NCBI GenBank assembly: GCA_019454165.1
Contig: CP075367.1
Location: forward strand, 579,971-643,970
DNA from: Anaerolineales bacterium
GTDB lineage: Bacteria; Chloroflexota; Anaerolineae; Anaerolineales; UBA11579
Length of the DNA stretch: 64,000 nucleotides
Direction: 5' to 3'
Made by a program: the position numbers and the translations under genes
Shown here: one piece after another, positions 1 to 64,000 of the stretch
How the letters are laid out: each line of letters begins with the position of its first letter
Numbering within the stretch: position 1 is the stretch's first letter
Notes under the pieces: generated by a model
What the model saw: the letters and a program-made list of their open reading frames with translations, nothing else
Database searches by the model: none
What the model was told of the DNA's origin: nothing

Positions 1-1
1 C

Positions 2-253
2 GCTACTTACAGCAAACGATTTGCAAATGAGCGCAGCCGCGCCAAGTTACAGCACATGGTGGACTACCTCATAGGCACGCCGATCACTTCTATTCCACAG
101 GCTGAAGAGGCAACTAAGCTGGGAAGCTTTACAACTGTGCAGCGCTATATCGAGAAGCTTGAGGTCCTGGGCATAGTCCAGGAAGTTACTGGCCAGGGAC
201 GAAACCGTATCTATCGGGCAAGTGAGATTTTGCGGGCGCTGGAAGAACGGTAA
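2..253 (+). CDS. Fic-family protein, C-terminal winged-helix fragment (5' end outside window)
   Basis: Frame 2 is open from the window edge to TAA 251-253. The tail LGIVQEVTGQGRNRIYRASEILRALE resembles the C-terminal wHTH (TG..RNR) of Fic/DOC-family proteins as I recall them. ORF-track entry 56-253 is only the part after an internal Met. Confidence 0.5.
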   Translation, partial: ATYSKRFANERSRAKLQHMVDYLIGTPITSIPQAEEATKLGSFTTVQRYIEKLEVLGIVQEVTGQGRNRIYRASEILRALEER

Positions 254-260
254 CTAGGTC

Positions 261-3200
261 TTATTGCTCAAAGCCTGAATTCTTGAACTTCAGCGTTTTT
301 GCATTCTCACTTACGGTTCTAACTACATCTTCAGAAAAGCCTTCTGGGCTCTCTGCGGAGATTTCCAAAGAAATCGTTATCTTGGAACCAACCAGCCCCG
401 CTAGATGAGACACAACCTCGTCAGCGATTTGACCCGCGGCGCGCCCAAGGCGTGTGGGGTCCAAGTCTATGGAGCCGTGGAAACGACGAAGGCTTTGCGG
501 CTTAGAGGGAGTAACAGCAGCTTCCGTACCCTCGCCCACAGCATGGCTTTCCCAGCCTTGCCCGCCTGTGTAGACGCTGTCACTGGGCGCCTCGTGGGCC
601 TCGCTTTGCCTTTGCGCCTTCACCGCTGCGGGTTTAATGATGACGCTTGCCCCGTCAAAAGCAACCGACGGCAAGGCGCCGGCGACCAAGCCGACATAGT
701 AGCCATCTGCTCTTACCGCAGAGGCATAACCAAAATAATCAGTCCAGGTGATTGAAGCTACGCCTTGGCGGATTGCTTCGGCGAGTACATTTTGATCACG
801 CAAGCGCGGCAGGTAAAGATACTGTGCCAGATATTCCCAAAGTTGTTTTACGGAAAGATGGTTCGCGTTTTTCCATAAGTAACGATCCAGCTCAATCAAT
901 AGGGTTGCTGCTGCCCAATCTTTGATTAAATCCTGGCTGTGGAGCAGCTTGGCAGACACCCGCTCCACCAGATGCTCTCCGCCTTGCAGACGGGTAAAGC
1001 TCCACTCATATTCCTTGTCCGAGGCGGATTTCTTCTCTTTGTGTCTGGGAAGCAGCGCGTGGCAATAGGTTTCCAGTATCTGCGCCTGCACGATTTCGGT
1101 GTAGTTCTTGCGTTTTGCTTCGACTTCATGCACTTGAGAGGTGGTCAGGTTGCGGTCGTCCCTCTCTGTGTAGATTTGCTCCCAGGCTTTCCAGAGACTT
1201 ACAGCCTGGCTCAATTCCTGATAGCGCTCGTTATCCGCGGCCAGGAAGATGAGCATGTTGCGGTATAGGCGCGGGCTGTTGTCTCGCTGAGTCAGGACAT
1301 CGTCGGCGAAGGCCACGGCTGGGCTGCCACCGTTGTCCTTGCGGTGCGGGTGCGCCGGCCCAATGATGACCAGGCGGCAACTGTCTTCGTCGGGCACATC
1401 GCCGCTGCCCTTGGGGTCGGCGTGTACGCCGGCGAATTCACCCCACTTACGCTTGGCGATGATATCGCGCAGGCGGCGGCTGACTTCGTCCTCAATTTCG
1501 TGCGGGCGTGTGCGAATGCGTTCGGCGATGTTGGCGGCCTCGCGGCCAATGGTTGGCCGGGTATCAAAGTAATACCGCCCGGATTCCTGATAAAGATAGG
1601 TTAGCTCTTCAGAAAGGCGACGCAACGCGTCGCCAAAAGCGCTGACATTCTCCCCGGGCTGAACACAACCCAGCTTGATGTTCAGTTCATCCAAGCCGCG
1701 CACATTCTGCTCAGTAACCGAAGGCGCGCCACCAAAAAAGACCGTGCGCGCTACGCGCCGAGAGGCCGAATAGCGGTTGAGATTGGGGTTATCACGATCC
1801 AACGCCAAGGGGCGGCTTTGCATGCCGTCGATGTCGCGGTCCAGCACGGCGCTCCAGCCAGTGGGCAGATAGTCTGAGAGCGTGGTGCGCACGGTGTTGT
1901 TGTCCAGCGGCACGAAACCAGGCATGATCAGCGCGCCGGCGTCGCCGCGATCCCAAAGCTCGTAGATGATGGCCGCCATGAGGCGCAACACGCCGCGGGT
2001 CTGTTGGAAGCGCTCAAGGGTAGACCAGTCCAAATAGAGCCGGTCAAAGAATTCCGGATGGATTGGGTATGAATTCTTCATCCGTTCCAGATAATCTCCC
2101 TGGCGGGTTTCTGCCGGAAAATCTGCGCGGTTGGCAGCGTACATGTCGCTGAATTCGCGGCAGACTGCATCTCGCGCCGCCAGGTCTTTGATGGGCTCAA
2201 ACAGGCGGCGGCGTACGATTTCAAAGCGCTCGTCACCGCTGGCGGGCTGCCAGGCGACGGCTACACGGACAAAAACGTTTTCGATGTGCTCCAACGCCTT
2301 TTCACCAAAGGGGCCGCCTTTTTCGTGGTCAGAAGCGGGCAGCGAGGCCACCAGCATGCAGTTGGGCACGGTCTTGACGGCCTCGGTGAGGGCTTGCACA
2401 AAGGTGATGTTGGCTTCAAAGGTGCCTGCCGGCAGGTTTTCCTTGCCATAGATTTGGCGGGCAAAACCGACCCACTCATCGATCAAAATTAATGCAGGGC
2501 TGTAGGTCTTGAGCAGCTCGGTGAGCTTTTCCGAGCCAGGGCTGACCCCATCGGCATCTTCTTTGGCGATTAATGCAAAGGCTTCTTTGGCCTTGCCAGC
2601 CGCGGCGCCCAATTGCCAGGCAAGCTCACCCCACAGGGTATTGACCTGGGCGCCGTCTGCCTTTGTGCTGCCGCTGGGGCTGATTTGGGTGCCCACCAGC
2701 ACGACGCGGTTGGCGGCGGGGATGACTGCTTTATCAGCAGCAACGTCCTGGGGAACAATTTTCTCAATATCGGGCACTTGGTTTGGCTGCAATTGCCCGC
2801 CGAACAAGTGATACAGGGCCAGCATGGAGTGGGTCTTGCCGCCGCCGAAGTTGGTCTTGAGCTGCACCACCGGGTCGCCGCCCAGCTGGCCCAGGCGAGA
2901 CCAGGCGCGTTTGAGCAGGGCCGAGAGGCCCTCGGTGAAGTAGGTGCGGTTGAAGAATTCAGCCGGGTCCAGGTATTCTTTTTCTGCCCGGCCAGTGATG
3001 ACCTGGAACAAGTCAGCGGCGAATTCGGCCTGCTGGTAGCGGCCGGCGGCCACGTCTGGGTGCGGAGTGGCGATTTGACGCCAGGGGGTCAGCGCGGTTT
3101 TGCCGCCCAGGTTGGTGGCATCCACCATTTGCTTCTTGCGCTTTTTGGACTCTTCTTCCAGGCTGCGGCGCAGGAGTGCATCGTGCAGCTGCTTGACTTC

Positions 3201-3614
3201 ATCGGCGCCGGTGTTGGCGGTCACTTGCAGCAGGCGCACAATTGTATCCAGGGCGCGCAGCGTGTCTTCTGTGGAGAAGGCGCTTTGGTGCGCCCAACTG
3301 TTGCGGATGTCGTTGATTTCATGCACATAGCTGCGCGTCACCCCGCCCAGCTGGTTGTTAAACACGGTGGGCCAGTTGGTAAGAAAGAGGGTGATGACAA
3401 ACTGCACGTCTGCGCCTTTGCGCACGCGCTCTTCATAGCTGCCCTTGGCTTCTTTGACGCGCAGGCCCTTGGTATCTCGGAAGCAGGGCTCCACGCCTTT
3501 TTGCCACCACTGGTCTTTGTAGGCAGTCTGAAGCTCCTGAATTAGGTAGGGGAGTTCGTTTTCCAGCAGGATGTCCAGCGCCTGCCCAATGAGGTCTTTG
3601 TTGCTCTTCGCCAT
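261..3614 (-). CDS. Swt1-like HEPN domain fused to DUF499-type P-loop ATPase (BrxC/PglY-like large ATPase)
   Basis: ATG at 3614 with AGGAGG 4 nt upstream, overlapping the TAG of the upstream gene. N-terminal HEINDIRNSWAHQ carries the HEPN Rx4H motif. LKTNFGGGKTHSMLALYHLF is the DUF499 Walker A region. The 34 extra codons up to 3716 overlap the upstream gene and were dropped. Confidence 0.8.
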   Translation of the reverse strand: MAKSNKDLIGQALDILLENELPYLIQELQTAYKDQWWQKGVEPCFRDTKGLRVKEAKGSYEERVRKGADVQFVITLFLTNWPTVFNNQLGGVTRSYVHEINDIRNSWAHQSAFSTEDTLRALDTIVRLLQVTANTGADEVKQLHDALLRRSLEEESKKRKKQMVDATNLGGKTALTPWRQIATPHPDVAAGRYQQAEFAADLFQVITGRAEKEYLDPAEFFNRTYFTEGLSALLKRAWSRLGQLGGDPVVQLKTNFGGGKTHSMLALYHLFGGQLQPNQVPDIEKIVPQDVAADKAVIPAANRVVLVGTQISPSGSTKADGAQVNTLWGELAWQLGAAAGKAKEAFALIAKEDADGVSPGSEKLTELLKTYSPALILIDEWVGFARQIYGKENLPAGTFEANITFVQALTEAVKTVPNCMLVASLPASDHEKGGPFGEKALEHIENVFVRVAVAWQPASGDERFEIVRRRLFEPIKDLAARDAVCREFSDMYAANRADFPAETRQGDYLERMKNSYPIHPEFFDRLYLDWSTLERFQQTRGVLRLMAAIIYELWDRGDAGALIMPGFVPLDNNTVRTTLSDYLPTGWSAVLDRDIDGMQSRPLALDRDNPNLNRYSASRRVARTVFFGGAPSVTEQNVRGLDELNIKLGCVQPGENVSAFGDALRRLSEELTYLYQESGRYYFDTRPTIGREAANIAERIRTRPHEIEDEVSRRLRDIIAKRKWGEFAGVHADPKGSGDVPDEDSCRLVIIGPAHPHRKDNGGSPAVAFADDVLTQRDNSPRLYRNMLIFLAADNERYQELSQAVSLWKAWEQIYTERDDRNLTTSQVHEVEAKRKNYTEIVQAQILETYCHALLPRHKEKKSASDKEYEWSFTRLQGGEHLVERVSAKLLHSQDLIKDWAAATLLIELDRYLWKNANHLSVKQLWEYLAQYLYLPRLRDQNVLAEAIRQGVASITWTDYFGYASAVRADGYYVGLVAGALPSVAFDGASVIIKPAAVKAQRQSEAHEAPSDSVYTGGQGWESHAVGEGTEAAVTPSKPQSLRRFHGSIDLDPTRLGRAAGQIADEVVSHLAGLVGSKITISLEISAESPEGFSEDVVRTVSENAKTLKFKNSGFEQ

Positions 3615-3622
3615 CTCTCCTC

Positions 3623-6511
3623 CTAAAACAGGGCGGGCGTTTGCTTGGCGGCCATCTCTTTGAGCCGTGGCCAGGCGGCCACCAGCATGTTGTACCCCAG
3701 CGCCTCGCCCGCCCAACTCTTGCGCTCACAAATGGAGTACAGGCGATAGGCCAGGTCTTTGCCCGGCTCGGCCAGGGCGCCCAGCCCGGTCAGCAGGGCG
3801 GCAGCGGCCGCCTCGCCGTCGGTCTCCAGCGCGCGGATGAGGTAGTGGCAAGCCTCCCAGACCGAGAGCTGCTTGTCGCTGTGCGGGGTCCAATCCGCAT
3901 CCAATTCTTCACGCGGCAGCAGGCGCACCTTGCCAGCACGAGACTGGAGGATACCGGAGTGTGCCAGCCCCTCGATACTAGTGTTTTTGGCTTTGCTCAG
4001 CGTTTCGGCCACGCCGAATTCCGCGGCGTTGTGGCCAAACTGCTCGAACCAGGTTAGCGCCCAGCGCGTCTCGGCGTCAAAATCGCCTTCCTGTTCGGCC
4101 AAGTATTGATCCAGAACCTGGTTAATTAAACCCAAAGCCGTGCGCACGCTCATTTTTGAGCCGTCAGATTCCAGCACAGCGTTGTAGCGGCTAAAGATTG
4201 CCATTCCGGGGCCGATGGCAGCCTGGGCAAAGTCAACCGGAGCGACGTTGCCAAATCTAAGCTCCTGCAATGCTTTTGGCAAAACCTGTTCAAGAAGGAT
4301 AAGGAAATCTCGTCTGACAATGGTGTCGCGCTCATCAGTTTTTGGTCTGCAAACCAAGACAATTGATGAGGCTAATATGTTTGCCCCACCAATTTGAAGC
4401 GCTTTGCTCGCTAATTCCGTGCGCATTGGCCAGGTTCCTGTAATCTCAAACTGTGCATCCAGAAGACCCTGAAGCATTGTTTCCCAGCCGGTTGATGCGG
4501 TCACTGTTTCAGATCTGCTTTCAGTGGTGCTGTCCACTGATTCCGTTTGTTTAAACGCATAAAAGACTGATGTTGGGACAAGAAGCGAGCTGGCCTTAGA
4601 CATGCTCTTAAATGTTTCAAAAAGACCAACTTCAAAGAATTCCTTTGCCCTTTCTCGATTTCCATTAAATCGATAAGGCGTAGCAACGAGTTCCTCGCTC
4701 TTTGGAACCATCAAAGTAGTCAATAAAGAACTAAAACTTGAGTGGAGCATCTGCCTAAGCCATATATAAAAGAAATCTGATAGGTCTGCATATCCAATAT
4801 TGTCGTAGTATGGTGGATCAGTTGCTAGTACAAGCTTGTTACCGTTCGATAACTTTCGAGCATCTCGCTGCTCAGAGAAACCGGGGACACCAATGGGGAG
4901 GCCGTCAATAACACGAAGAATCCAATTGACTGCGCCTGCATAGCTACCCATTGTTTCAAACGGATTTACTTCACAAAAATCCCAAACCATAGGCAGTGCA
5001 TGTCTAGCAAAAGTCCCTCTCAAACTTTCAGAACCTACATCCCAGCTAGCCAATGATGAGTTCCTGTCAAGGAGTTTGCTAGCCGCAAACGCCAAATACA
5101 CGGCCACCGCATCCGCATACGCTTGGGCGCCGCTGCCGCCGGCCTCCAGGCCCAGGCCGTCGTCTTTGAGGCCGGCCTGGCGGGCGTGTTGCAGCGCCAG
5201 GCTGCGGGCCTCGCCCACCAGGTCGCTGAAGGTGGTGAGGGCCACTAGTTGGCGATCGGTGAAGAGGTCTGCGTGCTTTGTCATTCCGTATAGCTGGACA
5301 CGGAAGCCAAGGGCCTTTTCAGGCAGGTCCGTTTCTGGTTTCCACGCGGGTACAGCGCTTTTAGCAACGTCTTCATGTTCTTGAAGTGGCGAGAAATACA
5401 CACGTCCCTTAGGCCCATCTGCGACTGCCGCCAACAACTGAGCGTTCATTCGCCCCGCTTTGCCTTCGTCTCTAATGTGATCAAAGGGTACTGGGCTGCC
5501 ACAAGCTACGCATGATGCACCAGTGCGTTCAACGGTTCCCTTCGGGGCCTTGCCTTGCCCGGTTTTTACAATAAAACGAACTCGCTCCCCTTTAGAGCCT
5601 TTAGTTGGCTCTATTTCTACCCATGCTTGTCTGTCCTTCTTTTTGCTTAGCTCAAAAGAGCGCACCAAGGGCATTTGCACACCGCAAGCTGGATTGGGGC
5701 ACTTCACCGTGCGCGCCCACAGCCAGGCAATTACGGTCAGCTCTTCGCCAGCTTTGATGCCCTGCTCTTTTAAATCGGGTCGCTCAGCCAGTATGGCGGC
5801 CGATATCTTTACCTTGGGGTAAAGCTGGCCAATGCGCTCTTCTGCCTGTTGGCGCATCCAGTTGCCGTAATAGCGCACATCTTCGGCCAAACCCTGGGCG
5901 CCTTTCCACTCTCGGCCCTTGAACATGTCAGATTGGTCGCCTTGCCCAGCTTCTTCCACCGGATGCACTGGGGGCAGGTTAGCGAACTTGGGCGGGATTT
6001 CAATCAGAGCCTTGTTGATGAGCACTGCCACCGGGTTCAAGTCGCTGGCGTAGGCGCGCAGGCCCAGGCGTTGGGCTTCCAGCGGGATGGAGCCGCCGCC
6101 GGCAAAGGGGTCCAGCACGGGTGGGGCCTGGGTGGCCAGGAATTCTTCGATGGCGTGTTTGCCCACCGGCATTTCCAGGCCCAGGTTACGGGCCACACTG
6201 CGGGCAATTTCCAGCTTGGCCGCATCCAGCACTTCTTCGTTGTTGCTGTTCTCCCATTTGACCAGTTCCTCAATCAAGTTGAACAGGCGCTGGCGTTCGG
6301 CTTTCTGTTTCTCCTCATCCTGTATGTACTCACTGGGATCGTCCACCAGGGAAGAGAAGAGCACCGCCCGGCAGGCGGCCAGCGGTCGTCGCGCCCACCA
6401 CAGATGCAAGGTGCTTGGGTGCCCATGGCGGATGGACTTCTCTCGCGCGGCCTCTTTGTTGATTGCCTCAAGTGGCAGGGCGACTTCGATGAGCTTTTTA
6501 GGGTAGGTCAC
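3623..6511 (-). CDS. DUF1156-type DNA methyltransferase (DPPY, probable N6-adenine/N4-cytosine class)
   Basis: N-terminus KKLIEVALPLEAINKEAAREKSIRHGHPSTLHLWWARRPLAACRAV is the DUF1156 signature. It also has a SAM-pocket-like DPFAGGGSIPLEAQRLG and catalytic motif IV LATDPPYYDNIGY. It abuts both neighbouring genes. Confidence 0.85.
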   Translation of the reverse strand: MTYPKKLIEVALPLEAINKEAAREKSIRHGHPSTLHLWWARRPLAACRAVLFSSLVDDPSEYIQDEEKQKAERQRLFNLIEELVKWENSNNEEVLDAAKLEIARSVARNLGLEMPVGKHAIEEFLATQAPPVLDPFAGGGSIPLEAQRLGLRAYASDLNPVAVLINKALIEIPPKFANLPPVHPVEEAGQGDQSDMFKGREWKGAQGLAEDVRYYGNWMRQQAEERIGQLYPKVKISAAILAERPDLKEQGIKAGEELTVIAWLWARTVKCPNPACGVQMPLVRSFELSKKKDRQAWVEIEPTKGSKGERVRFIVKTGQGKAPKGTVERTGASCVACGSPVPFDHIRDEGKAGRMNAQLLAAVADGPKGRVYFSPLQEHEDVAKSAVPAWKPETDLPEKALGFRVQLYGMTKHADLFTDRQLVALTTFSDLVGEARSLALQHARQAGLKDDGLGLEAGGSGAQAYADAVAVYLAFAASKLLDRNSSLASWDVGSESLRGTFARHALPMVWDFCEVNPFETMGSYAGAVNWILRVIDGLPIGVPGFSEQRDARKLSNGNKLVLATDPPYYDNIGYADLSDFFYIWLRQMLHSSFSSLLTTLMVPKSEELVATPYRFNGNRERAKEFFEVGLFETFKSMSKASSLLVPTSVFYAFKQTESVDSTTESRSETVTASTGWETMLQGLLDAQFEITGTWPMRTELASKALQIGGANILASSIVLVCRPKTDERDTIVRRDFLILLEQVLPKALQELRFGNVAPVDFAQAAIGPGMAIFSRYNAVLESDGSKMSVRTALGLINQVLDQYLAEQEGDFDAETRWALTWFEQFGHNAAEFGVAETLSKAKNTSIEGLAHSGILQSRAGKVRLLPREELDADWTPHSDKQLSVWEACHYLIRALETDGEAAAAALLTGLGALAEPGKDLAYRLYSICERKSWAGEALGYNMLVAAWPRLKEMAAKQTPALF

Positions 6512-7528
6512 TTAGAAATGCATCTCCCGGGATGTGGTTGCCTTTAAATCAGCGCTTCCGAGTGGATGGGTTGTTGAATCAAAGAAGCTGACATTGGCAT
6601 GCGGAAAGAGACCGCAATAATACGCTTTTTTGTTCAGAGTGTCTTCGTTACTTCGCGGAAAAATAGAAACGGCCAAAGTCGGATTACCCCAGCTACAAAT
6701 CGCATCAATGATATGTTTGTCGCTTTCACTTAGTGATTGGCCAAAAATGACAAGAGATTTATTGAATTGGGAAAACTTCTGATGGGCAAAAGTCAGATAA
6801 TCAGATGAAGCAATAGTCTCGATTTTTTGCTGAGCGTTTCCTTCGGAAACAAACAGCGGCTCGGCGCCATTGAAGGGTCGCCCAAACAACTCAAGAAGTG
6901 TATATCCTCCTTCGTTCCGACGTTTTAGTGTCCCGCCCAGACGGGTTCGATACAAGTGTAGTCCCCCATGGAGATACAGGACTGCTTTTAAGCCATCAGG
7001 CGCCGAAGCCCTGAGCGAATCAAATCGTTGCTCTCTAAAAAAATCTGTAAAACCTTCGCCTTCTTGTTGCATGATCGACCAGTATGTAAGCAGGTCATAA
7101 TTAGTTGAAAAAATATCGTTATATTCGAACAAGGCAGCCCGGATGGCCTCAAAAATTTCTTGCCAGACCCTATCCCACGGTATGTGCACGGAATGGACTG
7201 CCTGAATGAGCGCCTGTTTTATTCTGTCGTAGCTGGCGGATAACGAAGCCTGTTCTATGTGATGAATCATGTTCACCTGCTGGGCAATTGAGAGCAAGTG
7301 CAGAACCTGTTCAAAGTTGTTGTAGGAGTTAAAACTCTCGAAAAGTTTTATGTCATCTTCGTTCAGTGGATCTTTGATAAGTTCAGAACGTGCTCGCTCG
7401 AATATTGAGGAGTAACTAAATCTATCTGAAACGGCAATGCTTGCTCCGTTTCCGATAAGGATGCCCTCCCAGCCGTTGCCTGCTATCTCTTCCCACGTCA
7501 CTAGGCGATCGTCAATTACGCAATTCAT
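6512..7528 (-). CDS. DUF4917 / SIR2-like (SIR2_2-type) protein
   Basis: Ordered motifs ILIGNGASIAVS, IFSTNYDLLTYW, VLYLHGGLHLY and PLFVSEGNAQQK fit my memory of DUF4917 and of SIR2_2 (GxGxS ... NYD ... LHG). ATG 7528 lies 17 nt inside the helicase 3' end, and the stop abuts the methylase ATG. Low GC: line 7081-7140 hand-counts to 21/60. Confidence 0.7.
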   Translation of the reverse strand: MNCVIDDRLVTWEEIAGNGWEGILIGNGASIAVSDRFSYSSIFERARSELIKDPLNEDDIKLFESFNSYNNFEQVLHLLSIAQQVNMIHHIEQASLSASYDRIKQALIQAVHSVHIPWDRVWQEIFEAIRAALFEYNDIFSTNYDLLTYWSIMQQEGEGFTDFFREQRFDSLRASAPDGLKAVLYLHGGLHLYRTRLGGTLKRRNEGGYTLLELFGRPFNGAEPLFVSEGNAQQKIETIASSDYLTFAHQKFSQFNKSLVIFGQSLSESDKHIIDAICSWGNPTLAVSIFPRSNEDTLNKKAYYCGLFPHANVSFFDSTTHPLGSADLKATTSREMHF

Positions 7529-10500
7529 TTTTTGCCCCCAGACTAACTAAACTCTGAATCTTATAATTCACGCTGGTAGCAGCGAAATCCGGCTCGCGTT
7601 CAAAGGGTGGGCGGAAGTACAGTCGCTCGCGCAGCACCGGCTGGTCGGCTACAAAATCAACTTTGACCACGGCCAGGATGTATTTCTCCGGCTGGTTGAG
7701 ACCGGCCAGGATTTCGTTTCGGGTCAGGGTGACGGTGGTGGCCGCAGCAATACGGCCCTTCACCTCAATGAAGCGCAGGCGGCCTTGGCCATTGCGGCTT
7801 TCAATGTCCCAACCCAGGTTTTGGGCGCTCACGTCTATGGGTTCGTGGCCCAGGCTGCGCTCATAATCCATCACGGCCTGCATGGCGGCCTGCTCCACGG
7901 CGCGGCGCTGAACGCCAAACAGCTCGTCGCCGCTTTCTTCCGCTTCCTGTGCAAGCCCGAGTGTATCCAGCAGGCCGCGCGGCACCACCAGCGCGCCGCC
8001 CAGCAGCCGCGGCTTCTGGGCCACTAGTTGGCGCTCCTGCTCCAGCTCTTCCATGCGCCGCTCCAGCCGGGCCTGCAGGTCGTTGGCGCGGCGGCGGGCC
8101 TGCTCAGAATTCAGCTTGGCATTTCGTTTGCCAGCCTGTTCCTGGGCCTTCAGGTCTTCAGCCCGGCGGTCCCAGAACTGAATTTCTTTGGTCAGGCGCT
8201 CTTTGACCGCCGCGGCTGTCTTGCGCACCATTTCTTGGCGGCGGGCGGAAGTCTCCTCAAAATGGGATGGCACCATGCTGGCTACCGCATACTCAATCGC
8301 CCGCTCTTCAAAGTTGTTCTGCAGCCAGTCTTTGGAAAGCTGGCTACGAACCGCATCGAGCCACTCGGACGGGATGGGTTGGTAATCCAGAAAAGGCGCT
8401 GCCCCTGCGGCGCGGGCCGCGCCAGCCGCATCCATCTCCACAAACTGCATCTGGCGCGAAATCACGCGGCGCTCCCCGTTGGAGTCCGGGCGTCCATCCT
8501 GGATGCTGTGCTCAAGGTAAAACAAGGCGCGCGGGCCCTCACTGGGGTCGTTGGGGTCTAACAGCAGCGCGCCGCGCTTGAGCAAGTCTCCGTAACGCTC
8601 CAGAAGAATATCCTGCACAGCTTCTACCAAAGCATGGCCGGGGGTGAGGAACTCGGCGGTGGGCTTGCCGGCAATATCTATATCTTCTTTGTGGAAGGTG
8701 GCGCGCTCGTAGCGCTCCAGCACTTGGCCGCGGCCCAGCAGGCGGGCGCGCTCGCGCACGGCCCCGGGTACATGCGTGATTTCATAGCGGCGCGGTTCGC
8801 GCGGGTGCATCGAGCCACCCAGGATTTCAAAGGCGGCGGCGAAGAAGGAGGCCACGAAGTGAGGCTGCAGCCGCTTGGCGGCAGCCCGCTCAAAATCTTC
8901 GCGAATGTTCTGGATGCGGGTGGTGTCCAGCACATCGCCGGCCAGCAGTTGGTCTTCCAGCAGGGCGCGCACCTTGTTTTGGTCAGTGATGTTGTCCACG
9001 GCTTCAAACAGGCGGGCGCGCACATCCTCTCTGTCTCCGTAGCGCACAGCCTGCACCAACAGCTCGCGCAAACTCTGCTCGCGGAACAATTCCCCCAAGA
9101 CGTCGAAGACAGCGTCGTCGTTTAGCGCCCGGCGCTGCTCTTCGATCTTCTCGAGCAGGCGGGAATATACATAGCCCTCACGGGTTTCGTTGGCCACCAG
9201 GTTCCACAGGTGGCAAACTTCTCGCTGACCAATGCGGTGGATACGGCCAAAGCGTTGCTCCAGGCGGGTAGGGTTCCAGGGCAGATCATAGTTCACCATC
9301 AGGTGAGCGCGCTGCAAATTGATACCCTCACCGGCAGCGTCAGTAGCCACCAGGATGGAGACATCCTTGTCCTGCACAAAGGCGGACTGTACGCGGCGGC
9401 GCTCGTCGCGCAGCATGCCGCCGTGGATAGCGACCACCGCCTCGGGCTTGCCGAGCAGAGTGCGGATGCGGTCGACCAGGTAGTTCAGTGTATCGCGGTG
9501 TTCGGTGAAGATCACCAGCTTGCGCCGCAGCCCAGAGCTATCAAAAAGCTCGTTCTGTTCCTGCAGCAATCGGGAGAGCTCAGCCCATTTGCGGTCATCC
9601 TTGCTGCGGCGCACTTTGTCCGCCATGTTTTCCAGGTCTTTGAGGATGAAAATTTCGGCTTGCAATTCGTCAATGGTGCGAGCTGAAGTGGCCATATCGC
9701 TTACTTCAGTTTCCAGTGCTTCCAATTCCTCGTCGGGAATTTCATCGATGTTTTCGAGTTCCTCGGTGTCTAGATTCACCCAATCTGCTAGTCCGGCGCG
9801 CGCCTGTGCGCCACGCTGGAGCAACGTTTCCTCTCTCAGCTTATCTTCCAAGCGCTGGCGACGACGTTGCAACGACTGGTAAATGGCCTCAGGGCTGGAG
9901 GCCAGGCGGCGCTGCAGGATCATCAAGGCAAAGCCAACTGTGCCGCGCTTCTCCTTGTCCAACTGCTCGGCCCGATTGAACTCTTCTCGGACGTAATTGG
10001 TCACCTGTTCGTAGAGGATCGCCTCCAGATCGGAGAGCTTGTAGTTGACTGTGTACGCCCGCCGCTCCGGGAACAGCCGCGTGCCATCAAAGCGCAGCAG
10101 CTTTTCCTTCACCATCCGGCGCATCAAATCCTGCGCGTCTACTGAATGGTGGCCTTCACGATACTTTCCTTCGAATCTGTCCGGGTCAAGCAGGGCCATA
10201 AAAAGTTGAAAATCTTCCTCTTTACCGTTATGAGGAGTCGCTGTCATGAGTAACAGGTGACGAGTTTGCTGTGAGAGCGCCTGCCCAAGCCTGTAGCGCT
10301 TAGTGTAGGAAATCTCCCCAGCGAACACAGAGGCGGAAAGCTTGTGCGCCTCGTCAAATATCACTAAGTCCCACTCGGCCCGCTTAAGCATCTCTTCATA
10401 GTCTGCGTTACGGCTAAGCCAGTCCAGGCGGGCAATGCCCAGGGGAACGTCTGTGAAGACATTGCCATCTCGAGCTGCCTCAAAACGTGCGTTAGTGAAG

Positions 10501-11039
10501 ATTTCAAACTCCAGGCGAAATTTCTGGTAAAGCTCGTCTTGCCACTGTTCAGTTAAATTACCAGGTGCAACAATCAGACAGCGTTCCAAGTCGCCGCGCA
10601 GCATGAGTTCTTTTACATATAGACCAGCCATAATGGTCTTGCCTGCACCAGGATCGTCTGCAAGCAGGTAGCGCAGCGGTTGTCTGGTGAGCATGTGCTC
10701 ATAGACTGCTGAAATTTGGTGGGGCAAGGGGTCGATGATGGACAAGTGAACCGCCATCCACGGGTCGAACAAATAGGCCATTCGAATACGCGTAGCTTCG
10801 GAGGCCAGACGGAACAAATCGCCCTGGCTATCAAAAGCCCATTGTGTCCCCGGCTCAAAGATGGTCAGCGCATGCTCTTTTGAGCGAAAAAGCAGCTCTG
10901 TATGAAGGCCGCCTTGCTGGTCGCGGTAGACGACCTCCAGGGTATCGCCTAACCACTTCGCATCTATTATGGTGACCTTCTGTTTAGGGAGCAGGCCCTC
11001 AACCACCGATCCGTACTTTATTTCTTCTAACTTAGCCAC
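7512..11039 (-). CDS. SNF2/DEAH-type helicase with C-terminal PD-(D/E)xK nuclease-like domain (DUF3883-like)
   Basis: Motif I LLADDPGAGKTIMAG, motif II FDEAHKL, motif III LLMTATPHNG and motif VI-like QRFGRIHRIGQ. A long coiled-coil region follows, then a C-terminal GWDIES...RFIEVKGR core (D...E-x-K). GTG start at 11039. Confidence 0.85.
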   Translation of the reverse strand: MAKLEEIKYGSVVEGLLPKQKVTIIDAKWLGDTLEVVYRDQQGGLHTELLFRSKEHALTIFEPGTQWAFDSQGDLFRLASEATRIRMAYLFDPWMAVHLSIIDPLPHQISAVYEHMLTRQPLRYLLADDPGAGKTIMAGLYVKELMLRGDLERCLIVAPGNLTEQWQDELYQKFRLEFEIFTNARFEAARDGNVFTDVPLGIARLDWLSRNADYEEMLKRAEWDLVIFDEAHKLSASVFAGEISYTKRYRLGQALSQQTRHLLLMTATPHNGKEEDFQLFMALLDPDRFEGKYREGHHSVDAQDLMRRMVKEKLLRFDGTRLFPERRAYTVNYKLSDLEAILYEQVTNYVREEFNRAEQLDKEKRGTVGFALMILQRRLASSPEAIYQSLQRRRQRLEDKLREETLLQRGAQARAGLADWVNLDTEELENIDEIPDEELEALETEVSDMATSARTIDELQAEIFILKDLENMADKVRRSKDDRKWAELSRLLQEQNELFDSSGLRRKLVIFTEHRDTLNYLVDRIRTLLGKPEAVVAIHGGMLRDERRRVQSAFVQDKDVSILVATDAAGEGINLQRAHLMVNYDLPWNPTRLEQRFGRIHRIGQREVCHLWNLVANETREGYVYSRLLEKIEEQRRALNDDAVFDVLGELFREQSLRELLVQAVRYGDREDVRARLFEAVDNITDQNKVRALLEDQLLAGDVLDTTRIQNIREDFERAAAKRLQPHFVASFFAAAFEILGGSMHPREPRRYEITHVPGAVRERARLLGRGQVLERYERATFHKEDIDIAGKPTAEFLTPGHALVEAVQDILLERYGDLLKRGALLLDPNDPSEGPRALFYLEHSIQDGRPDSNGERRVISRQMQFVEMDAAGAARAAGAAPFLDYQPIPSEWLDAVRSQLSKDWLQNNFEERAIEYAVASMVPSHFEETSARRQEMVRKTAAAVKERLTKEIQFWDRRAEDLKAQEQAGKRNAKLNSEQARRRANDLQARLERRMEELEQERQLVAQKPRLLGGALVVPRGLLDTLGLAQEAEESGDELFGVQRRAVEQAAMQAVMDYERSLGHEPIDVSAQNLGWDIESRNGQGRLRFIEVKGRIAAATTVTLTRNEILAGLNQPEKYILAVVKVDFVADQPVLRERLYFRPPFEREPDFAATSVNYKIQSLVSLGAKNELRN

Positions 11040-11157
11040 TGGTGTGGATTATACGAGTAACCAGTATCTCATCTGGACAAATGGCCAAGGGCTTTTAGGA
11101 GCGGTCTTAACTGTGCCCGACAACGGAAAGCTAAAATTTGCCCCTAAGGTAGTTGGT

Positions 11158-11958
11158 CTAGAAACTGAAAAGCAGGAGGCTGGTCGCTACGACAATCACA
11201 ATGGAGTAGCCAACTATAAAGGTTGTTGGCACCCAAATTTCCTTTGATGTGAACGAGCGATATTTTTTCTTCCCAAAGCCCAGAGCGTCCCACTCGGCAG
11301 TATAGATCGCGATCTTTAAGTAGCGTTCTATTGTGTTAATAACCTTGAACTTCCCCGTATTTAATTGGCCAAACGAAGTTATCAGGCTTCTCCACGCTCC
11401 ACACAAGATCGCGCCGACTATGCCCAAAATTGCTATCCATGAAGCTCTGGCGACTTGACCATCTGAGTTTTGTAAAACAAAGCCAGCAACTGTGATAAGC
11501 GCACCATTTAGAGTTAAGAAAAATGAGTTTACAGTTTGCCTGCGGTTGATAAGATTCTCAGAGCTTTCGACCATTACTTTGTAAAGTTCAAGTGCCTGGG
11601 TAACATCCTTGTCGTTTTCTAACAAACCATTTGGAAACAGAACGTCAAGGAATCTATCTTCTGAAGGTTGCTTGTTTTCTATCAGCAGGGCTGCCCTTTG
11701 AATGGCCTCTACATACAGATCGTCCTCCCTTCGAGTTTCTGTATCTAGTGCACTATATTCAACCAAGGCTTCGTGCGCTTTATTGCTTCGCATCATCCAT
11801 GCTGACCAAGCGTCATGGACATCGCTCGGGGAAACCGCCTGCCCCTTGGCGCGCAAGAGAATTGCATAGAGACGAAGTAGGTCGTCGGCATCCTGGCGCG
11901 GTACTTTATTCGCTGGTATTTGCTTCCGGATCTCTTCGGCTATATCATCAAGATACAT
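11158..11958 (-). CDS. Membrane protein: N-terminal soluble helical domain plus 3 predicted TM helices (candidate effector partner of the TIR-like protein)
   Basis: Hydrophobic stretches FFLTLNGALITVAGFVL, WIAILGIVGAILCGAWRSLI and IWVPTTFIVGYSIVIVVATSLLLF follow a roughly 140-aa polar N-terminal domain. ATG 11958 directly follows the TAA (11961-11959) of the upstream TIR-like gene. Low GC: 23/60 in line 11521-11580. Confidence 0.65.
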   Translation of the reverse strand: MYLDDIAEEIRKQIPANKVPRQDADDLLRLYAILLRAKGQAVSPSDVHDAWSAWMMRSNKAHEALVEYSALDTETRREDDLYVEAIQRAALLIENKQPSEDRFLDVLFPNGLLENDKDVTQALELYKVMVESSENLINRRQTVNSFFLTLNGALITVAGFVLQNSDGQVARASWIAILGIVGAILCGAWRSLITSFGQLNTGKFKVINTIERYLKIAIYTAEWDALGFGKKKYRSFTSKEIWVPTTFIVGYSIVIVVATSLLLFSF

Positions 11959-12342
11959 TTATCCCCAGCTACTAAGCCAAGTGATAATGTCGGCGAAGTT
12001 CCAACGAATAACATTTGCGCTTGGCAACCCTTGAGGAATGATATGTGTTTCGTCGCGATTAATTTGGATGCCAAACATGTAGTTGCTCTGTCTAATGGTC
12101 TCTGCAATCTCCCACAAAACAGCCTCCGAACGATAAGTGGTTGCACCTATCAATACAATGGTCCCCTTGGTTTGGGCTATTCGTTTTGCGCACTCAGTCT
12201 TCCAGGCGAAATCAAAAGGATCCTTTACAGAGTAATCATAGAATTCAATTTCATTGTTTTTGTCTTTGGCTTGTTGCACCAAGAAATCACGAGCCCATTT
12301 ATCTTCCATTTCAAAACTTATAAAAGCGCGTGGTTTTGCCAT
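11959..12342 (-). CDS. TIR-like domain protein (DUF1863/MTH538-type, ThsB-like)
   Basis: PRAFISFEMEDKWARDFL (beta1 plus acidic motif) and GTIVLIGATTYRSEAVLWEIAETI (conserved W-E) match the DUF1863 TIR-like pattern that includes Thoeris ThsB (from memory). AGGAGG-type SD sits upstream of ATG 12342. Confidence 0.7.
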   Translation of the reverse strand: MAKPRAFISFEMEDKWARDFLVQQAKDKNNEIEFYDYSVKDPFDFAWKTECAKRIAQTKGTIVLIGATTYRSEAVLWEIAETIRQSNYMFGIQINRDETHIIPQGLPSANVIRWNFADIITWLSSWG

Positions 12343-12479
12343 ATTGCCTCCTCGTTGGCAAGTAGAATTTCCTTATTATAGTAGTAAGCTGCTTGTCTCA
12401 GCTCAGATTGTAAAGATGACAACTGTAATCGGCTTGCCGGAGTGGATGGAACTACTGATTTTATACAATAGACTAGTCA

Positions 12480-13148
12480 ATGACAACAAGGGGGTTTCAA
12501 TGTGCTGGGTGTGGGGTTAAAGGCGCGATTTGGTGCAAAAGTTGTCAAAATCAGACTGTGAGAATAGGGCTGCTCTGTTGCAAAAGATGCGGCTATCCAT
12601 CTGAGAGACATATTTGCAAGTGGTGCTGTTATGAAACGCCCTGGTTTGACAGTGCCAGGTCTTGGGCTCGCTATAGTGGTGAGCTTCGTAAAGCATTGGT
12701 TTACCTGAAGACACAAGAAAGTGTCGATCTAGCGTCCGCATTGGCTGCCCATTTGGCGGAAGTGCTTTTACCTAGCTGGGCAATTGATTTAGTAGTTCCC
12801 ATTCCACTGTCCGCAACCCGGCTGCGTATGCGCGGCTTCAATCAAGCAGAATTGTTGGCACAAGCTTTTGCTCAGCTAGTACAACTGCCTATCGCAATTA
12901 AAGCGCTAATGCGGATTCGTGATACTAAGTTTCAGCGAACCCTGGGACGTGCAGATAGAAAGCAGAACGTGAGACAAGCCTTCAGGGCTGACGGGAGATC
13001 ATTTGCTGGAATGAAGATACTAATAGTCGATGATATTTTCGTAACTGGCGCAACGATTAATTCGGCTTCTAGGGCAATAAAGAAAGCTGGAGGACACTCT
13101 GTGTTCGCAATTACGGTTGCGCGAAGTCTGTTAAACACACCTGCATGA
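12480..13148 (+). CDS. comFC: ComF-family protein (double zinc ribbon plus phosphoribosyltransferase domain)
   Basis: N-terminal Cys pairs CAGCG...CKSC and CKRCG...CKWCC. PRTase PRPP loop ILIVDDIFVTGATINS near the C-terminus. TACAAT lies 10 nt upstream of the ATG. Confidence 0.75.
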   Translation: MTTRGFQCAGCGVKGAIWCKSCQNQTVRIGLLCCKRCGYPSERHICKWCCYETPWFDSARSWARYSGELRKALVYLKTQESVDLASALAAHLAEVLLPSWAIDLVVPIPLSATRLRMRGFNQAELLAQAFAQLVQLPIAIKALMRIRDTKFQRTLGRADRKQNVRQAFRADGRSFAGMKILIVDDIFVTGATINSASRAIKKAGGHSVFAITVARSLLNTPA

Positions 13149-13320
13149 GAATAAAAGGAACATCGAACCGCCTTCCCTATCGGGTGCAACGCGGGTGCAA
13201 CCGGAATTGATTCAGTACTCAAAAATTGACTGTATTGACAGATTTCCCCCTCGATTTACGGGTAAAATCGACCCCGTTACTCGTTATAGACTCTATTTAC
13301 AGCCCTTTGAAGTTTCGCTA

Positions 13321-13349
13321 GGTTGTAGGTTCGAGTCCTACCCGAGGAG
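13321..13349 (+). other. Orphan tRNA 3' fragment (T-arm plus 3' acceptor strand), possible relic att site
   Basis: GTAGG-TTCGAGT-CCTAC is a canonical T stem-loop (GGTTCGAGTCC), followed by 7 nt CCGAGGA. No matching 5' acceptor strand, D arm or anticodon arm could be built from the upstream 60-100 nt. It sits exactly where low-GC sequence changes to high-GC. Confidence 0.35.
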
Positions 13350-13410
13350 CTCACTCCCCCTTTCTTTCCCCTCCAGAGAAGTCACCCCACGTTCCGGCGC
13401 AGGCCCACAA

Positions 13411-14232
13411 ATGAGCGAAAGTTTGCCGGGGTTGCGCGCTAAGGTTCTACTGTATGCAGCCTCCGGCGTGGTACTGGTCGCCGCCGCGGCGCTGGGCTGG
13501 AACTTTCGCATAGGCCGTCCGCAGTTCAGGCCAAACCCAATAGACCCCACGATCATCGAAGTGCTGGTGCGTCATGGAAATTTCGACGCCGGCATGCAGG
13601 CTGACAACCGCCGCGGCGGCCAGCTTGCGCTTCCGCCGCGCCAGGTCTGGCTTGATGATTATTGGATCGAGCAGACCCAGGTCACCAATGTACAGTATGC
13701 CCACTGTGTCGCAGCCGGAGCATGTTCTGTGCCCCTGGATGCGGAGCTCAACCCGCACTTTTACGATGAAGCCTATGCTAACCACCCGGTGGTTTTCGTC
13801 ACCTGGCAGAACGCGGCAGATTTTTGTGCCTGGGTGGGTGGCCGGCTGCCGACGGAGCTGGAATGGGAAAAAGCGGCCCGCGGCGATCAGGGGCGTTTGT
13901 ACGCGTGGGGAGAAGCCAACCCGGAACTCAACGCCTATGTGAATATCAACAACATCCATGACGGCACGGTCCCGGTGGGCTACTACCCGGAGAGCGCCAG
14001 CCAGTATGGTGTTCTGGATATGGGCGGCAACGTGCGCGAGTGGGTCTTCGACTGGTACAGCGAGGATGGCTCCGACGCTTTGAGCGGGCCGGAAACCGGC
14101 GAAGCCAAGGTGCTGCGCGGTGCATCCTGGTTTGATCCGGGCTTCTTCTCCATGACCTTTGATCGCCTGCAGCACGTTCCCGATTCGCCCGGCCAGAACC
14201 GCGGCTTCCGCTGTGCCTTTTCTGACCAATAA
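13411..14232 (+). CDS. Formylglycine-generating-enzyme (SUMF1/EgtB/PvdO) family protein with N-terminal membrane anchor
   Basis: Motifs VTNVQYAHCV, HPVVFVTWQNAADFCAWVGGRLPTELEWEKAARG, GNVREWVFDWY, VLRGASWF and FRCAF. Start set at ATG 13411 (MSESLPG..., followed by a TM helix). The upstream 72 codons cross the tRNA-like fragment and low-GC DNA. Confidence 0.8.
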   Translation: MSESLPGLRAKVLLYAASGVVLVAAAALGWNFRIGRPQFRPNPIDPTIIEVLVRHGNFDAGMQADNRRGGQLALPPRQVWLDDYWIEQTQVTNVQYAHCVAAGACSVPLDAELNPHFYDEAYANHPVVFVTWQNAADFCAWVGGRLPTELEWEKAARGDQGRLYAWGEANPELNAYVNINNIHDGTVPVGYYPESASQYGVLDMGGNVREWVFDWYSEDGSDALSGPETGEAKVLRGASWFDPGFFSMTFDRLQHVPDSPGQNRGFRCAFSDQ

Positions 14233-14397
14233 GCCCTAGCTCCGCGGTATCGCTGCAAGCTATCGAGCAAAGCTAGCCTTTCGGCAGCCTTGCTCCTCGC
14301 TTTCGTATTCCCTTTCGTGACAAGCTGCACATGCAGATGAGTCTTGGTTTCTTGCGGAAACTTTAGACGAAAATTAGTGTTAGTATCTTTAGGTATA

Positions 14398-14423
14398 TGT
14401 GCAACGTGTGCAATTTTGTGCAA
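14398..14423 (+). promoter_or_regulatory. Three direct TGTGCAA repeats at helical-turn spacing (candidate operator upstream of the SorC-type regulator/PTS operon)
   Basis: TGTGCAA occurs at 14398, 14407 and 14417 (9-10 nt periodicity), about 70 nt upstream of the ATG at 14494, in an AT-richer intergenic stretch. Confidence 0.35.
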
Positions 14424-14493
14424 ACGCTAGGAGCATATATCTTGTCGGGGGGCCCCGGCGGATGCCGGGTGGTTCCAACAGCAGGGGTGCGCC

Positions 14494-15456
14494 ATGCAGG
14501 ATGTTGAGCGCCAAGCCCTGTTGGCACAGATTGCAGAGCTGTATTACATGCAAAACATGAGCCAAGCCGACATTGCACAGCGTTTTGGGTTCTCGCGCTC
14601 CAAGGTTTCGCGCCTGATCACCGAATCGCGTGAGAGCGGCACCGTCCAGATCCGCATCAACCATCCGGTGCGCAGAGACTCGGCGCTCGAAGGGCGCCTG
14701 GCCCAGGCCTTCCGCCTGCAGGAGGTACACGTCCTGCAGACCAGCCTGTACAACGAGGCGCAGAGCCTGCGCTCCCTCGGCCGCCTGGGCGCCTACTACC
14801 TTAATGAGCACCTTACCGCCACCAGCACCCTCGGCATATCGTGGGGCACGGCCATCTACGAAGTCGCCCAGGCGCTGCGCCAGCGCAATTATCCTGACTT
14901 CCGTATCGTGCAGATCATTGGCTCCATCGGCTACGGTGACCCGGCCGTAGACGGCCCTGAGCTGGCCCGCAACATCGCTTCTGTTTTCTCCGGCAAGTAC
15001 TTCACCCTCAACTCCCCCGTCATCGTCAAAGACATGCAAGCCCGCGACACCCTGATCGGCGAACGCCACATCAGCGATGTGCTCGCGCTGGGCCTGCAGG
15101 CTGATTACTACCTGGTCGGCATCGGCTCCACCACGCCGCAGCACTCGGCCCTGGTGCGCGCCGGCAGCGTGCTGGCCAAGGAGATGCAGAGCATCAACAA
15201 GCTAACCGGCGCGGTCGGTGACATCTGCGCCCGCCTGTACGACGAGAACGGCAACTTCGAGGGCATTGACTTCAACCAGCGCGTCGTGGGCATCTCGCTG
15301 CAACAGCTGCGAGATGCCAAGGGCACCGTCGTCGGCATCGCCGGCGGCGAGGCCAAGGCGCCCGCTATCCTGGGCGCGGTGCGCGGCGGCCTGATCGATG
15401 TGCTCATCACCGACGACAAAGCCGCCGCCACCGTATTGGAGTTGGACAAAGAATGA
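14494..15456 (+). CDS. SorC/DeoR-type sugar-binding transcriptional regulator
   Basis: N-terminal HTH LLAQIAELYYMQNMSQADIAQRFGFSRSKVSRLITESRESG is followed by a sugar-phosphate-binding-type domain (GISWGTA..., VGIAGGEAKAPAILGAVRGG). Confidence 0.8.
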   Translation: MQDVERQALLAQIAELYYMQNMSQADIAQRFGFSRSKVSRLITESRESGTVQIRINHPVRRDSALEGRLAQAFRLQEVHVLQTSLYNEAQSLRSLGRLGAYYLNEHLTATSTLGISWGTAIYEVAQALRQRNYPDFRIVQIIGSIGYGDPAVDGPELARNIASVFSGKYFTLNSPVIVKDMQARDTLIGERHISDVLALGLQADYYLVGIGSTTPQHSALVRAGSVLAKEMQSINKLTGAVGDICARLYDENGNFEGIDFNQRVVGISLQQLRDAKGTVVGIAGGEAKAPAILGAVRGGLIDVLITDDKAAATVLELDKE

Positions 15457-15740
15457 GCATGGCAACCCTCAAAACCACCATTCAGCATGAGGCCGGCTTG
15501 CACGCCCGCCCGCTGGCGCAGTTCGTCAAGACCGTGAAGGAGTACGACGCCGAAGTGCAGGTGACCAACCTGACCCGCGGCAAAGGCCCGGTCTCGGGCG
15601 CCAGCCCGGTCAAGCTGCTGCTGCTGGCCGTGCTCAAGGATCACGAGATCGAGATCGAGGCCACCGGCAGCCAGGCTGACCAGGTGCTGCAGGCTCTGCA
15701 AACCCTGATCGACGACAACTTTGGAGAAAACGATGCTTGA
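15453..15740 (+). CDS. ptsH: HPr phosphocarrier protein
   Basis: 95 aa with the active-site His context HEAGLHARPLAQFV. ATGA overlap with the regulator stop. Confidence 0.85.
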   Translation: MSMATLKTTIQHEAGLHARPLAQFVKTVKEYDAEVQVTNLTRGKGPVSGASPVKLLLLAVLKDHEIEIEATGSQADQVLQALQTLIDDNFGENDA

Positions 15741-16158
15741 TTTTCTTTCAGACAATATGGGCGTGCTTGCGCTTCTGCTCCTCATCATGTGGGGCTTGCA
15801 GTTCGCCTTCACGTATGTGCAGATGCGCAAGTTCTACGCCCGCCTCAAGATCGTGCGTCAAGCCGGGCTCACCGCGGTGGGCAAGGGTGGCGGCCAGTAC
15901 CGCGGCCGCGTCTACGGCGTGCTGACCGTGGATGAGAACAAGACCATCATCCATGCCGAGAAAATGTCCGGCTGGTCCAACTTCTCCGGCCTCAAAGCCG
16001 TGCCCGAGCTGATCGGCCTTTCCCTACACGACATTCTGGATGAGACGCGTGAACTGCCCGTGTCTCGCAAACTTTCCGAAGCCTTCCGCGATGCCGCGGC
16101 GTATCTGCTTGATGCGAAACCCTCGCAGACCCTCCCCGAAGCAGACCCCGGCAAATAA
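15733..16158 (+). CDS. gutM: Glucitol operon activator GutM-like protein
   Basis: N-terminal TM helix VLALLLLIMWGLQFAFTYVQMRKFY is followed by a soluble domain, and the gene lies directly upstream of srlA. ATG 15733 was preferred over the TTG at 15721. Confidence 0.6.
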   Translation: MLDFLSDNMGVLALLLLIMWGLQFAFTYVQMRKFYARLKIVRQAGLTAVGKGGGQYRGRVYGVLTVDENKTIIHAEKMSGWSNFSGLKAVPELIGLSLHDILDETRELPVSRKLSEAFRDAAAYLLDAKPSQTLPEADPGK

Positions 16159-16241
16159 ACTTAATGACAGGAGGTACCCCAGCCAGCGATTGCCGAAATG
16201 TCTCATCACCCTAATCGACTACTAGAGGAGAGTTTCTGACT

Positions 16242-16778
16242 ATGGATGCTTTAGTACATGCAGCAGAATGGTTCATCGGCCTGTTCCAAACAGGCGGCGG
16301 AGTGTTCCTTTCCCTCGTCGGCGGCATTATCCCGCTGCTGATCGTTCTGTTGACCGGCGTTAACGCTCTCGTGGCCCTGATCGGCCCCGAGAAGATCGAC
16401 AAGGTGGGCGAGTGGGCTGCCCGCGACGGGATCATCTACTACCCCGTTCGCTACATCCTCCTGCCCTTCCTGGCCGTGTTCTTCCTGACCAACCCCATGG
16501 CCTACACCATGGGTCGCTTCCTCCCGGAGCGCTTCAAGCCGGCTTTCTACGATGCCGCCGTCTCCTACGTTCACCCTCCGCTTGGTATCTTCCCTCACAT
16601 CAACCCGGGTGAGCTGTTCGTATGGCTCGGCATTGCTGCCGGCATTGAGTCCCTCGGCCTGTCCACCGTGCCTCTGGCGTTGTGGTACCTGGTCGTTGGC
16701 TTGATCGTGATCTTCATCCGTGGCGTTGTGACGGAGCGCATCACTGCAATCATGTGGGCGCGCCGCCAGGCCAAGTAA
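16242..16778 (+). CDS. srlA: PTS glucitol/sorbitol transporter subunit IIC (SrlA-like)
   Basis: MDALVHAAEWFIGLFQTGGGVFLSLVGGIIPLLIVLLTGVNAL... is a multi-TM sequence matching the SrlA N-terminus as I recall it. Confidence 0.8.
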   Translation: MDALVHAAEWFIGLFQTGGGVFLSLVGGIIPLLIVLLTGVNALVALIGPEKIDKVGEWAARDGIIYYPVRYILLPFLAVFFLTNPMAYTMGRFLPERFKPAFYDAAVSYVHPPLGIFPHINPGELFVWLGIAAGIESLGLSTVPLALWYLVVGLIVIFIRGVVTERITAIMWARRQAK

Positions 16779-16796
16779 GAGAAGGAGAAACAAACG

Positions 16797-17330
16797 ATGA
16801 ATGCGTTCCTCGTAAAAGTTGGCCGCGGTGTGGGTGGCGTCGTTGGCGCCCTCTACCAAGCCGGCCGTGACGCTGTAGACCAGGTTGTCGTCAACATTCT
16901 GCCCTTCATGGCTTTCATCAGTCTGGTGATCGGTATCATCCTTGCCACTGGCATCGGTGACTGGATCGCCAACCTGCTGGCCCCTCTGGCCGGCAGCCTG
17001 TTCGGCCTGTTGGCTCTCTCCGTGATCATTGCCATCCCCGTGCTCTCGCCCCTGCTGGGCCCCGGCGCGGTGATTGCTCAGATCATCGGTACCCTGTTGG
17101 GCAGCACCCTGCTGGCCAACGGCAGCATCCCCCCCGCCTATGCCCTCCCGGCTTTGTTCGCCATCAACCCGCAAGTGGGTTGTGACTTCATCCCGGTGGG
17201 TCTGGCTCTGGGTGAAGCTGAACCCGAGACTGTGGAAGTTGGCGTTCCGGCGGTGCTGTTCTCCCGCCTGATCACCGGCCCCGTGGCTGTGTTGATCGCC
17301 TTCCTGTTCATGCCCCTGCTGCCCTACTAA
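16797..17330 (+). CDS. srlE: PTS glucitol/sorbitol EIIBC membrane (C-terminal, IIC2) portion as a separate gene
   Basis: 177-aa polytopic membrane protein ([39 protein letters not shown]...) that corresponds to the C-terminal half of SrlE. Confidence 0.6.
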
Positions 17331-17422
17331 TCACTTGCTTTGAGCCTGGGAGGGGAACGCACGTTCCCCTCCCAGCTCAGAAGTGAAACGGAACTTAGGA
17401 CAAGAGAGGATAAGAAAAGACG

Positions 17423-17803
17423 ATGAGCAAGCAATATAAGAAAGTAAAGATCAGCGCCGGCCCGCGTGGCTGGGGCGGCCCCTTGGTGATCGAGCCCAAA
17501 CCCGGCAAGGATTTGATCTACTGCGTGACCGGCGGTGGCATTCACCCCCTGGCGCAGCACATTGCCGATCTGACGGGTGGCACGCCCTTTGATGGCTTCA
17601 AGTCCAAGGCTGGCTTTGATGAGATTGCCGTCGCCATTATCGATTGTGGCGGCACCGCCCGCGTCGGCGTCTACCCCATGAAGGGTGTGATGACCGTGGA
17701 CGTGTATGCCACCAAACCGTCTGGCCCCCTGTTCCGCTTCATCAAAGAGAACATCTTTGTTTCGGGCGTCACTGAAGCTCAGGTCGAGCTGCTCGAAGAC
17801 TGA
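17423..17803 (+). CDS. srlE: PTS glucitol/sorbitol EIIB domain (N-terminal part of SrlE) as a separate gene
   Basis: ISAGPRGWGGPLVIEP...CVTGGGIHPLAQHIADLTGG...AIIDCGGTARVGVYP...PSGPLFRFIKENIFVSGV matches the SrlE N-terminal domain, including the phospho-Cys context DCGGT. Confidence 0.75.
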   Translation: MSKQYKKVKISAGPRGWGGPLVIEPKPGKDLIYCVTGGGIHPLAQHIADLTGGTPFDGFKSKAGFDEIAVAIIDCGGTARVGVYPMKGVMTVDVYATKPSGPLFRFIKENIFVSGVTEAQVELLED

Positions 17804-17833
17804 ACGTAGAAAGAAAGCTTCAAAGAAATAATC

Positions 17834-18199
17834 ATGGTCAAGTATCAGGCTCGCATCACCCACATTGGCCCGTATGTCTCCGAGTTCGTGGAGGAGAAAG
17901 TGCTGGTGTTCTTCGGCAGCCAGGCGCCCGAAGAGCTGGCCGAGTTTGCCATTCTGCATGACGGCCAAACGCTGGAAGGTCAGCTGGAGCCGGGTGACAG
18001 GATCTTCCTGGGCGAGGAGGGCTTCGCCGTGCTGGCTGTTGGCGAGGTCGCCAATAGCAACCTCGCCAACCTGGGCCACCTCGTGGTTAAGGTCAACGGC
18101 CAGCGCGAGCCTGAGATGCCTGGCGATGTGTGCGTGGAAGCCAAGCCCCTGCCGCCGATCGAGGTGGGCATGCTTGTGAGAATTGAGGATTCCAAGTAG
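17834..18199 (+). CDS. srlB: PTS glucitol/sorbitol subunit IIA (SrlB-like)
   Basis: 121 aa. MVKYQARITHIGPYVSEFVEEKVLVFFG...AILHDG matches the SrlB pattern, and the position after the IIB/IIC genes fits. Confidence 0.75.
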   Translation: MVKYQARITHIGPYVSEFVEEKVLVFFGSQAPEELAEFAILHDGQTLEGQLEPGDRIFLGEEGFAVLAVGEVANSNLANLGHLVVKVNGQREPEMPGDVCVEAKPLPPIEVGMLVRIEDSK

Positions 18200-18201
18200 G
18201 T

Positions 18202-19533
18202 ATGAAGACGCTACGCGAACGACTGCGAGAGTTTGAAGCCCAGCAGGGCCACCCCATCCGTGTGGGTTTGGTGGGGGCCGGCCAAATGGGCACTGGCCTG
18301 ATCGGCCAGATGGAATTGATGGACGGCATGAAAGCCGTTGCCGTCACCGATGTGCTGCCCCGCCGCGCCTATGACGCTTTTCACGAAGCCCAGGTCGACC
18401 CGGCCCTGATCGGCGAAGCCGCCAGCGCGGTCGAAGCCGATGCGCTGATCGCGGCCGGCAAGCGGGCCGCGTTGCAGTCCACCCAAGAGCTGCTCAAGAT
18501 CGCCAACTTGGATGTGATCGTTGAATCGACCGGTATCCCTGAAGTAGGCGCCGAGGTGTGCCTCGGCGCCATTCAGGCTGGCAAGCACATCGTCAACATG
18601 AATGTGGAAGCGGACGCCACCATCGGCTATTACCTCGGCCAGCAGGCCAAGCAGGCCGGCGTGGTGTATACCCTGGCGGCCGGGGATGAGCCCGGCGCCA
18701 TCAAGGAAATCTACGACTTTGCCGATGCGCTTGGTTTCAAGATCGTGGCCGTGGGCAAGGGCAAGAACAACCCGCTCAACCGCGCCTCCAACCCTGACAG
18801 CGTGGCTGAGAAGGCCCGCACCCGCAAGATGAGCCCCAAGATGCTCGCCTCGTTCGAGGATGGCACCAAGACGATGGTCGAGATGACCAGCATTGCCAAC
18901 GCCATCGGCTTTGTGCCGCAAGTGCGCGGCGCGCATGGGCCAGATGTCACCGTCAAGGATCTACCCAAGGTCTTCGTGCCCAAGGCGGCCGGCGGCATTC
19001 TGGAGAGCGAGAACATTGTCGAGTACGCGGTGGGTCCCGCGCCCGGCGTGTTCGTCATCATCACCACCGACCGCGAGAAGATCATTCGTGATCTCAACTA
19101 CCTCGGTCTGTCGGGCGGCGGCAACGGCTACTGGAGCCTGTACCGCCCGTACCACCTCGCAAATCTTGAGACGCCCATTTCGATCGCGCACGCGGCAATG
19201 GAAGGCCTCTCCACGCTGGTGCCGCTGCGCCCGCCGACGGCCGAAACCATCACCGCCGCCAAGCGTGACCTCAAGGCCGGTGAGCGCATTGATGCGCTGG
19301 GCGGCTTCACTGTCTACGGCATGATCGAGAAGGCCAGCGTGGCCGCCGAGCAGAATCTGCTGCCGCTCGGTCTGGCCGTCGGCGCTACCCTGGTGAAAGA
19401 CGTGCCCATGGGCCAGGCGCTGAGCTATAACGATGTGCAGCTGGATGAAAACCAGCTGATCGTAAAACTGCGCCGTGAGCAGGACCAGATGCCCGGCACT
19501 TACCAAGCTGAACATGCGAAAGCGAATACCTAG
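18202..19533 (+). CDS. NAD(P)-dependent oxidoreductase, homoserine-dehydrogenase-like with C-terminal SAF domain (COG4091-like)
   Basis: Rossmann motif IRVGLVGAGQMGTG and a C-terminal SAF-like AKRDLKAGERIDALGGFTVYG. Confidence 0.65.
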   Translation: MKTLRERLREFEAQQGHPIRVGLVGAGQMGTGLIGQMELMDGMKAVAVTDVLPRRAYDAFHEAQVDPALIGEAASAVEADALIAAGKRAALQSTQELLKIANLDVIVESTGIPEVGAEVCLGAIQAGKHIVNMNVEADATIGYYLGQQAKQAGVVYTLAAGDEPGAIKEIYDFADALGFKIVAVGKGKNNPLNRASNPDSVAEKARTRKMSPKMLASFEDGTKTMVEMTSIANAIGFVPQVRGAHGPDVTVKDLPKVFVPKAAGGILESENIVEYAVGPAPGVFVIITTDREKIIRDLNYLGLSGGGNGYWSLYRPYHLANLETPISIAHAAMEGLSTLVPLRPPTAETITAAKRDLKAGERIDALGGFTVYGMIEKASVAAEQNLLPLGLAVGATLVKDVPMGQALSYNDVQLDENQLIVKLRREQDQMPGTYQAEHAKANT

Positions 19534-20209
19534 CCCCGCCGCAAGCAAGAACGGAGGCGTGGTGGACCGCTTGTCCACTACGTACAGCCACCTGTGGGGC
19601 AAGAAGCCCCAGAGCGTGGCAAAACCGCGCGCCATCGGCTCAGACGTGCGAGACCTGTTCGCGGCGGAGGCCGTACGCGCTGGCATGATCGAGGCCGCCG
19701 CCCAGGCCGCCCAGTTGGGCCTCGTAGCCGGCCAGCTCAGCGAGGCCAGCCTGCGCCTGGCGGGCGACAAATTCCTGGTCACCGCCGCCGGCAGTTGGTT
19801 CTACGAGCTGCAAGATGCCGATCTGCTGCTGGCATCCGATGCGCCCGATAAGGGCTTCGCCGAAGAGGCGCTGCCGGCGCAGTGGCCTTTGCATCTGGCC
19901 GGCTACCGCCAGGCGCCGCAGGCCGGCGCGGCCCTGCTTGGCCATCCGGCCGCCGCTCTGGCGCTGATGGCGCAGGGCAGGCTACCCCACCCCGGCCTGC
20001 TCTCCGGTGCTGAGGCGCTGGGTCAAGTCGTCCTGTGCGCGGAGGCCGAGCAAGTCAACCAAGCGCTCGGCGCAGCCCGCGTGCTGTTTGTAAAGGGCGT
20101 CGGCATATTGGTGTTCGCCGAGACCCTGCCGCAGGCCATCATGGACCTGCAATTGGTGAACCGCCTGTCTGAGATCAGTTTGCTCCAGACCCGCGGCAAC
20201 GTGAACTGA
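19514..20209 (+). CDS. Class II aldolase/adducin-like protein with divergent active-site positions
   Basis: [38 protein letters not shown] aligns by eye to the G-N-x-S...TPSG...L region of class II aldolases. The metal-binding H-x-H region reads LLGHPAAA instead. The start is uncertain: ATG 19514 and earlier candidates overlap the upstream gene. Confidence 0.45.
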
Positions 20210-20223
20210 GGGTCATAAGGACT

Positions 20224-21216
20224 ATGGCAAAAAGCAAGAACGCACAAACTTCGCAACCTGCCGCCAAGCGCAAGCTCAGCGACAAGCAGCTTCATGACAT
20301 GCTCTACACCATGATGCTCATTCGTCGCTTTGAAGAAAAGGCACTGGATCTGTATTCGCTGGGCAAGGTGCACGGCACCATGCACCTCTCCATCGGTCAG
20401 GAGGCTACTGCCGTGGGCGCATCCGGCGCGCTGACCCAGCAAGACTATTTGCTCAACACCCACCGCGGCCACGGCCACTGCCTCGCCTGGGGCAGCCAGG
20501 CCGACCTGATGATGGCCGAGTTCATGGGCAAAGAGACCGGCTACTGCCGCGGCCGTGGCGGCTCCATGCACATCGCCAATGTGGACGCCAACAACCTGGG
20601 CGCCAACGGCATCGTCGCCGGCGGCCTGCCCATCTCGGTTGGCGTGGGCCTCAGCATCCGCGCCCGCAACACCGAGCAAGTCGTCATGGTGGTCTTCGGC
20701 GATGGCGCTTCGAACGAAGGCGCATTCCATGAGTCGATCAACATGGCCAGCATCTGGAGCTTGCCGGTCATCTTCCTGTGCGAGAACAACCAATACGCCA
20801 TGTCCATGCCGGTTGAGAAGAGCATGAACATTGACCGCATCAGTGACCGCGCCGCCGCCTACGGCATTGAAGGCGTCACGGTGGATGGCAATGATGTCGA
20901 AGCCGTGTATGCCGCGGTGCACAACGCCCGCCAGCGCGCCGTCGCCGGCAAAGGCCCCACGCTGATCGAATGCAATACCTATCGCTACATGGGTCACTCC
21001 AAGAGCGACCGCCAGGCCTACCGCACGCGTGATGAAGTCAAGACCTGGATGGACAAAGACCCCATCGAGCGTTTGGCCGGCCACCTTGGCCTGAGCAAAG
21101 ATGACAAAGACAGCTTGTTCAAGAAAGCCGAAGCCGAGATCGAGAAGGCGGTCGAGTTTGCCGAGGCCAGCCCCGAGCCGGATGTGGCCGACATCATGGA
21201 GGGCGTGTATGCCTAG
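20224..21216 (+). CDS. TPP-dependent 2-oxoacid/acetoin dehydrogenase E1 alpha subunit
   Basis: TPP motif [36 protein letters not shown], plus HRGHGHC. Confidence 0.85.
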
Positions 21217-22213
21217 CGCCAACGGCACGCGTGAGATCACGTACGTTGAAGCCGTGCGTGAAGCGCTGACCCAGTCCATGCAGGCCGATGAGCGCGTCTT
21301 CCTGATCGGCGAGGATATTGGCGTGTACGGCGGCGCATTTGGCGTCTCGGCCGGCATGCACGCTGAGTTTGGCGGCGAGCGCGTCATCGATACGCCCATC
21401 TCCGAAGCCGCCATCGTGGGCGCCTGCGTCGGCGCCGCTTTAACCGGCATGCGCCCGGTGGGCGAGATCCAGTTCATGGATTTCATCACCCTCGGCATGG
21501 AGCAGCTCGTGCTGCAGGCTGCCAAGGTGCGTTTCATGTTCGGCGGCAAGGCCACCGTGCCCATGGTGCTGCGCACGCCCGGCGGCTCCGGCACCGGCGC
21601 GGCCGCCCAGCACTCCGAGAGTCTCGAGACCTGGTTCACGCACGTGCCCGGCCTCAAGGTCGTCATGCCCAGCACCCCGTATGATGCCAAGGGTCTGCTG
21701 ATGGCCGCCATTCAAGACGAGAACCCCGTCATCTTTGTCGAGCACAAGCTGCTCTACAAGGTCAGCGGCCCCGTGCCCGAGGAGCCGTACACCATCCCGC
21801 TGGGCGAGCCCAACATTGTGCGTGAGGGCAAGCACCTCACCGTGGTGGCAACTTCCATCATGGTGCAGCGCGCCAAGCAGGCCGCTGAGGAGCTGGCCAA
21901 AGAGGGTATTGAGATCGAGATCGTGGATCCGCGCACGCTCAACCCGTTCGACGACAGCCTCATGATCCAGTCGGTGGTCAAGACCGGCAAGGCGCTGGTA
22001 GTGCACGAGGCCGTCAAGACCAGCGGCTACGGCGCCGAGCTCGTCTCGCGCATCGTTGAGAGCGAAGCCTTCGATTATTTGGATGCGCCGGTGCGCCGCC
22101 TGGCGGGCTTGGACATCCCCATCCCCTATAACCGCAACCTGGAGTACCACGCCGTCCCGCAGGTCGAGAACATCGTGGCCGAAGCGCGCAAACTTGTGCG
22201 CGGGGAATACTAA
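21209..22213 (+). CDS. 2-oxoacid/acetoin dehydrogenase E1 beta subunit
   Basis: Start at ATG 21209, an 8-nt overlap with the E1 alpha stop. Motifs [31 protein letters not shown]...[11 protein letters not shown]. The upstream 36 codons of the track ORF were rejected. Confidence 0.85.
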
Positions 22214-23625
22214 TGGCCAAAGAAGTCATCATGCCCGTCTTTGGTTTTAACCAGGAGACGAGCCAGATCGTCTCCTGGTTGGTCAAAGACGGCCAAACGG
22301 TGGAGCAGGGCGACCCCATTGCCGAGGTCACCACAGACAAGATCAACATGGAGATCGAAGCCCCCACCAGCGGCGTGTTCAGCGCGGTGGGGTATGCCGC
22401 CGGCGAAACCGTGCCGGTGACCACCGTCATCGCCTACATTCTGGAGCCGGGCGAGAAGGCCCCCGAGACGCCTGTCAAGGCGCCCGCTGCGCCGCAGGCG
22501 GCCGCCGCCCCTGAAGAGCCCAAAAAATCAAGTTATACGCCAGACCCCCCCACCCAAAACGAACAACAACTTGACGCAGCCCCACCGCCTGCGGCCGATG
22601 GCCGCGTGGCCCCCGTATCTGACTTGGCTGCCAAAGTGGCCAGCGAACACGGCGTAGACCTGGCTGCCGTGCGCGGCAGCGGGGTGGGCGGGCGCATTAC
22701 CCGCAAAGACGTAGAAAGCTACCTGGGCAGCGGGTCTGCCGCCCCGGCTGCGGCTGCGGCCAGCGGCGCCAAAGTGCGCGCCACGCCAGCGGCGCGGCAC
22801 GCCGCCCGCCAGCGCGGCATCGCCCTCGACACCCTGCGCGGCAGCGGCCCGCACGGCCGCGTGCAGGCCGCCGATGTGGCTGCAGCCCAAGCGGCCCCGG
22901 CGCGCCCGCGGGCAGCGGCCCCGGCCCAGCCGGGCGGCGTGCTACGCATCCCCTTCACGCAGATGCGCCGCACCATCGCCGACAACCTGCAGCGCAGCAT
23001 GCAGGAGGCGCCGCACATCTACTTCCAGGTGGATGCGGATGTCAGCGCCCTCAACGACATGGTGGCCGAAGCCAACCGCCAGGCCGCCGAAGGCGACGCC
23101 AAGGTCACGCTGACCGCGGTGCTGACCAAGGCGATCGCCTGGACCCTACTGCGCCACCCCCGGCTCAATAGCCATCTGGGCCAGGGCGAAGTCCTGCAAT
23201 ACGAGGATATTCACCTCGGCATCGCCGTTGCCCTCGACGATGGGCTGATCGTGCCGGTCATCCACAACGCCGACCACAAGAGCGTGCGCCAACTGGCCGC
23301 CGAAGTGAACGATTTGGCAAGCCGCGCCCGTAGTGGTAAGCTCAAGCCCACGGATCTGCAAGGCGCAACGTTTACAATCTCCAACCTCGGCATGTTCCGG
23401 GTGGATCGCTTCACGGCGATCATTAACCCGCCGCAGGTTGGCATTCTGGCCATCGGGCGCGCCTCGCGCCGCCTGGTGCCGGATGCGCTTGGCCAGGCCA
23501 TCGTGCGGCCCATCGCCACGCTCACCCTCTCGGTGGATCACCGGGTGATCGACGGCGCGGTGGCCGCCGCCTTCCTGGATGATCTGAGCGCGGTGTGTGA
23601 ACGGCCGCATCTTATGGCGTTGTGA
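22213..23625 (+). CDS. Dihydrolipoamide acyltransferase E2 (one lipoyl domain, two peripheral-subunit-binding domains, catalytic domain)
   Basis: Lipoyl Lys context AEVTTDKINMEIEA. Two PSBD-like segments: AAKVASEHGVDLAAVRGSGVGGRITRKDV and ARHAARQRGIALDTLRGSGPHGRVQAADV. Catalytic DHRVIDGA. Confidence 0.85.
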   Translation: MAKEVIMPVFGFNQETSQIVSWLVKDGQTVEQGDPIAEVTTDKINMEIEAPTSGVFSAVGYAAGETVPVTTVIAYILEPGEKAPETPVKAPAAPQAAAAPEEPKKSSYTPDPPTQNEQQLDAAPPPAADGRVAPVSDLAAKVASEHGVDLAAVRGSGVGGRITRKDVESYLGSGSAAPAAAAASGAKVRATPAARHAARQRGIALDTLRGSGPHGRVQAADVAAAQAAPARPRAAAPAQPGGVLRIPFTQMRRTIADNLQRSMQEAPHIYFQVDADVSALNDMVAEANRQAAEGDAKVTLTAVLTKAIAWTLLRHPRLNSHLGQGEVLQYEDIHLGIAVALDDGLIVPVIHNADHKSVRQLAAEVNDLASRARSGKLKPTDLQGATFTISNLGMFRVDRFTAIINPPQVGILAIGRASRRLVPDALGQAIVRPIATLTLSVDHRVIDGAVAAAFLDDLSAVCERPHLMAL

Positions 23626-23632
23626 GCGATGA

Positions 23633-25372
23633 ATGGAAACTACGTTTGAAAACCTGATGTTCCAAGGGGTGCCGGCTTCCTCCGGTATTGCCATCGGCAA
23701 GCCGTGGGTCTACCACCCCCAGACGGTGCACATCACGCGCCGCACGGTTTCAGACGTGGAGAAAGAGCTGGCCCGTTTTGATGAGGCCAAGCAAATTGCC
23801 ATGCAGCAGTTGGCCGGGCTGCAAGAGAAAGCCCATGTTGAGATCGGCCACCACGAAGCCGCCATCTTTGAAGCCCATCAGATGTTTCTGGAGGACCCCG
23901 AGCTTATCAAAGGCATCACCCGCCGCGTGCGCGAGGAACTGATCTGCGCCGAAGCCGCGGTGGATGAGGCCGTGCAGGAAGCTGCCGCCGAGCTGGCGGC
24001 CATTGAGGATGAATATTTCCAGGCCCGCGCCATCGATCTGCGAGATGTGGGCCGCCGCTTGGTGCATTTGCTGCTGGGCGTGGATACTGAAGTCACTGAT
24101 TTCCCCGACGAGCCGGTCATCGTATTCGCTGAGGACCTGACGCCTTCGGATACCGTGCAGTTCGACCGCAGCAAGCTGCTGGCGCTGGTCACCGTGCAGG
24201 GCGGGCCTACTTCGCACACAGCCATCCTGGCCAACAGCATGGGCATCCCGGCCATCGTCAGCGCGCCGGTAGATCTGGGCGCGGTCGAGAATTCGCTGCT
24301 GGGCGTGGTGGATGGCCGCACCGGCGAAATACTGCTGGACCCTTCGGCCGATAAGCTCGAGAGCATGCAGGCCGAGCAAATCCGTTTGCAAGCCAAGCGG
24401 GATGAGGCCAAGACACGCAGCCAGGAGCCAGCCATTACCACCGACGGCCACCAGGTTGAGGTGGTGGCCAATATTGGTAATGCACAAGACGCCCGGCAGG
24501 GGTTGGAGTACGGGGCCGAAGGGGTGGGCCTGTTTCGCACGGAGTTCCTGTTTCTTGACCGGCATGCCATGCCCACCGAGTTCGAGCAGACCAACGCCTA
24601 CCGCGAGATCTTCGATGTGATGCGCGGCAAGCCGGTGGTCGTGCGCACGCTGGATATTGGCGGCGACAAATCGGTGGATTATTTGGGCTTCAAGACCGAA
24701 GCCAATCCCTTCCTCGGGTGGCGCGCCATCCGCATGATGAGCGAGCGGCCGGATCTGCTGCTGTCCCAGTTCCGCGCTCTGCTCAAGGCCGGCGTGGACA
24801 CTGACCTGCGCATCATGGTGCCGATGGTGTCACGTCTCACAGAAGTGGAGCAGGCGCGGGCTTTGCTGCGCGTGGCGCAGGAGGAGCTTGCGGCCGAGGG
24901 TGTTCCGTTCTGCCAGACCTTGCAATTTGGCATCATGATCGAGGTGCCCTCGGCGGTGTTGGTAGCCGAGCACATCGCCCCGCTGGTGGATTTCTTTAGT
25001 ATCGGCACCAACGATCTCACCCAGTACACCATGGCGGTTGACCGCACCAATGAGCGCGTGGTCAACATCGCCAGCCCCTTCCACCCCAGCGTGCTGCGCC
25101 TGATCAACCTCACCATTGAGGCGGCCCACGCGCAGGGCAAATGGGTGGGCGTATGCGGCGAGTTCGCCGGCGAACCGCTGGCCGTGCCGCTGCTGCTGGG
25201 CATGGGCCTGGACGAGTTCAGCATGTCGCCGGTGAGCGTGCCGGAGGTCAAAGACCTGATCCGCCGCTTCTCGATGGAAGAGTGCCGGGATGTGGCGCGC
25301 CGTGCCCTGCGCCTACCCAAGACCGAAGCGGTTATCTCCTATTTGCAGTCTGTCGTCAACGCCAAACAGTAG
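23633..25372 (+). CDS. ptsI: Phosphoenolpyruvate-protein phosphotransferase (PTS Enzyme I)
   Basis: GGPTSHTAILANSMGIPAIV (active-site His), GLFRTEFLF and FSIGTNDLTQY. Confidence 0.9.
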   Translation: METTFENLMFQGVPASSGIAIGKPWVYHPQTVHITRRTVSDVEKELARFDEAKQIAMQQLAGLQEKAHVEIGHHEAAIFEAHQMFLEDPELIKGITRRVREELICAEAAVDEAVQEAAAELAAIEDEYFQARAIDLRDVGRRLVHLLLGVDTEVTDFPDEPVIVFAEDLTPSDTVQFDRSKLLALVTVQGGPTSHTAILANSMGIPAIVSAPVDLGAVENSLLGVVDGRTGEILLDPSADKLESMQAEQIRLQAKRDEAKTRSQEPAITTDGHQVEVVANIGNAQDARQGLEYGAEGVGLFRTEFLFLDRHAMPTEFEQTNAYREIFDVMRGKPVVVRTLDIGGDKSVDYLGFKTEANPFLGWRAIRMMSERPDLLLSQFRALLKAGVDTDLRIMVPMVSRLTEVEQARALLRVAQEELAAEGVPFCQTLQFGIMIEVPSAVLVAEHIAPLVDFFSIGTNDLTQYTMAVDRTNERVVNIASPFHPSVLRLINLTIEAAHAQGKWVGVCGEFAGEPLAVPLLLGMGLDEFSMSPVSVPEVKDLIRRFSMEECRDVARRALRLPKTEAVISYLQSVVNAKQ

Positions 25373-25386
25373 AACCAGAGGCTTGT

Positions 25387-26229
25387 GTGTCAGTAAACGA
25401 AACTCCTGAACAATTGGAGCAGTATTTAGCATTGGCGGTGAGCTGCGCTAAAGAAGCCGGCGCGCTGCTGCTGGAAGGCTTCGAGAAACAGAAGACGATC
25501 GACCATAAGAGCTCGGCGGTGGATTGGGTCACGGAGTACGACCGCGCCTCCGAGCAGCTGATCGTCGAGCGCTTGACCGCCGCGTTCCCTGAGCACGGGC
25601 TGGTGGGCGAGGAAGGCAGCCGCCGCGAGGGCAAAGACGGCTACGCCTGGTATGTAGACCCGCTGGATGGCACGACCAACTATGCCCACCAGTTCCCTAT
25701 GTTTGCGGTAACGCTGGCTTTGTATAAAGATGATGTGCCCTTGGTGGGCGTAGTGTACGACCCGCTGCGTGATGAGCTATTCACCGCCAAGGTGGGCCAG
25801 GGTGCGTACCTGACGCGGGCCAGCGGCACGCAGCGGCTGCAGGTCAGCGGGGCGCAGGTGCTGGCCACCAGCCTGCTGGCGACTGGCTTCCCCTACGATA
25901 GCCATACCAGCCCGCACAACAACGCCACCGAGCTGGGCTTCTTTGTGCGCAAGGCGCAGGGCATCCGCCGTGCGGGCTCAGCTGCGTTGGATATGGCCTA
26001 TGTGGCTGCCGGCCGCCTGGATGGGTATTGGGAGTTCAAGCTGTTCGCCTGGGATATGGCGGCGGCTCGGCTGATCGTGGAGGAGGCCGGCGGCCGCTTC
26101 ACGCAGCCGGATGGCCAGCCGGTGAAGATGGATGTGCAACAGTCAGCCTGTGTGAGCAACACGCACATTCACGCCGAGATGCTGGCCGTGCTGGCCGAAG
26201 CGGCCCAGCAGCGCATGCGCAGTATATAA
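25387..26229 (+). CDS. Inositol monophosphatase family protein
   Basis: GTG 25387 lies just after the ptsI stop. Motifs GLVGEEG and WYVDPLDGTTNYAH, plus a C-terminal WDMAAARLIVEEAGG. The track ORF start at 25141 overlaps ptsI and was rejected. Confidence 0.8.
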   Translation: MSVNETPEQLEQYLALAVSCAKEAGALLLEGFEKQKTIDHKSSAVDWVTEYDRASEQLIVERLTAAFPEHGLVGEEGSRREGKDGYAWYVDPLDGTTNYAHQFPMFAVTLALYKDDVPLVGVVYDPLRDELFTAKVGQGAYLTRASGTQRLQVSGAQVLATSLLATGFPYDSHTSPHNNATELGFFVRKAQGIRRAGSAALDMAYVAAGRLDGYWEFKLFAWDMAAARLIVEEAGGRFTQPDGQPVKMDVQQSACVSNTHIHAEMLAVLAEAAQQRMRSI

Positions 26230-26236
26230 TCAGCGC

Positions 26237-26608
26237 ATGCATTCAGCCCCTCATGCCTGCCCTGTTTGCCAGGGCGAACTGACGCTCACTCGCCTGGTGT
26301 GCCGCGAGTGCGAAACGGTGATCGAAGGCCGCTTTGAATCGGGGCCGTTCTCGCGCCTGAGCGCGCAGCAGCTGCACTTTGTGGAAGCTTTTGTGCGCAA
26401 CGAAGGCAAGATCACGCGCATGGAGGAAGAGTTCAAGCTCTCGTATCCCACCATCCGCAGCCGCCTGCATGAGGTCATCCGTGCCCTGGGCTATGAACCG
26501 GGCAAGGACAGCCCCACCACGCTGACCGAGGAAGAACGCCGCAAGATCCTTGAGGATCTGGACAGCGGCAAGATCACTTCGGAAGAAGCAATGCGCATGC
26601 TTGAATAA
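26237..26608 (+). CDS. DUF2089-like zinc-ribbon/HTH protein
   Basis: CPVCQGEL...CRECETVIEG zinc ribbon followed by LSAQQLHFVEAFVRNEGKITRMEEEFKLSYPTIRSRL. Confidence 0.65.
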   Translation: MHSAPHACPVCQGELTLTRLVCRECETVIEGRFESGPFSRLSAQQLHFVEAFVRNEGKITRMEEEFKLSYPTIRSRLHEVIRALGYEPGKDSPTTLTEEERRKILEDLDSGKITSEEAMRMLE

Positions 26609-26636
26609 TGCGCTGCAGATTACTATCCTGACCAAG

Positions 26637-26670
26637 AAAAAAAGAGCGCTGCATTTGCAGCGCTCTTTTT
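26637..26670. terminator. Bidirectional intrinsic terminator
   Basis: A-run, then an 11-bp stem AGAGCGCTGCA / TGCAGCGCTCT with a 2-nt loop, then a T-run. It lies between convergent genes ending at 26608 and 26669. Confidence 0.75.
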
Positions 26671-26974
26671 AGTCGTCAGATTTGGGTTTGGCGGCCGGTT
26701 TCTCGCTTTTGGTCTCGGCCGTGCTGGTGGTGGAGCTGGTGCTGGCCGGTTCCTTGGCCTTTTTGCCATTGGTGGGCGCGGGGCTGGCTGATTTGCGGCT
26801 TTTGTCGGTTACATAAAAGCCGGAACCCTTGAAGACCACGCCGGCGGCGCGGTAGACCTTGTGCAGCGTATGTTTGCGGCACTCTGGGCATACCTTGAGC
26901 GGGCTGTCTTCAAAACTTTGTTGGCGGTCAAATTCGTGGCCGCAGTTGTCGCAGCGATATGTATAGACAGGCAT
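26669..26974 (-). CDS. FmdB-family zinc-ribbon protein with Lys/Ser/Thr/Pro-rich tail
   Basis: MPVYTYRCDNCGHEFD...CPECRKH is the classic FmdB/CxxC-CxxC start. Confidence 0.8.
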   Translation of the reverse strand: MPVYTYRCDNCGHEFDRQQSFEDSPLKVCPECRKHTLHKVYRAAGVVFKGSGFYVTDKSRKSASPAPTNGKKAKEPASTSSTTSTAETKSEKPAAKPKSDD

Positions 26975-27040
26975 CTTATCTAAACCTTAACGGCGAGATT
27001 ATAGCCCCGCGCATAGGGCTTTGCAAGACAACAGCATGTC

Positions 27041-28765
27041 TTAGGGGTTGATGCGCTCTTGAGCTTGCTGACGCCACTCGGCGGGCATTGCGCTGGCGGG
27101 CAGGTTGAGCAGACTTTGCCAGTCTGCCAGGGCATTGTCGCGCTGGTTGAGCGCCTCGAGGGCGGTGGCGCGCCAGTAAAAAAGCTGGGCGCGCTGGCTG
27201 TCAGATTTCGCCAGCGGGGCGCCGGCATTGACCTCAAAGAAGGCGCTGCTGGGGTTGCCGGTGAGCAGCAGGGCGCGTGCCAGGTAGACGCGCGCCTCAA
27301 ACCAGTCGGCTGCGCCGCCCACCGCCACGCGGAAATCGCTGAGGGCGGCCTCGTTGTGCCCGGCTTCCAGCTGCTGGATGCCACGGTAGTAGGCCGCTGA
27401 AGGTAGGTTGGCGTCAAACTCGAGGGCGCGCTCGAACGCTTCGCGGGCGAAGGATTCGTTGCCGTTGAGCTGGTGCGCCAGGCCGAGCAGCTCCCAGCCG
27501 CGGCCGTCCTCGCCCTCAAAGCCCAAGTACATTTGCAAAGTCTGCACGGATGCGGAGTACAGGCCCAGGCCCTGCTGTGCGCTGGCAATGGTCAGGTAGC
27601 TGGGTAGCAAGGTCAGATCGATCTCCTGGGCGCGCAGGGCGGTTTGCAGCGCTTCTTCATATTCGCCGCGCACGAGATAGATCTGCGCTTTCTGGTTCAG
27701 CACCAGCGCGTTGTTGGGCGCGATGGCTTCGGCGGTTTGCACATCTTCCAGCGCACGGTTGGGGTTGGCGCGGCTGAGATTGTAGGCGGCGCGCTCTATA
27801 TAGCCTTCGATCAGGTTGGAGTCGAGCAGGATTGCAGTGTTGAGATCGGTGAGGATGCTGGCCGTGCTGGCATCCTGGGCGATCAGGGCGCGGGCGCGGC
27901 CCAGATAGCCATAGGCAAAGGAAGAATCGCTGGCGATGGCCTGCTCGAAGGCGGCCAGGGCCGCGGCGTTGTCGCCATTGTGCAGGCGGCTTTGGCCAAG
28001 GTAATAGGCCACATCTGCGGCCTGCGGGTTTTGCGCCAGATAGCTTTCGAACAAGCTGGCGGCCTCTGCCCAATCCTCGGCGTCATAAGCGGCCAACGCA
28101 TCGCGGAAGATGGCGCTGTCGGCGTGCGGGGTGGCCAGGTAGCGCGGGGTGGCGGTGTAGGTGGCCTGCAGCAATTCCTGCGGGTCACGCGGGGCGACCT
28201 GGATCTGGCGCGTGGGCGTGGGTTGCGGCGTTCCGCCGGCAACCTGGCTGCTGGTGGCCGCCGCCGGATCCGTAGGCGTGGCGGTGTTCACAAAGTTGGG
28301 GATGATGCCTTGCTGGGTGGCGAAAAAGATGGCAGCGATGAGCACGATGCCGCCAAGGAGCGTGCCAAAGATCCAACCGGCGGACCAAGCCTGGTCCGTA
28401 CGGCGTTTACGGCGCTTGCGCACCTTGGGTGCGGCGATCTCGCTGGTTTGCCATTCGCCCTGGTCCTCGGGCACAAAAGCGGGCACGCCAAGCTCAGGCA
28501 CATCGGCGCCGAGCAGCTCCAGATCATGGCGGGCGGCGCTGTTATCCGGGTCAAGGAAGAGCACATTGTGCAGACAATAGATGCGCTCCTGCCGCGATTC
28601 GACGACCGTACTCATCAATAGCCAGTACAGCGGCTCGCGATTGTCTGTGCGCAAGAGAGAGAGCAGCAACTCGCGTGCTCGTGCGGAATCCCCCTCCTGG
28701 CCGGCCAAGACGGCCTCTTGCAGCATCTGGTCCTTGGTGCGCGCCATTGCGCGTGAGTTTAGCAC
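27041..28765 (-). CDS. Tetratricopeptide-repeat protein with one TM segment
   Basis: TM WIFGTLLGGIVLIAAIFFA is followed by many A/L/Y-rich 34-aa repeat units (AYYLGQSRL..., AYGYLGRARAL...). Confidence 0.7.
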   Translation of the reverse strand: MLNSRAMARTKDQMLQEAVLAGQEGDSARARELLLSLLRTDNREPLYWLLMSTVVESRQERIYCLHNVLFLDPDNSAARHDLELLGADVPELGVPAFVPEDQGEWQTSEIAAPKVRKRRKRRTDQAWSAGWIFGTLLGGIVLIAAIFFATQQGIIPNFVNTATPTDPAAATSSQVAGGTPQPTPTRQIQVAPRDPQELLQATYTATPRYLATPHADSAIFRDALAAYDAEDWAEAASLFESYLAQNPQAADVAYYLGQSRLHNGDNAAALAAFEQAIASDSSFAYGYLGRARALIAQDASTASILTDLNTAILLDSNLIEGYIERAAYNLSRANPNRALEDVQTAEAIAPNNALVLNQKAQIYLVRGEYEEALQTALRAQEIDLTLLPSYLTIASAQQGLGLYSASVQTLQMYLGFEGEDGRGWELLGLAHQLNGNESFAREAFERALEFDANLPSAAYYRGIQQLEAGHNEAALSDFRVAVGGAADWFEARVYLARALLLTGNPSSAFFEVNAGAPLAKSDSQRAQLFYWRATALEALNQRDNALADWQSLLNLPASAMPAEWRQQAQERINP

Positions 28766-28795
28766 ACGGCCTCACGGCGGACAAGAAAGCCCGGT

Positions 28796-28804
28796 TGATA
28801 TAAT
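28796..28804 (+). promoter_or_regulatory. Extended -10 promoter element (TGATATAAT) 6 nt upstream of the GTG start, implying a leaderless transcript
   Basis: TGaTATAAT at 28796-28804, then TTTTTT, then GTG 28811. There is no SD sequence. Confidence 0.4.
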
Positions 28805-28810
28805 TTTTTT

Positions 28811-29731
28811 GTGCCACGCCCCCAACTTGTTGCCACTGGGCTGCTGATCGCAGCTCTTTTCACTGCCTGCACGGGGAGTGCAGGAGACAGCACTCCGCAG
28901 CCCTCTGCTGAGATCACGGAATACGCCCTGGCGACTGCCACGGCCACCCTGTCGGAAGCGGCTACGCCAGAGTTCGAGCTGCCCACGGCTACACCCTATC
29001 TGTATACGGTGGTGGAGAACGACACCTTGTTCGGTATCGCCGCACGTTTGAACATCACCCTGGAAGCGCTAATGGCCGCCAACCCGGGCATCAACCCGCA
29101 AGCCTTGTCGCCCGGGGCCCAACTGCTGGTGCCCAGCGGCGGCAGCGCCTCCACCACGCCTATGCCGCAACTGACCCCGGTGCCGGTCAGCGCCAGCCCG
29201 CCGGTGTGCTTCGCCAGTGCGGCTGGCGAGCTGACCTGCCTGGTGCTGATTGCGAATGATGGTGAACAGCCCATGGAGAACGTGACCGGCTTTGTGCGCT
29301 TGCTGAGTGCGAGCGGAGCGGAGTTGGCGATCATTGAAGCTGTACCGCCGCTTAACCTGCTGCCAGCCGGCGCGGCCATGCCGTTGGTGGCGTATGTGGC
29401 CAGCCCACCGCCCAACTGGGCCAGCGCCCAGGCCGAGATCGCTTCTGCGTTTTGGGTGCAAAGCGACGATAGCTTATATACCCCGATCGACAGCGTGGAG
29501 TTTGGCTGGAGCGCGACACAGAATCAGAGCGCAGCTCGCGTGCAGGGCCAAGTGAGTTTGACGGGCTCAGCCAGCAGCGTATGGGTGATGGCCGTGGCGT
29601 ATGACGCCGCCGGCCAGCCGGTTGGCGTGCGGCGTTGGGAAAGTGAAGGCGAGACTGGCTTTGACTTTTGGGTGTACAGCCTGGGCGCGGATATTGCCGA
29701 TGTACAGGTAGTGGTGGAAGCCCGGCCTTAG
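28811..29731 (+). CDS. LysM domain lipoprotein
   Basis: Lipobox-like LIAALFTAC. LysM motif YTVVENDTLFGIAARLNITLEALMAANPG. Confidence 0.75.
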   Translation: MPRPQLVATGLLIAALFTACTGSAGDSTPQPSAEITEYALATATATLSEAATPEFELPTATPYLYTVVENDTLFGIAARLNITLEALMAANPGINPQALSPGAQLLVPSGGSASTTPMPQLTPVPVSASPPVCFASAAGELTCLVLIANDGEQPMENVTGFVRLLSASGAELAIIEAVPPLNLLPAGAAMPLVAYVASPPPNWASAQAEIASAFWVQSDDSLYTPIDSVEFGWSATQNQSAARVQGQVSLTGSASSVWVMAVAYDAAGQPVGVRRWESEGETGFDFWVYSLGADIADVQVVVEARP

Positions 29732-30946
29732 TTACGGCCCGCCAAACGGGCCGGAAATGATGCGCAGCGGGATGGGGGTGAATACCAGCAAAATGACCAG
29801 AATGCCAAACAGCGCCAGCAGCTTGCGGCCCGTATCCAACGGAGTGATCTCGTCTTGCGGAACGGCGTTGGTGCGGCCCATGAACAAGATCAGGAAGACC
29901 CAGATCCACCAGCCAGAGTAGACGAAACCCAACGCAGCCAGACCGGCCACAATGAAGGGCCATAAGGCGCGGACCCGCTTGCCCAGTAGCGCGTAGAGGA
30001 TGTGCCCGCCATCCAGCTGCCCGGCCGGCACCAGGTTGAGCGAGGTGACCAGCAGGCCAGCCCAGCCAGCCCAGGCGACCGGATGCAGGAACACATCTGC
30101 CCCGCCCAAGGGCGTGGGCTGGCCGGTGAAGATGTAGCGCAGCCAGTACAGCACAGGGTGCAGGCCGCCGTAGGTATCCGGCGCCGGCAGCCATTGGCCG
30201 AACACCAGATACTTCGAGAGCAGGTACAGGATGGAGTTGCCCTCCAGGCTGATGGCGTCGCCGGCGGGAATGAACGCGGGCAACTGGTCGAGCTCGGAGA
30301 GGCGCAAGCCGATCAGCAGCACAGGGATGGCAACGGCCAAACCGGCCAGCGGGCCGGCAATGCCGATATCGAACAGCACTTTTTTGTTGCGCGGCTGCTC
30401 TTTGAGTTGAATGAAGGCGCCTAGCGTGCCAAAGGGGCTGAAGGGTGCGGGCAGCGGCAGGAAGTAAGGCAGGGTCACCTCGGTGCCGTGGTAGCGGGCG
30501 GCCAGGTAGTGCCCAAACTCATGAGCCAGCAAAATACTGAGCAGCGCGGCCGCGTAGGGCAAGCCGCTGGGCAAGATCGATAGCCACTCATTGAGCGAGG
30601 CTGGCGTGGAGTCGCCCAGCTCGTACAGCGCGCCGGTGAAGACCACGCTGGCCACGGTGAGCAGGAAGACGGCCAGGTTGCCCCAGGGGTTTGAGCGTTT
30701 GGGGCGGGCGGGGGCGCGCACTAACACGATCTCGTGTTGGCCTTGTTCTTCGCGTAAAAACACATTCAGCTTTTGGGCCTTGAGCGCGGCGCTCAGCTCG
30801 CGGTGGGCGCGTTCGGACGGGATGCGCAGCTTGCCGGTGTAGCGCATGGTGTAGGGCAGCTTGCCGCCGCCCTGGGTCACCTGCTCAATATCAAGATAGC
30901 GCGCAACCAGCGGGGTAACGGTGTCAGTGTTGTGTTGTTCGCTCAT
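29732..30946 (-). CDS. Site-2 protease (M50) family membrane metalloprotease
   Basis: HEFGHYLAARYHG (HExxH) in a polytopic membrane protein. Confidence 0.8.
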   Translation of the reverse strand: MSEQHNTDTVTPLVARYLDIEQVTQGGGKLPYTMRYTGKLRIPSERAHRELSAALKAQKLNVFLREEQGQHEIVLVRAPARPKRSNPWGNLAVFLLTVASVVFTGALYELGDSTPASLNEWLSILPSGLPYAAALLSILLAHEFGHYLAARYHGTEVTLPYFLPLPAPFSPFGTLGAFIQLKEQPRNKKVLFDIGIAGPLAGLAVAIPVLLIGLRLSELDQLPAFIPAGDAISLEGNSILYLLSKYLVFGQWLPAPDTYGGLHPVLYWLRYIFTGQPTPLGGADVFLHPVAWAGWAGLLVTSLNLVPAGQLDGGHILYALLGKRVRALWPFIVAGLAALGFVYSGWWIWVFLILFMGRTNAVPQDEITPLDTGRKLLALFGILVILLVFTPIPLRIISGPFGGP

Positions 30947-30953
30947 ATTGGTT

Positions 30954-31781
30954 TTAGAAGAGTAGCGAAGCCAGCTCTTTGCGGTAGGTTTGGGCTTTGG
31001 GGCTTTGCTCGCCCAGCAGGTTCAGGATGCCTAACGCGCAGCGGTGCGCCAGCCCTTTGGCATAGCGCTTATCCTGGCGCAGGAGTTCCAGCAGGCCATC
31101 GAGGGCGGCTTCCAACTGGCCGCGGCCGACCAGGCGCAGGCTGTTGGCGAATAGTGCGCTGAGCTCGTCTTCGGCCAGGCTGCTGTTGGCGTCATCGGCC
31201 ATCGCCTGCGCCAGCGGGATCAACTGCTCGGCCTGGCCGTACAGTTTGCTGACTGGGAAGTTGCGCAAGATCGGCAACGCGCCGGCAAAGTCGCCTTGGG
31301 CGAGCAGGCTCTTGGCCAGGCCAAGCAGACCAGCGGGGTGGTCAGGGTTATTGTCCAGGATCAGGCGGAAGGCTTCCTCGGCCGCGGCCCAGTCCTCCTG
31401 CGCCAGCAGATGCTCGGCGCGGCCCGCCTCCAGGTCATAGGTGGTGGGGCCGAGGGCTTGCAGGAACTCGCGCACCTTGGCTTCAGGCTGAATGCCGTTG
31501 AACTCGGCGACCAGCTGGCCGTTGCGGAAGGCTTTGACGGCGGGAATGTTCTTGACGCCCAGCTGGGCCGCCAGGCGCGGGTTGGCGTCAACGTCCAGCT
31601 TGGCCAGGCGGAAGGCGCCGCCGGCTTCCTCGGCCAGATGCTCCAGAATGCGGTCGAGCCCGCGGCAGGGGATGCACCACTCGGCCCAGAAATCCACTAC
31701 AACCGGCTGCTGGGTGGAATGCTGCAGCACCTGGGAGTGAAAGTCAGCTTCGTTGATATGGACGATGTGTTGGGAGGCCAT
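30954..31781 (-). CDS. Thioredoxin-domain protein with C-terminal TPR-like region (YbbN-like)
   Basis: VVVDFWAEWCIPCR thioredoxin CxxC motif with a helical repeat tail. Confidence 0.8.
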   Translation of the reverse strand: MASQHIVHINEADFHSQVLQHSTQQPVVVDFWAEWCIPCRGLDRILEHLAEEAGGAFRLAKLDVDANPRLAAQLGVKNIPAVKAFRNGQLVAEFNGIQPEAKVREFLQALGPTTYDLEAGRAEHLLAQEDWAAAEEAFRLILDNNPDHPAGLLGLAKSLLAQGDFAGALPILRNFPVSKLYGQAEQLIPLAQAMADDANSSLAEDELSALFANSLRLVGRGQLEAALDGLLELLRQDKRYAKGLAHRCALGILNLLGEQSPKAQTYRKELASLLF

Positions 31782-31853
31782 AGGGATTAGATGGGTTGTA
31801 TCCTACCAAAATTCCCTCAGAGGATTCTTAAATCGGGCCAGCGGCTTGCTGAT

Positions 31854-31883
31854 TTGACATGCCTCTGGGCGGCGTGCTAATAT
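31854..31883 (+). promoter_or_regulatory. Sigma70-like promoter (TTGACA-18 nt-TAATAT)
   Basis: TTGACA at 31854-31859 and TAATAT at 31878-31883. The next annotated start codon is about 200 nt downstream at 32088. Confidence 0.4.
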
Positions 31884-32087
31884 ACATAGGCTGTTTCATA
31901 TTTCTTTTTTTCGCACTTATTTTGCCTCGGGCCTGACCCTGGCCGGCATCTGCACTCATTTGGTTTCACCGAAACAGCACATGAGCAACAGTAACTGAAC
32001 AACCGCCGGCGGCTGAGTTTTTTGCCTTGGGTTTGGCATGAGCGCTCCTGGGAGCGCTGTTTGCGTTAGGCAAGGAACTGGAGCTGA

Positions 32088-33179
32088 ATGAGCATTAGTT
32101 TTCTTCTGCGTTTGGTCGGCATGCTGGCGTTCGGCGCATTGGGTGTGTATGGCGGTGTGGAATTCGCCAACCTCTCGGGCGAGGACCCTCAGCAGTTTGC
32201 ACGCATCTTTGGCCTGGTGGGGGCGCTGGTGGGCCTGGTGCTTACTCCCTATCTCACTGTACATCCCTTCCGGGCTTTGCGCCGCATGCTGGCGCAGATC
32301 TCCTCGCGGGCCTTGCTGGCCGGTTTGTTTGGCCTGGTCATCAGCCTGGTGATCGCCGGCCTGCTGGCGTTCCCGCTGTCACTGCTGCCGCGGCCGTTTA
32401 GCCAGATCCTGCCGCTGATCTTTGCAGTGCTGATCAGCTACTTCGGCGTCACCGTCTTTATTTCGCGGCAGAACGACATCCTGTCTTTCCTCAACCTTCC
32501 CAACCGCGGCGCCACGCCTGAGGGGCGTACGCGCAGTGGCAGCGAGAATGGCACCAGCATCCTGATGGATACGAGCGTGATCATTGACGGCCGCATTGTG
32601 GATATTGCCCGCACCGGCTTTGTGCCTGGCGCGCTGCTGATCCCGCGCTTCGTGCTGAACGAGCTGCAGCACATCGCCGACTCGGGCGATAAGCTGCGCC
32701 GCCAGCGCGGCCGCCGCGGCCTGGAAGTGGTGGCCAATTTGCAAAAGGACGCCAAGCTGGGCGTGCGCATCAGCGATGTAGATGTAGAAGGCACGCGCAA
32801 CGTGGATGACAAGCTGGTGATCCTGGCGCGCCAAATGCACGCCCCCGTGCTGACCAATGACTTCAACCTCAACCGTGTGGCTGAGCTGCAAGGTGTGACG
32901 ATCCTCAACATCAATGAGCTGGCCAACGCGGTCAAGACCATCTTCCTGCCCGGCGAAGAGCTGGCGGTCAAGGTGATCCAAACCGGCCGTGAGCCGCGCC
33001 AAGGCGTTGGCTATCTGGACGATGGCACCATGGTGGTGATCCAGGATGGCAGCGACTACATCGGCCAGACGGTGCAGGCCTCCGTGACTAAGGTGCTGCA
33101 GACCGCGGCCGGCCGCATGGTGTTTGCCAAGCCAGAGAATGGGCGTACCCGCCGCAACAATAAACCCGCACGAAGCTAA
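32088..33179 (+). CDS. Membrane-anchored PIN/TRAM domain protein (YacL-like)
   Basis: N-terminal TM helices, PIN core ILMDTSVIIDGRIVDI...VLNELQHIADSGD, and a C-terminal TRAM-like GYLDDGTMVVIQDG. Confidence 0.75.
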   Translation: MSISFLLRLVGMLAFGALGVYGGVEFANLSGEDPQQFARIFGLVGALVGLVLTPYLTVHPFRALRRMLAQISSRALLAGLFGLVISLVIAGLLAFPLSLLPRPFSQILPLIFAVLISYFGVTVFISRQNDILSFLNLPNRGATPEGRTRSGSENGTSILMDTSVIIDGRIVDIARTGFVPGALLIPRFVLNELQHIADSGDKLRRQRGRRGLEVVANLQKDAKLGVRISDVDVEGTRNVDDKLVILARQMHAPVLTNDFNLNRVAELQGVTILNINELANAVKTIFLPGEELAVKVIQTGREPRQGVGYLDDGTMVVIQDGSDYIGQTVQASVTKVLQTAAGRMVFAKPENGRTRRNNKPARS

Positions 33180-33182
33180 GCC

Positions 33183-34673
33183 ATGACCCTACGCATCTAC
33201 AACACACTCACTCGTCAGAACGAAGCGTTCGAACCCCTGCAAGCGGGCCAGGTCAGCATGTATGTGTGCGGGCCGACCGTGTATGCCAACGCCCACATCG
33301 GGCACGCCATGTCCAGCCTGGTGTTCGATATTGTGCGCCGCTACCTCGAGTACCGCGGCTACAAAGTGCGCCATGCGATGAACTACACGGACGTGGACGA
33401 CAAGATCATCGTGCGCGCCAATGACGCCGGCGAAGAGCCGTTGCATCTGGCCGAGCGTTACATCGAGCAGTACGCGCAGCACCTGCGCGAGCTCAACGTG
33501 CTGCCAGCCACCGTGTACCCGCGTGCCACCGAAGAGATCCCGGCCATCATCGAGATGGTGAGCGGGCTGATCGAGTCCGGGCATGCGTATGCGGCCGAAG
33601 GCGATGTGTATTACCGGGTGGAGAGCGACGATGACTACGGCAAACTCTCGCACCGCAAGCTGGAAGACATGAACGCCGGCGCTCGCATCAATGTGGACGA
33701 GCGCAAAGAGCACCCCATGGACTTCGCGCTGTGGAAGGCGGCCAAGCCCGGCGAACCGGCCTGGGACAGCCCGTGGGGGCCGGGTCGCCCTGGCTGGCAT
33801 ATTGAGTGCTCGGCCATGGTGTTTCGCCACCTGGGCGAGCAGATCGATATTCACGGCGGCGGCAACGACCTAATCTTTCCGCATCACGAGAACGAGATCG
33901 CTCAGAGCGAAAGCCTGAGCGGCAAACCCTTTGCGCGTTACTGGATGCACAACGGCATGATGCAGCTTTCAGGCGAGAAGATGTCGAAATCGCTCGGCAA
34001 CCTCATCACCATCACTGACTTTGTGTCCAGTCATGAGCCGGATGTGCTGCGCATGATGATCCTGAACACCAGCTACCGCCGCCCGCTAACCTACAGCGAC
34101 GAAGTGGTGGAGGCCGCCGGCCGCGGGCTGGAGCGTCTGCGCAGCGGGCTCAACCCGGCGCTGCCGGGCGCCAGCGGCGCGGTCGCCGATGTGCTCGGCG
34201 GCCTGCAGGCGGAGGCCGACGCCGCGGCGGGCAAATTCACCGCGGCGATGGACGATGACTTCAATTCCGCCGCGGCGCTGGCCGTGCTGTTCGACCTGGT
34301 GCGCCTGGTCAACCAGACGCGTGACGCGGGCGCCACGGACGCCGAGCTCAAGCCTGCCCAGGATGCGCTGCGCGAGCTGAGCGGCGTACTGGGCTTGCGC
34401 CTCGAGCGCGCTCAGAAGGATGCGGACGCGGCGCCGTTCGCTGAGTTGGCAGCCAGCTTGCAGGCCGATATCAGCGACGCGGCCATCGCGGCTGCGCTCG
34501 GCGCGGCGGCGGGCAAGGATGCTGGCGGCATCATCGCCGCCTTGTTGGACGCGCGCGTACAGCTGCGCGCGCAGAAGCAGTGGCAGCTGTCCGACACCAT
34601 CCGTGACCGCCTGGCCGGCCTGGGTGTGGTCGTCGAAGACAGCGCCGGCGGCTCGTCCTGGCGCTGGAGCTAG
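33183..34673 (+). CDS. cysS: Cysteine--tRNA ligase
   Basis: HIGH-type [17 protein letters not shown], and zinc-site context HIECSAM. Confidence 0.9.
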
Positions 34674-34674
34674 T

Positions 34675-35418
34675 GTGAAAGAGTGGGTATACGGCCGCAA
34701 CGCAGTCTATGAGACGCTGCGGGCTGGCCGCCGGCGCCTGTTCAGCCTGAAGATCGCCGAGGGGGTGCAGCCCAGCCCGCGCCTGCAAGAGATCCAGCGT
34801 TTGGCGCGGGCAGCCAAGCTGCAAGTGCAGCAGGTGCGCCGCGGTGAGCTGGATGGGTACATCGAAGGTCATCATCAGGGGGTTGCGCTGCAGGCAGAGG
34901 AATACCCGTACGCTCACATGGGCCAGTTGTTGGAGAGGGCAAAAACCTCTGGGCAGCCGGCCTTTTTCCTTATTTTGGATACTTTGCAGGACCCGCAAAA
35001 CTTTGGCAGCCTGCTGCGTACGGCAGAGGCGGTGGGCGTGCATGGGGTCATCATTCCGCAGCGGCGCACCGCCACTGTGACGCCAGCCGTGGTCAACGCC
35101 TCGTCTGGGGCGTGTGAGCACCTGCTCATCGCGCAGCACAACCTTGCCCAAGCCATCGAGGAGCTCAAGCGCGAGCAGGTGTGGGTGATCGGGCTGGATG
35201 GCGGCCCGCAGGCCCAGCCCCTGGGCCGCCTGAAGCTCGATATGCCAATTGCCCTGGTGGTGGGCAGCGAGGGCGAAGGGATGCGCCGCTTGGTGCGCGA
35301 ATCGTGCGATGCGCTGCTGCGCCTGCCGATGAGCGGCCAGGTCGAGTCGCTCAACGCGGCCGTGGCCGGCTCGGTGGCCCTCTACATGGTATGGCAGGCC
35401 CGCGGGTTTGCCGCCTGA
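34675..35418 (+). CDS. rlmB: 23S rRNA 2'-O-ribose methyltransferase, SpoU/TrmH family (RlmB-like)
   Basis: GTG 34675 lies 1 nt after the cysS TAG. Motifs YGRNAVYETL, LDTLQDPQNFGSLLRTAEAVG, VVGSEGEGMR and LNAAVAGSVALY. Confidence 0.8.
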   Translation: MKEWVYGRNAVYETLRAGRRRLFSLKIAEGVQPSPRLQEIQRLARAAKLQVQQVRRGELDGYIEGHHQGVALQAEEYPYAHMGQLLERAKTSGQPAFFLILDTLQDPQNFGSLLRTAEAVGVHGVIIPQRRTATVTPAVVNASSGACEHLLIAQHNLAQAIEELKREQVWVIGLDGGPQAQPLGRLKLDMPIALVVGSEGEGMRRLVRESCDALLRLPMSGQVESLNAAVAGSVALYMVWQARGFAA

Positions 35419-35443
35419 TTTGGCGGCCACCTCCTCGTAGGCA

Positions 35444-35472
35444 TTGACTCTCCTAGCCAATACGGATAAACT
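35444..35472 (+). promoter_or_regulatory. Sigma70-like promoter (TTGACT-17 nt-TAAACT) upstream of the tRNA-tuf cluster
   Basis: TTGACT at 35444-35449 and TAAACT at 35467-35472, about 95 nt upstream of the first tRNA. Confidence 0.4.
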
Positions 35473-35565
35473 TAGCCCCTTGCCAAGCACTCTCGGCAGC
35501 AAGAGGGTCCCCTTGGTAAGCTCTGCGCGCCTGCGCGCGAGCCAGTTTAACAAAACGAATATCAC

Positions 35566-35637
35566 GCCGACGTAGCTCAACGGCAGAGCAACCGCCTTGT
35601 AAGCGGTAGGTTATGGGTTCGATTCCCGTCGTCGGCT
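35566..35637 (+). tRNA. tRNA-Thr (anticodon TGT)
   Basis: Hand-folded cloverleaf: acceptor GCCGACG/CGTCGGC, D stem GCTC/GAGC, anticodon stem ACCGC/GCGGT with loop CTTGTAA, and T arm ATGGG-TTCGATT-CCCGT. 72 nt, no encoded CCA. Confidence 0.9.
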
Positions 35638-35690
35638 TCCGTGCAACGCAAGCCTATGGCAATGCGATGTGCATGCGTTGCACGGAACAT

Positions 35691-35773
35691 GGGCAGATAC
35701 CCAAGTGGCCAACGGGGTCTGACTGTAAATCAGATGGCGTACGCCTTCGGGGGTTCGAATCCCTCTCTGCCCA
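35691..35773 (+). tRNA. tRNA-Tyr (anticodon GTA), long variable arm
   Basis: Acceptor GGGCAGA/TCTGCCC, anticodon stem TCTGA/TCAGA with loop CTGTAAA, variable arm TGGCGTACGCCTTC, and T loop TTCGAAT. Confidence 0.9.
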
Positions 35774-35845
35774 CTTTGAGTTGCTGGCTGCAGCGCGTAG
35801 AGAATGCGAAGCATTCTCTCTAGCGAGCGGCGAAGCCGCTCGCTA

Positions 35846-35917
35846 GCCCTCATAGCTCAGTGGTAGAGCGCATTCTTGGTAAGAATGAGGTCATGGGTTC
35901 AATCCCCATTGAGGGCT
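35846..35917 (+). tRNA. tRNA-Thr (anticodon GGT)
   Basis: Acceptor GCCCTCA/TGAGGGC, D stem GCTC/GAGC, anticodon stem CATTC/GAATG with loop TTGGTAA, and T arm ATGGG-TTCAATC-CCCAT. Confidence 0.9.
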
Positions 35918-35965
35918 CTGGTAGTAAAGAAATAATTGAAGGTTAGGTAATTAAGGAGAAAGTAA

Positions 35966-37168
35966 ATGGCGAAGTCAAAGTTTGATCGCAGCAAATCGCA
36001 CTTGAACGTGGGGACGATGGGACACATCGACCACGGCAAGACGACTCTGACTGCGGCGATCACCAAAGTAGCAGCCCTGATGGGCAAGGCTGAGTTCCGC
36101 GGCTACGACCAGATCGACAACGCGCCCGAGGAAAAAGAGCGCGGCATCACCATCAACATCACCCACGTCGAGTACGAGACTGAGAAGCGTCACTACGCCC
36201 ACGTGGATATGCCTGGTCACCGTGACTACATCAAAAACATGATCACCGGTGCGGCCCAGGTGGACGGCGCCATCCTGGTGGTGGCGGCCCCCGACGGCCC
36301 CATGCCCCAGACGCGCGAGCACGTGCTGCTGGCCCGCCAGGTGGAAGTGCCCAGCATCGTCATCTTCCTGAACAAGGTTGACATGATGGACGATCCTGAG
36401 CTGCTGGAACTGGTCGAGCTGGAGCTGCGCGAGCTGCTGAGCAGCTACGAGTTCCCCGGCAACGAGACCCCCATCGTGCGCGGCTCGGCCCTCAAGGCCC
36501 TGGAGAGCACCTCCACCGACCCGAACGCGGAGGAGTATGCTCCCATCCGTGAGCTGCTGCGCGTCATCGATGAGTACATTCCCGAGCCGACCCGCGAGAC
36601 CGACAAGCCCTTCATGATGTCGATTGAAGACGTCTTCTCGATCAAGGGTCGTGGCACCGTGGTGACCGGCCGTATCGACCGTGGCGTCGTCAAGCTGAAC
36701 GACAACGTAGACATTGTGGGTCTGCGTGAGCAGCCCGGCAGCACGGTCGTGACGGGTATTGAAATGTTCCACAAGCAGCTGGATGAGGGCATGGCGGGAG
36801 ACAACGCCGGCCTGTTGCTGCGTGGTGTGGACCGTGAGGGTGTGGAGCGCGGCATGGTGTTGGCCAAGCCGGGCAGCATCAAGCCGCACACCAAGTTCAT
36901 GAGCGAAGTGTATGTGTTGAAGAAGGAAGAAGGCGGACGCCACAAGGCCTTCTTCACCGGGTACAAGCCGCAGTTCTACATCCGCACGCTGGACGTGACG
37001 GGTGAAGTGACCCTGCCGAGCGGGGTTGAGATGGTGATGCCGGGCGACAACGTGAACCTGCAGGTGCAGTTGCAGACGCCGGTGGCGCTGGAGCAAGGCT
37101 CCAAGTTCGCCATTCGTGAAGGCGGCCTGACCGTGGGTGCTGGCGTCATCACCCAGATCTTGGAATAA
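35966..37168 (+). CDS. tuf: Elongation factor Tu
   Basis: [33 protein letters not shown]..., DMPGHRDY and NKVD G-motifs. 400 aa. Confidence 0.97.
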
Positions 37169-37209
37169 GGAAATAACCAAGTCAATACGACTGGTTTAGG
37201 AGTTTTTAC

Positions 37210-37377
37210 ATGGCTGGTAAGAAAGGCGTGCGTGTAGTTATCACTCTGGAGTGCACTGAGTGCCGTGAGCGCAACTACACCTCTGAGAAGAGTCGCCGTA
37301 ATGATCAAGCGCGGCTGGAAATGAAGAAGTTCTGCCCGCGCTGCAAGGGCCATCGCCTGCACCGCGAAACCAAGTAG
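37210..37377 (+). CDS. rpmG: 50S ribosomal protein L33
   Basis: Not in the ORF track because it is under 60 aa. My translation is [55 protein letters not shown], with two CxxC pairs and the canonical position after tuf. Confidence 0.85.
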
Positions 37378-37381
37378 TTTT

Positions 37382-37411
37382 CCAGGTGCGCGCCGTATGG
37401 CGCGCACCTGG
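37382..37411 (+). other. Perfect 13-bp GC-rich hairpin between rpmG and tRNA-Trp (processing or stability element; no T-run)
   Basis: CCAGGTGCGCGCC-GTAT-GGCGCGCACCTGG. It starts 5 nt after the rpmG stop and ends 3 nt before tRNA-Trp. Confidence 0.5.
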
Positions 37412-37414
37412 CTT

Positions 37415-37487
37415 AGGCGAGTAGCTCAATTGGCAGAGCACCGGTCTCCAAAACCGGGGGTTGCGGGTTCGATTCCTGTCTCGCCTG
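37415..37487 (+). tRNA. tRNA-Trp (anticodon CCA)
   Basis: Acceptor AGGCGAG/CTCGCCT, D stem GCTC/GAGC, anticodon stem CCGGT/ACCGG with loop CTCCAAA, and T loop TTCGATT. Confidence 0.9.
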
Positions 37488-37536
37488 CCTGAAACCAAGC
37501 ACAAACAGCATAGCTGTTTGTATGAAGGAGATTGGC

Positions 37537-37746
37537 ATGACTAACCAAACTCAGGTTCGCCAACCCAACGCCATCCAGCGTTGGTTCCGTGAAACCACTG
37601 CTGAGTTGCGCAAAGTATCCTGGCCCACTCGCCCTGAGGCGTTGGCGCTCACGCGCATCGTGATCATTGTCATGATCATTATGGCCATCATCCTGGGTGG
37701 ACTGGACACGTTGTTCGGTAGCTTTTTCCGCTGGCTGTTGTACTAG
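37537..37746 (+). CDS. secE: Preprotein translocase subunit SecE
   Basis: ATG 37537 follows AAGGAG. Motif WFRETTAELRKVSWPTRPEA, then one TM helix, and the canonical position before nusG. Confidence 0.85.
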   Translation: MTNQTQVRQPNAIQRWFRETTAELRKVSWPTRPEALALTRIVIIVMIIMAIILGGLDTLFGSFFRWLLY

Positions 37747-37770
37747 AGGCCGGCAGTAGGGTAATAAACC

Positions 37771-38658
37771 ATGTCAGAAGAATTTGAGTCGGCGGAAGCC
37801 CCATTGACGCCGCAAGACGGCGAGCCGCAGCCAGAGGAAACGATGGCTGACAGCCAGCCTCCCCAGGCTGAGCCTGAAGCCGCGCCTATAGAGGAAACCC
37901 CCACAGAGGCTGACGCCCCTGCAGAGGAGCCCGCGGTCGTCGAACCAGTGGCTGAAGAGCCTGCTGCCGAAGAGTCTATGGCTGAACAGCCGTCGGCTCA
38001 AGAGCCGGCGCCTGTTCAGGAAGAGAAGCCGCGCCCGCAGAGCACGCGCCGCATGGCTGACGAATTCTCCCGCGATGGCGGCGATGATGTGCCTGACTTC
38101 AGCCAGGTGCCGACGGTCGAAGGCGAGCATGCCGACGGCCGAGCCTGGTATGTGGTGCACTGCTACTCGGGCTACGAAAACAAGGTGCGCCACAACCTGG
38201 AGCAGCGCATCGAATCCATGGGCATGAAGAACCTCATCTTCGATGTAGTTGTGCCCACGGAGGAAGAGATCGAAGTCAAAGAAGGCAAGCGCCGCACCGT
38301 CGAGCGCCGCGTCTTCCCCGGCTACATCTTGGTCAACATGATCCTGTCCGAGGAGTCTTGGTACGTGGTGCGCAACACGCCCGGCGTTACCAGCTTCGTC
38401 GGTCAGGGCAACACCCCGTTGCCCCTGCGCCCTGAAGAGGTCTCTCTGATCGTCAAGCGCATGGAAGCCGAGGCGCCGCGTATCAAGGTCACCTTCAAGC
38501 AGGGTGAGCGCGTGCGCATTGTGGATGGTCCGTTCAACGATTTCCGCGGCACAGTCTCGGAGATCGATATGGAGCGCGCCAAGGTGCGCGTAATGGTCAA
38601 CTTCTTCGGGCGTGAAACTCCGGTGGAGTTGGACTTTTTGCAAGTCGAGAAAGCGTAG
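37771..38658 (+). CDS. nusG: Transcription termination/antitermination factor NusG with ~115-aa acidic Pro/Glu/Ala-rich N-terminal extension
   Basis: NGN domain WYVVHCYSGYENKV and KOW motif GERVRIVDGPFNDFRGTVSEID. The N-terminal low-complexity region reads PEAAPIEETPTEADAPAEEPAVVEPVAEEPAAEE. Confidence 0.9.
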   Translation: MSEEFESAEAPLTPQDGEPQPEETMADSQPPQAEPEAAPIEETPTEADAPAEEPAVVEPVAEEPAAEESMAEQPSAQEPAPVQEEKPRPQSTRRMADEFSRDGGDDVPDFSQVPTVEGEHADGRAWYVVHCYSGYENKVRHNLEQRIESMGMKNLIFDVVVPTEEEIEVKEGKRRTVERRVFPGYILVNMILSEESWYVVRNTPGVTSFVGQGNTPLPLRPEEVSLIVKRMEAEAPRIKVTFKQGERVRIVDGPFNDFRGTVSEIDMERAKVRVMVNFFGRETPVELDFLQVEKA

Positions 38659-38666
38659 CGAATTTT

Positions 38667-38751
38667 GTGGGAGAGGTGCGCTGCCTGCGGCAGCGCGGGC
38701 GAAGCGCCGCCTCCGGCGGATGCTTCGCCTCATTGGCCTCGCTAAGACCAC
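38667..38751 (+). promoter_or_regulatory. Putative L1-binding mRNA leader (23S rRNA L1-stalk mimic) upstream of rplK
   Basis: GUGGGAG ... two GC-rich hairpins ... UAAGACCAC closing helix, immediately before the SD of rplK. It resembles the GGUGGGAG ... AAUACCAC L1-stalk (H76-78) signature as I recall it. A near-identical paralog lies at 39194-39274. Confidence 0.5.
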
Positions 38752-38764
38752 TTAGGAGAAAAGA

Positions 38765-39190
38765 ATGGCAAAGAAACTGAAAGCAGTAGTGACAGTACGC
38801 ATTGAGGCTGGCAAGGCCAGCCCGGCGCCGCCGATCGGTCCGGCTATGGCTGGCCACGGCATCAACCTGATGGGCTTCTGCAAGGAATACAACGCCCGCA
38901 CGGCTAACCGCCCGGGCGACATTATTCCTGCTGAGGTGTCCATCTACACGGATGGTTCGTTCACCTTCATCCTGAAGACCCCGCCGGCCTCGACCCTGTT
39001 GGCCAAGGCTGCAGGCGCCGCCAAGGGCGCCGGTGAGCCCAACCGCCAGAAGGTTGGCGAGGTAACCCGCGCTCAGGTGCGTGAGATCGCTGAGATCAAG
39101 ATGCCTGACCTGAATGCGAACACGATCGAAGCCGCGATGAAGCAAATCGAGGGTACTGCCCGCAACATGGGCATCACCGTCGTTGACTAG
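38765..39190 (+). CDS. rplK: 50S ribosomal protein L11
   Basis: [43 protein letters not shown]. Confidence 0.95.
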
Positions 39191-39193
39191 TTA

Positions 39194-39274
39194 GTGGGAG
39201 AGGTGCGCCGCCTAAAGGCGGCGCGGGCGAAGCGCCGCCTTCGGCGATGCTTCGCCATACTTCGATAAGACCAC
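39194..39274 (+). promoter_or_regulatory. Second copy of the putative L1-binding leader, upstream of rplA
   Basis: Same architecture as 38667-38751 (GTGGGAGAGGTGCGC ... GCGCGGGCGAAGCGCCGCC ... ATGCTTCGCC ... TAAGACCAC). One stem pair carries a compensatory change: GCGCTGCC/GGCAGCGC versus GCGCCGCC/GGCGGCGC. Confidence 0.5.
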
Positions 39275-39285
39275 GAAGGAGAAAG

Positions 39286-40011
39286 ATGGCTAAAAAAAGC
39301 AAGAAGTACCAGGCAGTAGCCGCTAAGGTGGCTGAGAAGGATTACTCCCCCAAGGAGGCCCTGCAGCTCGCCAAGGAGACTGCCTACACCAAGTTTGACC
39401 CCACGGTTGAGGTGCACATTCGCCTCAATGTGGACCCCCGCAAGGCTGACGAGCAGGTGCGCGATGTTGTCATCCTGCCGCACGGCTTGGGCAAGACCAT
39501 CCGCGTGCTGGTGTTCGCCCAGGGCGAGGCCGCCAAGGCCGCTCGCGATGCCGGCGCCGATGCAGTGGCCGACGACGACGAGACCCTGAAGAAGATCTCC
39601 AACGGCTGGCTGGATTTTGACGTTGCTCTCTCCATGCAGGAGATGATGGGCAACCTCGGTAAGAGCGGTTTGGCGCGTGTGCTCGGCCCGCGTGGCCTCA
39701 TGCCCAACCCCAAGGCTGGCACCGTGGTCGCTTCGCCGGATGATCTGCCGCGTGCCATTCGTGAGGCCAAAGCTGGCCGCGTGGAATTCCGCGTAGACAG
39801 CACCGGCAACCTGCATGTGCCTATCGGCAAGGCTTCCTTTGAGCCTGAGAAGCTGGAAGAGAACTTCAGCGCTCTGCTGGATGCGGTGGTGAAAGCCCGC
39901 CCCTCCGGTGTGAAGGGTGTGTATGTGCGCCGCGTGTCGGTCAACGCCACGATGGGCCCTTCCATCAAGGTGGATACCTACCAGGCCATCAACCCTGGTG
40001 TAGCTGCGTAA
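39286..40011 (+). CDS. rplA: 50S ribosomal protein L1
   Basis: ATG 39286 follows GGAGAAAG. Sequence MAKKSKKYQAVAAKV...FDPTVEVHIRLNVDPRKADEQVRD. The upstream 13 codons of the track ORF were rejected. Confidence 0.95.
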   Translation: MAKKSKKYQAVAAKVAEKDYSPKEALQLAKETAYTKFDPTVEVHIRLNVDPRKADEQVRDVVILPHGLGKTIRVLVFAQGEAAKAARDAGADAVADDDETLKKISNGWLDFDVALSMQEMMGNLGKSGLARVLGPRGLMPNPKAGTVVASPDDLPRAIREAKAGRVEFRVDSTGNLHVPIGKASFEPEKLEENFSALLDAVVKARPSGVKGVYVRRVSVNATMGPSIKVDTYQAINPGVAA

Positions 40012-40150
40012 TCCGGCTGTTGTTTGGCCGTGTAGTACAATTTAGTTAGCTTTCGCTCTACCAAAGACAGCAGGCGTGTGCTCCGCTACGCGGAGCCACT
40101 TAATCCCCTGCCGAGGTAAGGGCTTGACCGTAGTTGTGTTTGACTGCGTA

Positions 40151-40189
40151 AAAGTCTTTGCTTCGATTTCTGGAGCAAAGACTTTTTTG
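40151..40189 (+). promoter_or_regulatory. Terminator-like attenuator hairpin within the rplJ (L10) leader
   Basis: AAAGTCTTTGCT-(11 nt)-AGCAAAGACTTT followed by TTTTT, 15 nt upstream of the rplJ TTG start and inside a ~190-nt structured leader (40012-40204). This is consistent with L10(L12)-mediated attenuation known in other bacteria. Confidence 0.5.
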
Positions 40190-40204
40190 TTTAGGAGGTA
40201 AGTT

Positions 40205-40729
40205 TTGGCGCTTTCAAAGGAAAAGAAGCAAAGCATCTCTGCGCAGTACGAGCAGTGGCTGGGCGATGCGGAAGCTGTGTTCCTGACCGAATACAGCGGC
40301 CTTTCCATGCCCGCTTTCGATGAACTGCGCAAGCGCATCCGCGAAGTCGGTGGCGAATTCCACGTGATCAAGAACACGTTGGGCCGCCGCGCGTTCAAGG
40401 CTGCTGGTTTCGATGTCCCCGAAGCTGACCTGTTGGGCAGCACGGCCATCGGCCTGGCATTCTCGGATGCTCCTGGCGTAGCCAAGGCGCTCTCAGACTT
40501 TGCCAAAGATCAGGAAGCCGTGAAGATCAAATCCGGTTTCCTGGGCAAAGACTATCTGAGCAAGCAAGATGTAAGCCGCCTGGCCACCCTGCCGGCCCTG
40601 CCTGTTGTGCGCAGCCAGTTCCTGGCGCTGCTCAACACGCCCGCCACGCAGTTGGTACGCTTGCTCAATGAGCCTGGTCGCCGTGTGGCCCAGGTCATCA
40701 AGGCCAATGCTGAAAAAGCAACGGCATAA
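40205..40729 (+). CDS. rplJ: 50S ribosomal protein L10
   Basis: TTG start follows AGGAGG. Sequence ALSKEKKQSISAQYEQWLGDAEAVFLTEYSGLSMPAFDELRKRIRE. Confidence 0.9.
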   Translation: MALSKEKKQSISAQYEQWLGDAEAVFLTEYSGLSMPAFDELRKRIREVGGEFHVIKNTLGRRAFKAAGFDVPEADLLGSTAIGLAFSDAPGVAKALSDFAKDQEAVKIKSGFLGKDYLSKQDVSRLATLPALPVVRSQFLALLNTPATQLVRLLNEPGRRVAQVIKANAEKATA

Positions 40730-40768
40730 CAAAACAAACATACTGAATATCTAAGGAGATATTGAAAA

Positions 40769-41146
40769 ATGGCTGATCTTAGCAAACTGGTAGAAGAGTT
40801 GGGCAAGCTGACCGTTGTGGAAGCTGCCGAGTTGGTTTCCAAGCTCGAAGAGGCTTGGGGTGTTTCCGCCGCTGCCCCGGTGGCCGTGGCTGCTGCTCCC
40901 GCTGGCGGTGCTGCTCCCGCAGCCGCTGAGGAGAAGACCGAGTTCGACGTGTTCGTGAAGGATGCTGGCCCGAAGAAGATCGAGGTCATCAAGGTTATCC
41001 GCCAACTCACCAACATGGGCCTGAAGGAAGCCAAGGACATGGCCGAGGCCGGCAACGCCAAGGTTCTCGAAGCTGTTGGCAAGGAAGCCGCCAACGACGC
41101 CAAGTCCAAGCTGGAAGCCGCTGGCGCGGTCGTCGAGCTGAAGTAA
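40769..41146 (+). CDS. rplL: 50S ribosomal protein L7/L12
   Basis: N-terminal dimerisation helix, Ala/Pro hinge, and C-terminal [22 protein letters not shown]...[15 protein letters not shown]. Confidence 0.95.
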
Positions 41147-41164
41147 CTCTGGCTCTATTGGAAG

Positions 41165-41197
41165 AAAAAAGCACGGCCGTCAGGCCGTGCTTTTTTG
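41165..41197. terminator. Bidirectional intrinsic terminator
   Basis: AAAAAA-GCACGGCC-GTCA-GGCCGTGC-TTTTTT. It overlaps the stop codon of the convergent minus-strand gene (41180). Confidence 0.75.
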
Positions 41198-41824
41198 TTT
41201 TCCCTGCTCCACCCGCTGGTACACCCAGCGGGTGGAGCTGATCGCCGCGGTCAGCAGGAACAGGCTGAGCAGCGTGCCTTCACGGGCGTAGAAGGGGATC
41301 TTGTAGATCAGCGACAGGCTCACCGACGCCAAAACCGAGATCACATCCACCGCATAGCGGAACTTTGCGAAGGCGATCCCCGTTAACTTACTTAGTTCGT
41401 CACAAGTGTTTTCCACCGGGAAGGTGATCGTCTTGAGATTCAGCACCATGCCGGTTGAAATGCCGCCGATCAGCGTGCCGGCCACCAGCAAACCGAGCCG
41501 TTCGAGGTAGCTGCCTGGCGCAAGGTCGGCGAAGACCTGGTAGGTGAAGAAGTCGATCACGCGGCCCAGGCACAGCAGGGCCAGCACCTGCACGAGATAG
41601 CGGCCGGGGTAACGAAAGCGAGTCAGGCTGGCGTAGGCCAGCGTGAAGGCCAGATTGACCAGGATCGTCACCAGGCCCACGTTCACCTGGAACACGGCGG
41701 CCAGGGCTACATTGGCGGCGTTGAAGCTGCTCACGCCGATGCCGCCTACAATGGTGAGGCTGATGCCCATGCCGGTCAGGCCATAGAACATCAACGAAAG
41801 GAGAAGACGTACGAATCTTTGCAT
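41180..41824 (-). CDS. Polytopic membrane protein (YczE/YitT-like; assignment tentative)
   Basis: MQRFVRLLLSLMFYGLTGMGISLTIVGGIGVSSFNAANVALAAVF..., about 6 hydrophobic helices. Confidence 0.55.
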   Translation of the reverse strand: MQRFVRLLLSLMFYGLTGMGISLTIVGGIGVSSFNAANVALAAVFQVNVGLVTILVNLAFTLAYASLTRFRYPGRYLVQVLALLCLGRVIDFFTYQVFADLAPGSYLERLGLLVAGTLIGGISTGMVLNLKTITFPVENTCDELSKLTGIAFAKFRYAVDVISVLASVSLSLIYKIPFYAREGTLLSLFLLTAAISSTRWVYQRVEQGKQKSTA

Positions 41825-41940
41825 AAGGGTGAAGGGTTGCGCAGTGTCTTTGCGCCGGATGTCACATTTAGTTGCTACTCACCTTTATTAATCTTTGCGT
41901 ACGCTATGATATAGTGAAAATTAATCTTCGGAGAGCAAAT

Positions 41941-42618
41941 ATGGCGGCTCGAATACTGGTAATTGAAGACGACGAGGCCATTTTGGCATTCTTGCGGCGT
42001 GGCCTCGGATATGAAGGCTACGAGGTTGAGACAGCGGATACTGGCCAAAAGGGGCTAGCCTTGGCAGGCGGTAACCGGCCTGACCTGGTGGTGCTGGACT
42101 GGATGCTCCCAGGCATGGATGGCCTGGAAGTATGTAAACGCCTGCGCGCCATGGGCAAGATCCCCATCTTGATGCTGACGGCCAAAGATTCGGTCAACGA
42201 CCGCGTCCAGGGCCTGGATGCCGGGGCTGATGACTACATGGTCAAGCCCTTTAATCTGGATGAGTTGCTGGCCCGCATCCGTGCCCTGTTGCGCCGTACC
42301 CAGACCCCCAAAGAGAAATCCTACAGTTTTGGCGATCTGATTCTGGACACTGGCACCCGCCGCGCCCAGCGCGGCGAGCGCGTGATCGACCTGACCGCCA
42401 AGGAATACGAGCTGCTTGAGCTGTTCATGCGCAACCCGCGCCAGGTGCTGACCCGCGAGCAGATCTACGACAACGTGTGGGGCTACGACTTCGGCGGCGA
42501 AAGCAACATCATCGAAGTCTATGTGCGCTACCTGCGCCAAAAGTTGGAAGTGGGCAAGGAAACCCGCCTGCTGCACACTGTGCGCGGCATGGGCTACGTT
42601 CTGCGTGAAGATGAGTAA
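41941..42618 (+). CDS. OmpR-family response regulator
   Basis: ATG 41941. Receiver [11 protein letters not shown]...[14 protein letters not shown]...LTAKD and winged helix [26 protein letters not shown]...YVRYLRQKL. Confidence 0.9.
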
Positions 42619-44094
42619 ATGTCTTTACGCGCCCGCCTGACCCTTTACTACACCATCGTATTGGGGGCCGTACTGGTCCTCTTCGGCTTTGCCGTCTATG
42701 GCCTAATCTCGGTCGTACAGCTACGCCAGGTGGATAGCGCCCTGGAGCGCGCCGCCAGAGATTTGCTATTTGTCGCCCGGGTGGATGACCAGGGCGACAT
42801 TATTTTTATCCAGCGGGTAGCGTTCGACTCGAGCGTCATCACCCAGGTGTGGAACACGGACGGGCAGATGGTGGGCGTTACTCAGACCATCGACCCGCAA
42901 AGCCCCTTCATGCAGCCGCTGGATGCGGCTGCGATGGAGAGCGAAGACCGCACGTTCACCAGTGTGGCCGTGGGCGGCATCCCCTACCGCGTGCTCACCG
43001 TGCCGCTCCACTCCAATGGGGAGCGTGTCGGTGTGCTGCAAAGCGGCTCCTCGCTCAGCATCTTCGAGGCCCTGCGCACGGATCTGGTGCGCTACCTGAT
43101 CCTGCTCAGCGGCATCGGCATTCTCATTGCCGGCGGCGTGGGTTTGGTGACCGGGCGCCGGGCGCTGGCGCCGCTGGCTACCGTCACCGACACCGCACTG
43201 CAGATCACGCGTGCCGATGACCTCTCACGCCGCATCCCGCCGCCCTCTGACCCCGAAGATGAAGTCGGCCGCCTGATCACGGCGTTCAACGACACCCTGG
43301 GGCGCCTGGAGAAGCTGTTCCTGACCCAGCGCCGCTTCGTGGCCGATATCGGCCACGAACTGCGCACGCCGCTCACCGTGGTGCGCGGCAACCTGGACCT
43401 GATGCGCCGCATGGGCAGCATGGATGAGGAATCCATGCACAGCATCGAGCAGGAGGTCGTGCGCCTCTCGCGCATGGTGGAAGACCTGCTGGTGCTGGCC
43501 CAGGCTGAATCGGGCAAGCTGCCGATGGACCGCCGCCGTGTGGAACTCGACAGCCTCATGCTGGAGACTCTCCACCAGGTGCGCGTGCTGGCTGGCGAGA
43601 ATGTGAAACTGGAGATCGGCAAGATCGATCAGGTGCTGGTATGCGGCGACCGTGACCGGTTGCGCCAGGTGCTGCTGAACTTGATGGCGAACGCCATCAA
43701 GTACACCAAGCCGGGCGGCGTGGTGACCGTCAGCCTCTCCAAGGATGAGACCGGCACGAAGCTGGCGGTTAAGGATACCGGCCTCGGCATCCCGGCAGAG
43801 GATCTGCCGCATGTGTTCGAGCGCTTTTACCGCGGCGACAAATCGCGTTCACGCAGCAAGGATGGTGCGGGCTTCGGGCTGGGGCTTTCGATCGCGTACT
43901 GGATCGTGCGCAACCACGGCGGCGATATTGAGGTCAAATCGCGCGTCAACCGTGGCAGCACCTTCACGGTGCGCCTGCCGCTGGCTGACGAGAATTGCCC
44001 CGACGCTACGTCTGAGCTGCGGCTCAACACGCCGTTCCCGGCGAAAGAGGCTACGGAGCCGCAGCCCGGCGTTCAGCCTGAGCGCACAAGCTAG
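42619..44094 (+). CDS. Sensor histidine kinase (2 TM, HAMP, HisKA, HATPase_c)
   Basis: H-box FVADIGHELRTPLT, N-box LLNLMANAIKYT, and G-boxes VKDTGLGIP and GFGLGLSIA. The ATG overlaps the regulator stop (TAAATG). Confidence 0.9.
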   Translation: MSLRARLTLYYTIVLGAVLVLFGFAVYGLISVVQLRQVDSALERAARDLLFVARVDDQGDIIFIQRVAFDSSVITQVWNTDGQMVGVTQTIDPQSPFMQPLDAAAMESEDRTFTSVAVGGIPYRVLTVPLHSNGERVGVLQSGSSLSIFEALRTDLVRYLILLSGIGILIAGGVGLVTGRRALAPLATVTDTALQITRADDLSRRIPPPSDPEDEVGRLITAFNDTLGRLEKLFLTQRRFVADIGHELRTPLTVVRGNLDLMRRMGSMDEESMHSIEQEVVRLSRMVEDLLVLAQAESGKLPMDRRRVELDSLMLETLHQVRVLAGENVKLEIGKIDQVLVCGDRDRLRQVLLNLMANAIKYTKPGGVVTVSLSKDETGTKLAVKDTGLGIPAEDLPHVFERFYRGDKSRSRSKDGAGFGLGLSIAYWIVRNHGGDIEVKSRVNRGSTFTVRLPLADENCPDATSELRLNTPFPAKEATEPQPGVQPERTS

Positions 44095-44773
44095 CCCCCC
44101 CGGCGCCCAGCCATTCGGCCAGCACTGGGCTGTGGCTGCGCCCGGCCGCCGCATCGGCGTAAATGTTCTCCCCCCAATATTGATAATCACGTGTTTCCTG
44201 CGCCCAGTCGGCGCGTGGGCGGCTGGCGCCATTGATGCCGCCGTTGTAGCCGGCCATGGCCATGCTGGCATTGTTGTCAAAATGGTTCAGTGAATTGCGC
44301 AAATAGTTGAGGCCGCGCTTGGCGTTGGTGTCCGGCTCGAAGGCATCTTCGCCTTCGGCGAAGTGATAAGGCATCACCTGGAACAATCCCTGCGCTCCAG
44401 CGCGGGAAAGCGCTTGCGGGTCTCCGCAGGATTCGATCTGCATTACGGTTGCGACCAGGTTTGGGTCCAGCTGGTGCTCGGCGGCCCAGCGCAGGATCTG
44501 CGCTTCCCAGCGCAGCACCTGCGGAGTGAACAGCGGCGCCAGCTGCCCGCTGTAGGCAACCGGCGCCTCGGCGGCCTGCGCCGGGGGCTGGCTGGCAGGT
44601 GCACCGCCCTTGCTGAGAAAGAACGAGAAGGGCAGGTTGAGCAAGCCCCAGAACAGCAGCGCACCGAACAGAACGGCGCTGACCGGAGGGAACAGCAAGA
44701 CCGAGAGGCAGCCACTCGCCTGGCCTGCCTCTCGGTCTCGGTACTGCACGGAAGGAGAATTCCGCTGTTGCAC
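44051..44773 (-). CDS. Lytic transglycosylase (SLT domain) protein with N-terminal TM
   Basis: VATVMQIESCGDPQALSRAGAQGLFQVMPYHF (catalytic E-S context) and AGYNGG. Confidence 0.8.
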   Translation of the reverse strand: MQQRNSPSVQYRDREAGQASGCLSVLLFPPVSAVLFGALLFWGLLNLPFSFFLSKGGAPASQPPAQAAEAPVAYSGQLAPLFTPQVLRWEAQILRWAAEHQLDPNLVATVMQIESCGDPQALSRAGAQGLFQVMPYHFAEGEDAFEPDTNAKRGLNYLRNSLNHFDNNASMAMAGYNGGINGASRPRADWAQETRDYQYWGENIYADAAAGRSHSPVLAEWLGAGGASLCAQAERRAAAP

Positions 44774-44774
44774 G

Positions 44775-45431
44775 TTAGTTGTCTACATCCTCGTAGGTGA
44801 AGGCACGGGCGTTGACGTTGCCTTGCTGCTGGCTGTTGCCCATCAGGCCGTTGTACATGGCTGGCTGGGCGGCGCGGTTGCCAGCGGGCTGGCTGCGGCG
44901 CATGGTGGGCGGCATGTTGCGCTCACGCTCGGTGAAGAGCTTGCCGCTGTTGCTGATCAGCGTACCGATGATGAGCACCCGGATCAGCCATACGAAGACG
45001 GCTACGAAGGCCGGCACGACGGCCAGCAGGGTGCCCATGTCCAGCAAGCCCTCGCCCAGCACCGGGCTGTTGGCCAGGGCGATCGAAACGCCCCACCAGG
45101 TCAGTGTGGCGTTCATGGCCGAGGCCAACACCCAGGCGGCGAACAGGTACCAGGTGTCAGAGTTCTGCTGGCTGCGCAGGTTAGTGTGGTTGGTGAACAT
45201 GTGGGCAATCCCGGCGAAGTCAATCGCGCAGAAAGCCACGGCCAGGATGGAGGCCCAGGCCACGCCACCGAACTGCAGCGCACCCATGAGATCGTTCAGG
45301 GCGAACTGAGTGGTGCTGAAGTTGAACAGCTCAAAAGCGAACAGGGCTGCCAGGATGAAGAGGCCCCATACCAGATTGCGCTGGATAAAGGCCGGGACAC
45401 TGAAGTGGCGAAGCAAACCTTTGTTGACCAT
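44775..45431 (-). CDS. Hypothetical polytopic membrane protein with Gln/Asn-rich C-terminal tail
   Basis: Four to five hydrophobic helices, strong GC3 bias, and a stop 1 nt upstream of the SLT gene start (likely co-transcribed). Confidence 0.6.
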   Translation of the reverse strand: MVNKGLLRHFSVPAFIQRNLVWGLFILAALFAFELFNFSTTQFALNDLMGALQFGGVAWASILAVAFCAIDFAGIAHMFTNHTNLRSQQNSDTWYLFAAWVLASAMNATLTWWGVSIALANSPVLGEGLLDMGTLLAVVPAFVAVFVWLIRVLIIGTLISNSGKLFTERERNMPPTMRRSQPAGNRAAQPAMYNGLMGNSQQQGNVNARAFTYEDVDN

Positions 45432-45606
45432 CTCTTATTCTCCTTTGGCCAATCAGGCCAAACATCTGTTCTAAAGATGGCCAAAGTATAGAACAAGAGA
45501 GCTAAAAGAGTCAATCGCCGTGTATGGGGCGCGATAGTGGGACTCACTCCCTATATGGGCTGAATCGGGCCGATTCGTGCAAATGGTGCGGGCGTATAAT
45601 TTTCAA

Positions 45607-46077
45607 ATGGCCAAAACCAGCGCCGGAATCTTGATGTATCGTGTGCCAACCCCTGGCAAGCCAGAGGTGCTGTTGGTGCACCCCGGCGGCCCGTATTGGC
45701 GCAACAAGGATCTGGGCGCCTGGTCCATCCCCAAAGGCGAGTACACCGATGAGGATCCGCTGGCCGCCGCCCGGCGTGAATTCCGGGAGGAGACCAGCTT
45801 CGAGGTGGAGGGCGATTTCATCCCGCTGCAGCCCGTGATCCAGAAGGGCGGCAAGCAGGTCAGCGCCTGGGCGGTGGAGGGCGACATTGACGCTGCGGCC
45901 GCCCGCAGCATCGAGTTCGAGATGGAGTGGCCGCCGCGCTCCGGGCGGCGGGCCAGCTTCCCTGAGGTGGAGCAGGCCGCCTGGTTCCCGCTGGACCAGG
46001 CGCTGCTCAAGCTCAACCCGGCCCAGACTGGTTTCGTACGCCAATTAGCTGAGCGCCTTGGAGTCAGTCTCAGTTAG
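45607..46077 (+). CDS. NUDIX hydrolase
   Basis: NUDIX box GAWSIPKGEYTDEDPLAAARREFREETSF. ATG 45607 lies 6 nt downstream of TATAAT (45595-45600), so the transcript is probably leaderless. An alternative ATG at 45577 is less likely. Confidence 0.8.
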   Translation: MAKTSAGILMYRVPTPGKPEVLLVHPGGPYWRNKDLGAWSIPKGEYTDEDPLAAARREFREETSFEVEGDFIPLQPVIQKGGKQVSAWAVEGDIDAAAARSIEFEMEWPPRSGRRASFPEVEQAAWFPLDQALLKLNPAQTGFVRQLAERLGVSLS

Positions 46078-46172
46078 AGGCGTACGCCAATTAGCTGAGC
46101 GCCTTGGGGTCAGTCTCAGTTAGGGGCGTACGCCAACTGGCCGAGCGGCTCGGCGTCAGCTTGACATAAGCG
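46035..46172 (+). repeat. 46-nt tandem repeat x3 spanning the NUDIX gene 3' end and its stop codon
   Basis: Copies start at 46035, 46081 and 46127. Copies 1 and 2 differ at 2 positions. Copy 3 differs at about 12 positions, yet each copy translates to VRQLAERLGVSL(S/T)-stop in its own frame. Confidence 0.85.
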
Positions 46173-46242
46173 ATCAAACGCAAACGGAGCGTTGCATTCA
46201 TTGCAACGCTCCGTTTGGTTTAGGTCACAGTTGGCCTAGTGC

Positions 46243-47463
46243 TTAGGCATATTCCCGTTCGACGGACTTGGCCATGGTGAAGGCGGCGTGATGCACAGCG
46301 ATCAGCTTGCCGGCTCGGTCCATGCGGATCAGATCCGTGCCGCGGGCGGTGTTGCCGTTGGGCAGCTTGGCGCTCCACACGATCTTGAGGAATTCAAGAT
46401 AGGTGCCGGTGTCCAGCAGGCGGAAGACGGTCTTGGGCGGGAAGGTCTCCCGCAGCAGGCCTGAGTACCAGCTGTACAACTCGCCGGAGCCGGTGCGGCC
46501 CTGCCCGTTGCAGAGCAGGCGGCCATCACTCTCGTACAGGAAGACGACATTGTTGGCGAAGCCCGTGTTGAGGGCGGCCATCAGCCGGTTGCCGATATCC
46601 AGCGCCTGGACGATGCGCGGGTCACGCGGGGGCGTGGTGGGGGGCTTGGGCGGCGTAGGCGTCTCGGGCTCCTTGATCGGAGGCGTGGGCGGGCTGGGCG
46701 GCTGGGGCGGCGAGCCGGCCCAGTCAAAGTGGCGCACGGTGCTCCAAATGTCCGATTTCACGTAGGCGGTCTGCCATTCCCAGAAATTGGCGGCGCTCAG
46801 GCCGATGGTGCGGGCGGTCTGCAGGAATTCGATGACCTGGCTGGCGGTGGGCGACCAGCTGCCCTGGCCGTAGGCGGCGCCGGTGGGGATGACCGGTAGC
46901 ACAGGCGCCAGGGCCTTGTACTCGTCGATCGAGCGCTTGAGCTGCTGGCCCGGGTTGCTGGAGCCAACCCAGTAGACCTGGGGCATGTTGATGTCGCAAT
47001 ACTCCAGGAAGGTGGCGAATGGGAAGGGCGCGTGCAGCTTGGGGTAACGGTAGGTGCTGAGCGCAATGGGGAACTTAGGCAAGCCGGCACGCAATTCCTG
47101 CATGTAGGATTTGGCCGTTTCAGCCATGTTGGCCGCCTTGAATTCCTTCTCAGCGTTCACCACAAAGCCATCCAGGCCCAGCTGTTTGACGCGCGTGATG
47201 GCGCGCCTGGCCTCATTGACGGCATTGACGCCATAGATGTACTGCCAGCCCCAGGGGGAGATGCCGCGCGAGCGCAGCGCCGCCACCAGGCCGGGGACCA
47301 TATCCACGCCGTTGGTGATGTTGTAGTTGTAGACGCCATCAGCCACTTTTATCAGTACGTGACTTAGGCCGGCTTGCTTGGCAGCATCGGCAATTTTGCC
47401 GGGGTTGCCTTCAAAAGCCCGTTTTATTTGCCAGAGGTAGTAGCCTTTTCCTTTGAGTTCCAT
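46243..47463 (-). CDS. Hypothetical two-domain protein: N-terminal TIM-barrel glycoside-hydrolase-like domain, Pro-rich linker, C-terminal NTF2/SnoaL-like domain (tentative)
   Basis: The N-terminal ~245 aa (SHVLIKVADG..., GWQYIYG, LDGFVVNAEKEF, NMPQVYW) resembles lysozyme/GH-like TIM barrels. Linker PPQPPSPPTPPIKEPETPTPPKPPTTPP. Product assignment is weak. Confidence 0.45.
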   Translation of the reverse strand: MELKGKGYYLWQIKRAFEGNPGKIADAAKQAGLSHVLIKVADGVYNYNITNGVDMVPGLVAALRSRGISPWGWQYIYGVNAVNEARRAITRVKQLGLDGFVVNAEKEFKAANMAETAKSYMQELRAGLPKFPIALSTYRYPKLHAPFPFATFLEYCDINMPQVYWVGSSNPGQQLKRSIDEYKALAPVLPVIPTGAAYGQGSWSPTASQVIEFLQTARTIGLSAANFWEWQTAYVKSDIWSTVRHFDWAGSPPQPPSPPTPPIKEPETPTPPKPPTTPPRDPRIVQALDIGNRLMAALNTGFANNVVFLYESDGRLLCNGQGRTGSGELYSWYSGLLRETFPPKTVFRLLDTGTYLEFLKIVWSAKLPNGNTARGTDLIRMDRAGKLIAVHHAAFTMAKSVEREYA

Positions 47464-47661
47464 GACCCCCTAGATGCACGAAATGTGCCAGTTGCGCCAA
47501 GATGTTGTTCGTTTTGGGTATAGGGGTATGGGGTGCAACTTAAAAGATATCTGGCGAGCCGGTTTTTGCATGCTTGTATTCCCGCTCCTGCCGCAGGATA
47601 GTAGGCTTTATGGAATGGCAGGGGAATGCGTTAACAAATCAAGGGATTGGGGCTTGCTGCC

Positions 47662-49836
47662 CTAACTCTTTGCTTTTTTGCGCCTGCGCAACCAGCCCGC
47701 CAGCTGTTCCCAAACCACCAGGCCGAAGGCGGCCAGCAAAAGCGCCAGCAGCGGCCACAGCCAGATGCCCTTGCCGGTGGAGACCGGGCCACTGGACGGC
47801 TGGGTCAGCTCGGCTATGGCGGTGGCCTGCGGCTGGCCGGATGCGGCCGGCCGCGTATCCTGGATGGCGGTGGCGCCCTGCTGCGCCAGCAGCAGCACGC
47901 CGCTGCTGCGGCGCGGGAAGCCGGGCGCGGTGAGCGCTTCGACCACACTCTGCAGGCTGGCGGGCGTGTTGCCCAGCAGCGCCAGTGAGGTGGCGTTGTT
48001 GGCGGGCGCCAGGCGGTTGAGGGATGCGATGGCCAGCGGCACGGTGGGCGAGTAGCCCAGGCGGCTGCCGTCGCTGAGCGCCAGCTCGCCGCTGCCGCCG
48101 GCCCGCTCTACGGCGAAGATGGTTTGCATTTCCAGATCAGACAGAAAGTCATCAAAGTCGCCGAGCAGGATGATGTTGTCGGCCGGCGCGCTGGCGAAGG
48201 CCGCGCTGCTGGAGCCGACCTGCACGCTGGGCAGCAGCGGCCAGGCTTGGTAGCTGGCGGCTAGGCCGCGCAGCAGGCGGGCGGCGTTGGCCCAGGCTGC
48301 CGGGTCGCTCTCGGGCAGCAGCAGGGCGGTGTCCTGCATGCTGTTGTGCAGGAAAGGCAGCGGGAATTCGCCCAGGGTCAGTTCGCTGCGCACCAGCGGA
48401 TCGTTGGACGTGGGCACGCTGATGAGCGAATCGGCATAGATTGTGAGCCAATGGTCGCCCTCGGCCGGGTTGGCGCACAGGTCGAGCGGCACCACATCCG
48501 CCGAGATGACCAGCTCGTTCATGCCGGGCTTTAGGATGGAGGCGGGCAGCAGCGTAACTTCGCTGTGGCGCGGGGCGGTCTGGTCCACCAGGCGGGTGGT
48601 GCTGACCGCCTGGCCGTTGATGTGCACGGTCACGCTGGAGCGCAAATAGTCGAGCAGTTGTGAGTGGGCGAAGCGCAGATCGAGGAAAGCGGCATCGCTG
48701 ATGGCGCGGTCAGGCGAGATGTAGAAGGGCACGCGCAGCTCTGAGCGGCCAAAGCGCGTAAAGGTGAAATCAGTCTGGCCAAGCTGCGAGAAGTTGCTGG
48801 CCAATGTATCAGTGGGTTGCAGGCTGGGCTGGGTGTCCTGGGATATGTAAGCCAGGTTGTTGCGCTCGTTGAGCACCAGCGGGCTGCCCACGGCCAGCGC
48901 GGCGCGCTGCACGGCAGCCTCGCTGCCGCCGCTGACCACCAGGATGGCGCGCTGAATGTTCCATGGGGAGCGCGCCACTTCGATGAAGCCCAGGCCAGCG
49001 CGGTTGGCGGCGGGCTGGCGCAACGTAGCGTCTTGATTGTGCGGCAGGGTGGGGCTTTGCAGATCACGGAAGGATTCAACTTGCCCAACGTAGACCAGAT
49101 GCTTTTCTGCCAGGGCTGCTTCGGTTAGAGTGGTCTCCACCGCCAGCTCGATCGCCTGCTGCGGCGCGAAACGGCCCAGGGCAGCCGCCACCGTGAGCGC
49201 GGCAGCCACCTGGCCCTGCGTGGGCGCCGGCGGCAGCACGATCAGCGTGCCGGGATGTTGCAGCGCGTCAGGCGAGTAAAAAGGATAGGGCAGCTGCGCC
49301 AGGCTCGGCTCGATGGCGGCTTCAGCGTAGCTGATGCTGAGCATCGAGCTGGGCTGCACCAGCACCGTGCTGGATAGATTGAACTGGCACGAGGCCGAAG
49401 CATCCCAATCGATGTGCAGCGTGTGCTGCGGCTGGGCAGCCAGCAGGCCGGGCTCCAGCGCCAAGCTGATCTGCTGCTCGCCATTGCTGCTCAGGACGCT
49501 GCGGTGCAGCAGGGCGCCATCCAGGCGTACGGAAATGTGTCCGGCTACCAGGTTCTGCTGTGGCACTTCGCCCTGAGCCGGCACGAAGCTGGAGAAGAAG
49601 CTTTGCAGATCCAACGTGAGGGTGCTGTCAGCTTGCGGATCCCAATTGGGCGGGGTGGTGAAGCTGAGCGCTAGGCTGCTGTACGGCCCTTGCAGGGCGG
49701 CAAACGGCTCTGCGCCAAGCTGCACGAGGGTGGTTTCGCTGAGCTGCGTACCGGTTTGCAAAGCGGGTGCAGCCGGCCCAGCCGCCAGCAGGGCCAAGGC
49801 GATGAGGGCGAGTGTGATGCGCTTAGCTGTTGCCAT
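47662..49836 (-). CDS. BcsB-like (cellulose synthase regulatory subunit-like) secreted protein with C-terminal TM anchor and basic tail
   Basis: ATG 49836 (MATAKRITLALIALALLAAGPAAPA signal peptide). Two BcsB-type repeats: TLTLDLQSFFSS...HISVRLDGALLHRSVL and FLDLRFAHSQLLDYLRSSVTVHINGQAVSTTRL...LKPGMNELVI. C-terminal IWLWPLLALLLAAFGLVVW plus RRRKKAKS. Confidence 0.65.
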   Translation of the reverse strand: MATAKRITLALIALALLAAGPAAPALQTGTQLSETTLVQLGAEPFAALQGPYSSLALSFTTPPNWDPQADSTLTLDLQSFFSSFVPAQGEVPQQNLVAGHISVRLDGALLHRSVLSSNGEQQISLALEPGLLAAQPQHTLHIDWDASASCQFNLSSTVLVQPSSMLSISYAEAAIEPSLAQLPYPFYSPDALQHPGTLIVLPPAPTQGQVAAALTVAAALGRFAPQQAIELAVETTLTEAALAEKHLVYVGQVESFRDLQSPTLPHNQDATLRQPAANRAGLGFIEVARSPWNIQRAILVVSGGSEAAVQRAALAVGSPLVLNERNNLAYISQDTQPSLQPTDTLASNFSQLGQTDFTFTRFGRSELRVPFYISPDRAISDAAFLDLRFAHSQLLDYLRSSVTVHINGQAVSTTRLVDQTAPRHSEVTLLPASILKPGMNELVISADVVPLDLCANPAEGDHWLTIYADSLISVPTSNDPLVRSELTLGEFPLPFLHNSMQDTALLLPESDPAAWANAARLLRGLAASYQAWPLLPSVQVGSSSAAFASAPADNIILLGDFDDFLSDLEMQTIFAVERAGGSGELALSDGSRLGYSPTVPLAIASLNRLAPANNATSLALLGNTPASLQSVVEALTAPGFPRRSSGVLLLAQQGATAIQDTRPAASGQPQATAIAELTQPSSGPVSTGKGIWLWPLLALLLAAFGLVVWEQLAGWLRRRKKAKS

Positions 49837-50944
49837 CTTTGGGCTGCCCCAGGTCTGTTGGGAAGATGTAGATGCGTTCGGCGGCCTGGTTGGCTTTCTC
49901 CAGGGCGAACTCCGCGTTCTCAAGTAATTGGCTCAGAGTTTCGTCATGCTCCCAGGCGGTAAGGCCTACGCTGGGTTTGAGCGAAACCTTGTACAGGCCG
50001 GAGCTTTCCTCCATCGGCTGCAATAACCCCTGGCGGATGCGCAACAGGGTGCGGGCGGCCGGCTGCGGAGGTGTGTCTGGCAGCATGATGGCAAAGGCCG
50101 ATTCGTTCCAGCGGCCCACGGCATCATTGCCGCGCAGCTGCTTCTTGAGGATCTCGACCGTGTTGGTAAGAAAGTCGGTCAGCACGGCGTTGGGCAGCGA
50201 GTTGGCGAAGGTCTTGAGGCTTTCGAGTTCGATGAGGGCCAGCGAGAGCGCCGCGTCGGGCCGCTCGGCCATGCGGCGCTCCACCAGGTTGCTGAAGTAG
50301 GCGCGCTTGTATGCTCCGGACTCGGGGTCGCGGTTCAGGCGGTCACGGATAGCTTCGATGGGGCGGCTGATCTGGTAGCGGATGAGGACGAAGAGGATGC
50401 CCAGCGCCAGGCCGCCGAGAGCGAACAGCAGCAGCGAGCGCAGCGGCTGTGGGCTGATGGGGGCGGTGGCGGCGTGCGCCTCGTCGAGCACGGCGATGTC
50501 GAAGACCTGATAGATGCCCTTGATGGTGGCAATGCCCTGCGCACCGACCTGGTTGGATAGCGCGGCGGCGAAGGCCGGGTTTGGCCCATCTACATTGAGA
50601 TAGAAGATGTTGGATTCGGGCGGCACGGTGACGCTGCGCTGGTAGCTGCCAAAATCCTCGCCGGCCGAGGGCATGCCCTGCTGCGTGTTCTGGTACACCC
50701 GCTCGCTGGCCACGATCTCAGAGTAGGTGGTGATGATCGTGCGTTTCTCCAGGGTGTCGAGACTGGAGACTACGTCTCGGCTGCTGGTCAGGTTCTCGTT
50801 CGGGAAGATGACGAAGGACGTGGTGGCGCGGTAAATGGGCGTAGCGCTGAGCGAGATGGCCACGGAGAGGATGCAGGCGCCGAGCACGAACAGCGCCACC
50901 CAGCGCCAGTTACTTTGAACCAGTTCTACATAGTGTCGAACCAT
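49823..50944 (-). CDS. Wzz/polysaccharide co-polymerase-like membrane protein fused to a degenerate GGDEF domain with intact I-site
   Basis: N-terminal TM plus TPIYRATTSFVIFP (Wzz-type), and a second TM LLLFALGGLALGILFVLI. In the GGDEF fold, DPESGAYKRAYF and RGNDAVGRWNESAF align to RxxD-x4-R-x-GG(D/E)EF, so RxxD is kept while GGDEF has become NESAF. Confidence 0.7.
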   Translation of the reverse strand: MVRHYVELVQSNWRWVALFVLGACILSVAISLSATPIYRATTSFVIFPNENLTSSRDVVSSLDTLEKRTIITTYSEIVASERVYQNTQQGMPSAGEDFGSYQRSVTVPPESNIFYLNVDGPNPAFAAALSNQVGAQGIATIKGIYQVFDIAVLDEAHAATAPISPQPLRSLLLFALGGLALGILFVLIRYQISRPIEAIRDRLNRDPESGAYKRAYFSNLVERRMAERPDAALSLALIELESLKTFANSLPNAVLTDFLTNTVEILKKQLRGNDAVGRWNESAFAIMLPDTPPQPAARTLLRIRQGLLQPMEESSGLYKVSLKPSVGLTAWEHDETLSQLLENAEFALEKANQAAERIYIFPTDLGQPKDGNS

Positions 50945-52068
50945 TACAGCTCTGCTCCGATGATGAAGGTGCGGCCCCAGGTAGAGATGTTGTCACGGTT
51001 GATGCAGGTTTGGAAGGTGAGGGTCATCTGCCCGCCATAGACACGATAGAACAGATCGTTGGCGGTCAGCTTCTCGCCGGTATCCAGATCCAGAAAATCG
51101 CTTAGGGCGCTGTTGGGGCTGAGCGCCTGGTAGGACTGGATCTCATAGATCTCGAATTCGAGCACGCTGCCATCGCCCATCACCAGTTCGGCTACATCGC
51201 CCGGCTGCAGGCTGTAGAAGCTGCCGCCAGCCAGGTAGTTGTGGGCGATCAGCCCATCGTTGCCGGTGTGCTGGCGCACGATGCGGAACTCGGTCACCTC
51301 GCCAAAGTTGCTGGTCACCCAGGCGGGGTCGTTGCTGGGTTGTTGCACCACCGGGTATTGGAACTGGCCCTCAACATAGACGCCAACGGCTTCATTGCCT
51401 TTGCCGTTGGTCACACTTTGCACAAATTGGTCGAAGGCTGGCAATGCACTGGTGTCAGAGTCGGTGATCAGGGTCACGGTGACCTCTTCCTCGCCCGTGG
51501 CCGGCAGAACGTCCACCTCGGGAAGCTCGGTTGGCTGCGCGGTCGGTTCGGCGGCTGGTGCGCTGCCGGGCGTGGATGTGGGTGCGGATGCCGTAGGCGC
51601 GAGTGTGCTTGTGGACACAGCCGCGGCTTGCGTGGGCAGGGTTGGCTCGGCCTGCTGGGCCTGGGCTGGAGTCACGCGCAGCGCCAGCGTCAGTACGCCG
51701 GCGATGGCCGCGGTCACCAGCAGCCCGGCGCCGATGGCGCCGGCCCAGGCGCGCCCCTCACGCGTGGAGGTGACCGCGCCGCGAGCCGGCATCTGTTTGA
51801 GGAGCGCAGGCGCCTGGCGCCGCGCTTCCTGCGGCGAGAGGGCGGCCAGGCGTTCGAGCGCTTTGGGGTTGTTGGGGCTGAGGGCGAGGACGCGCTGCAG
51901 GGCATAGACCTGCTTGCTGTGTTCGTCGGTGGCGAAGCTGAGCAGCCACCAGCCCTCGGTATAGTCTGGGTTGGCTTTGAGCGCCTGAGAAAGCAGAACC
52001 AGAGCCTGTTGCCGCTGGCCGGCCTTTAGCAATCCTTTTACTTGCCCGCTTGTGTTTGAACCTTGCAT
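50944..52068 (-). CDS. TPR - TM - Ala/Pro/Thr linker - sortase-like transpeptidase-fold protein
   Basis: N-terminal TPR-like helices, then TM WAGAIGAGLLVTAAIAGVLTLAL. The C-terminal domain has GLIAHNY (His), LQPGDVAELVM...FEIYEIQSY, MTLTFQTC (TLxTC-like Cys) and WGRTFIIG (Arg). The stop overlaps the next ATG (TAATG). Confidence 0.6.
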   Translation of the reverse strand: MQGSNTSGQVKGLLKAGQRQQALVLLSQALKANPDYTEGWWLLSFATDEHSKQVYALQRVLALSPNNPKALERLAALSPQEARRQAPALLKQMPARGAVTSTREGRAWAGAIGAGLLVTAAIAGVLTLALRVTPAQAQQAEPTLPTQAAAVSTSTLAPTASAPTSTPGSAPAAEPTAQPTELPEVDVLPATGEEEVTVTLITDSDTSALPAFDQFVQSVTNGKGNEAVGVYVEGQFQYPVVQQPSNDPAWVTSNFGEVTEFRIVRQHTGNDGLIAHNYLAGGSFYSLQPGDVAELVMGDGSVLEFEIYEIQSYQALSPNSALSDFLDLDTGEKLTANDLFYRVYGGQMTLTFQTCINRDNISTWGRTFIIGAEL

Positions 52069-52165
52069 ATCCCTGCACTTAGTACTAAAGGCCTAGTAGG
52101 CGATTAGGTATCTTATGCCACGGGCATGCCGTTTTAACCTATCAGAAATGCAAGGATTTTTCGGG

Positions 52166-52597
52166 TTAGTAGATGAACGGGATCAGCTTTTTGGTGGCGG
52201 CCTGGTATTGGGCGTAACCTGGGAACTTTGCCACCAGCAGCGATTCTTCGTAATGCAGCTTGAGCAGTAGATTGATCAGCAGCACCAGCCAGATGACGAT
52301 GCGCAGCGGGCTGGGCGCAGCCAGCACGAACGCCAGCGTAGCCAGCAAGAGGCCGGTGTACATGGGGTGGCGGATGTAGGCATATGGCCCGCGCTGCACC
52401 AGGCGCGCCTCGGCCAGCGGCACGGGCGAGGCGCCAAAGTTGCCGATGCCCATGCTGAGGATGGCCCAGGCGCCCAGCCCTACGCCGGCGGCCAGCAGCG
52501 CCAGCAAGGCTGGCGGCTTCGGAAGCCAAGGCCCGGTGAGCAGCAGGGCACCAATGGCAGCGAACTGGACGAGTACGAAGAGGTTGGCTTTAGTCAT
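52166..52597 (-). CDS. Isoprenylcysteine carboxyl methyltransferase (ICMT)/phospholipid methyltransferase family membrane protein
   Basis: ATG 52597 (MTKANLFVLVQF...). Motif LVQRGPYAYIRHPMYTGLLL...EESLL. Confidence 0.75.
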   Translation of the reverse strand: MTKANLFVLVQFAAIGALLLTGPWLPKPPALLALLAAGVGLGAWAILSMGIGNFGASPVPLAEARLVQRGPYAYIRHPMYTGLLLATLAFVLAAPSPLRIVIWLVLLINLLLKLHYEESLLVAKFPGYAQYQAATKKLIPFIY

Positions 52598-53330
52598 TTC
52601 TGGCTCTTTGCAATGTAACCCAGCCGCTGCCAGCCGCCAGAAGCGTGGCCAACGCCCAGGCTGCATTGGCAACCAGCGCACTATCGGCTTGCTTCAACGC
52701 AATGCCAACGAATGCCCAAACCAGTACCAGCGTGTATGCGGCATCACGCTCGCGCAGCAACATGGCTGCCCCCAGGACGCTGGCGACAACAAGCATGATC
52801 ACGGCCCAGCTTTCAGCGCTTAGCCCCCAAGCGCCCCATTGCAGATAGGTCAGCACTTGCGAAGCATTGGCGATCGTGGCCACTGATACCCAACCCAGGT
52901 AGACAGCAAATGGAATCTGCACACACCAGCGGAAGCTCGTGTCTGCCTTGGTGGACTTTACTTCGCGATAGATCGCGATAAGGCTCGCAAGCAGGACGGC
53001 GATCACGGCAAGCGTCAGAGGAAACTGCTCGTAGTGCCAGAGCAAGATCCATCCGGCATTCGCTAGGCTGGCCAGCCAGTAAGCCGGAGCTATCTGGTCA
53101 AACAGCTTGTTGCCGCGGCGGGCGGGTGCGGCCTGGTATATGGCAAAGGCGATCAGGCCGATGTAGATGAGACCCCAGATCGAGAACACGTAGCCAGCGG
53201 GAACAAAACGGATGGCAAAGCGATCCGAGATCTCGCCCGTGGTCTGCCCGTTGATGGGCAGGATGTTGGCGAGCGCATTGACAGTAATGGTCAGTAGGGT
53301 GAAGCCAATCGTAGCTATTCTGCGACTCAT
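52590..53330 (-). CDS. TspO/MBR-related tryptophan-rich membrane protein (tentative)
   Basis: NALANILPINGQTTGEISDRFAIRFVPAGYVFSIWGLIYIGL and several W-rich TM helices. At 246 aa it is larger than canonical TspO. Confidence 0.5.
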   Translation of the reverse strand: MSRRIATIGFTLLTITVNALANILPINGQTTGEISDRFAIRFVPAGYVFSIWGLIYIGLIAFAIYQAAPARRGNKLFDQIAPAYWLASLANAGWILLWHYEQFPLTLAVIAVLLASLIAIYREVKSTKADTSFRWCVQIPFAVYLGWVSVATIANASQVLTYLQWGAWGLSAESWAVIMLVVASVLGAAMLLRERDAAYTLVLVWAFVGIALKQADSALVANAAWALATLLAAGSGWVTLQRARND

Positions 53331-53339
53331 GCGCGCCTC

Positions 53340-55046
53340 TTAAAACCCCAGCTCTTTCTTTAGCTGCTTCTCGCTCTTGGTGCCAGCCGCCTTGTCGCCC
53401 AGCAGCTCTTGCCAGAATTTGTCATCGTAGCGGCGGCTGCGCACCGGCAGCGGCATCGGCACACCCCAGCCCAATAGCAAGACCTCTTCTTTTGGCTGCA
53501 GGCGGGCCAGCATGCCGCGCAGGGCCTCGCGGCCGGCCAGGCCGCTGAGCACGGCGCGGATGTCGTCGTCGTCGCCCAGCCAGCCGCTGATGCGCGTGCC
53601 GAGCTGCGACATGACCTCGTCATGGATCTGGCTGGGGCGCTGGTCAATGATCAGCAGGGTGACGTAGTATTTGCGCAGCTCGCGGGCTATGGTGCTGAAG
53701 CTGGTCTGGGCGGCCATCTCGCGGTTGAGCAGCTTGTGGGCTTCTTCCACCGCGATCACCAGCGGGCGCGGCTCGTGCTTGCCGGTGGTGCGGAACTCGT
53801 TGGTGGTGTGCTCCCAGCGCTCACGGATGCGACGGGTCAGCAGGTTGCTGACCAGCAGATAGTCGAGATCGCTCTCGTGCTTGCCGAAGGAGAGCACCAC
53901 ATGCTTGCCGGCCTCCAGGGCTTTGATGACCTCGCCGATGCCGTCCATGGCTGGCTTCTCAACCACGTAGGCCAGGTTGAACACGCGGCTGAGCTTGCTG
54001 TGCAAGCCCTCGGCGGCCATCTCGTTGACGCCACGCTCGCGCGCCCAGGCCGCCACGCTGTCAGGCGCGGGGATCTTCTTGCCGTCGTCGCCCTCGATGA
54101 CGGCGTTGGCCTTCATATCCTTGAAGGCCTTGAACCAGTTGCGCGGGCCGAAGGTGGAGACCAGCGCATCGAGCGTGGTGGGCGTGGTTTCCTTGAGATT
54201 GAGCTCACGGGTGAGCAGCTCAATGTCCTGCGGCATGATGTCGCTCATGGCGACCTCAAGGTGGAAGTCGGGGTTCTGGCCGCGGATGGTGGTGCCGGCG
54301 CCCAGGCCGACGATCTGCACGCGGCTGGGGAACTTGGTCTTGAGCCCGGTGACGCGCTCGTTGGTGTCCGACGAAGTGTCGTCGAAGCCGTATTCGTTAT
54401 GCATATCCAGCACCAGCACGGAGGCGGCGTTGTGGTGGATGAGGCCGGCCAGCAGCAGGCGGGTCAGGAAGCTCTTGCCGGTGCCGGTGGCGCCGAATAC
54501 GCCGGAGGAGCGCTGCACCAGTTTGTGCAGGTCGATGGCGACGGGGTGGTCCTGCTCGCGGGTACTGCCGATCACGAAGTTGTCCTTGTCGGCCGGGTCG
54601 CCGAAGATCTCGGCGATGTCGCCCTCGCTGGCCAGGCGCACCTGGGCGCGGTGCGGCGGAATGGTCTTAACCGGCAGGGCACGCGGCTTTGGGATCATGC
54701 CGGCTTTGATGGCGTCCAGCCACTGCTGGTACTCGGGGCTGCCGGGCTCGGGGCCGCGTTCCATCATCAGGGCAGGCAGCATCTGCAAGTTGGTGAAGAG
54801 CGTCTGGCCGTGGAGCATGGCGGCCAGCTCGGCGGGCAGGCGGCTGCCGGACTCATCGGCGAAGCGCGGGTCGGTGTCACCGAGCTGCAAGTCGGTCACC
54901 AGGCCGTGGAAGAGCCAGTCGCCGCTTTCCACGACGACGAAGGCGCCTTCCTGCACCTGATGCGAAGGCACGGTGAGGCGCACGGTGAGATTGTCCTTGA
55001 GATTGCCGCCGACGATGTAACCAACGTATTTGGGGGAGTCAGTCAT
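53340..55046 (-). CDS. HerA/FtsK-like (DUF87) hexameric ATPase with N-terminal HAS-barrel
   Basis: N-terminal barrel-like YVGYIVGGNLKDNLTVRLTV...GAFVVVESGDWLFHGLVTDL, Walker A GVFGATGTGKSFLT, Walker B-like SVLVLDMHNEY, and LLIIDQRPSQI. Confidence 0.8.
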   Translation of the reverse strand: MTDSPKYVGYIVGGNLKDNLTVRLTVPSHQVQEGAFVVVESGDWLFHGLVTDLQLGDTDPRFADESGSRLPAELAAMLHGQTLFTNLQMLPALMMERGPEPGSPEYQQWLDAIKAGMIPKPRALPVKTIPPHRAQVRLASEGDIAEIFGDPADKDNFVIGSTREQDHPVAIDLHKLVQRSSGVFGATGTGKSFLTRLLLAGLIHHNAASVLVLDMHNEYGFDDTSSDTNERVTGLKTKFPSRVQIVGLGAGTTIRGQNPDFHLEVAMSDIMPQDIELLTRELNLKETTPTTLDALVSTFGPRNWFKAFKDMKANAVIEGDDGKKIPAPDSVAAWARERGVNEMAAEGLHSKLSRVFNLAYVVEKPAMDGIGEVIKALEAGKHVVLSFGKHESDLDYLLVSNLLTRRIRERWEHTTNEFRTTGKHEPRPLVIAVEEAHKLLNREMAAQTSFSTIARELRKYYVTLLIIDQRPSQIHDEVMSQLGTRISGWLGDDDDIRAVLSGLAGREALRGMLARLQPKEEVLLLGWGVPMPLPVRSRRYDDKFWQELLGDKAAGTKSEKQLKKELGF

Positions 55047-55065
55047 AGATACCTCAAAATAAAAG

Positions 55066-55512
55066 CAAGTGTGAATGTGGAATGCAGAAATCGGAAGTTC
55101 ACTTGGCCACCAGCTTGACGTTGTTGTCCCGGGCGGTTTTGGTTGAAGTGGTGAGGATAGCGACGAGTTGATTGGTCTCGTCGATCAGGCTAAGCAGTTG
55201 GGATGCGGGCACCAGGTGAGCCGCATGCAGTAACTCGAGCCAATATAGGGACTCGTCGGCTTCTTCAAGGGCGATATTGAGCTTGGATATGAACTCGGCC
55301 CGTGAGCGTGCTCGACAGGCTGAACGATAGTTGGCTCCAACGGAAGTCGCCGAACGCAAAAGCTGGTTGCCGATCACAGTAGCACTTTTGCGGCGAGGCA
55401 AGGCGTCCACAAGCCTGATCACTCTGAGGCCGAAGTCTTGCGTGCGAACTTTTAGATCTCTATTGGCAACGGGCATTCTGCATTCTCACTTCTGCATTCT
55501 TACTTGCAGTTC
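55066..55512. repeat. Imperfect inverted repeats bracketing the four-helix-bundle gene (IVS-like cassette)
   Basis: Left arm GCAAGTGTGAATGTGGAATGCAGAA (about 55065-55089). The right arm contains TTCTGCATTC twice (55476-55485 and 55490-55499) followed by TTACTTGC, so its reverse complement reads GCAAGTAAGAATGCAGAAGTGAGAATGCAGAA. Both flanks are AT-richer than the surrounding operon. Confidence 0.55.
55099..55476 (-). CDS. Four-helix-bundle protein (23S rRNA intervening-sequence protein family, TIGR02436-like)
   Basis: VRTQDFGLRVIRLVDALPRRKSATVIGNQLLRSATSVGANYRSACRARSRAEFISKLNIALEEADESLYWLELL is the family signature as I recall it. Confidence 0.8.
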   Translation of the reverse strand: MPVANRDLKVRTQDFGLRVIRLVDALPRRKSATVIGNQLLRSATSVGANYRSACRARSRAEFISKLNIALEEADESLYWLELLHAAHLVPASQLLSLIDETNQLVAILTTSTKTARDNNVKLVAK

Positions 55513-56115
55513 TTACTCGGATAAAGCTCCAAGTACCTGCATCAGCACCGTATAGTCATCGCGCAGCAGGGCGATCAGTTCCTGCGTGGCGCGGGCTTTC
55601 CATTCTGGCTTGCCGGCGGCGGTGTTGGCGGCGGCGGCCTGGCGCAGGTGGGCGGCCACCAGCTCGCCGACCGGCAGCTGGGTATCGCGCAGCAGGTGGC
55701 GCAGGTAACCGAAGCTGCCGTGGTTGGTGAAGGCTACGATCTCCTCCGGGCTGCACTGGTGGATCGCATCCAGGCTGAGCGGGGCGCGCGGTGCCAACGC
55801 GTGGCTCAGCGTCTCGCCGCGGCTGTGGCCCACGGCCAGCACGCTGATCTCCATCGGCACGGTGCGGTTGACGCGGTTGTCGGCGATCACGGTGGCATCC
55901 ACCGGCTGGTCACGCGTCACGAGTTGGCGCACCAGGCCATCGTCCAGGATGCTCAGCTCGTGCACCACGCCGTATATGGAGTCGGTGGGGCCGAGCGGGG
56001 CGCGCACCAGGGCGCCGAAGCTGGGGCGCTCCTGCTCCACAATGGGGCAGCCGGCCACGAAGCCGGTGATGCCGGAGCGCAGCAGGCGCCCGATGGGGTA
56101 GTTGGTCTCGCTCAT
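55513..56115 (-). CDS. Hypothetical protein, N-terminal HAS-barrel-like domain (tentative), coupled to NurA
   Basis: PIGRLLRSGITGFVAGCPIVEQERPSFGALVRAPLGPTDSIYGVVHELSILDD resembles the small beta-barrel at the N-terminus of HerA-type ATPases. There is no P-loop. The ATG directly abuts the NurA TAG. Confidence 0.55.
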   Translation of the reverse strand: MSETNYPIGRLLRSGITGFVAGCPIVEQERPSFGALVRAPLGPTDSIYGVVHELSILDDGLVRQLVTRDQPVDATVIADNRVNRTVPMEISVLAVGHSRGETLSHALAPRAPLSLDAIHQCSPEEIVAFTNHGSFGYLRHLLRDTQLPVGELVAAHLRQAAAANTAAGKPEWKARATQELIALLRDDYTVLMQVLGALSE

Positions 56116-57291
56116 CTAGTTCCTTCCACGGCCCGGCAGATCTTTGAGGGCCTGCTTGTGCGAAATGTCGCCGGTGTGTACGCCTTCGGCTTCCAGGGCG
56201 CGCTGCAACATGTTGGTGACTTCGTCCTTCTCGGCGCGGCTTACCACGGCGATCTCGTGGGCTCGGTGCAGCACATACGGGTAGGGACGCGAGGCCAGCA
56301 GCTTGCACTGCTCTACGAGTGCGGCGTGCAATGTATATAGCATGTTGTGGTCTTGTGCGACCCAGGCCGGCACTTCCACGCGGGCCAGGTTGCTTTGGCG
56401 TTCATCGCCCACGTTGAGATAGAAGAAGTGCAGCGCCAGCGGGCCATCGTAACGGGCTGAGAGCTGGTTCTGGTGGGCGAAGATAGCCGAGCGCTCGCCG
56501 GGGGCCAGGAAGGCGAACAAGTCGGTATCGGTGACGCCGCGCAGGTAGCGCAGCTTGCGGGCATCGCCCAGCTGCTCCTGCGGCGTGGCGGCGATCTCGA
56601 GAGCCCGCACCACCAGATCGGCGCGGGGCTTGTCTACATAGCCGGCCGTGATGGCTTTGGCGGAGTGCAGGGCTTGCAGGGCGGTCAGGTATTTCTCCAG
56701 CGCACTAAGGTAGCCCTGCTGCTCCTGCGGGTCCTGGCTGCGGCTGCCCCACAGCTCCAGCGGGCCGTCGGTCAGGGTCAGCACGGGCAGGTCGTGCGGC
56801 TCGGCGGCCAGGCTGGCGAGAAAGATGCGCTCGTTGGTGTCGCGCTGCAGGCCCACCTGGTCTTGCGTCACGCTGCCGGTGGTGCTGTATTCGGCGTAGT
56901 GCAGCTCGCTTTGCACGCGCTGCACGGGCGCCTGGCCGCTGTGGGTGCGCATCAGGATAGCGCCCAGGTTCACGAGGTAGAAGTTGAGGGCAGCGTGCCG
57001 GTCAGGGTTGATCTGCGAGCCGTCGGCGGCGATCACCATGAGGCTGCCGGGTGCAGCCGGCAGCGGGAAGCGGGCGGTCAGCGCTTCGCCGGTGGGCTTG
57101 GCGCTGCGCAGCCAGCTGTCCAGCTGGGCGGCCAGCTCCACCTTGGCGCGCAGTTCGCCGCCCTTCTCGGCATGCTCGGCCAGCAGCTCATTGGCCTTGC
57201 TGCGCAAGGCCTGGATGCGCTGCTGCTCCTGCGGCGCGCTGGCGGCGATCTGGGCGGACTGCTGCTTGACAGAGAGAAGATCCAATGGCAT
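56116..57291 (-). CDS. nurA: NurA-domain 5'-3' nuclease
   Basis: LMVIAADGSQINPDRH (D-G-S catalytic motif context), LTDGPLELWG and VLHRAHEIAVV fit the RNase H-like NurA fold, and the gene sits in an operon with a HerA-like ATPase. Confidence 0.7.
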   Translation of the reverse strand: MPLDLLSVKQQSAQIAASAPQEQQRIQALRSKANELLAEHAEKGGELRAKVELAAQLDSWLRSAKPTGEALTARFPLPAAPGSLMVIAADGSQINPDRHAALNFYLVNLGAILMRTHSGQAPVQRVQSELHYAEYSTTGSVTQDQVGLQRDTNERIFLASLAAEPHDLPVLTLTDGPLELWGSRSQDPQEQQGYLSALEKYLTALQALHSAKAITAGYVDKPRADLVVRALEIAATPQEQLGDARKLRYLRGVTDTDLFAFLAPGERSAIFAHQNQLSARYDGPLALHFFYLNVGDERQSNLARVEVPAWVAQDHNMLYTLHAALVEQCKLLASRPYPYVLHRAHEIAVVSRAEKDEVTNMLQRALEAEGVHTGDISHKQALKDLPGRGRN

Positions 57292-57406
57292 TATGAAGTC
57301 CTAGAACACTTGTTCATTTTAGCATAACCGCCTGGTGCAACCGCGTGATTCTAATCGCAATGCCTCTGGCAAATCCAACTTAGCGAACAAGTGGAACGGA
57401 GCAGAG

Positions 57407-57907
57407 ATGCAAGAAGCACGCGCCTCATTCAACGGCTATTTCCTCAGCCCCAACGGAAGCAAAGACCAATTCACCCTGCGCCAGCCGGACGAGCAGTCTG
57501 ACAAGGATTTCATCCTGCGCGTCCGGAGCTTCACCAAGCTGCTGGCCGAGCAAGGCTGGACGCCGTGGGAAGCGGCCGCGGTAGCGGATACCAGCAGCCC
57601 GCTGCCCAGCACCGCCGAAGGCAATGGCCGCGGAGCAAGTGCAGCGCAGAAGGCATTCGAGCTCGAGAGCATTCAGCTGGCAGCCGGCGGCGAACACCCA
57701 CGCTGGGTGGTGAAGGGCGGCAACTTTAAGAAGTTCGGCGTGACCTGCTGGCCTGAGGTGCTGGAAGCCGCCGGGATCGCCGAGAAGCTGGACCCGATGC
57801 GGGAGAACAAGCCCACGGGCCGCTGGCTGGCGCGCTATGTCGAGCGCGAGAACGACGAGGGTCGCCTGGTGCCTGACAAAGTTGTCGAGCTGGTCAAGGC
57901 GGGCTAG
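57407..57907 (+). CDS. Hypothetical protein (divergent from the NurA operon)
   Basis: ATG 57407. GC3-rich 166-aa ORF (MQEARASFNGYFLSPNGSKDQFTLRQPDE...) with no motif I recognise. Confidence 0.5.
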   Translation: MQEARASFNGYFLSPNGSKDQFTLRQPDEQSDKDFILRVRSFTKLLAEQGWTPWEAAAVADTSSPLPSTAEGNGRGASAAQKAFELESIQLAAGGEHPRWVVKGGNFKKFGVTCWPEVLEAAGIAEKLDPMRENKPTGRWLARYVERENDEGRLVPDKVVELVKAG

Positions 57908-57932
57908 CGGAAACGTTGTGTAAACTCGTCCG

Positions 57933-58502
57933 ATGACTAGGGTGGCCAAAATTCTCAGACGCGTGCTGACCTTGTTAACTTTTATGGCACTCGGTATCGT
58001 CTGCGCCGGCTTGCTAGTGTGGGCAGGCGCGTATTTGCATCGTGAAGGCTTCCTTTCCCGCTGGGAGCGTTTGCCTGGCTCAGTTCAGGTTCAAGAAATC
58101 ACCGAAGTGACCTCGCAGGACCTGTTTGTCCGCGCGGTGGACGGGAAAAGTTACTTTTGGAGCCTTAATTGCTCAAAAGAGGCTGAATGTGGTCAGTGGT
58201 TGCAGCGTGAGCAACAGCCGCGCGTCATGCCAGGACAGTACGAAGCTCAAGGCCCTGATTGCACACAGTTCTACGATGACTTTCTGTTTTTTCCTGAACT
58301 GGCTGATGACGTTGTCGACTGCAGGGCGGGCAGCTATTCTGGGCCAGGCTCTGCGACAGTTACTTACTATGCCTTGACTCGTAATGGCGAAATCTACATA
58401 TGGTCTCATGCAGGGTCACAGATCACTGATGTCCTTTTGATCTTGCTGACCGTGGTACTTGGTTCGGGGGTGGGAGTTCTTGCTTTCGTAAAGAAACGCT
58501 AG
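57933..58502 (+). CDS. Hypothetical membrane-anchored protein (N- and C-terminal TM helices, Cys-containing middle domain)
   Basis: TM LTLLTFMALGIVCAGLLVWAGAYL and C-terminal VLLILLTVVLGSGVGVLAFV. GC is lower than in neighbouring genes. Confidence 0.5.
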   Translation: MTRVAKILRRVLTLLTFMALGIVCAGLLVWAGAYLHREGFLSRWERLPGSVQVQEITEVTSQDLFVRAVDGKSYFWSLNCSKEAECGQWLQREQQPRVMPGQYEAQGPDCTQFYDDFLFFPELADDVVDCRAGSYSGPGSATVTYYALTRNGEIYIWSHAGSQITDVLLILLTVVLGSGVGVLAFVKKR

Positions 58503-58561
58503 ATGGCAATGACCAGGAACTTGATCGAGGCTCTCTGCGTTTTAGTTAGTGGAGGCAACTC

Positions 58562-58795
58562 ATGAAGAAATTAGTGCTTGCCATACTGTTGCTGGCGCTG
58601 CTGGCCGCTTGTGCACCCAGCAGCCTGCCGCCAGACGGCGCCGAGATCCCTTGGGACGAAGCCGTAAGCCTGCTGCATAGCGGGCAGGTCACGCAGGTCT
58701 TTCAGGCGCATAGCCTGCGCGTCGTGCTGACCCTGCGCAACGGCGCCCAGGTCTCCACGATGGAGCCATCCATTGACGCGGTATTCTTTGAGTAG
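58562..58795 (+). CDS. Small putative lipoprotein
   Basis: MKKLVLAILLLALLAAC lipobox. 77 aa. Confidence 0.5.
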   Translation: MKKLVLAILLLALLAACAPSSLPPDGAEIPWDEAVSLLHSGQVTQVFQAHSLRVVLTLRNGAQVSTMEPSIDAVFFE

Positions 58796-58850
58796 AACGC
58801 TGCGGCGCGCCATGCGCGAACATCGCCCTGGCTACGGAGTAGCGGCCAAG

Positions 58851-59246
58851 TTATTCAGTATTCGGCTGGAACAAGGTGATCTGCAACCCGTCCGGCGAAC
58901 GCAGGCGGGCGTTGAGGTCATTCCACGGGGTCAGCATCGGCTCGTGTTCCAGCACTGCGCCATACTCCTGGGCGCGGGCAACCGCGGCGTGGATATCGGC
59001 AACCTCAAAACAGAAGCGGATCTGGCCGCTGACCCGGCGGCCAACTTCGATCTCGTCGACGCTGGCGGCATAGCTGGGGTCGAATACTTCCAGCGCGGCC
59101 CGGCCGGCGTGGAACATTTGGCCGCGGCCGCCCTCATCGTTGGTCCACAGCGCGGCCGGGTCCAAGCCCAGGCCGTCTCGATAGAAAGCAACGACGCGTT
59201 CGTAGTCTTCGGTGGTTAGCGCTATGCGTAGTTCGGCGACAGGCAT
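58851..59246 (-). CDS. VOC (glyoxalase/bleomycin-resistance/dioxygenase) family protein
   Basis: 131 aa with paired beta-alpha-beta-beta-beta-like modules (VVAFYRDGLGL..., FCFEVADIHAAVARA...). Confidence 0.7.
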   Translation of the reverse strand: MPVAELRIALTTEDYERVVAFYRDGLGLDPAALWTNDEGGRGQMFHAGRAALEVFDPSYAASVDEIEVGRRVSGQIRFCFEVADIHAAVARAQEYGAVLEHEPMLTPWNDLNARLRSPDGLQITLFQPNTE

Positions 59247-59252
59247 GTCAGC

Positions 59253-59729
59253 TTAGCCGATCTTGATCGCGCCGCTCACCGGTGCATCCCAACCAGCGTT
59301 GTTGCCAATGGCGATCTGCGCATCCCACAGGGCGGCGATCTCCTTGGGCAGCGGAGAGCTGCGGCGGGTAGCCATGTCAATATGGATGCCGAGTAGCTCC
59401 GTAATGGCGGCGATCTGCCCGTCGCGGCTGCGCACCATGAAGTGCATCATCAGGAACAATTTTGGATTGCGCTGCAAGGCACGCGAATAGACCTTGAAGC
59501 CTTCCCCCACGCGCAGCTCGGCCTGATAGCGTGTGTGCGATTCGAGCGCAAAACTGCCGTTGCCGCTCTGGGTGTGGTATTCGTGCCCAAAGCCAAAGCT
59601 GTTGTACCAGTTCCAGGTGGCGCGGTCGAAGAAGTGCGTGTACCACATCACGTTCATATGGCCTAAAAAGTCCAGATGCTCTTGCTGCACTGTGCCTTCG
59701 AACGTGAGGGGGAGTTTGCTGAAATCCAT
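59253..59729 (-). CDS. Hotdog-fold acyl-CoA thioesterase (4HBT/YbgC-like)
   Basis: VQQEHLDFLGHMNVMWYTHFFDRATWNWY matches the D-x-x-G-H-v-x-N-x-x-Y pattern. Confidence 0.7.
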   Translation of the reverse strand: MDFSKLPLTFEGTVQQEHLDFLGHMNVMWYTHFFDRATWNWYNSFGFGHEYHTQSGNGSFALESHTRYQAELRVGEGFKVYSRALQRNPKLFLMMHFMVRSRDGQIAAITELLGIHIDMATRRSSPLPKEIAALWDAQIAIGNNAGWDAPVSGAIKIG

Positions 59730-59773
59730 TGCGGGATTATACGCTCAACCCCAGCCGGCATCAGCCGCGTCAG

Positions 59774-60115
59774 TTAGCACAACACTTCAACCGTAATGCC
59801 TCCAGGCGCATTTACGTAGAAGGTGTAGCCGTGCAAATGCTCGGGCGGCGGAACCTCGAAGCCATCCTCCTTTAGCCTGCGGTTGACCTCGTCTACTTCG
59901 GCTTCACTGCCCAGGATAAAGCCAATGTGGAAATTGCCGGGGTATTTCACTTGCCCCACCCGGCCCTTCATCAGGGAGAGTACCAGGCCATCGTCGTCAT
60001 AAAGAAATCCCATGCCGCGGTTGCCGCCCTGATAGCGCATGCCCATGTATTTCTCGAGAAACCTGGCGGCTGCGTCTACATCGGCAACGGTGAGGTTGAT
60101 GTGATTGAGCTTCAT
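59774..60115 (-). CDS. VOC (glyoxalase-like) family protein
   Basis: MKLNHINLTVADVDAAARFLEKYMGM...FHIGFIL... Confidence 0.7.
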   Translation of the reverse strand: MKLNHINLTVADVDAAARFLEKYMGMRYQGGNRGMGFLYDDDGLVLSLMKGRVGQVKYPGNFHIGFILGSEAEVDEVNRRLKEDGFEVPPPEHLHGYTFYVNAPGGITVEVLC

Positions 60116-60244
60116 GCACTTCTCCTGTTCTGTGGCGGCTCGAAATTATAGCGAGGGCGTTGAGCAGCTTAGGTATAATCATTTTTTGCATGATCACCAC
60201 AACGCCCGCCACTGGCAGGGGTTGTTAGTTGCAGGAGCACCCAC

Positions 60245-61216
60245 ATGGCATTAAAGAAGAAGGACCACCTGGAGTTGTACCGCCAGATGGTACTCATCCG
60301 CCGGGTTGAAGAGCGCTCGGCGGAGCTGTACCAGGCTGGCAAGATCGGCGGCTTTTTGCACCTGTACATCGGGCAAGAAGCGGTGAGCACCGGCATTGTC
60401 TCGGTGCGCCAGCCGCAAGACCGCATTATCACCGCCTACCGTGACCACGGTGTGGCGCTCAATGTCGGCATCTCAGCCAAAGAGGTCATCGCTGAGCTGC
60501 TGGGCAAGGAAACCGGCATCTCCAAAGGCCGCGGCGGCTCCATGCACATGGCCGATGTCACCAAGAATTATTGGGGCGGCCACGCCATCGTCGGCGCGCA
60601 CCTGCCCATCGCGGCCGGCATGGCCCTGGGCGACCAGTACGAGGGCAACGATGGCGTCACCATCTGCATGTTCGGCGACGGCGCCACCAATATTGGCTTC
60701 TTCCATGAAGGCGTCAACCTCTCCAAGGTGTGGAACCTGCCGGTGCTGTGGCTGTGCGAGAACAACCAGTACGGCATGGGTACCGCGGTGGACCGTGCCT
60801 CGGCGGTGGAGCAGATCCACATGAAGGCCGAGGGCTACGGCATCCCGCACTCGCGCCTGGAAGACGGCATGGACATCATGAAGGTGCGTGAAGCTGTAGG
60901 CGCTGCGCTCGACCATATTCGCAGCGGCAAAGGCCCGTACTTCCTTGAAGTCATGACCTATCGCTTCGAGGGCCACTCCATGGGTGACCCGCAGCGCTAC
61001 CGCGAGAAAGACGAAGTCACTAAATGGGAGAAGAACGATCCCATTGGCATCTACAACCGCTATATCGTGGGCGAGAAGATTGCCGCTAAGGCTGACCTCG
61101 ACAAGATCGAAGAAGCCGTGGAGGCCGAAGTGGCCGAAGCCATTGAATTCGCGGAGAGCAGCCCTGACCCGGGCTTTGATACGCTCTTTGATTACATGTA
61201 CGCGAGTAAGGAGTAG
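60245..61216 (+). CDS. pdhA: Pyruvate dehydrogenase E1 alpha subunit
   Basis: GDGATNIGFFHEGVNLSKVWNLPVLWLCENNQYGMGT, YRDHG and YRFEGHSMGDP. Confidence 0.9.
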   Translation: MALKKKDHLELYRQMVLIRRVEERSAELYQAGKIGGFLHLYIGQEAVSTGIVSVRQPQDRIITAYRDHGVALNVGISAKEVIAELLGKETGISKGRGGSMHMADVTKNYWGGHAIVGAHLPIAAGMALGDQYEGNDGVTICMFGDGATNIGFFHEGVNLSKVWNLPVLWLCENNQYGMGTAVDRASAVEQIHMKAEGYGIPHSRLEDGMDIMKVREAVGAALDHIRSGKGPYFLEVMTYRFEGHSMGDPQRYREKDEVTKWEKNDPIGIYNRYIVGEKIAAKADLDKIEEAVEAEVAEAIEFAESSPDPGFDTLFDYMYASKE

Positions 61217-61219
61217 AGC

Positions 61220-62191
61220 ATGGCAATCATCACTATGCGCCAGGCCATCTCCGATGCCCTCTGGGAAGAGATGGAGCGTGACCCCAAGGTGTTCATCATG
61301 GGGCAGGAAGTGGGTGTGTGGGGCGGCACCTATGCCGTCACCAAAGGCTTCCTCGACCATTTTGGCGAGAAGCGGGTGCGCGACACCCCCATCGCCGAAT
61401 CCGCCATCGTCGGCGCCGGTATCGGCGCCAGCATGGTGGGCCTGCGCCCGGTCTCCGAGATCATGACGATCAACTTCGCCTTCGTGGCGATGGACTATAT
61501 TGTTAATGAGGCGCCCAAGATGCACACCATGTTTGGTGGGCAGATGAAGGTGCCCCTGGTCATCCGCACCGCGGGTGGCGGCGGCCGCCAACTGGGCGCC
61601 ACCCACTCGCAGACGCCGGATGCCATTTTTGCGCACTTTCCCGGCCTCAAAGTCGTTTCGCCCGGCACGCCGGAAGACGCCAAGGGCCTGCTGAAAGCCG
61701 CCATCCGCGACGATGACCCGGTGCTGTTCATCGAGCACGCCGCCATGTACCAGATACGCGGCGAAGTGCCCGAAGGCGACTACACCACGCCGATCGGCGT
61801 ATCCAAAGTGCAGCGTGAAGGTGACGCGGTCACCATCGTTACCTACTGCAAGGGCTTGCAGCTTTCGATGCAGGCGGCCGAGCAGCTCTCACAAGAGGGC
61901 ATCGAGGTCGAGATCGTGGACCTGCGCTCGCTGCGCCCGCTCGACATGGGGCCGGCGCTGGCTTCATTCAAGAAGACCAACCGGGCCGTCATCGTCGAAG
62001 AAGGCTGGCCCAGCTACGGCGTGGGCGCCGAGGTGGCTACCCGCCTGTACGAAGCCGCCTTTGATTATGCGGATGCACCCATCAAGCGTGTGGCGCAGAA
62101 GGAAGTACCGCTGCCCTACAACGCCGCGCTGGAGCAATACGCGCTGGCGCAGGTGGAGGATGTGGTGGCCGCAGTGAAAGAGGTGCTGTAA
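61220..62191 (+). CDS. pdhB: Pyruvate dehydrogenase E1 beta subunit
   Basis: MRQAISDALWEEMERDPKVFIMGQEVGVWGGTYAVTKG...DTPIAESAIVG. Confidence 0.9.
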   Translation: MAIITMRQAISDALWEEMERDPKVFIMGQEVGVWGGTYAVTKGFLDHFGEKRVRDTPIAESAIVGAGIGASMVGLRPVSEIMTINFAFVAMDYIVNEAPKMHTMFGGQMKVPLVIRTAGGGGRQLGATHSQTPDAIFAHFPGLKVVSPGTPEDAKGLLKAAIRDDDPVLFIEHAAMYQIRGEVPEGDYTTPIGVSKVQREGDAVTIVTYCKGLQLSMQAAEQLSQEGIEVEIVDLRSLRPLDMGPALASFKKTNRAVIVEEGWPSYGVGAEVATRLYEAAFDYADAPIKRVAQKEVPLPYNAALEQYALAQVEDVVAAVKEVL

Positions 62192-63474
62192 TGGCTGACA
62201 TCGTAACCATGCCCAAGCTCGGTTTTGACATGGCCGAAGGCACCCTGATCCGCTGGGCCAAAAAAGAAGGCGAGAAAGTAGAAAAAGGCGAACTGCTGGC
62301 CGAGATCGAGACCGATAAGGCCACGGTGGAAGTCGAATCGCAATATAGCGGCGTGGTGCTCAAGCACTTGGTGAGCGAAGGCACGCCGGTGCCTGTGAAC
62401 AACCCCATTGCCGCCGTAGGCGCTGAGGGTGAAACCTATGAGGGTGCCACGGCTGCCCCCGCGGCCAAAGCAGAAGCCAAATCTGAGCCAGTTGCTGAAA
62501 AGAAATCTACTAATCAAGAGCAATCGATTAATCGATTAGCAGATAAACAGATTGAATCAAGCGGCAAGCTAAGTGCAGACACCGCCGCCGACGGCAACCT
62601 GCCGGATGGCGTGCGCGCTTCGCCTCTGGCGCGCAAGATCGCCCAGGAGCGCGGCATTAGCCTCAAGTCCCTGCGCGGCACCGGCCCGCTGGGCCGCATC
62701 ACCAAGCGTGATGTCGAGGGCGCCAAAGCCGGCGCAGGCGGCCTGGCGCTGCCCGGTCTGCAACTGGCTGAGCTTGGCCCCGCGCCGGCTGACCAGCGCG
62801 TGCCGCTCTCGCGGCTGCGGGCCGCCATCGGCCGCCGCATGGTGCAGTCACGCCAGGAGGTGCCGCACTTCTACGTCACCCACGAGTACGACGTAGACCG
62901 CCTGCTGGATGCACGCGCCCAGGCCAACGCCGCTCTGGAAGGCACCGGCGAAAAGCTCAGCGTCAATGACTTCATCATCAAGGCCGCGGCGCTGACCCTG
63001 CGCCAGTACCCCAACCTCAACGCCAAGCTGGATGGCGATGCTATCGTGCAGCTCGGCCAGGTCAATATCGGCGTGGCCGTAGCGGTGGAAGGCGGCTTGC
63101 TGGTTGTGGTATGCCGCGATGCGGATCGCAAGCCGCTGCGCCAGATCTCGCAGGAAGTGCGCGAGATGGCCGGCCGCGTGCGTGACGGCAAAGTAAGCCC
63201 GGAGGATATCGAAGGCTCCACGTTCTCGATCAGCAACCTGGGTATGTATGATGTGCACAGCTTCACCGCCATCATCAACCCGCCCGAGGCGGCCATCCTG
63301 GCCATCGGCGCGGCGCAAGAGGTGCCGGTGGTGAAGAATGGTCAGTTGGCCGTGGGCAACCGCATGCGCGCCACGATCTCGATCGACCACCGCGTCAGTG
63401 ACGGCGCTGAGGGTGCGCAGTACCTGCAGGCGCTGGCCGCCTACATCGAGAACCCGATCGCGTTGTTGATGTAA
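62191..63474 (+). CDS. pdhC: Dihydrolipoamide acetyltransferase E2
   Basis: Lipoyl AEIETDKATVEVES, PSBD ASPLARKIAQERGISLKSLRGTGPLGRITKRDV, and catalytic DHRVSDGA. Confidence 0.9.
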   Translation: MADIVTMPKLGFDMAEGTLIRWAKKEGEKVEKGELLAEIETDKATVEVESQYSGVVLKHLVSEGTPVPVNNPIAAVGAEGETYEGATAAPAAKAEAKSEPVAEKKSTNQEQSINRLADKQIESSGKLSADTAADGNLPDGVRASPLARKIAQERGISLKSLRGTGPLGRITKRDVEGAKAGAGGLALPGLQLAELGPAPADQRVPLSRLRAAIGRRMVQSRQEVPHFYVTHEYDVDRLLDARAQANAALEGTGEKLSVNDFIIKAAALTLRQYPNLNAKLDGDAIVQLGQVNIGVAVAVEGGLLVVVCRDADRKPLRQISQEVREMAGRVRDGKVSPEDIEGSTFSISNLGMYDVHSFTAIINPPEAAILAIGAAQEVPVVKNGQLAVGNRMRATISIDHRVSDGAEGAQYLQALAAYIENPIALLM

Positions 63475-63490
63475 GCGCGAACACTGAATC

Positions 63491-63520
63491 AAAAAAGGCG
63501 GGCCAACGGCCCGCCTTTTT
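63491..63520 (+). terminator. Intrinsic terminator
   Basis: AAAAAA-GGCGGGCC-AAC-GGCCCGCC-TTTTT, 17 nt after the E2 stop. Confidence 0.75.
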
Positions 63521-63660
63521 CTATACACACGTGTCATTCCGAGCGGGCAAATGCTCTTCACCAGACCGCCGAATCCGCCTCAGCGAGGAATCCTTGCTGG
63601 CATATCTTCCATGAGTGGCAGGATTTTGATTGCTCTGCACCCAAGGGGTATCATTACTTT

Positions 63661-64000
63661 ATGGATAACCAACGTTTCCTGACGGATGGGCTGGAGCAAC
63701 TTAGCGCCTATTTGCAATCTAATGAAGTCTTTTGGGCCATGGATCGTGACCCGCAGCTGACCCTCGGCAACCTGTTGCTGGCGGCGGCCAACCTGAAGGC
63801 GGCCGGCAAGCTGGGCAAGGCGGACGCCGCCGCCCTGGCCGATGCCCGCAAAGAGTGGGGCATTGCCTGGGAGAAAAAGGCCGAGCGCGAGTTCGCTGCC
63901 CGCATGCGTCAGTGGTCCAACTACCTGGCTGAGCTGGCCGACAAGCCCAAACAGCACGCCCGCTACTACAAGGCCGAGGTGCGCGCCCGCGTGCTGTTGC
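63661..64000 (+). CDS. Hypothetical protein, 5' part (3' end outside window)
   Basis: Absent from the ORF track because there is no stop in the window. ATG 63661, and my translation MDNQRFLTDGLEQLSAYLQSNEVFWAMDRDPQLTLGNLLLAAANLKAAGKLGKADAAALADARKEWGIAWEKKAEREF... is open to the window end with strong G/C third positions. Promoter-like TTGATT-17 nt-TATCAT ends 6 nt before the ATG. Confidence 0.5.
   Translation, partial: MDNQRFLTDGLEQLSAYLQSNEVFWAMDRDPQLTLGNLLLAAANLKAAGKLGKADAAALADARKEWGIAWEKKAEREFAARMRQWSNYLAELADKPKQHARYYKAEVRARVLL

Follow-up and report, generated by a model that had tools for sequence, protein, structure and literature searches.

A predicted Hma (Type-1 BREX-related) operon of an Anaerolineales bacterium with a SIR2-like DUF4917 gene between hmaA and hmaB

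We analyzed a 64,000-nucleotide stretch of an Anaerolineales genome (the window), in which positions 261-11039 hold four closely packed genes, all on the minus strand. Their ORFs, confirmed here, had been delimited in an earlier note written from the sequence alone (Table 1). The hmaA, hmaB and hmaC genes are co-oriented in this order in one operon, an order shared by 62 of 80 related loci, and a DUF4917 gene is inserted between the first two. Direct reading of the sequence bore out the junctions that had been described: the hmaA TGA (7514-7512) lies 17 nt within the DUF4917 gene, which starts at ATG 7528, and the DUF4917 TAA (6514-6512) abuts the hmaB GTG at 6511. The hmaB TAG (3625-3623) falls within TTTTAGGAGGAGAGATG, so that the Shine-Dalgarno sequence AGGAGG overlaps the hmaB stop codon, and hmaC begins at ATG 3614. 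The mechanical hmaC ORF extends to a TTG at 3716; we take the ATG as the start, since alignments to relatives begin at its residue 1 and the orthologue in a second Anaerolineales genome (L327, described below) is also 1117 aa long. Promoter and terminator scans of positions 1-12600 returned shuffle-level counts (7 versus 6.3 and 21 versus 15.7, respectively). The upstream neighbors of the operon are a TIR gene, a RipA-like gene, a PRTase gene and an FGE-sulfatase gene; a literature search for a defence role of 8xMP and RipA found nothing relevant. A plasmid search for near-identical DNA matched only DUF499 fragments of ~87 nt.

Table 1. Features of the operon and the sources of their annotation (window coordinates).
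Feature	Position	Strand	Evidence
hmaA: SNF2/DEAH helicase with C-terminal NOV_C PD-(D/E)xK nuclease, 1175 aa	7512..11039	-	PADLOC, Pfam, motifs
NOV_C nuclease domain of HmaA, residues 1048-1134	7638..7898	-	Pfam PF13020, E 1.2e-22
DUF4917 / PADLOC PDC-S21, SIR2-like protein, 338 aa, cargo gene in operon	6512..7528	-	Pfam, PADLOC, AlphaFold2/Foldseek
Indel cassette: new 14-codon hmaA tail and DUF4917 ORF	6512..7556	-	blastn against L327, GC
hmaB: DUF1156 N6-adenine-type DNA methyltransferase, 962 aa	3623..6511	-	PADLOC, Pfam, motifs
hmaC: HEPN-DUF499 AAA+/STAND-like ATPase, 1117 aa from ATG 3614	261..3614	-	PADLOC, Pfam, motifs
Swt1-like HEPN domain, HmaC N-terminus, R104-x4-H109	3225..3584	-	Pfam HEPN_Swt1, E 2.3e-24

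The domain assignments made in the earlier note all proved correct, with Pfam and PADLOC matches far beyond chance. HmaA matches SNF2-rel_dom (E 3.8e-14), Helicase_C (E 3.1e-23) and ResIII in addition to NOV_C, the family annotated as DUF3883 in the table of Liu et al. 2024 (PMC11232893), and aligns with the PADLOC HmaA profile (1176 positions) over residues 1-1170 at 1623 bits. It carries GAGKT131 and DEAH229 motifs, followed by D1078, E1092-V-K1094 and E1109, and this D / E-x-K / E pattern agrees with the positions that were mutated in the Halomonas protein (D1084, E1104, K1106 and E1121; PMC11232893). HmaB is matched nearly full length by its PADLOC profile (1229 bits, residues 3-957) and by DUF1156 (E 4.5e-29), with DPFAGGGS134 (FxGxG) and DPPY565 motifs. 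HmaC matches its PADLOC profile at 1037 bits and DUF499 at E 4.5e-29, and has a GGGKT257 Walker A and a DEW Walker B motif. The PADLOC alignment begins at residue 208 of the TTG-initiated ORF, and the HEPN domain falls outside this model; of 65 related HmaC genes, 57 have such a domain.

Judged by sequence, the helicase-nuclease, the DUF1156 methylase and the HEPN-DUF499 ATPase constitute an intact Hma, also called Type-1 BREX-related (BR), system. The previous reading of the locus as a defence operon is supported. The accompanying statement that the trio lacked a mechanistic description did not hold. Hma was named by Payne et al. 2021 in PADLOC, with 1,638 occurrences across 26 phyla (PMC8565338), and the trio is therefore an already named system rather than a novel one, an outcome that the earlier note had listed among those refuting its reading. 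Liu et al. 2024 reported that HmaA of Halomonas meridiana alone protects E. coli from T4, that protection requires both helicase and nickase, and that T4 still did not escape HmaA upon over-expression of HmaB, a result that weighs against self-marking by methylation in Type-1; within Hma, experimental tests are limited to this Halomonas HmaA (PMC11232893). Rakesh and Krishnan (NAR 2026) reclassified Hma as the Type-1 DUF499-centered BR system, in which the HEPN fusion is the majority form (1370 of 2446 taxa) and the helicase-nuclease fusion is carried by 79% (PMC12839542).

The second gene of the operon encodes a protein that matches Pfam DUF4917 (E 8.9e-48) and, over its full length, PADLOC PDC-S21 (PDLC04961; E 2.9e-97, residues 7-329 against profile positions 11-333 of 336). 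A look-up of the exact product sequence gave no record, and we computed an AlphaFold2 model (pLDDT 87.5). Foldseek searches against the PDB returned the SIR2 subunit of SIR2-HerA as the best match (8suw_B, E 2e-8, TM 0.57), followed by DSR2, and the top 19 matches are all SIR2-HerA or DSR2 entries. The defence NADases SIR2-HerA, DSR2 and KomC thus rank far ahead of SIRT5 (2e-8 versus 1.7e-2). The model therefore has a SIR2 (Rossmann) fold, in agreement with the earlier SIR2-like call. The motifs G26NGAS, TNYD (N143) and LHG (H187) are invariant in 24 sequences (the window gene and 23 homologues), and N143 and H187 align with the same motifs in PDB 8w9l. Because the window gene has every residue that is invariant across this alignment, we consider that it is not decaying. 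The DUF4917 protein is probably an NAD-consuming enzyme. It is a 338-aa single domain for which we found no cognate partner or sensor (HerA, SLOG, pAgo or DSR C-terminal domain), and the locus contains no HerA gene. A literature search linked neither DUF4917 nor PDC-S21 to phage defence and found no validation of the candidate. The sole characterized DUF4917 protein, C. jejuni SliP, is reported to be a secreted protein deacetylase of the sirtuin type with host histones as its targets (PMC10421069).

Comparison with L327, an Anaerolineales MAG, identifies the DUF4917 segment as an indel, either an insertion in the window lineage or a loss in L327, two directions that a comparison of two genomes does not separate. 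The two loci are collinear from the PRTase gene through hmaC at 82-84% nucleotide identity (93.7% amino acid identity for HmaA and 91.6% for HmaC, which is of equal length in both). In blastn alignments, window positions 13287-7557 correspond to L327 positions 2-5732 and positions 6510-194 to 5812-12126; window positions 7556-6511 have no match in L327 and form the only segment missing there. On the hmaA side the breakpoint follows the ...SVNYKI codon, inside the conserved 3' end of the gene, and on the hmaB side it coincides with the start codon, so that the operon structure is preserved. The DUF4917 gene is also foreign in composition (GC 0.450 and GC3 0.46, versus 0.55-0.58 and 0.60-0.68 for the hma genes). 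A search for flanking direct or inverted repeats as a mobility signature yielded only short matches at chance level.

Published work describes the hmaA-hmaB gap as a place where defence genes insert, with insertions in 66.5% of hma loci (PMC11232893). Our survey of the 80 closest HmaB loci comprised 62 collinear hmaA-to-hmaB loci; the gap exceeds 600 nt in 45 of these (73%) and accommodates PtuA/Septu, AriA-like, HEC-01, GmrSD, Schlafen, PIN and SAVED genes, with DUF4917 cargo in none of the 62. As a single-sequence scan of genome contigs with the DUF4917 protein found nothing, we used an alignment-based scan to collect homologues. Among the sampled loci, 153 of 166 (~93%) lie outside Hma and ~7% occupy the hmaA-hmaB slot, the latter amounting to 12 unique loci in metagenomes and MAGs that are unrelated. 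We found no neighbor of DUF4917 other than Hma that recurs; stand-alone copies have heterogeneous flanking genes and no conserved partner gene was found for them. Other settings include a position next to an MmeI-type RM gene and a UvrD helicase. We also considered whether the Hma-embedded copies form a clade and rejected this grouping: identities are flat (35-66%), nearest neighbors are mixed, and embedded copies are on average 43% identical to one another and 41% identical to non-embedded ones. At least six embedded loci show an overlap or direct abutment at a gene border, between the hmaA stop and the DUF4917 start or between the DUF4917 stop and the hmaB start. One of them, L165, has the exact HmaA-DUF4917-HmaB order with abutting genes, and L189, L190 and L235 have ATGA-type overlaps. 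An autonomous Septu cargo in Halomonas also overlaps hmaA by 4 nt (PMC11232893 coordinates), and tight packing is therefore not evidence of integration. Both the DUF4917-Hma association and the translational coupling are recurrent, a counterweight to an autonomous-cargo reading; recurrent coupling could reflect selection for stoichiometric co-expression with Hma.

We favor, with a probability of about 0.78, the interpretation that the locus is an intact HEPN-fused Hma (Type-1 BR) system with one extra, autonomous DUF4917 cargo gene. In its biochemical activities and trigger, which we infer by homology, HmaB would mark self DNA by adenine methylation at short asymmetric sites, HmaC, the DUF499 ATPase, would load and regulate the methylase and recognize unmodified DNA, and the HmaA helicase-nuclease would then translocate along invading DNA and nick or cleave it. 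A role as last-resort abortive effector is proposed for the HEPN RNase at the HmaC N-terminus. The DUF4917 gene may have entered the hmaA-hmaB gap via a cassette exchange in which the last nine hmaA codons were replaced as well, and it would now be co-transcribed and translationally coupled with the operon. Its product most likely functions on its own, as a single-gene defence, and not as an Hma subunit. The locus would thus be largely ordinary: a named anti-phage system whose known cargo hotspot holds a separate candidate defence gene, SIR2-like in type. The earlier proposal that the methylation module is coupled to the SIR2-like gene as a third effector is unsupported because the syntenic L327 operon lacks the gene, its composition is foreign, the site is a cargo hotspot and ~93% of DUF4917 loci lie outside Hma.

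That proposal corresponds to a reading in which the DUF4917 protein is a fourth component, namely an accessory NADase activated upon detection of unmodified DNA by HmaBC or upon inhibition of HmaA, and thereby a methylation-gated abortive back-up. We regard this as unlikely, and as equally unlikely that a subset of DUF4917 proteins has been repeatedly recruited to the hmaA-hmaB junction as a translationally coupled, Hma-triggered NAD-consuming effector. The reuse of the slot in 12 loci and the abutting or overlapping junctions speak for a fourth component, as does the location inside Hma of two of the four closest homologues examined, but the embedded copies are non-monophyletic without raised mutual similarity and all 62 collinear loci lack the gene. 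Stand-alone DUF4917 has neither a sensor domain nor a conserved partner, hence its trigger must come from elsewhere, and the nearest structural relative, SIR2 of SIR2-HerA, needs a partner ATPase for activation. However, a close relative retains an intact operon without DUF4917, the GC content of the gene is foreign to the operon, most family members reside outside Hma and the slot hosts many clearly autonomous systems (PMC11232893). The presence of DUF4917 is moreover uncorrelated with HEPN absence: L161, L191, L202 and the window have both, and L016 has DUF4917 without HEPN. If recruitment to Hma had occurred, methylation would gate DNA-nuclease, HEPN-RNase and NADase outputs in one system, and this partner-less family would gain its missing sensor.

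We find it somewhat less probable still that DUF4917 has no defence function here and is instead an NAD-dependent deacylase like SliP, a regulator (e.g., modifying Hma proteins) or a functionless passenger. The retention of every invariant residue, the full-length PDC-S21 match and the ranking of defence NADases above SIRT5 argue against it, as does the repeated presence of the family in a defence cargo hotspot and beside RM and UvrD genes; the deacetylase report on SliP, the housekeeping genes among DUF4917 neighbors in most genomes and the silence of the literature on phage defence are consistent with it. A canonical BREX or DISARM system is the least probable reading by far and is already contradicted by gene content. 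The description of the operon as BREX- or DISARM-like stands insofar as the DUF1156 methylase and the DUF499 ATPase are relatives of BREX components: DUF499 and BrxC are homologous, and the methylase is similar to those of Type-3 BREX (PMC12839542). It fails as to membership. We detected no PglZ, BrxA, BrxB, BrxL, DrmA, DrmB (DUF1998) or DrmC (PLD) in the operon or the 5 kb upstream (260 nt are visible downstream), and the four proteins gave no PglZ or BrxC match and only a weak PglX match (E 0.0096). HmaA does match helicase profiles of DrmD (E 1e-122) and BrxHI/II (E 2e-95), but its NCBIfam DrmD score of 372 bits is under the cut-off of 610 and the Hma profiles outscore the DrmD and BrxH profiles 3 to 4 times (about four times for HmaA against DrmD).

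Returning to the favored reading of Hma with autonomous cargo, the trio is one more intact example, from the under-sampled phylum Chloroflexota, of a widespread, named and partly characterized system, and in itself matters little. The window and L327 provide a clean natural with/without pair that shows a cargo swap between hmaA and hmaB at nucleotide resolution. The repeated presence of DUF4917/PDC-S21 in the hotspot is independent guilt-by-association evidence for a defence gene, and the locus nominates this compact 338-aa SIR2-like protein as a candidate.

Among known proteins, the DUF4917 product shares its fold and the TNYD and LHG motifs with the defence sirtuins SIR2-HerA (Nezha), DSR2 and ThsA, from which it differs by the lack of a HerA partner, SLOG or large sensor domain and by a sequence identity of just 12-16%. 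It resembles PDC-S21, a single-gene phage defence candidate, in its full-length HMM match and as a single-gene module without a conserved neighbor, but here it lies inside another system, with which it is translationally coupled. It shares the Pfam family DUF4917 with C. jejuni SliP, whereas the present gene lies in a defence operon of an environmental bacterium. For the core, the best available mechanistic template is MANTIS / Gao_RL, the sister Type-2 BR system, in which a methylase loaded by the ATPase leaves asymmetric sites hemimethylated and unmodified DNA is restricted by the helicase-nuclease (Shaw et al., bioRxiv 2026, 10.64898/2026.09.23.753747). Both have a DUF499 AAA+ ATPase, a DUF1156-type N6-adenine methylase and an SF2 helicase-nuclease effector. 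Membership in MANTIS was ruled out, as NCBIfam equivalogs score far under their cut-offs (118 versus 1000, 177 versus 1200 and 188 versus 1100), the nuclease is a C-terminal PD-(D/E)xK and not the N-terminal HKD/PLD of MtsD, and the locus has no small fourth gene like the required co-regulator MtsB (DUF3870). The locus differs from described Hma systems in its Chloroflexota (Anaerolineales-like) host and its DUF4917/SIR2-like cargo, which goes unmentioned in the main text of the Hma/BR papers and in six supplements of the NAR paper. It agrees with Hma (Type-1 BR) in its three proteins, each matched over nearly its whole length and encoded in the order A-B-C, in the helicase-NOV_C fusion, in the HEPN-fused DUF499 that is the published majority variant and, as in Halomonas with Septu, PARIS and Ppl, in carrying cargo between hmaA and hmaB.

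The locus is an Hma (helicase, methylase, ATPase) system, that is a Type-1 BREX-related (BR) system of the HEPN subtype, carrying a DUF4917/PDC-S21 gene as a type of cargo not noted before. The junctions between its four large minus-strand ORFs, read from the sequence, are exactly those described in the earlier note. The hmaA TGA (7514-7512) lies 17 nt within the DUF4917 gene, which starts at ATG 7528, the DUF4917 TAA (6514-6512) abuts the hmaB GTG at 6511, and the hmaB TAG (3625-3623) is embedded in an AGGAGG positioned 8 nt 5' of the hmaC ATG 3614. We assigned the hmaC start to this ATG rather than to the TTG at 3716 because the alignment of homologues starts at residue 1 and because a close relative has an orthologue of the same length, 1117 aa.

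Features of the operon and its upstream neighbourhood (window positions)
Feature	Position	Strand	Remarks
hmaC, mechanical ORF	261-3716	-	TTG at 3716; supported start, ATG 3614
hmaB ORF	3623-6511	-	large ORF
DUF4917 ORF	6512-7528	-	large ORF
hmaA ORF	7512-11039	-	large ORF; operon span 261-11039
DUF7701 + 8xMP protein, 266 aa	11158-11958	-	NCBI name 'RipA family octameric membrane protein'
ThsB-like TIR gene, 127 aa	11959-12342	-	Pfam ThsB_TIR 1.4e-13
Phosphoribosyltransferase (PRTase), 222 aa, GC 0.48	12480-13148	+	ComF/GntX-like, NCBIfam 5e-30 (below cut-off)

Pfam searches recovered every domain that had been inferred from the translations: SNF2/ResIII/Helicase_C and NOV_C (PF13020) in the helicase, DUF1156 in the methylase, and HEPN_Swt1 and DUF499 in the ATPase. 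The catalytic motifs of the trio are intact. Comparison with PADLOC profiles, which the earlier note had proposed, was decisive and identified the trio as HmaA (1623 bits over residues 1-1170), HmaB (1229 bits) and HmaC (1037 bits). As the HmaC alignment begins at residue 208, the HEPN domain falls outside the PADLOC model. The PADLOC DrmD and BrxH helicase profiles scored three to four times below HmaA. Assignments to DISARM DrmD (372 for an NCBIfam cut-off of 610) and to the Gao_RL/MANTIS proteins (118, 177 and 188 for curated NCBIfam equivalog cut-offs of 1000, 1200 and 1100, respectively) were rejected. Within hmaB, GC dips to 0.43 at positions 4501-5000 (residues about 503-670, at and past the DPPY motif), with flanking 500-nt bins at 0.52-0.59; the amino-acid composition encoded there could account for the dip, as could recombination of a segment, for example one for target recognition.

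The 338-aa protein encoded between hmaA and hmaB matches DUF4917 in Pfam (8.9e-48) and the single-gene candidate PDC-S21 in PADLOC (2.9e-97), and is matched weakly by the SIR2 and AbiH models. Its designation as SIR2-like is supported. The GNGAS, TNYD and LHG motifs are invariant in an alignment of 24 homologues. The AlphaFold2 model (pLDDT 87.5, pTM 0.87) most closely resembles the SIR2 subunit of SIR2-HerA/Nezha complexes (E 2e-8, TM 0.57), followed by DSR2, KomC and SIRT5. The only PDB match at the sequence level is the same SIR2-HerA SIR2, aligned across TNYD and LHG. We infer that the DUF4917 protein has NADase activity; Campylobacter jejuni SliP, the only characterised DUF4917 protein, is described as a deacetylase (PMC10421069). 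A literature search returned no mention of PDC-S21 and no link of DUF4917 to defence, and neither SIR2 nor DUF4917 is mentioned in the BR paper (PMC12839542) or six of its supplements.

The DUF4917 gene could be an integral component of the system or cargo. Its GC is 0.450 (GC3 0.46), against 0.581 (0.68) for hmaA, 0.554 (0.60) for hmaB, 0.579 (0.68) for hmaC and a background of 0.62. The nearest syntenic relative, L327 (GCA_026129325.1, an Anaerolineales MAG), has the same order of PRTase, TIR, RipA-like, HmaA, HmaB and HEPN-DUF499 genes and lacks DUF4917. It aligns to window positions 13287-7557 and 6510-194 with 83.7% and 82.4% nucleotide identity, and the protein identities are 93.7% for HmaA, 88.9% for HmaB and 91.6% for HmaC. 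In place of the 1045 nt at window positions 7556-6512, L327 has only 79 nt. The left breakpoint lies just past the ...SVNYKI codon of hmaA, so that the last 9 hmaA codons are replaced by 14 new ones, and the right breakpoint is exactly the hmaB start codon. In L327, downstream of hmaC (12067-12126, minus strand), a Fic/Fic_N gene converges on the hmaC end; the equivalent region lies beyond window position 1.

A survey anchored on HmaB gathered 80 related loci, 62 of them collinear from hmaA to hmaB, with an hmaA-hmaB gap of at most 150 nt in 12 and of more than 600 nt in 45 (73%). The gap ORFs include PtuA/Septu, AriA-like ATPases, HEC-01, GmrSD, Schlafen-AlbA2, PIN, NYN, SAVED and integrases; DUF4917 was found in none of these 62 loci. 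The HEPN domain is present in 57 of 65 HmaC genes. Gene order in the family is not fixed, since four of the 80 loci (L118, L131, L134 and L135) have their HEPN-DUF499 gene upstream of hmaB; the first three show the visible order hmaA-hmaC-...-hmaB, where other genes fill an interval of as much as about 9 kb.

A second survey, anchored on DUF4917, covered 166 loci that were taken from genomes and metagenomes or found by exact-protein look-up. DUF4917 sits between hmaA and hmaB in 13 of them (12 unique), one of which, L165, has a four-gene layout identical to that of the window. Of the 134 loci whose downstream sequence spans 1.5 kb or more, 8 contain hmaB. Embedded copies form no cluster of their own (mean identity 43% among themselves and 41% to the rest), and the stand-alone copies have no conserved neighbour. 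Several embedded copies overlap or directly adjoin a neighbouring Hma gene, either hmaA (DUF4917 start at the hmaA stop) or hmaB (DUF4917 stop at the hmaB start). Such tight packing is undiagnostic, as in Halomonas the autonomous Septu cargo and hmaA likewise share 4 nt. Together, the two surveys, the composition, the empty site in L327 and the undiagnostic packing identify DUF4917 as a cassette that is dispensable and was gained on its own, lodged in a slot where defence genes accumulate. Its recurrence there may reflect a functional link with Hma and lends guilt-by-association support to DUF4917 as a defence gene, and the window and L327 form a with-and-without genome pair showing how cargo is exchanged. 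Elsewhere (for example L161, 4523-6196; L162, 5727-9011; L163, 4701-9023), DUF4917 lies directly 3' of other DNA-targeting defence genes, such as one for a GmrSD_N protein within an Hma locus, one for a UvrD-type helicase (then DUF4062) and an MmeI-type IIG restriction-modification gene, which hints that it often rides behind nucleic-acid-targeting systems.

The operon lies within a lower-GC stretch (positions 1-14232, GC 0.546 versus 0.620 in the remaining window), immediately downstream of a ComF-like PRTase gene and of a gene pair encoding a TIR and a RipA-like membrane protein. The two genes of the pair abut each other, share the strand of hmaA and end 118 nt upstream of it, and they recur with 0-6 nt spacing in all four other contexts examined (an Anaerolineales MAG, Dasania marina, an Acidobacteriota MAG and a Marinobacter salarius-type contig). 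The pair looks like a Thoeris-like module combining a TIR with a membrane effector, and its PADLOC v2 matches are weak (ThsB 7e-8, PDC-M50B 5e-8, PycTM 0.006). The PRTase, whose position adjoining the TIR gene is conserved in L327, resembles the PRTase part of PsyrT and ShosT (PADLOC 3.6e-13 and 3e-8) and may serve in competence or as a defence toxin. EF-Tu shares 82% identity with its counterpart in an uncultured Chloroflexia MAG and, with an Anaerolineales MAG as the nearest syntenic relative, the host most likely belongs to the Chloroflexota.

The earlier note's reading of a defence operon with these domains stands, whereas its view of the SIR2-like gene as a coupled effector is not supported, in view of L327, the low GC and the surveys. 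Its description of the trio as uncharacterised is out of date. Hma was named in 2021 by Payne et al., with 1,638 instances in 26 phyla and Septu often adjoining (PMC8565338). Halomonas HmaA alone was then found to protect Escherichia coli against T4, which requires the helicase and the NOV_C nickase (D1084, E1104, K1106, E1121), and HmaB over-expression gave no T4 escape from HmaA, a result that does not bear out self-marking by methylation in a Type-1 system (Liu et al. 2024, PMC11232893). The same study reported insertions in 66.5% of hma loci and a hotspot for defence-gene insertion between hmaA and hmaB, exemplified by Septu, PARIS and Ppl. Hma was reclassified in 2026 by Rakesh & Krishnan as the Type-1 DUF499-centred BR system, with a HEPN-fused ATPase in 1370 of 2446 taxa and a helicase-nuclease fusion in 79%, its HEPN-DUF499 neighbourhood being traced to Anantharaman et al. 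2013 (PMC12839542). A September 2026 preprint (bioRxiv 10.64898/2026.09.23.753747) describes how MANTIS/Gao_RL, the sister Type-2 system, works: the methylase, loaded by the DUF499 ATPase, leaves asymmetric 6-bp sites hemimethylated, and a helicase-nuclease restricts unmodified DNA.

Judging by homology to MANTIS and to the system studied in Halomonas, HmaB and HmaC would use adenine methylation to label self DNA and would detect unmodified DNA, which HmaA would translocate along and nick or cleave. The HEPN RNase is proposed to act as an abortive back-up, and the SIR2-like protein, produced from the same transcript, would most likely consume NAD+ independently upon some trigger.

Follow-up and report, generated by a model that had tools for sequence, protein, structure and literature searches.

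A single-domain SIR2-like DUF4917 gene inserted between hmaA and hmaB of an Anaerolineales Hma operon

In the genome of an Anaerolineales bacterium (assembly GCA_019454165.1, contig CP075367.1), a small gene of low G+C content separates the helicase gene from the methylase gene in a restriction-modification-like operon. This arrangement raises the question of what the gene encodes, how it came to lie there and what it would contribute. The window referred to below is the whole stretch of 64,000 nucleotides that was analysed (positions 579,971 to 643,970 of the contig). A preliminary description, made from the nucleotide sequence and its translations, had assigned the gene to DUF4917 and, more loosely, to the SIR2_2-type NADase effectors, and had seen in it a cassette from a lower-GC donor that would add an abortive-infection-type output.

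Family, fold and candidate catalytic residues

The reading frame is intact and contains all four motifs of the series on which the first assignment was based: GNGAS (residues 26-30), STNYD (141-145), LHGGLHLY (186-193) and FVSEG (226-230). The Pfam profile of DUF4917, PF16263, matches the protein with an E-value of 8.9e-48 (163.7 bits against a cut-off of 28), residues 23-320 aligning with profile positions 1-307 of 311, which is near full length, and the PADLOC profile for PDC-S21, PDLC04961, matches with an E-value of 2.9e-97 (residues 7-329 on positions 11-333 of 336). DUF4917 and SIR2_2 are separate Pfam families, and PF13289 scored below threshold (E 0.095, 13.2 bits against a cut-off of 24.5), with weak matches to 32 of 49 relatives (E <= 1; best E 1.3e-6). 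An AlphaFold2 model of the protein (pLDDT 90, pTM 0.88) shows a SIR2-type fold, and its 41 best matches in the PDB, as ranked by Foldseek, are all defence SIR2 NADases, comprising the SIR2 proteins of SIR2-HerA/Nezha, DSR2 and KomC (E 2.3e-8 to 5e-3, TM 0.54-0.57). The sirtuin SIRT5 comes after these (E 5e-3). We assign the gene product to the DUF4917 family as a defence-type SIR2 protein with a single domain, the PADLOC candidate PDC-S21. In the Pfam search DUF4917 covers the 338 residues end to end, neither SLOG nor Macro was matched, and the protein has no obvious sensor domain. A tblastn search of 50,697 phage records for a phage origin gave no match.

Across 49 homologues, which are 39-48% identical to the window protein, residues G26, N27, G28, S30, T142, N143, Y144, D145, H187, G188, H191 and L192 do not vary. 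The GNGAS loop is presumably the equivalent of the GAGxS NAD-binding loop of sirtuins. In a profile alignment N143, D145 and H187 fall on N163, D165 and H212 of PsSIR2, putative catalytic residues whose mutation abolishes defence (PMC11472057). The profile search of the PDB gave a marginal SIR2 match (E 0.005) with lectin noise scoring equally, and so serves the placement of residues and not the demonstration of homology; direct sequence search of the PDB returned chance lectin matches only. Unlike the canonical sirtuins (PF02146), which have a Cys4 zinc ribbon and match the HMM, the DUF4917 protein has only three cysteines (C3, C278 and C305), no CxxC pair and no zinc ribbon, and no match to PF02146 was listed even at E <= 1. 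The zinc ribbon is likewise absent from bacterial NADase-type SIR2 proteins.

The host operon and the gene junctions

The neighbours had been named rightly in the preliminary description as a helicase upstream and a DUF1156 methylase downstream, followed by a DUF499 ATPase. The NOV_C domain of the SNF2 helicase encoded by hmaA is a C-terminal PD-(D/E)XK nuclease domain, and the product of hmaB is a DUF1156 N6-adenine DNA methyltransferase. With SNF2 helicase, DUF1156 methylase and DUF499 ATPase found together in one operon by both PADLOC and Pfam, the host is the published restriction-modification-like Hma or "Type-1 BREX-related" system, with the same HmaA, HmaB and HmaC set (Payne et al.; NAR 2026, PMC12839542). 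The coordinates are collected in Table 1. The true start of hmaC is probably near 3614, since the HmaC of the closest related operon, L001 (see below), aligns from residue 35 of the longest reading frame. The module upstream of hmaA consists of genes for a TIR protein (11959-12342) and a DUF7701-8xMP membrane protein (11158-11958).

Table 1. Features of the Hma operon and the DUF4917 gene in the window.
Feature	Position	Strand	Description
hmaC	261..3716	-	Longest ORF, 1151 aa; HEPN_Swt1 (N-terminal) and DUF499 ATPase (Pfam); PADLOC HmaC, 1037 bits
hmaB	3623..6511	-	962 aa, GTG start; DUF1156 and MethyltransfD12 (Pfam); PADLOC HmaB, 1229 bits
Inserted segment relative to L001	6511..7556		
DUF4917 / PDC-S21 gene	6512..7528	-	338 aa, ATG start; single-domain, SIR2-like
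Putative catalytic-His motif, L186-H187-G188-G189-L190-H191-L192-Y193 codons	6950..6973	-	
S141-T142-N143-Y144-D145 codons	7094..7108	-	Equivalent of sirtuin TQNxD
Glycine-rich loop, G26-N27-G28-A29-S30 codons	7439..7453	-	
Overlap of hmaA end and DUF4917-gene start	7512..7528	-	17 nt, read from the sequence
hmaA	7512..11039	-	1175 aa; SNF2-rel_dom, Helicase_C and NOV_C (Pfam); PADLOC HmaA, 1623 bits
ThsB-like TIR and DUF7701-8xMP module	11158..12342	-	Upstream of hmaA, outside the insert (Pfam)

From its ATG at 7528 the DUF4917 gene overlaps hmaA by 17 nt, as far as the last base of the hmaA stop codon (7514-7512). The sequence GGGGG lies 7-11 nt on the 5' side of the ATG, and at the other end of the gene the TAA (6514-6512) directly precedes the GTG start of hmaB. 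A gene caller took a GTG at 7501 instead, giving a product of 329 residues; the ATG is supported by the invariant L9 and the conserved W12, both of which are encoded upstream of that GTG. Translational coupling had been proposed for both sides, and while the junctions are arranged as it would require, the coupling itself is something that we infer from them. In consensus scans internal promoter-like sites (7, with 7.2 expected) and terminator-like sites (22, with 16.8 ± 4.6 expected) occurred at chance level, and independent transcription therefore gets no support.

A one-gene cassette in the hmaA-hmaB slot

L001, the closest Hma operon, lies on a syntenic Anaerolineales contig in which TIR-8xMP-hmaABC is kept while the DUF4917 gene is absent, with no remnant of it in L001. 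The similarity amounts to ~83% of nucleotides across 12 kb, with amino acid identities of 89% for HmaB (also P0122) and 94.6% for HmaA. In blastn, window positions 13287-7557 align with positions 2-5732 of L001 (83.7%) and positions 6510-4 with 5812-12316 (82.5%); the segment between the two alignments has sharp edges and places 1046 bp where L001 has 79 bp. Besides the DUF4917 gene it comprises 15 codons of hmaA, which form a new tail, and one base of the hmaB start codon, the first; this codon is GTG in the window and ATG in L001. The cassette is bounded by the point 45 nt before the hmaA stop and by the hmaB start codon, and the spacer between hmaA and hmaB in L001 is 48 nt. Relative to the closest known operon the gene is an insertion, a one-gene cassette in the variable hmaA-hmaB slot. 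In the next relatives the same junction is empty (L166) or occupied by AbiEi/AbiEii (L164), so the DUF4917 gene is not universal in these operons. In its position between hmaA and hmaB, its placement on the same strand and its absence from related Hma operons it has the features of an embedded cassette. With its family match and SIR2/Rossmann-like fold, and with neither universal presence nor host-like composition, the gene shows none of the features that the preliminary description had named as speaking against its assignment.

No direct or inverted repeats were found at 6511 or 7556, and the cassette has operon or metabolic genes as its nearest neighbours on both sides, with no mobility genes among them; the only tRNA genes lie ~28 kb away. 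A transposon-like insertion was rejected on the absence of flanking repeats and adjoining mobility genes. A donor tract brought in by homologous recombination with another Hma operon was also rejected, as identity to L001 beside both junctions (0.88-0.89) is no different from the background level. Among divergent operons the 5' end of hmaB is only 68-75% identical at the nucleotide level. That recombination took place at the conserved SVNY and KKLIEVALPLE ends is a guess.

Occupation of this slot is common, an extra gene in the same orientation being present in 63-67% of Hma systems (PMC12839542). As embedded families that paper describes, in its main text, ABC-ATPase pairs (Septu, HEC-01 to -04), GmrSD-like proteins, RNases, PARIS and Ppl; its text makes no mention of a SIR2-like or DUF4917 occupant, and DUF4917, PF16263, SIR2 and PDC-S21 were not found in the part of the Payne et al. 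supplements covered here. Including the window, DUF4917 genes embedded between hmaA and hmaB were identified in 13 loci (the window, L002, L019, the P0028 contig, L085, L091, L106, L107, L108, L113, L119, L123 and L152). The family itself is much larger, with 2289 clusters at 50% identity, nearly all of 320-350 residues, and most of its loci are stand-alone, without a conserved partner. The chromosomal examples are found in Pseudomonas and, in chromosome or metagenome loci, beside genes for an OLD-family ATPase or a type IIG methylase. Those on plasmids lie beside relaxase/TA genes, the gene of the anti-phage protein Hhe or LXG-toxin/phage genes. The plasmids that carry the family are those of Leptospira (the largest group), E. 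coli, Klebsiella, Brucella and others; the family is also found in pathogens.

Proposed role and alternative readings

Judging from the sequence and the structural model, the protein is most likely a back-up effector that depletes NAD+ and is carried in the insertion slot of Hma. The gene would share a transcript with the hma genes and be translationally coupled to them and, on sensed infection, the N143/D145/H187 centre together with the GNGxS loop would hydrolyse NAD+. The infected cell would thereby be arrested, and such abortive infection would serve as a second line of defence after the HmaA helicase-nuclease, which targets DNA. The module would be self-contained, with Hma acting as its landing pad and vehicle, and would not be an obligatory Hma subunit. 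Taken as a whole, an embedded DUF4917 SIR2 cassette encoding a co-transcribed putative NADase that acts as an autonomous module is the best explanation and, in our view, a reasonably probable one.

Among known systems PDC-S21 has an identical architecture, a single gene for a single-domain protein of ~335 residues found embedded in defence systems. The PDC systems are candidates according to the authors of PADLOC-DB, and no mention of PDC-S21 was found in the literature searched. The best structural matches are the SIR2 proteins of SIR2-HerA (Nezha), PsSIR2 (8w9l/8wld) and that of E. coli (8sub), at E 2e-8 and a TM of ~0.55. These share the N/D/H residues, a length of ~340-400 residues, a helical small domain and the lack of a zinc ribbon, but are only 11-16% identical to the window protein, with PsSIR2 the marginal profile match noted above, and no HerA gene is present at the window locus, where the neighbours are HmaA, HmaB and HmaC. 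The SIR2 domains of Thoeris ThsA, DSR1/DSR2 and Avs5 have the same NADase-type fold, and NAD+ depletion would be an output common to them and DUF4917; these proteins however add SLOG, large C-terminal or STAND sensor domains, whereas the DUF4917 protein is the SIR2 domain alone. ThsA combines SIR2 with SLOG, or TM with Macro, an architecture that the window protein does not match, and DSR1/DSR2, with a large C-terminal sensor region, have ~1000 residues compared with 338. The gene for the ThsB-like TIR protein lies 4.4 kb upstream of the DUF4917 gene and abuts the DUF7701-8xMP gene. A split Thoeris system, formed by this TIR protein and the DUF4917 SIR2, was rejected as the main reading because the TIR is paired with 8xMP and is kept in L001 without DUF4917.

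The locus adds one more case to a pattern already described, in which defence systems harbour further defence genes, and does not represent a novel type of system. Both the embedding of genes in Hma and NADase effectors of the SIR2 type are well established, Hma-embedded defence genes have been published and PDC-S21 is already in PADLOC-DB, so no new category is opened. Its value lies in the natural experiment that it offers, with two Anaerolineales-type Hma loci distinguished by a single SIR2-like cassette of 1 kb whose bounds are sharp. With the exact boundaries of the cassette defined, the L001/window pair is a ready pair of constructs for what the cassette adds. Because a sensor-less SIR2 recurs in one Hma slot and its start/stop overlaps are conserved, there is good reason to regard PDC-S21 as a defence candidate, and DUF4917 offers a simple system for studying how a minimal SIR2 putative NADase is switched on.

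Instead of being self-contained, DUF4917 could be a functionally integrated accessory whose activity the Hma complex (HmaA or HmaC) either holds back or triggers, NAD+ depletion firing when Hma engages foreign DNA or when a phage inhibitor blocks Hma. There are precedents in the HerA-activated SIR2 of SIR2-HerA and in PrrC, which is guarded by the EcoprrI restriction system. Although the proteins of the embedded loci are only 37-60% identical to one another, the gene is directly upstream of hmaB in 12 of the 13 and both junctions are usually 4-nt ATGA/TTGA overlaps, a position-specific and tightly overlapped placement that could mean Hma dependence. The best structural match, the SIR2 of SIR2-HerA, depends on an ATPase/helicase partner, its small domain being autoinhibitory; relatives of DUF4917 adjoin the gene for a UvrD helicase with a 15-nt gap (L003) or that for an OLD-family ATPase (L006); and the divergence of DUF4917 is weakly positively correlated with that of HmaB (rho 0.42, p 0.026, for 28 non-independent pairs). 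We nevertheless consider such integration doubtful, given that stand-alone genes with unrelated neighbours make up most of the family, that embedded copies are spread over at least 5 separate places in its tree and that the closest Hma operon is conserved without the gene. All of the embedded loci also retain the nuclease domain of HmaA, so DUF4917 is no substitute for a missing effector. About as doubtful is a stronger version, in which Hma-DUF4917 would be a distinct, functionally integrated BREX-related subtype with a sensor-less SIR2 NADase that acts under licence from the Hma machinery. Either the HmaA helicase or the STAND-like ATPase HmaC could activate the SIR2, as HerA does, or, on the model of PrrC, the SIR2 could be released when Hma is disabled by a phage inhibitor, and the position upstream of hmaB with its ATGA overlaps in 13 divergent loci would reflect stoichiometric co-translation and not mere compaction. 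If true, methylation-based self/non-self discrimination would be coupled directly to NAD+ depletion. As to chemistry, the protein might be a sirtuin-type deacylase or an ADP-ribosyltransferase acting on an Hma subunit or a phage protein, and not a bulk NADase. The only studied DUF4917 protein, SliP of C. jejuni, is reported to be a secreted lysine deacetylase with sirtuin activity, not an NADase, which enters host neutrophils and deacetylates host histones (PMC10421069). SliP is of the same Pfam family as the window protein but is encoded downstream of dnaK and grpE in a pathogen, whereas the window gene is in an anti-phage operon. The N/D/H centre is common to deacylases and NADases, and SIRT5 is among the weaker structural matches. 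The missing zinc ribbon, the lack of a listed Pfam SIR2 match, the NADase-type defence proteins that make up 41 of the 41 best structural hits, and gene contexts that are defence or mobile-element cargo and not regulatory operons render this reading improbable.

The remaining alternative concerns history, namely that the gene is ancestral in the operon and the L001 lineage lost it by deletion, low G+C being intrinsic to the gene and no mark of recent acquisition. The low G+C is real. The earlier hand counts, 21/60 in 7081-7140 and 47/60 in 5101-5160, are exact, and the gene as a whole has a G+C of 0.450 (GC3 0.46) compared with 0.55-0.58 (GC3 0.60-0.68) for its neighbours, the individual values being 0.581 (0.68) for hmaA, 0.554 (0.60) for hmaB and 0.581 (0.68) for hmaC; against a G+C of 0.604 for the window it falls in the 1st percentile among windows of 1017 bp. 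However, in each of the 11 other loci compared the embedded DUF4917 gene is richer in A+T than the hma genes that flank it, so the composition alone cannot date the event and may be a general property of the mobile DUF4917 cassette. Of the earlier proposal, a cassette from a lower-GC donor slotted into an RM-like operon, the insertion stands, and the lower-GC donor is conjectural. The tight ATGA-type junctions in divergent loci would also suit an ancestral gene, suggesting long residence in some lineages. Nevertheless, the L001 and L166 junctions without the gene and the AbiE genes of L164, the lack of a remnant in L001, the nearest DUF4917 homologue being only 48% identical compared with 89% for the closest HmaB, and a GC3 gap of 14-22 points that is still unameliorated make ancestry the least probable of the readings considered. 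Other stretches of low G+C occur in the locus, in the TIR gene (0.42), the 8xMP gene (0.46) and part of hmaB (4400-5010). A recent swap of the hmaB stretch was rejected, as it is ~80% identical to L001, like the remainder of hmaB.

The DUF4917 gene and its host operon

The DUF4917 gene lies on the same strand as the hma genes. Its 338-codon ORF, four motifs and helicase and methylase flanks are as given in the preliminary description; the ORF starts with ATG, the motifs are GNGAS (residues 26-30), STNYD (141-145), LHGGLHLY (186-193) and FVSEG (226-230), and Pfam and PADLOC identify the flanks as HmaA and HmaB. These matches identify the host operon as the Hma system described by Payne et al, renamed the Type-1 BREX-related (BR) system in a 2026 NAR paper that records the HEPN-DUF499 variant in 1370 taxa (PMC12839542). 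Defence against phage T4 has been shown for the HmaA nuclease (PMC11232893). Two papers put the proportion of Hma operons with extra genes between the hma genes at 62.7% and 66.5%, and work on such embedded genes placed 145 untested 'PDC' candidates in PADLOC. While the gene family (Pfam DUF4917, PADLOC PDC-S21), the host system and the embedding of defence genes in Hma are already known, the present analysis adds a with/without pair that defines precise cassette edges, the recurrent slot-specific and overlap-coupled placement of DUF4917 upstream of hmaB in 13 loci, and model-based structural and active-site support for its assignment to the defence-type SIR2 proteins.

Features of the defence locus and its surroundings, with base composition
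Feature	Position	Strand	G+C	GC3	Description
hmaC	261-3716	-	0.581	0.68	DUF499 ATPase, N-terminal HEPN_Swt1; PADLOC HmaC 1037 bits, Pfam
hmaB	3623-6511	-	0.554	0.60	DUF1156 N6-adenine methylase; PADLOC HmaB 1229 bits, Pfam
DUF4917 gene	6512-7528	-	0.450	0.46	ORF of 338 codons, ATG start
hmaA	7512-11039	-	0.581	0.68	SNF2 helicase and NOV_C nuclease; PADLOC HmaA 1623 bits, Pfam
TIR and 8xMP genes	11158-12342	-	0.42 (TIR), 0.46 (8xMP)		ThsB-like TIR (127 aa) and DUF7701-8xMP 'octameric membrane protein' (266 aa); abutting, directly upstream of hmaA
Phosphoribosyltransferase-domain gene	12480-13148	+			222 aa; divergent from TIR gene
tRNA cluster	35566-37489	+			Thr-TGT, Tyr-GTA, Thr-GGT, Trp-CCA; far from defence locus
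Whole window			0.604

The ATG at 7528 gives a 17-nt overlap with the end of hmaA, and the GTG start of hmaB comes immediately after the DUF4917 stop codon. A public gene call for the same protein (P0001, 329 aa) begins at an internal GTG at 7501. However, residues 7-12 are conserved in the homologues, and since both the invariant Leu9 and the conserved Trp12 lie upstream of this GTG, the ATG is to be preferred as the start, which makes the overlap with hmaA real. The longest hmaC ORF starts at a TTG at 3716 and is probably 34 codons too long, with the true start near 3614, because the alignment with HmaC of the syntenic Anaerolineales contig L001 begins at residue 35. The HEPN_Swt1 domain of HmaC is an RNase domain; together with the NOV_C nuclease of HmaA and the SIR2-like gene, the operon encodes three potential effector activities.

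The low G+C noted for the DUF4917 gene relative to its neighbours is confirmed, the hand counts of 21/60 in 7081-7140 and 47/60 in 5101-5160 being exact, and the gene falls within the lowest 1% of 1017-bp windows. Low G+C is also seen nearby in the TIR and 8xMP genes and in part of hmaB. The latter stretch (4400-5010, 0.43-0.45) is possibly a nested target-recognition domain; at about 80% it is as similar to L001 as the remainder of hmaB, so it is not a recent swap between the two genomes. The TIR and 8xMP genes, kept in L001 at 95% and 85% amino acid identity, look like a two-gene module of a TIR plus a membrane effector. The TIR protein matches PADLOC PDC-M50B and ThsB weakly, and a literature search for 8xMP found nothing. 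The phosphoribosyltransferase-domain gene also adjoins the TIR gene in L001 and could be either housekeeping or a member of the defence locus. No sign of an island boundary was seen at the tRNA cluster.

Insertion relative to L001

The nearest HmaB homologue (P0122, 89% amino acid identity) is encoded on L001, a MAG contig, where the gene order is the same (ThsB-TIR, DUF7701-8xMP, HmaA, HmaB, HEPN-DUF499) and the gap between hmaA and hmaB is only 48 nt. Nucleotide alignment by blastn matches window positions 13287-7557 to 2-5732 of L001 (83.7%) and 6510-4 to 5812-12316 (82.5%), leaving 1046 bp of the window (6511-7556) unmatched where L001 has 79 bp. On the left, the edge falls 45 nt short of the hmaA stop, past a conserved ...SVNYKI, such that the last 10 codons of the L001 gene are replaced by 15 new codons overlapping the start of DUF4917; on the right, it coincides with the start codon of hmaB, which is GTG in the window and ATG in L001. 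Identity beside both edges (0.88-0.89) equals the background, no flanking repeats were found at the edges and no DUF4917 remnant was found in L001.

The gene had been taken for a cassette acquired by an existing operon, and related operons without it do exist. The next HmaB relatives are 65-66% identical, and come from L166, in which hmaA and hmaB overlap directly, and L164 (1912-7441; HmaB 66%), which carries AbiEi and AbiEii in the slot. Between its hmaB and hmaC genes, L164 also carries an unannotated gene for a product of 348 aa. Among DUF4917 homologues, the nearest shares only 48% identity. Gain in the lineage of the window is the most economical reading of these comparisons, with an ancestral gene lost from L001 as a minor alternative.

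Recurrence of DUF4917 in Hma and elsewhere

DUF4917 lies between hmaA and hmaB in twelve further loci (L002, L019, the P0028 contig, L085, L091, L106, L107, L108, L113, L119, L123 and L152), directly upstream of hmaB in 11 of them; the twelve include 9 of the closest 80 metagenome loci. The junctions are typically 4-nt ATGA/TTGA overlaps, with hmaA in L106, L107, L152 and L123 and with hmaB in L002, L019, L108, L113, L119 and L123. All embedded copies have a G+C 4-19 points below that of the hma genes on either side, and a GC3 below that of hmaA wherever an hmaA match allowed comparison; taken over all 136 loci whose flanks were long enough, the median G+C difference is just -0.9 points. A neighbour-joining tree scatters the embedded copies over at least five positions, including two small clusters (the window with L002, L085 and L091; L107 with L108 and L119), and divergence of DUF4917 correlates weakly with that of HmaB (rho 0.42). 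We read this as a mobile AT-rich cassette that has been captured and exchanged repeatedly at a favoured slot and has persisted vertically in part.

A GmrSD-like (DUF262) gene shares the slot in L002 (4523-7396, before DUF4917) and L107 (907-3650, after it). In L019, from a Planctomycetota MAG, hmaA and DUF4917 are separated by three further embedded ORFs of 201, 177 and 453 aa (7411-9974), the last with no Pfam match. On the P0028 contig (JGI 3300071358) hmaB is duplicated: after DUF4917 come DUF1156 methylase genes of 960 and 957 aa in tandem, with HEPN-DUF499 next.

The family comprises 2289 clusters at 50% identity (E <= 1e-3), almost all members being 320-350 aa. More than 571 genomic loci carry a copy, many standing alone in Pseudomonas chromosomes, as do 37 plasmid records; none was found in phage records. 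Neighbours include an Eco57I/MmeI-type methylase (L004), an OLD-family ATPase-TOPRIM (L006), a transposase (L005), relaxase and PIN toxin-antitoxin genes (E. coli IncI plasmid, L167), Hhe, KilA-N and DUF4297 genes (Vibrio plasmid, L168) and LXG toxin and phage genes (Bacillus plasmid, L169). In L003 (7727-12003) a UvrD-like helicase gene, 15 nt, DUF4917, 62 nt and a DUF4062 gene form a possible alternative three-gene context. No conserved partner was found across the loci examined, which fits a self-contained single-gene module.

Fold, active site and possible action

The protein matches Pfam DUF4917 (PF16263) end to end (E 8.9e-48), confirming the family proposed in the preliminary description, and PADLOC PDC-S21 (E 2.9e-97); AbiH and PADLOC SIR2 models match weakly. 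For SIR2_2 (PF13289), the looser association, the window protein is below threshold (E 0.095), and weak matches occur in 32 of its 49 relatives, the strongest at E 1.3e-6. A confident AlphaFold2 model built from 49 homologues (pLDDT 90, pTM 0.88) retrieved only defence SIR2 proteins at ranks 1-41 of a Foldseek search of the PDB, led by SIR2-HerA/Nezha (E 2e-8, TM 0.54-0.57), then DSR2 and KomC; human SIRT5 followed. Gly26, Asn27, Gly28, Ser30, Thr142, Asn143, Tyr144, Asp145, His187 and Gly188 are invariant among homologues 39-48% identical to the window protein. Profile alignment places Asn143, Asp145 and His187 on Asn163, Asp165 and His212 of PsSIR2, the SIR2 subunit of SIR2-HerA, which are putative catalytic residues whose mutation abolishes defence (PMC11472057). 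The SIR2-like reading is thus supported by modelled fold and active-site conservation, and enzymatic activity is predicted.

DUF4917 is predicted to be translationally coupled to the hma genes and co-transcribed with them, the promoter lying ahead of either the TIR gene or hmaA; a consensus scan gave hits at chance level. On infection, hydrolysis of NAD+ would cause growth arrest, backing up the HmaA helicase-nuclease as a second layer and complementing the HEPN domain of HmaC. The protein might instead be a deacylase, as reported for the C. jejuni DUF4917 protein SliP (PMC10421069). Its three cysteines form no CxxC pair, and it therefore lacks a zinc ribbon, which is listed as required for deacetylation and is absent from bacterial defence SIR2 proteins (PMC11472057); in this it is like those proteins, SIR2-HerA among them. 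Alternatively, Hma might license DUF4917, as in SIR2-HerA or PrrC. DUF4917 may thus be functionally coupled to Hma, though a functionally integrated Hma-SIR2 subtype seems unlikely. As for what triggers the protein, its helical region (residues about 42-135) may have the role that the autoinhibitory small domain plays in PsSIR2 (PMC11472057).

Follow-up and report, generated by a model that had tools for sequence, protein, structure and literature searches.

Two adjoining genes in the window (the whole 64,000-nucleotide stretch of Anaerolineales DNA that was analysed) probably form a self-contained Thoeris-type abortive-infection cassette, in which a signal made by a TIR protein would switch an oligomeric membrane effector. 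From the combined analyses, we put the probability of this reading at roughly two in three. The pair has the following features, with the TIR gene upstream of the effector gene.

11959..12342, minus strand: thsB-like gene, encoding a 127-aa TIR domain without an extra domain (Pfam, PADLOC, profile against solved TIR structures)
12109..12111, minus strand: GAG codon of Glu78 in VLWEIAE, the predicted catalytic glutamate (alignment)
12347..12353, minus strand: Shine-Dalgarno sequence GAGGAGG, 4 nt ahead of the TIR ATG (read from the sequence)
12458..12486, minus strand: weak promoter-like TTGTCA-17-TAAAAT, ~115 nt ahead of the TIR start codon (consensus scan, in which the number of promoter-like sites in the region was not above the shuffled expectation)
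11158..11958, minus strand: effector gene, encoding a 266-aa membrane protein with DUF7701 and 8xMP domains (ORF, junction, Pfam)
11689..11955, minus strand: DUF7701 (residues 2-90), predicted cytoplasmic all-alpha module (Pfam PF24792, AF2)
11185..11592, minus strand: 8xMP (residues 123-258), in which an amphipathic helix is followed by the TM1-TM2 hairpin, then by a helix that is basic and cytoplasmic, and by TM3 (Pfam PF24838)
11470..11532, minus strand: hydrophobic helix 1, residues ~143-163 (Kyte-Doolittle; AF2 helix 116-164)
11380..11442, minus strand: hydrophobic helix 2, residues ~173-193 (Kyte-Doolittle; AF2 helix 168-214)
11161..11235, minus strand: hydrophobic helix 3, residues ~242-266 (Kyte-Doolittle; AF2 helix 237-265)

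The first-pass annotation had described a 127-aa TIR-like protein carrying AFISFEMED and LWEIAE motifs, and both were read in the open reading frame at 11959-12342 on the minus strand, the second of them as VLWEIAE. The protein matched the Pfam family ThsB_TIR (PF08937; E 1.4e-13, 51.5 bits against a cut-off of 21.2) and, in PADLOC, both ThsB (7.1e-8) and PDC-M50B (5.1e-8). Searched against solved structures, the profile of its family found 8fz9 (1.8e-11) and the ThsB structures 9b7d and 6lhy (~1e-7). Glu78 was unchanged across 27/27 aligned TIRs, distant ones included, and its counterpart in the ThsB of B. cereus (9b7d) is the Glu within RWVRYEIMKS. The ThsB_TIR score, the profile matches to solved ThsB and the invariant Glu78 bear out the ThsB-like assignment made in the first pass, and on these sequence features the 127-aa protein is a ThsB-type TIR that keeps its predicted catalytic glutamate.

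The 266-aa partner combines two Pfam families. DUF7701 was matched over profile positions 2-90 of 91 (E 2.9e-32, 111.2 bits, cut-off 27) and 8xMP over positions 1-134 of 136 (E 1.9e-36, 125.3 bits, cut-off 30). Residues Y31, R36, K38, G39, D46, H48, D49, W51, W54 and H62 of DUF7701 are invariant. The N-terminal part is polar and entirely helical in the AF2 model (pLDDT 89 and pTM 0.78 for residues 1-112), and the loop at residues 194-241 contains nine K/R, which suggests that it is cytoplasmic. The polar helical N-domain followed by three hydrophobic helices, as initially described, was thus confirmed by hydropathy and AF2, making the partner an 8xMP protein with three TM helices plus a separable DUF7701 module that is predicted to be cytoplasmic. 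A Pfam search of the 266-aa protein found no Macro, SLOG or SIR2 domain, in agreement with the earlier description. The labels "novel" and "unassigned" did not survive, as the protein is already covered by DUF7701 and 8xMP in Pfam and has homologs named in RefSeq. These homologs (~52-58% identical) carry the name "RipA family octameric membrane protein". In total, 322 homologs were found across phyla, mostly ~55% identical and with a mean column identity of 66%, and the 8xMP family comprises 2168 representative clusters at E <= 1e-3. One copy was disrupted by an IS.

A PDB search with the effector found no similar protein by sequence or by profile. The Foldseek comparison proposed in the first-pass annotation was run and returned no significant fold in the PDB, either with the full effector model (best E 0.4) or with the N-domain model (best E 1.3). 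Weak matches to RyR repeats recurred for the N-domain (probability 0.44-0.69) and are a lead rather than a result. Searches of the literature for the two Pfam families, by name and by accession, found nothing relevant, and no paper on an octameric RipA structure was found. We infer the oligomeric state of the effector solely from the Pfam/NCBI family name.

The two genes are joined as the first-pass annotation had stated: the TAA of the TIR gene (11961-11959) abuts the effector ATG (11958-11956) with zero spacer. A related Anaerolineales contig (L036) likewise has no spacer at this junction; the spacer is 6 nt in most other genomes, and overall the junction measures 0-6 nt. A TIR of ~128 aa was encoded upstream of the membrane gene in 24/25 genome loci with upstream sequence (23 of these TIRs at E <= 1e-56 and one at 1e-33), ending a few nt from the effector start. 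Among metagenome genes with fused DUF7701-8xMP, a TIR gene lay directly upstream in 29/30, the remaining contig being too short. Sampled 8xMP representatives with readable context had an adjacent TIR gene or a fused TIR domain in 7/7 cases. Some distant 8xMP proteins have a TIR-like N-domain (with a WEIE glutamate) fused to them in addition to a separate ThsB gene, and one distant 8xMP gene is preceded by three TIR genes.

DUF7701 was fused N-terminally to 8xMP in 30 loci, and in 35 loci it had a gene of its own that overlapped the 8xMP gene's end. Because they are either fused or encoded one just after the other, DUF7701 and 8xMP are partners. Many TIR-8xMP pairs without DUF7701 also exist, and DUF7701 is therefore dispensable for the basic circuit. 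TIR, 8xMP and DUF7701 are very tightly linked across phyla. Conservation of the pair, which had been set beforehand as a point on which the proposal could fail, was found, with the module kept across many phyla.

In the mechanism that we favor, phage infection would lead the ThsB-like TIR to make a second messenger, derived from ADP-ribose, out of NAD+. The co-translated partner, which may form a ring-shaped 8xMP homo-oligomer in the inner membrane with its DUF7701 domains facing the cytoplasm, would sense this messenger. Binding at DUF7701, at pockets between protomers, or at both could switch the state of the ring, and the switched ring would breach or depolarise the membrane, causing growth to stop or the cell to die before the phage cycle ends. 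The three-helix topology with its basic loop matches known signal-gated membrane effectors in layout. We infer the remaining elements of the scheme, namely signal production, signal identity, the part that binds it, membrane disruption and the phage phenotype.

The roles could also be reversed, with the TIR acting as a killer NADase that depletes NAD+ and the membrane protein as a sensor or anchor that activates or clusters it on sensing a membrane event of infection, for example injection of the genome, the action of a holin or a drop in membrane potential. Although the TIR is merely 127 aa and has no sensor domain, such that sensing may lie elsewhere, verified ThsB proteins sometimes consist of little beyond the TIR domain, and to our knowledge the small multi-TM proteins of Thoeris, CBASS and Pycsar operons have been effectors wherever studied. 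The 8xMP proteins with an N-terminal TIR-like domain and its WEIE glutamate do look like membrane-anchored TIRs, but the occurrence of 2-3 TIR genes per single 8xMP better suits several signal makers and one effector. Yirmiya et al. (2025; bioRxiv 10.64898/2025.12.03.692087) allow for such a mode, cautioning that the TIR of an unverified type may be an effector that depletes NAD+ rather than a maker of signal. The nearest characterised TIRs in the cluster are nevertheless the signal-making ThsB proteins of type IV, and we consider reversed roles unlikely.

GC was 43-47% over the pair compared to 53-64% in the flanks, which agrees with the low GC reported in the first pass, and the "RM-like operon" reported next to it was confirmed and is a Hma defence system.

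7512-11039: HmaA (PADLOC, E = 0)
3623-6511: HmaB (PADLOC, E = 0)
261-3716: HmaC (PADLOC, E = 0)
6512-7528: extra DUF4917/PDC-S21 gene, SIR2-like, in the Hma operon

The pair lies on the same strand as HmaA and 118 nt upstream of it, with no terminator-like site in between, and the gene order TIR, membrane protein, HmaA, HmaB, HmaC is repeated in L036, as would be expected of a Hma accessory rather than an independent module. However, the GC of the pair is sharply unlike that of the Hma genes, the pair is equipped with a ribosome-binding site and a promoter-like site of its own, and BLASTP at 31 genome loci of other lineages found no homologs of HmaA, HmaC or DUF4917 beside it and only one marginal, 52-residue match to HmaB. 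We regard an accessory role as scarcely credible. At locus L037 the pair sits within a type I RM operon. The neighbors in other genomes were mostly housekeeping genes (72 neighboring proteins scanned in 30 genomes), the only defence-like ones being two OLD/GajA-like genes and one C5 methylase, a count that does not demonstrate enrichment in defence islands. These comparisons of loci mark the cassette as independent of the neighboring Hma system. Foreign GC, together with a Hma neighbor here and housekeeping neighbors without Hma elsewhere, fits a mobile stand-alone module. The DUF4917/SIR2-like gene was also considered as a ThsA-like partner of the TIR and was rejected, as it is absent from L036 and from all other loci.

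Francisella RipA resides in the inner membrane and has been connected with LpxA and the making of lipid A, and the RefSeq name of the effector homologs, which recalls this protein and may refer to it, could point to a housekeeping or envelope role for the pair. Francisella RipA has been described as forming homo-oligomers in the cytoplasmic membrane, with two of its domains in the cytoplasm (PMC4322802), a layout that fits the 8xMP topology, and the dominance of housekeeping genes around the pair in other genomes would also suit such a role. The obligatory link to a ThsB-type TIR argues against a core cellular function, as do the foreign GC, the patchy phyletic spread at ~55% identity and the IS-disrupted copy, making an envelope role very improbable.

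The pairing has already been catalogued as putative Thoeris in a December 2025 preprint. Table S1 of that study (bioRxiv 10.64898/2025.12.03.692087) lists 2515435456, 2516918698 and 2653083036 as putative Thoeris under "DUF2270 - Type V", type labels that its authors call noisy. These TIRs share 64-75% identity with the 127-aa TIR, and the listed relatives at 72-75% belong to the same TIR cluster as it, 2635319349. Type V pairs ThsB with ThsF, a 3-TM effector that is activated by 3'cADPR and whose model is a homo-oligomeric ring with inter-protomer pockets (Yirmiya et al. 2025; bioRxiv 10.64898/2025.12.03.692087). Shared with type V are the two-gene operon of a TIR and a small 3-TM effector, as well as a layout that runs from an amphipathic helix through a TM hairpin and a cytoplasmic stretch to TM3. 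With 266 aa, the effector here is longer than the validated ThsF proteins of B. thuringiensis DAR 81934 and Bacillus sp. 1NLA3E, which are ~135-141 aa and without DUF7701. Furthermore, the 127-aa TIR is not related to the validated TIRs of type V (E 0.76), and a 3'cADPR signal can therefore not be assumed.

DUF2270 (Pfam PF10028) had no match in the 266-aa effector at E <= 1 and none among 56 8xMP-domain proteins at E <= 0.1. B. thuringiensis ThsF aligned with 8xMP over its full length but below threshold (E 0.012, 15.9 bits, cut-off 30), and the best E of ThsF against DUF2270, 0.033, was also below threshold. With hhalign, ThsF and 8xMP reached probabilities of 0.3% and 1.7% (narrow and diverse alignments), with no significant match, and reciprocal HMM searches gave at most 10.6-14.5 bits, barely above the 6.4-8.3 of reversed-sequence controls. 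Transfer of function or signal from ThsF was rejected, as neither the hhalign comparison nor the HMM searches against reversed controls established homology. A tblastn search of plasmids with B. thuringiensis ThsB found SIR2, Macro and extra-TIR contexts and no ThsF. The catalogued label "DUF2270 - Type V" thus extends to an effector family that is not DUF2270 and could not be shown to be ThsF.

It is possible, if somewhat doubtful, that DUF7701 with 8xMP represents a distinct Thoeris effector class rather than a ThsF variant, in the form of an octameric, TIR-dedicated ring gated by DUF7701. The 8xMP proteins would then be a large family (at least 2000 clusters at 50% identity) dedicated to TIR systems, and the all-alpha DUF7701 would bind, and perhaps degrade, a TIR-made nucleotide and so gate the ring. 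This nucleotide would not necessarily be 3'cADPR, the nearest characterised relatives of the TIR being makers of N7-cADPR. TIR signaling combined with membrane effectors is already an established theme, and the locus opens no new category. It does draw attention to 8xMP as a very large family with a TIR gene or domain alongside in every sampled case, and to DUF7701 as its dedicated partner module, related to it through gene fusion and fission. If confirmed, the cassette would extend bacterial TIR immunity by one more characterised effector, perhaps also by a new pairing of signal and sensor, and might account for the function of RipA-like proteins. If the NCBI name is right, RipA, the long puzzling virulence factor of Francisella, would belong to an immune-pore family as a domesticated member.

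The nearest experimentally characterised TIR is ThsB of type IV Thoeris from Pseudomonas sp. 1-7, which falls in the same cluster (2635319349) and was matched by the family HMM at E 1e-19 and by BLASTP at 25% identity (E 3e-13). With an identity of only 25%, the product of the TIR is not predictable from this relative. In type IV the TIR makes N7-cADPR and the effector is a soluble caspase-like protease, in contrast to the membrane protein found here. The best solved-structure match of the TIR belongs to the BcTir/BcTpr system of Bacillus cereus (PDB 8FZ9). This is likewise a TIR operon of two genes, and it has anti-phage activity; its partner protein, BcTpr, is a TPR protein rather than a membrane protein. 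Type I and type II Thoeris have SIR2, SLOG or Macro partners, domains absent from the 266-aa protein, and no recognisable Thoeris sensor domain (SLOG, Macro etc.) was found in it by Pfam.

By analogy, the logic of a messenger-gated multi-TM protein is shared with type VII (TIR and SLATT, cADPR), type II (TIR and Macro-TM, His-ADPR), PycTM and CBASS 2TM. The effector here is without a Macro domain, counts three TM helices instead of two and carries another cytoplasmic module. The PADLOC model for PycTM was sub-threshold in the effector (E 0.006 with the full protein, 0.0016 when the domain was searched by itself), SLATT_1 and SLATT_5 reached E ~0.03 in one of 56 relatives each, and the CBASS 2TM models were weak too, none of these matches being significant. 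With Thoeris in general, the pair shares the basic composition of a ThsB-type TIR with a catalytic glutamate and an effector in the same operon, both of which are present here.

The two genes of the module are both encoded on the minus strand and directly abut one another:

11959-12342, minus strand: TIR gene, 127 aa (ORF; TAA stop at 11961-11959)
11158-11958, minus strand: membrane effector gene, 266 aa (ORF; ATG begins at the base right after the TIR TAA)

The sequence GAGGAGG lies 4 nt 5' of the TIR ATG, and the GC content of the pair is 43-47%, with flanks at 53-64%. The 127-aa protein contains both AFISFEMED and VLWEIAE, and it matched PF08937 in Pfam (E 1.4e-13, 51.5 bits; cut-off 21.2) and the ThsB model of PADLOC (7e-8). 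The profile of its 27-member family matched the solved TIRs BcTir 8FZ9 (1.8e-11) and B. cereus ThsB 9B7D/6LHY (~1e-7), and Glu78, which aligns to the ThsB catalytic glutamate, is invariant in 27 of 27 members. Judged from its sequence, the protein is a ThsB-type TIR, which bears out the TIR-like assignment of the first-pass annotation.

The 266-aa protein had been described as an unassigned partner, but it consists of DUF7701 (PF24792; residues 2-90, 111 bits) and 8xMP (PF24838, 'octameric membrane protein family'; residues 123-258, 125 bits) by Pfam, and homologs with ~52-58% identity are named 'RipA family octameric membrane protein' in RefSeq. As proposed, it lacks Macro, SLOG and SIR2 domains, none of which was found in the Pfam search. 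No solved structure resembled the protein by sequence or by fold. Hydrophobic segments are located at ~143-163, 173-193, and 242-266, and the polar part preceding them is all helical in an AF2 model; these three helices and the polar N-domain, along with the TIR-like motifs, abutting TAA and ATG, and low GC, confirm every detail of the initial sequence observation. Nine Lys/Arg residues lie in the loop linking helix 2 to helix 3, which suggests an N-in, C-out topology. Conservation in the effector family is high, at 66% mean column identity.

A genome scan with the effector alignment identified 31 loci across many phyla, including Actinomycetota, Acidobacteriota, Gemmatimonadota, Pseudomonadota, Bacteroidota, Verrucomicrobiota, Planctomycetota, and Spirochaetota. 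The genetic linkage is very tight: a ~128-aa TIR ends a few nt before the effector start in 24 of the 25 loci having upstream sequence (23 at E <= 1e-56, one at 1e-33), so the pair is conserved together elsewhere, with the TIR first. The sole genome locus with upstream sequence yet no TIR (L021, 6010-6672) encodes an N-terminally truncated effector beginning at ~residue 62 of DUF7701 and is probably a decayed copy. The 8xMP domain overall comprises 2168 representative clusters at E <= 1e-3, and among seven sampled representatives with readable context the TIR was adjacent in five, fused in one, and partial upstream in one. Distant 8xMP forms keep the TIR link: some carry an N-terminal TIR-like domain on the 8xMP protein itself and have a separate ThsB gene as well, and one 169-aa protein is preceded by three TIR genes. 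The fused TIR-like domain carries the WEIE glutamate and sits where DUF7701 is in the window's protein (L026 5653-6588, L029 5608-6606, L042 331-1356); in L026 and L029 the separate ThsB-type TIR gene is directly upstream. Single short 8xMP genes follow several TIR genes in L031 (96-1415; three in or around) and L039 (102-1488; two), which suggests that several signal makers feed one membrane effector in these loci.

A metagenome scan with the N-domain alone as query, from which 80 loci were kept, identified DUF7701 as a separable module. The fused DUF7701-8xMP gene was present in 30 of these, with a TIR directly upstream in 29 and the remaining contig too short to judge. In another 35, a stand-alone 8xMP gene (~165 aa) was immediately followed by a stand-alone DUF7701 gene (~95 aa), the two often overlapping; a TIR was upstream in 19, 10 contigs were too short, and no TIR was detected in 6. 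Most other loci held cut or interrupted copies. This fusion-fission pattern indicates that DUF7701 and 8xMP act together. Three-gene operons of TIR, 8xMP, and DUF7701 with overlapping stop and start codons occur in L089, L099, L106, L108, L115, L118, L121, and others, and the split operons permute the order, with DUF7701 last versus N-terminal in the fused protein. In L080 and L081 (2501-5216), ~1.7 kb of sequence with an ORF for a 495-aa transposase-like protein splits the fused gene after ~residue 70. An Rfam search gave no match to group II introns or any other RNA family, and the gene seems to have been disrupted by an IS element. The AF2 model of residues 1-112 (11623-11958, minus strand) is all-alpha (pLDDT 89, pTM 0.78) and had no significant PDB fold match in Foldseek, with weak recurrent matches to RyR repeat domains (6uhs, 4etv, 9l92, 4ett; probability 0.44-0.69, E > 1). 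A homolog in L020 has a weak, non-significant Pfam RyR match (E 0.067). The invariant DUF7701 residues include Y31, K38, G39, D46, H48, D49, W51, W54, and H62, a mix that would suit a nucleotide-binding site.

Downstream of the pair on the same strand is a complete Hma defence system (261-11039), and a ComF-like gene is divergently upstream:

7512-11039, minus strand: HmaA, SNF2 helicase with NOV_C domain (PADLOC E = 0)
6512-7528, minus strand: DUF4917/PDC-S21 gene, 338 aa, SIR2-like, weak AbiH (PADLOC PDC-S21)
3623-6511, minus strand: HmaB, DUF1156 methylase (PADLOC E = 0)
261-3716, minus strand: HmaC, DUF499 ATPase (PADLOC E = 0)

As listed, the HmaC ORF shares 94 nt with HmaB, and its alignment to the PADLOC model does not begin until residue 208; the real start is probably further downstream. 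The related Anaerolineales contig L036 has the identical order of ComF-like, TIR, membrane protein, HmaA, HmaB, and HmaC. The DUF4917 gene, which lies between HmaA and HmaB and overlaps the HmaA end by 17 nt, is absent there; given also its GC of 46-47% versus ~60% and its position inside the operon, it resembles a one-gene defence candidate that has been inserted into a different defence system.

This shared order could make the pair an accessory of Hma, which we consider the least probable of the readings. BLASTP across the 31 loci in genomes of other lineages gave no HmaA, HmaC, or DUF4917 homologs beside the pair and only one marginal match to HmaB, of 52 residues. Most neighbors there are housekeeping genes, and we conclude that the cassette is self-contained and independent of Hma. 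Only slightly less improbable is an envelope or housekeeping role resembling that of Francisella RipA (PMC4322802), which the RefSeq name recalls and against which the TIR linkage has to be set. More weight than either, though still unlikely, goes to reversed roles, in which the TIR would act as an NADase and sensing would fall to the membrane protein; the loci with several TIR genes per 8xMP fit the opposite assignment better.

We favor, with a probability of about 0.68, a Thoeris-type abortive-infection cassette in which a TIR-made messenger gates an 8xMP membrane assembly. Upon infection, the TIR would produce an ADPR-derived messenger that gates an oligomeric assembly, putatively an octamer going by the family name, with its DUF7701 modules in the cytoplasm, and membrane failure would halt the infection. 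We infer the production and identity of the signal, its binding site, the membrane damage, and the phage phenotype.

The gene pair is genuine and the initial Thoeris-like interpretation holds up, yet the category itself is not novel, and the pair is already in a public table. Yirmiya et al. 2025 (bioRxiv 10.64898/2025.12.03.692087) surveyed TIR operons and described 29 putative Thoeris types, of which types V to XI were validated. In Table S1 of that preprint, cluster 2635319349 contains TIRs with 64-75% identity to the window's TIR, so its family was already catalogued, under the label 'DUF2270 - Type V'; the authors caution that effector labels derive from cluster representatives and are noisy. 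Type V pairs ThsB with ThsF, a 3-TM 'DUF2270' protein with a ring model that is activated by 3'cADPR in one system (bioRxiv 10.64898/2025.12.03.692087). As a test of the label, the validated 141-aa ThsF of B. thuringiensis DAR 81934 was recovered beside its ThsB; its sole Pfam match was 8xMP, full-length and sub-threshold (E 0.012, 15.9 bits). A set of 29 ThsF homologs included three with sub-threshold matches to 8xMP (best E 0.012) and three with such matches to DUF2270 (best E 0.033); DUF2270 matched neither the window's 266-aa protein nor any of 56 diverse 8xMP proteins. Homology of the effector to ThsF was not established, since hhalign of ThsF against 8xMP gave probabilities of 0.3% and 1.7% and reciprocal HMM scores were barely above reversed-sequence controls. 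Upstream of its 8xMP gene, L040 (2-277) carries a TIR of the '...YRRWIQKEIDIA...VGW..SIVEAIR' type, a cluster paired in Table S1 with effectors labelled '3TM', so this class of the preprint may also contain 8xMP proteins. New here are a putative DUF7701 + 8xMP effector class, neither DUF2270 nor demonstrably ThsF, and the fusion-fission relation between its domains. The window's TIR shows no relationship to the validated type V TIRs (E 0.76). Of the characterised TIRs, the type IV ThsB of Pseudomonas sp. 1-7 comes closest to it (25% identity, E 3e-13); that protein is a member of the same TIR cluster and makes N7-cADPR, a product not transferable to the window's TIR. The effector resembles type V ThsF in overall layout alone.
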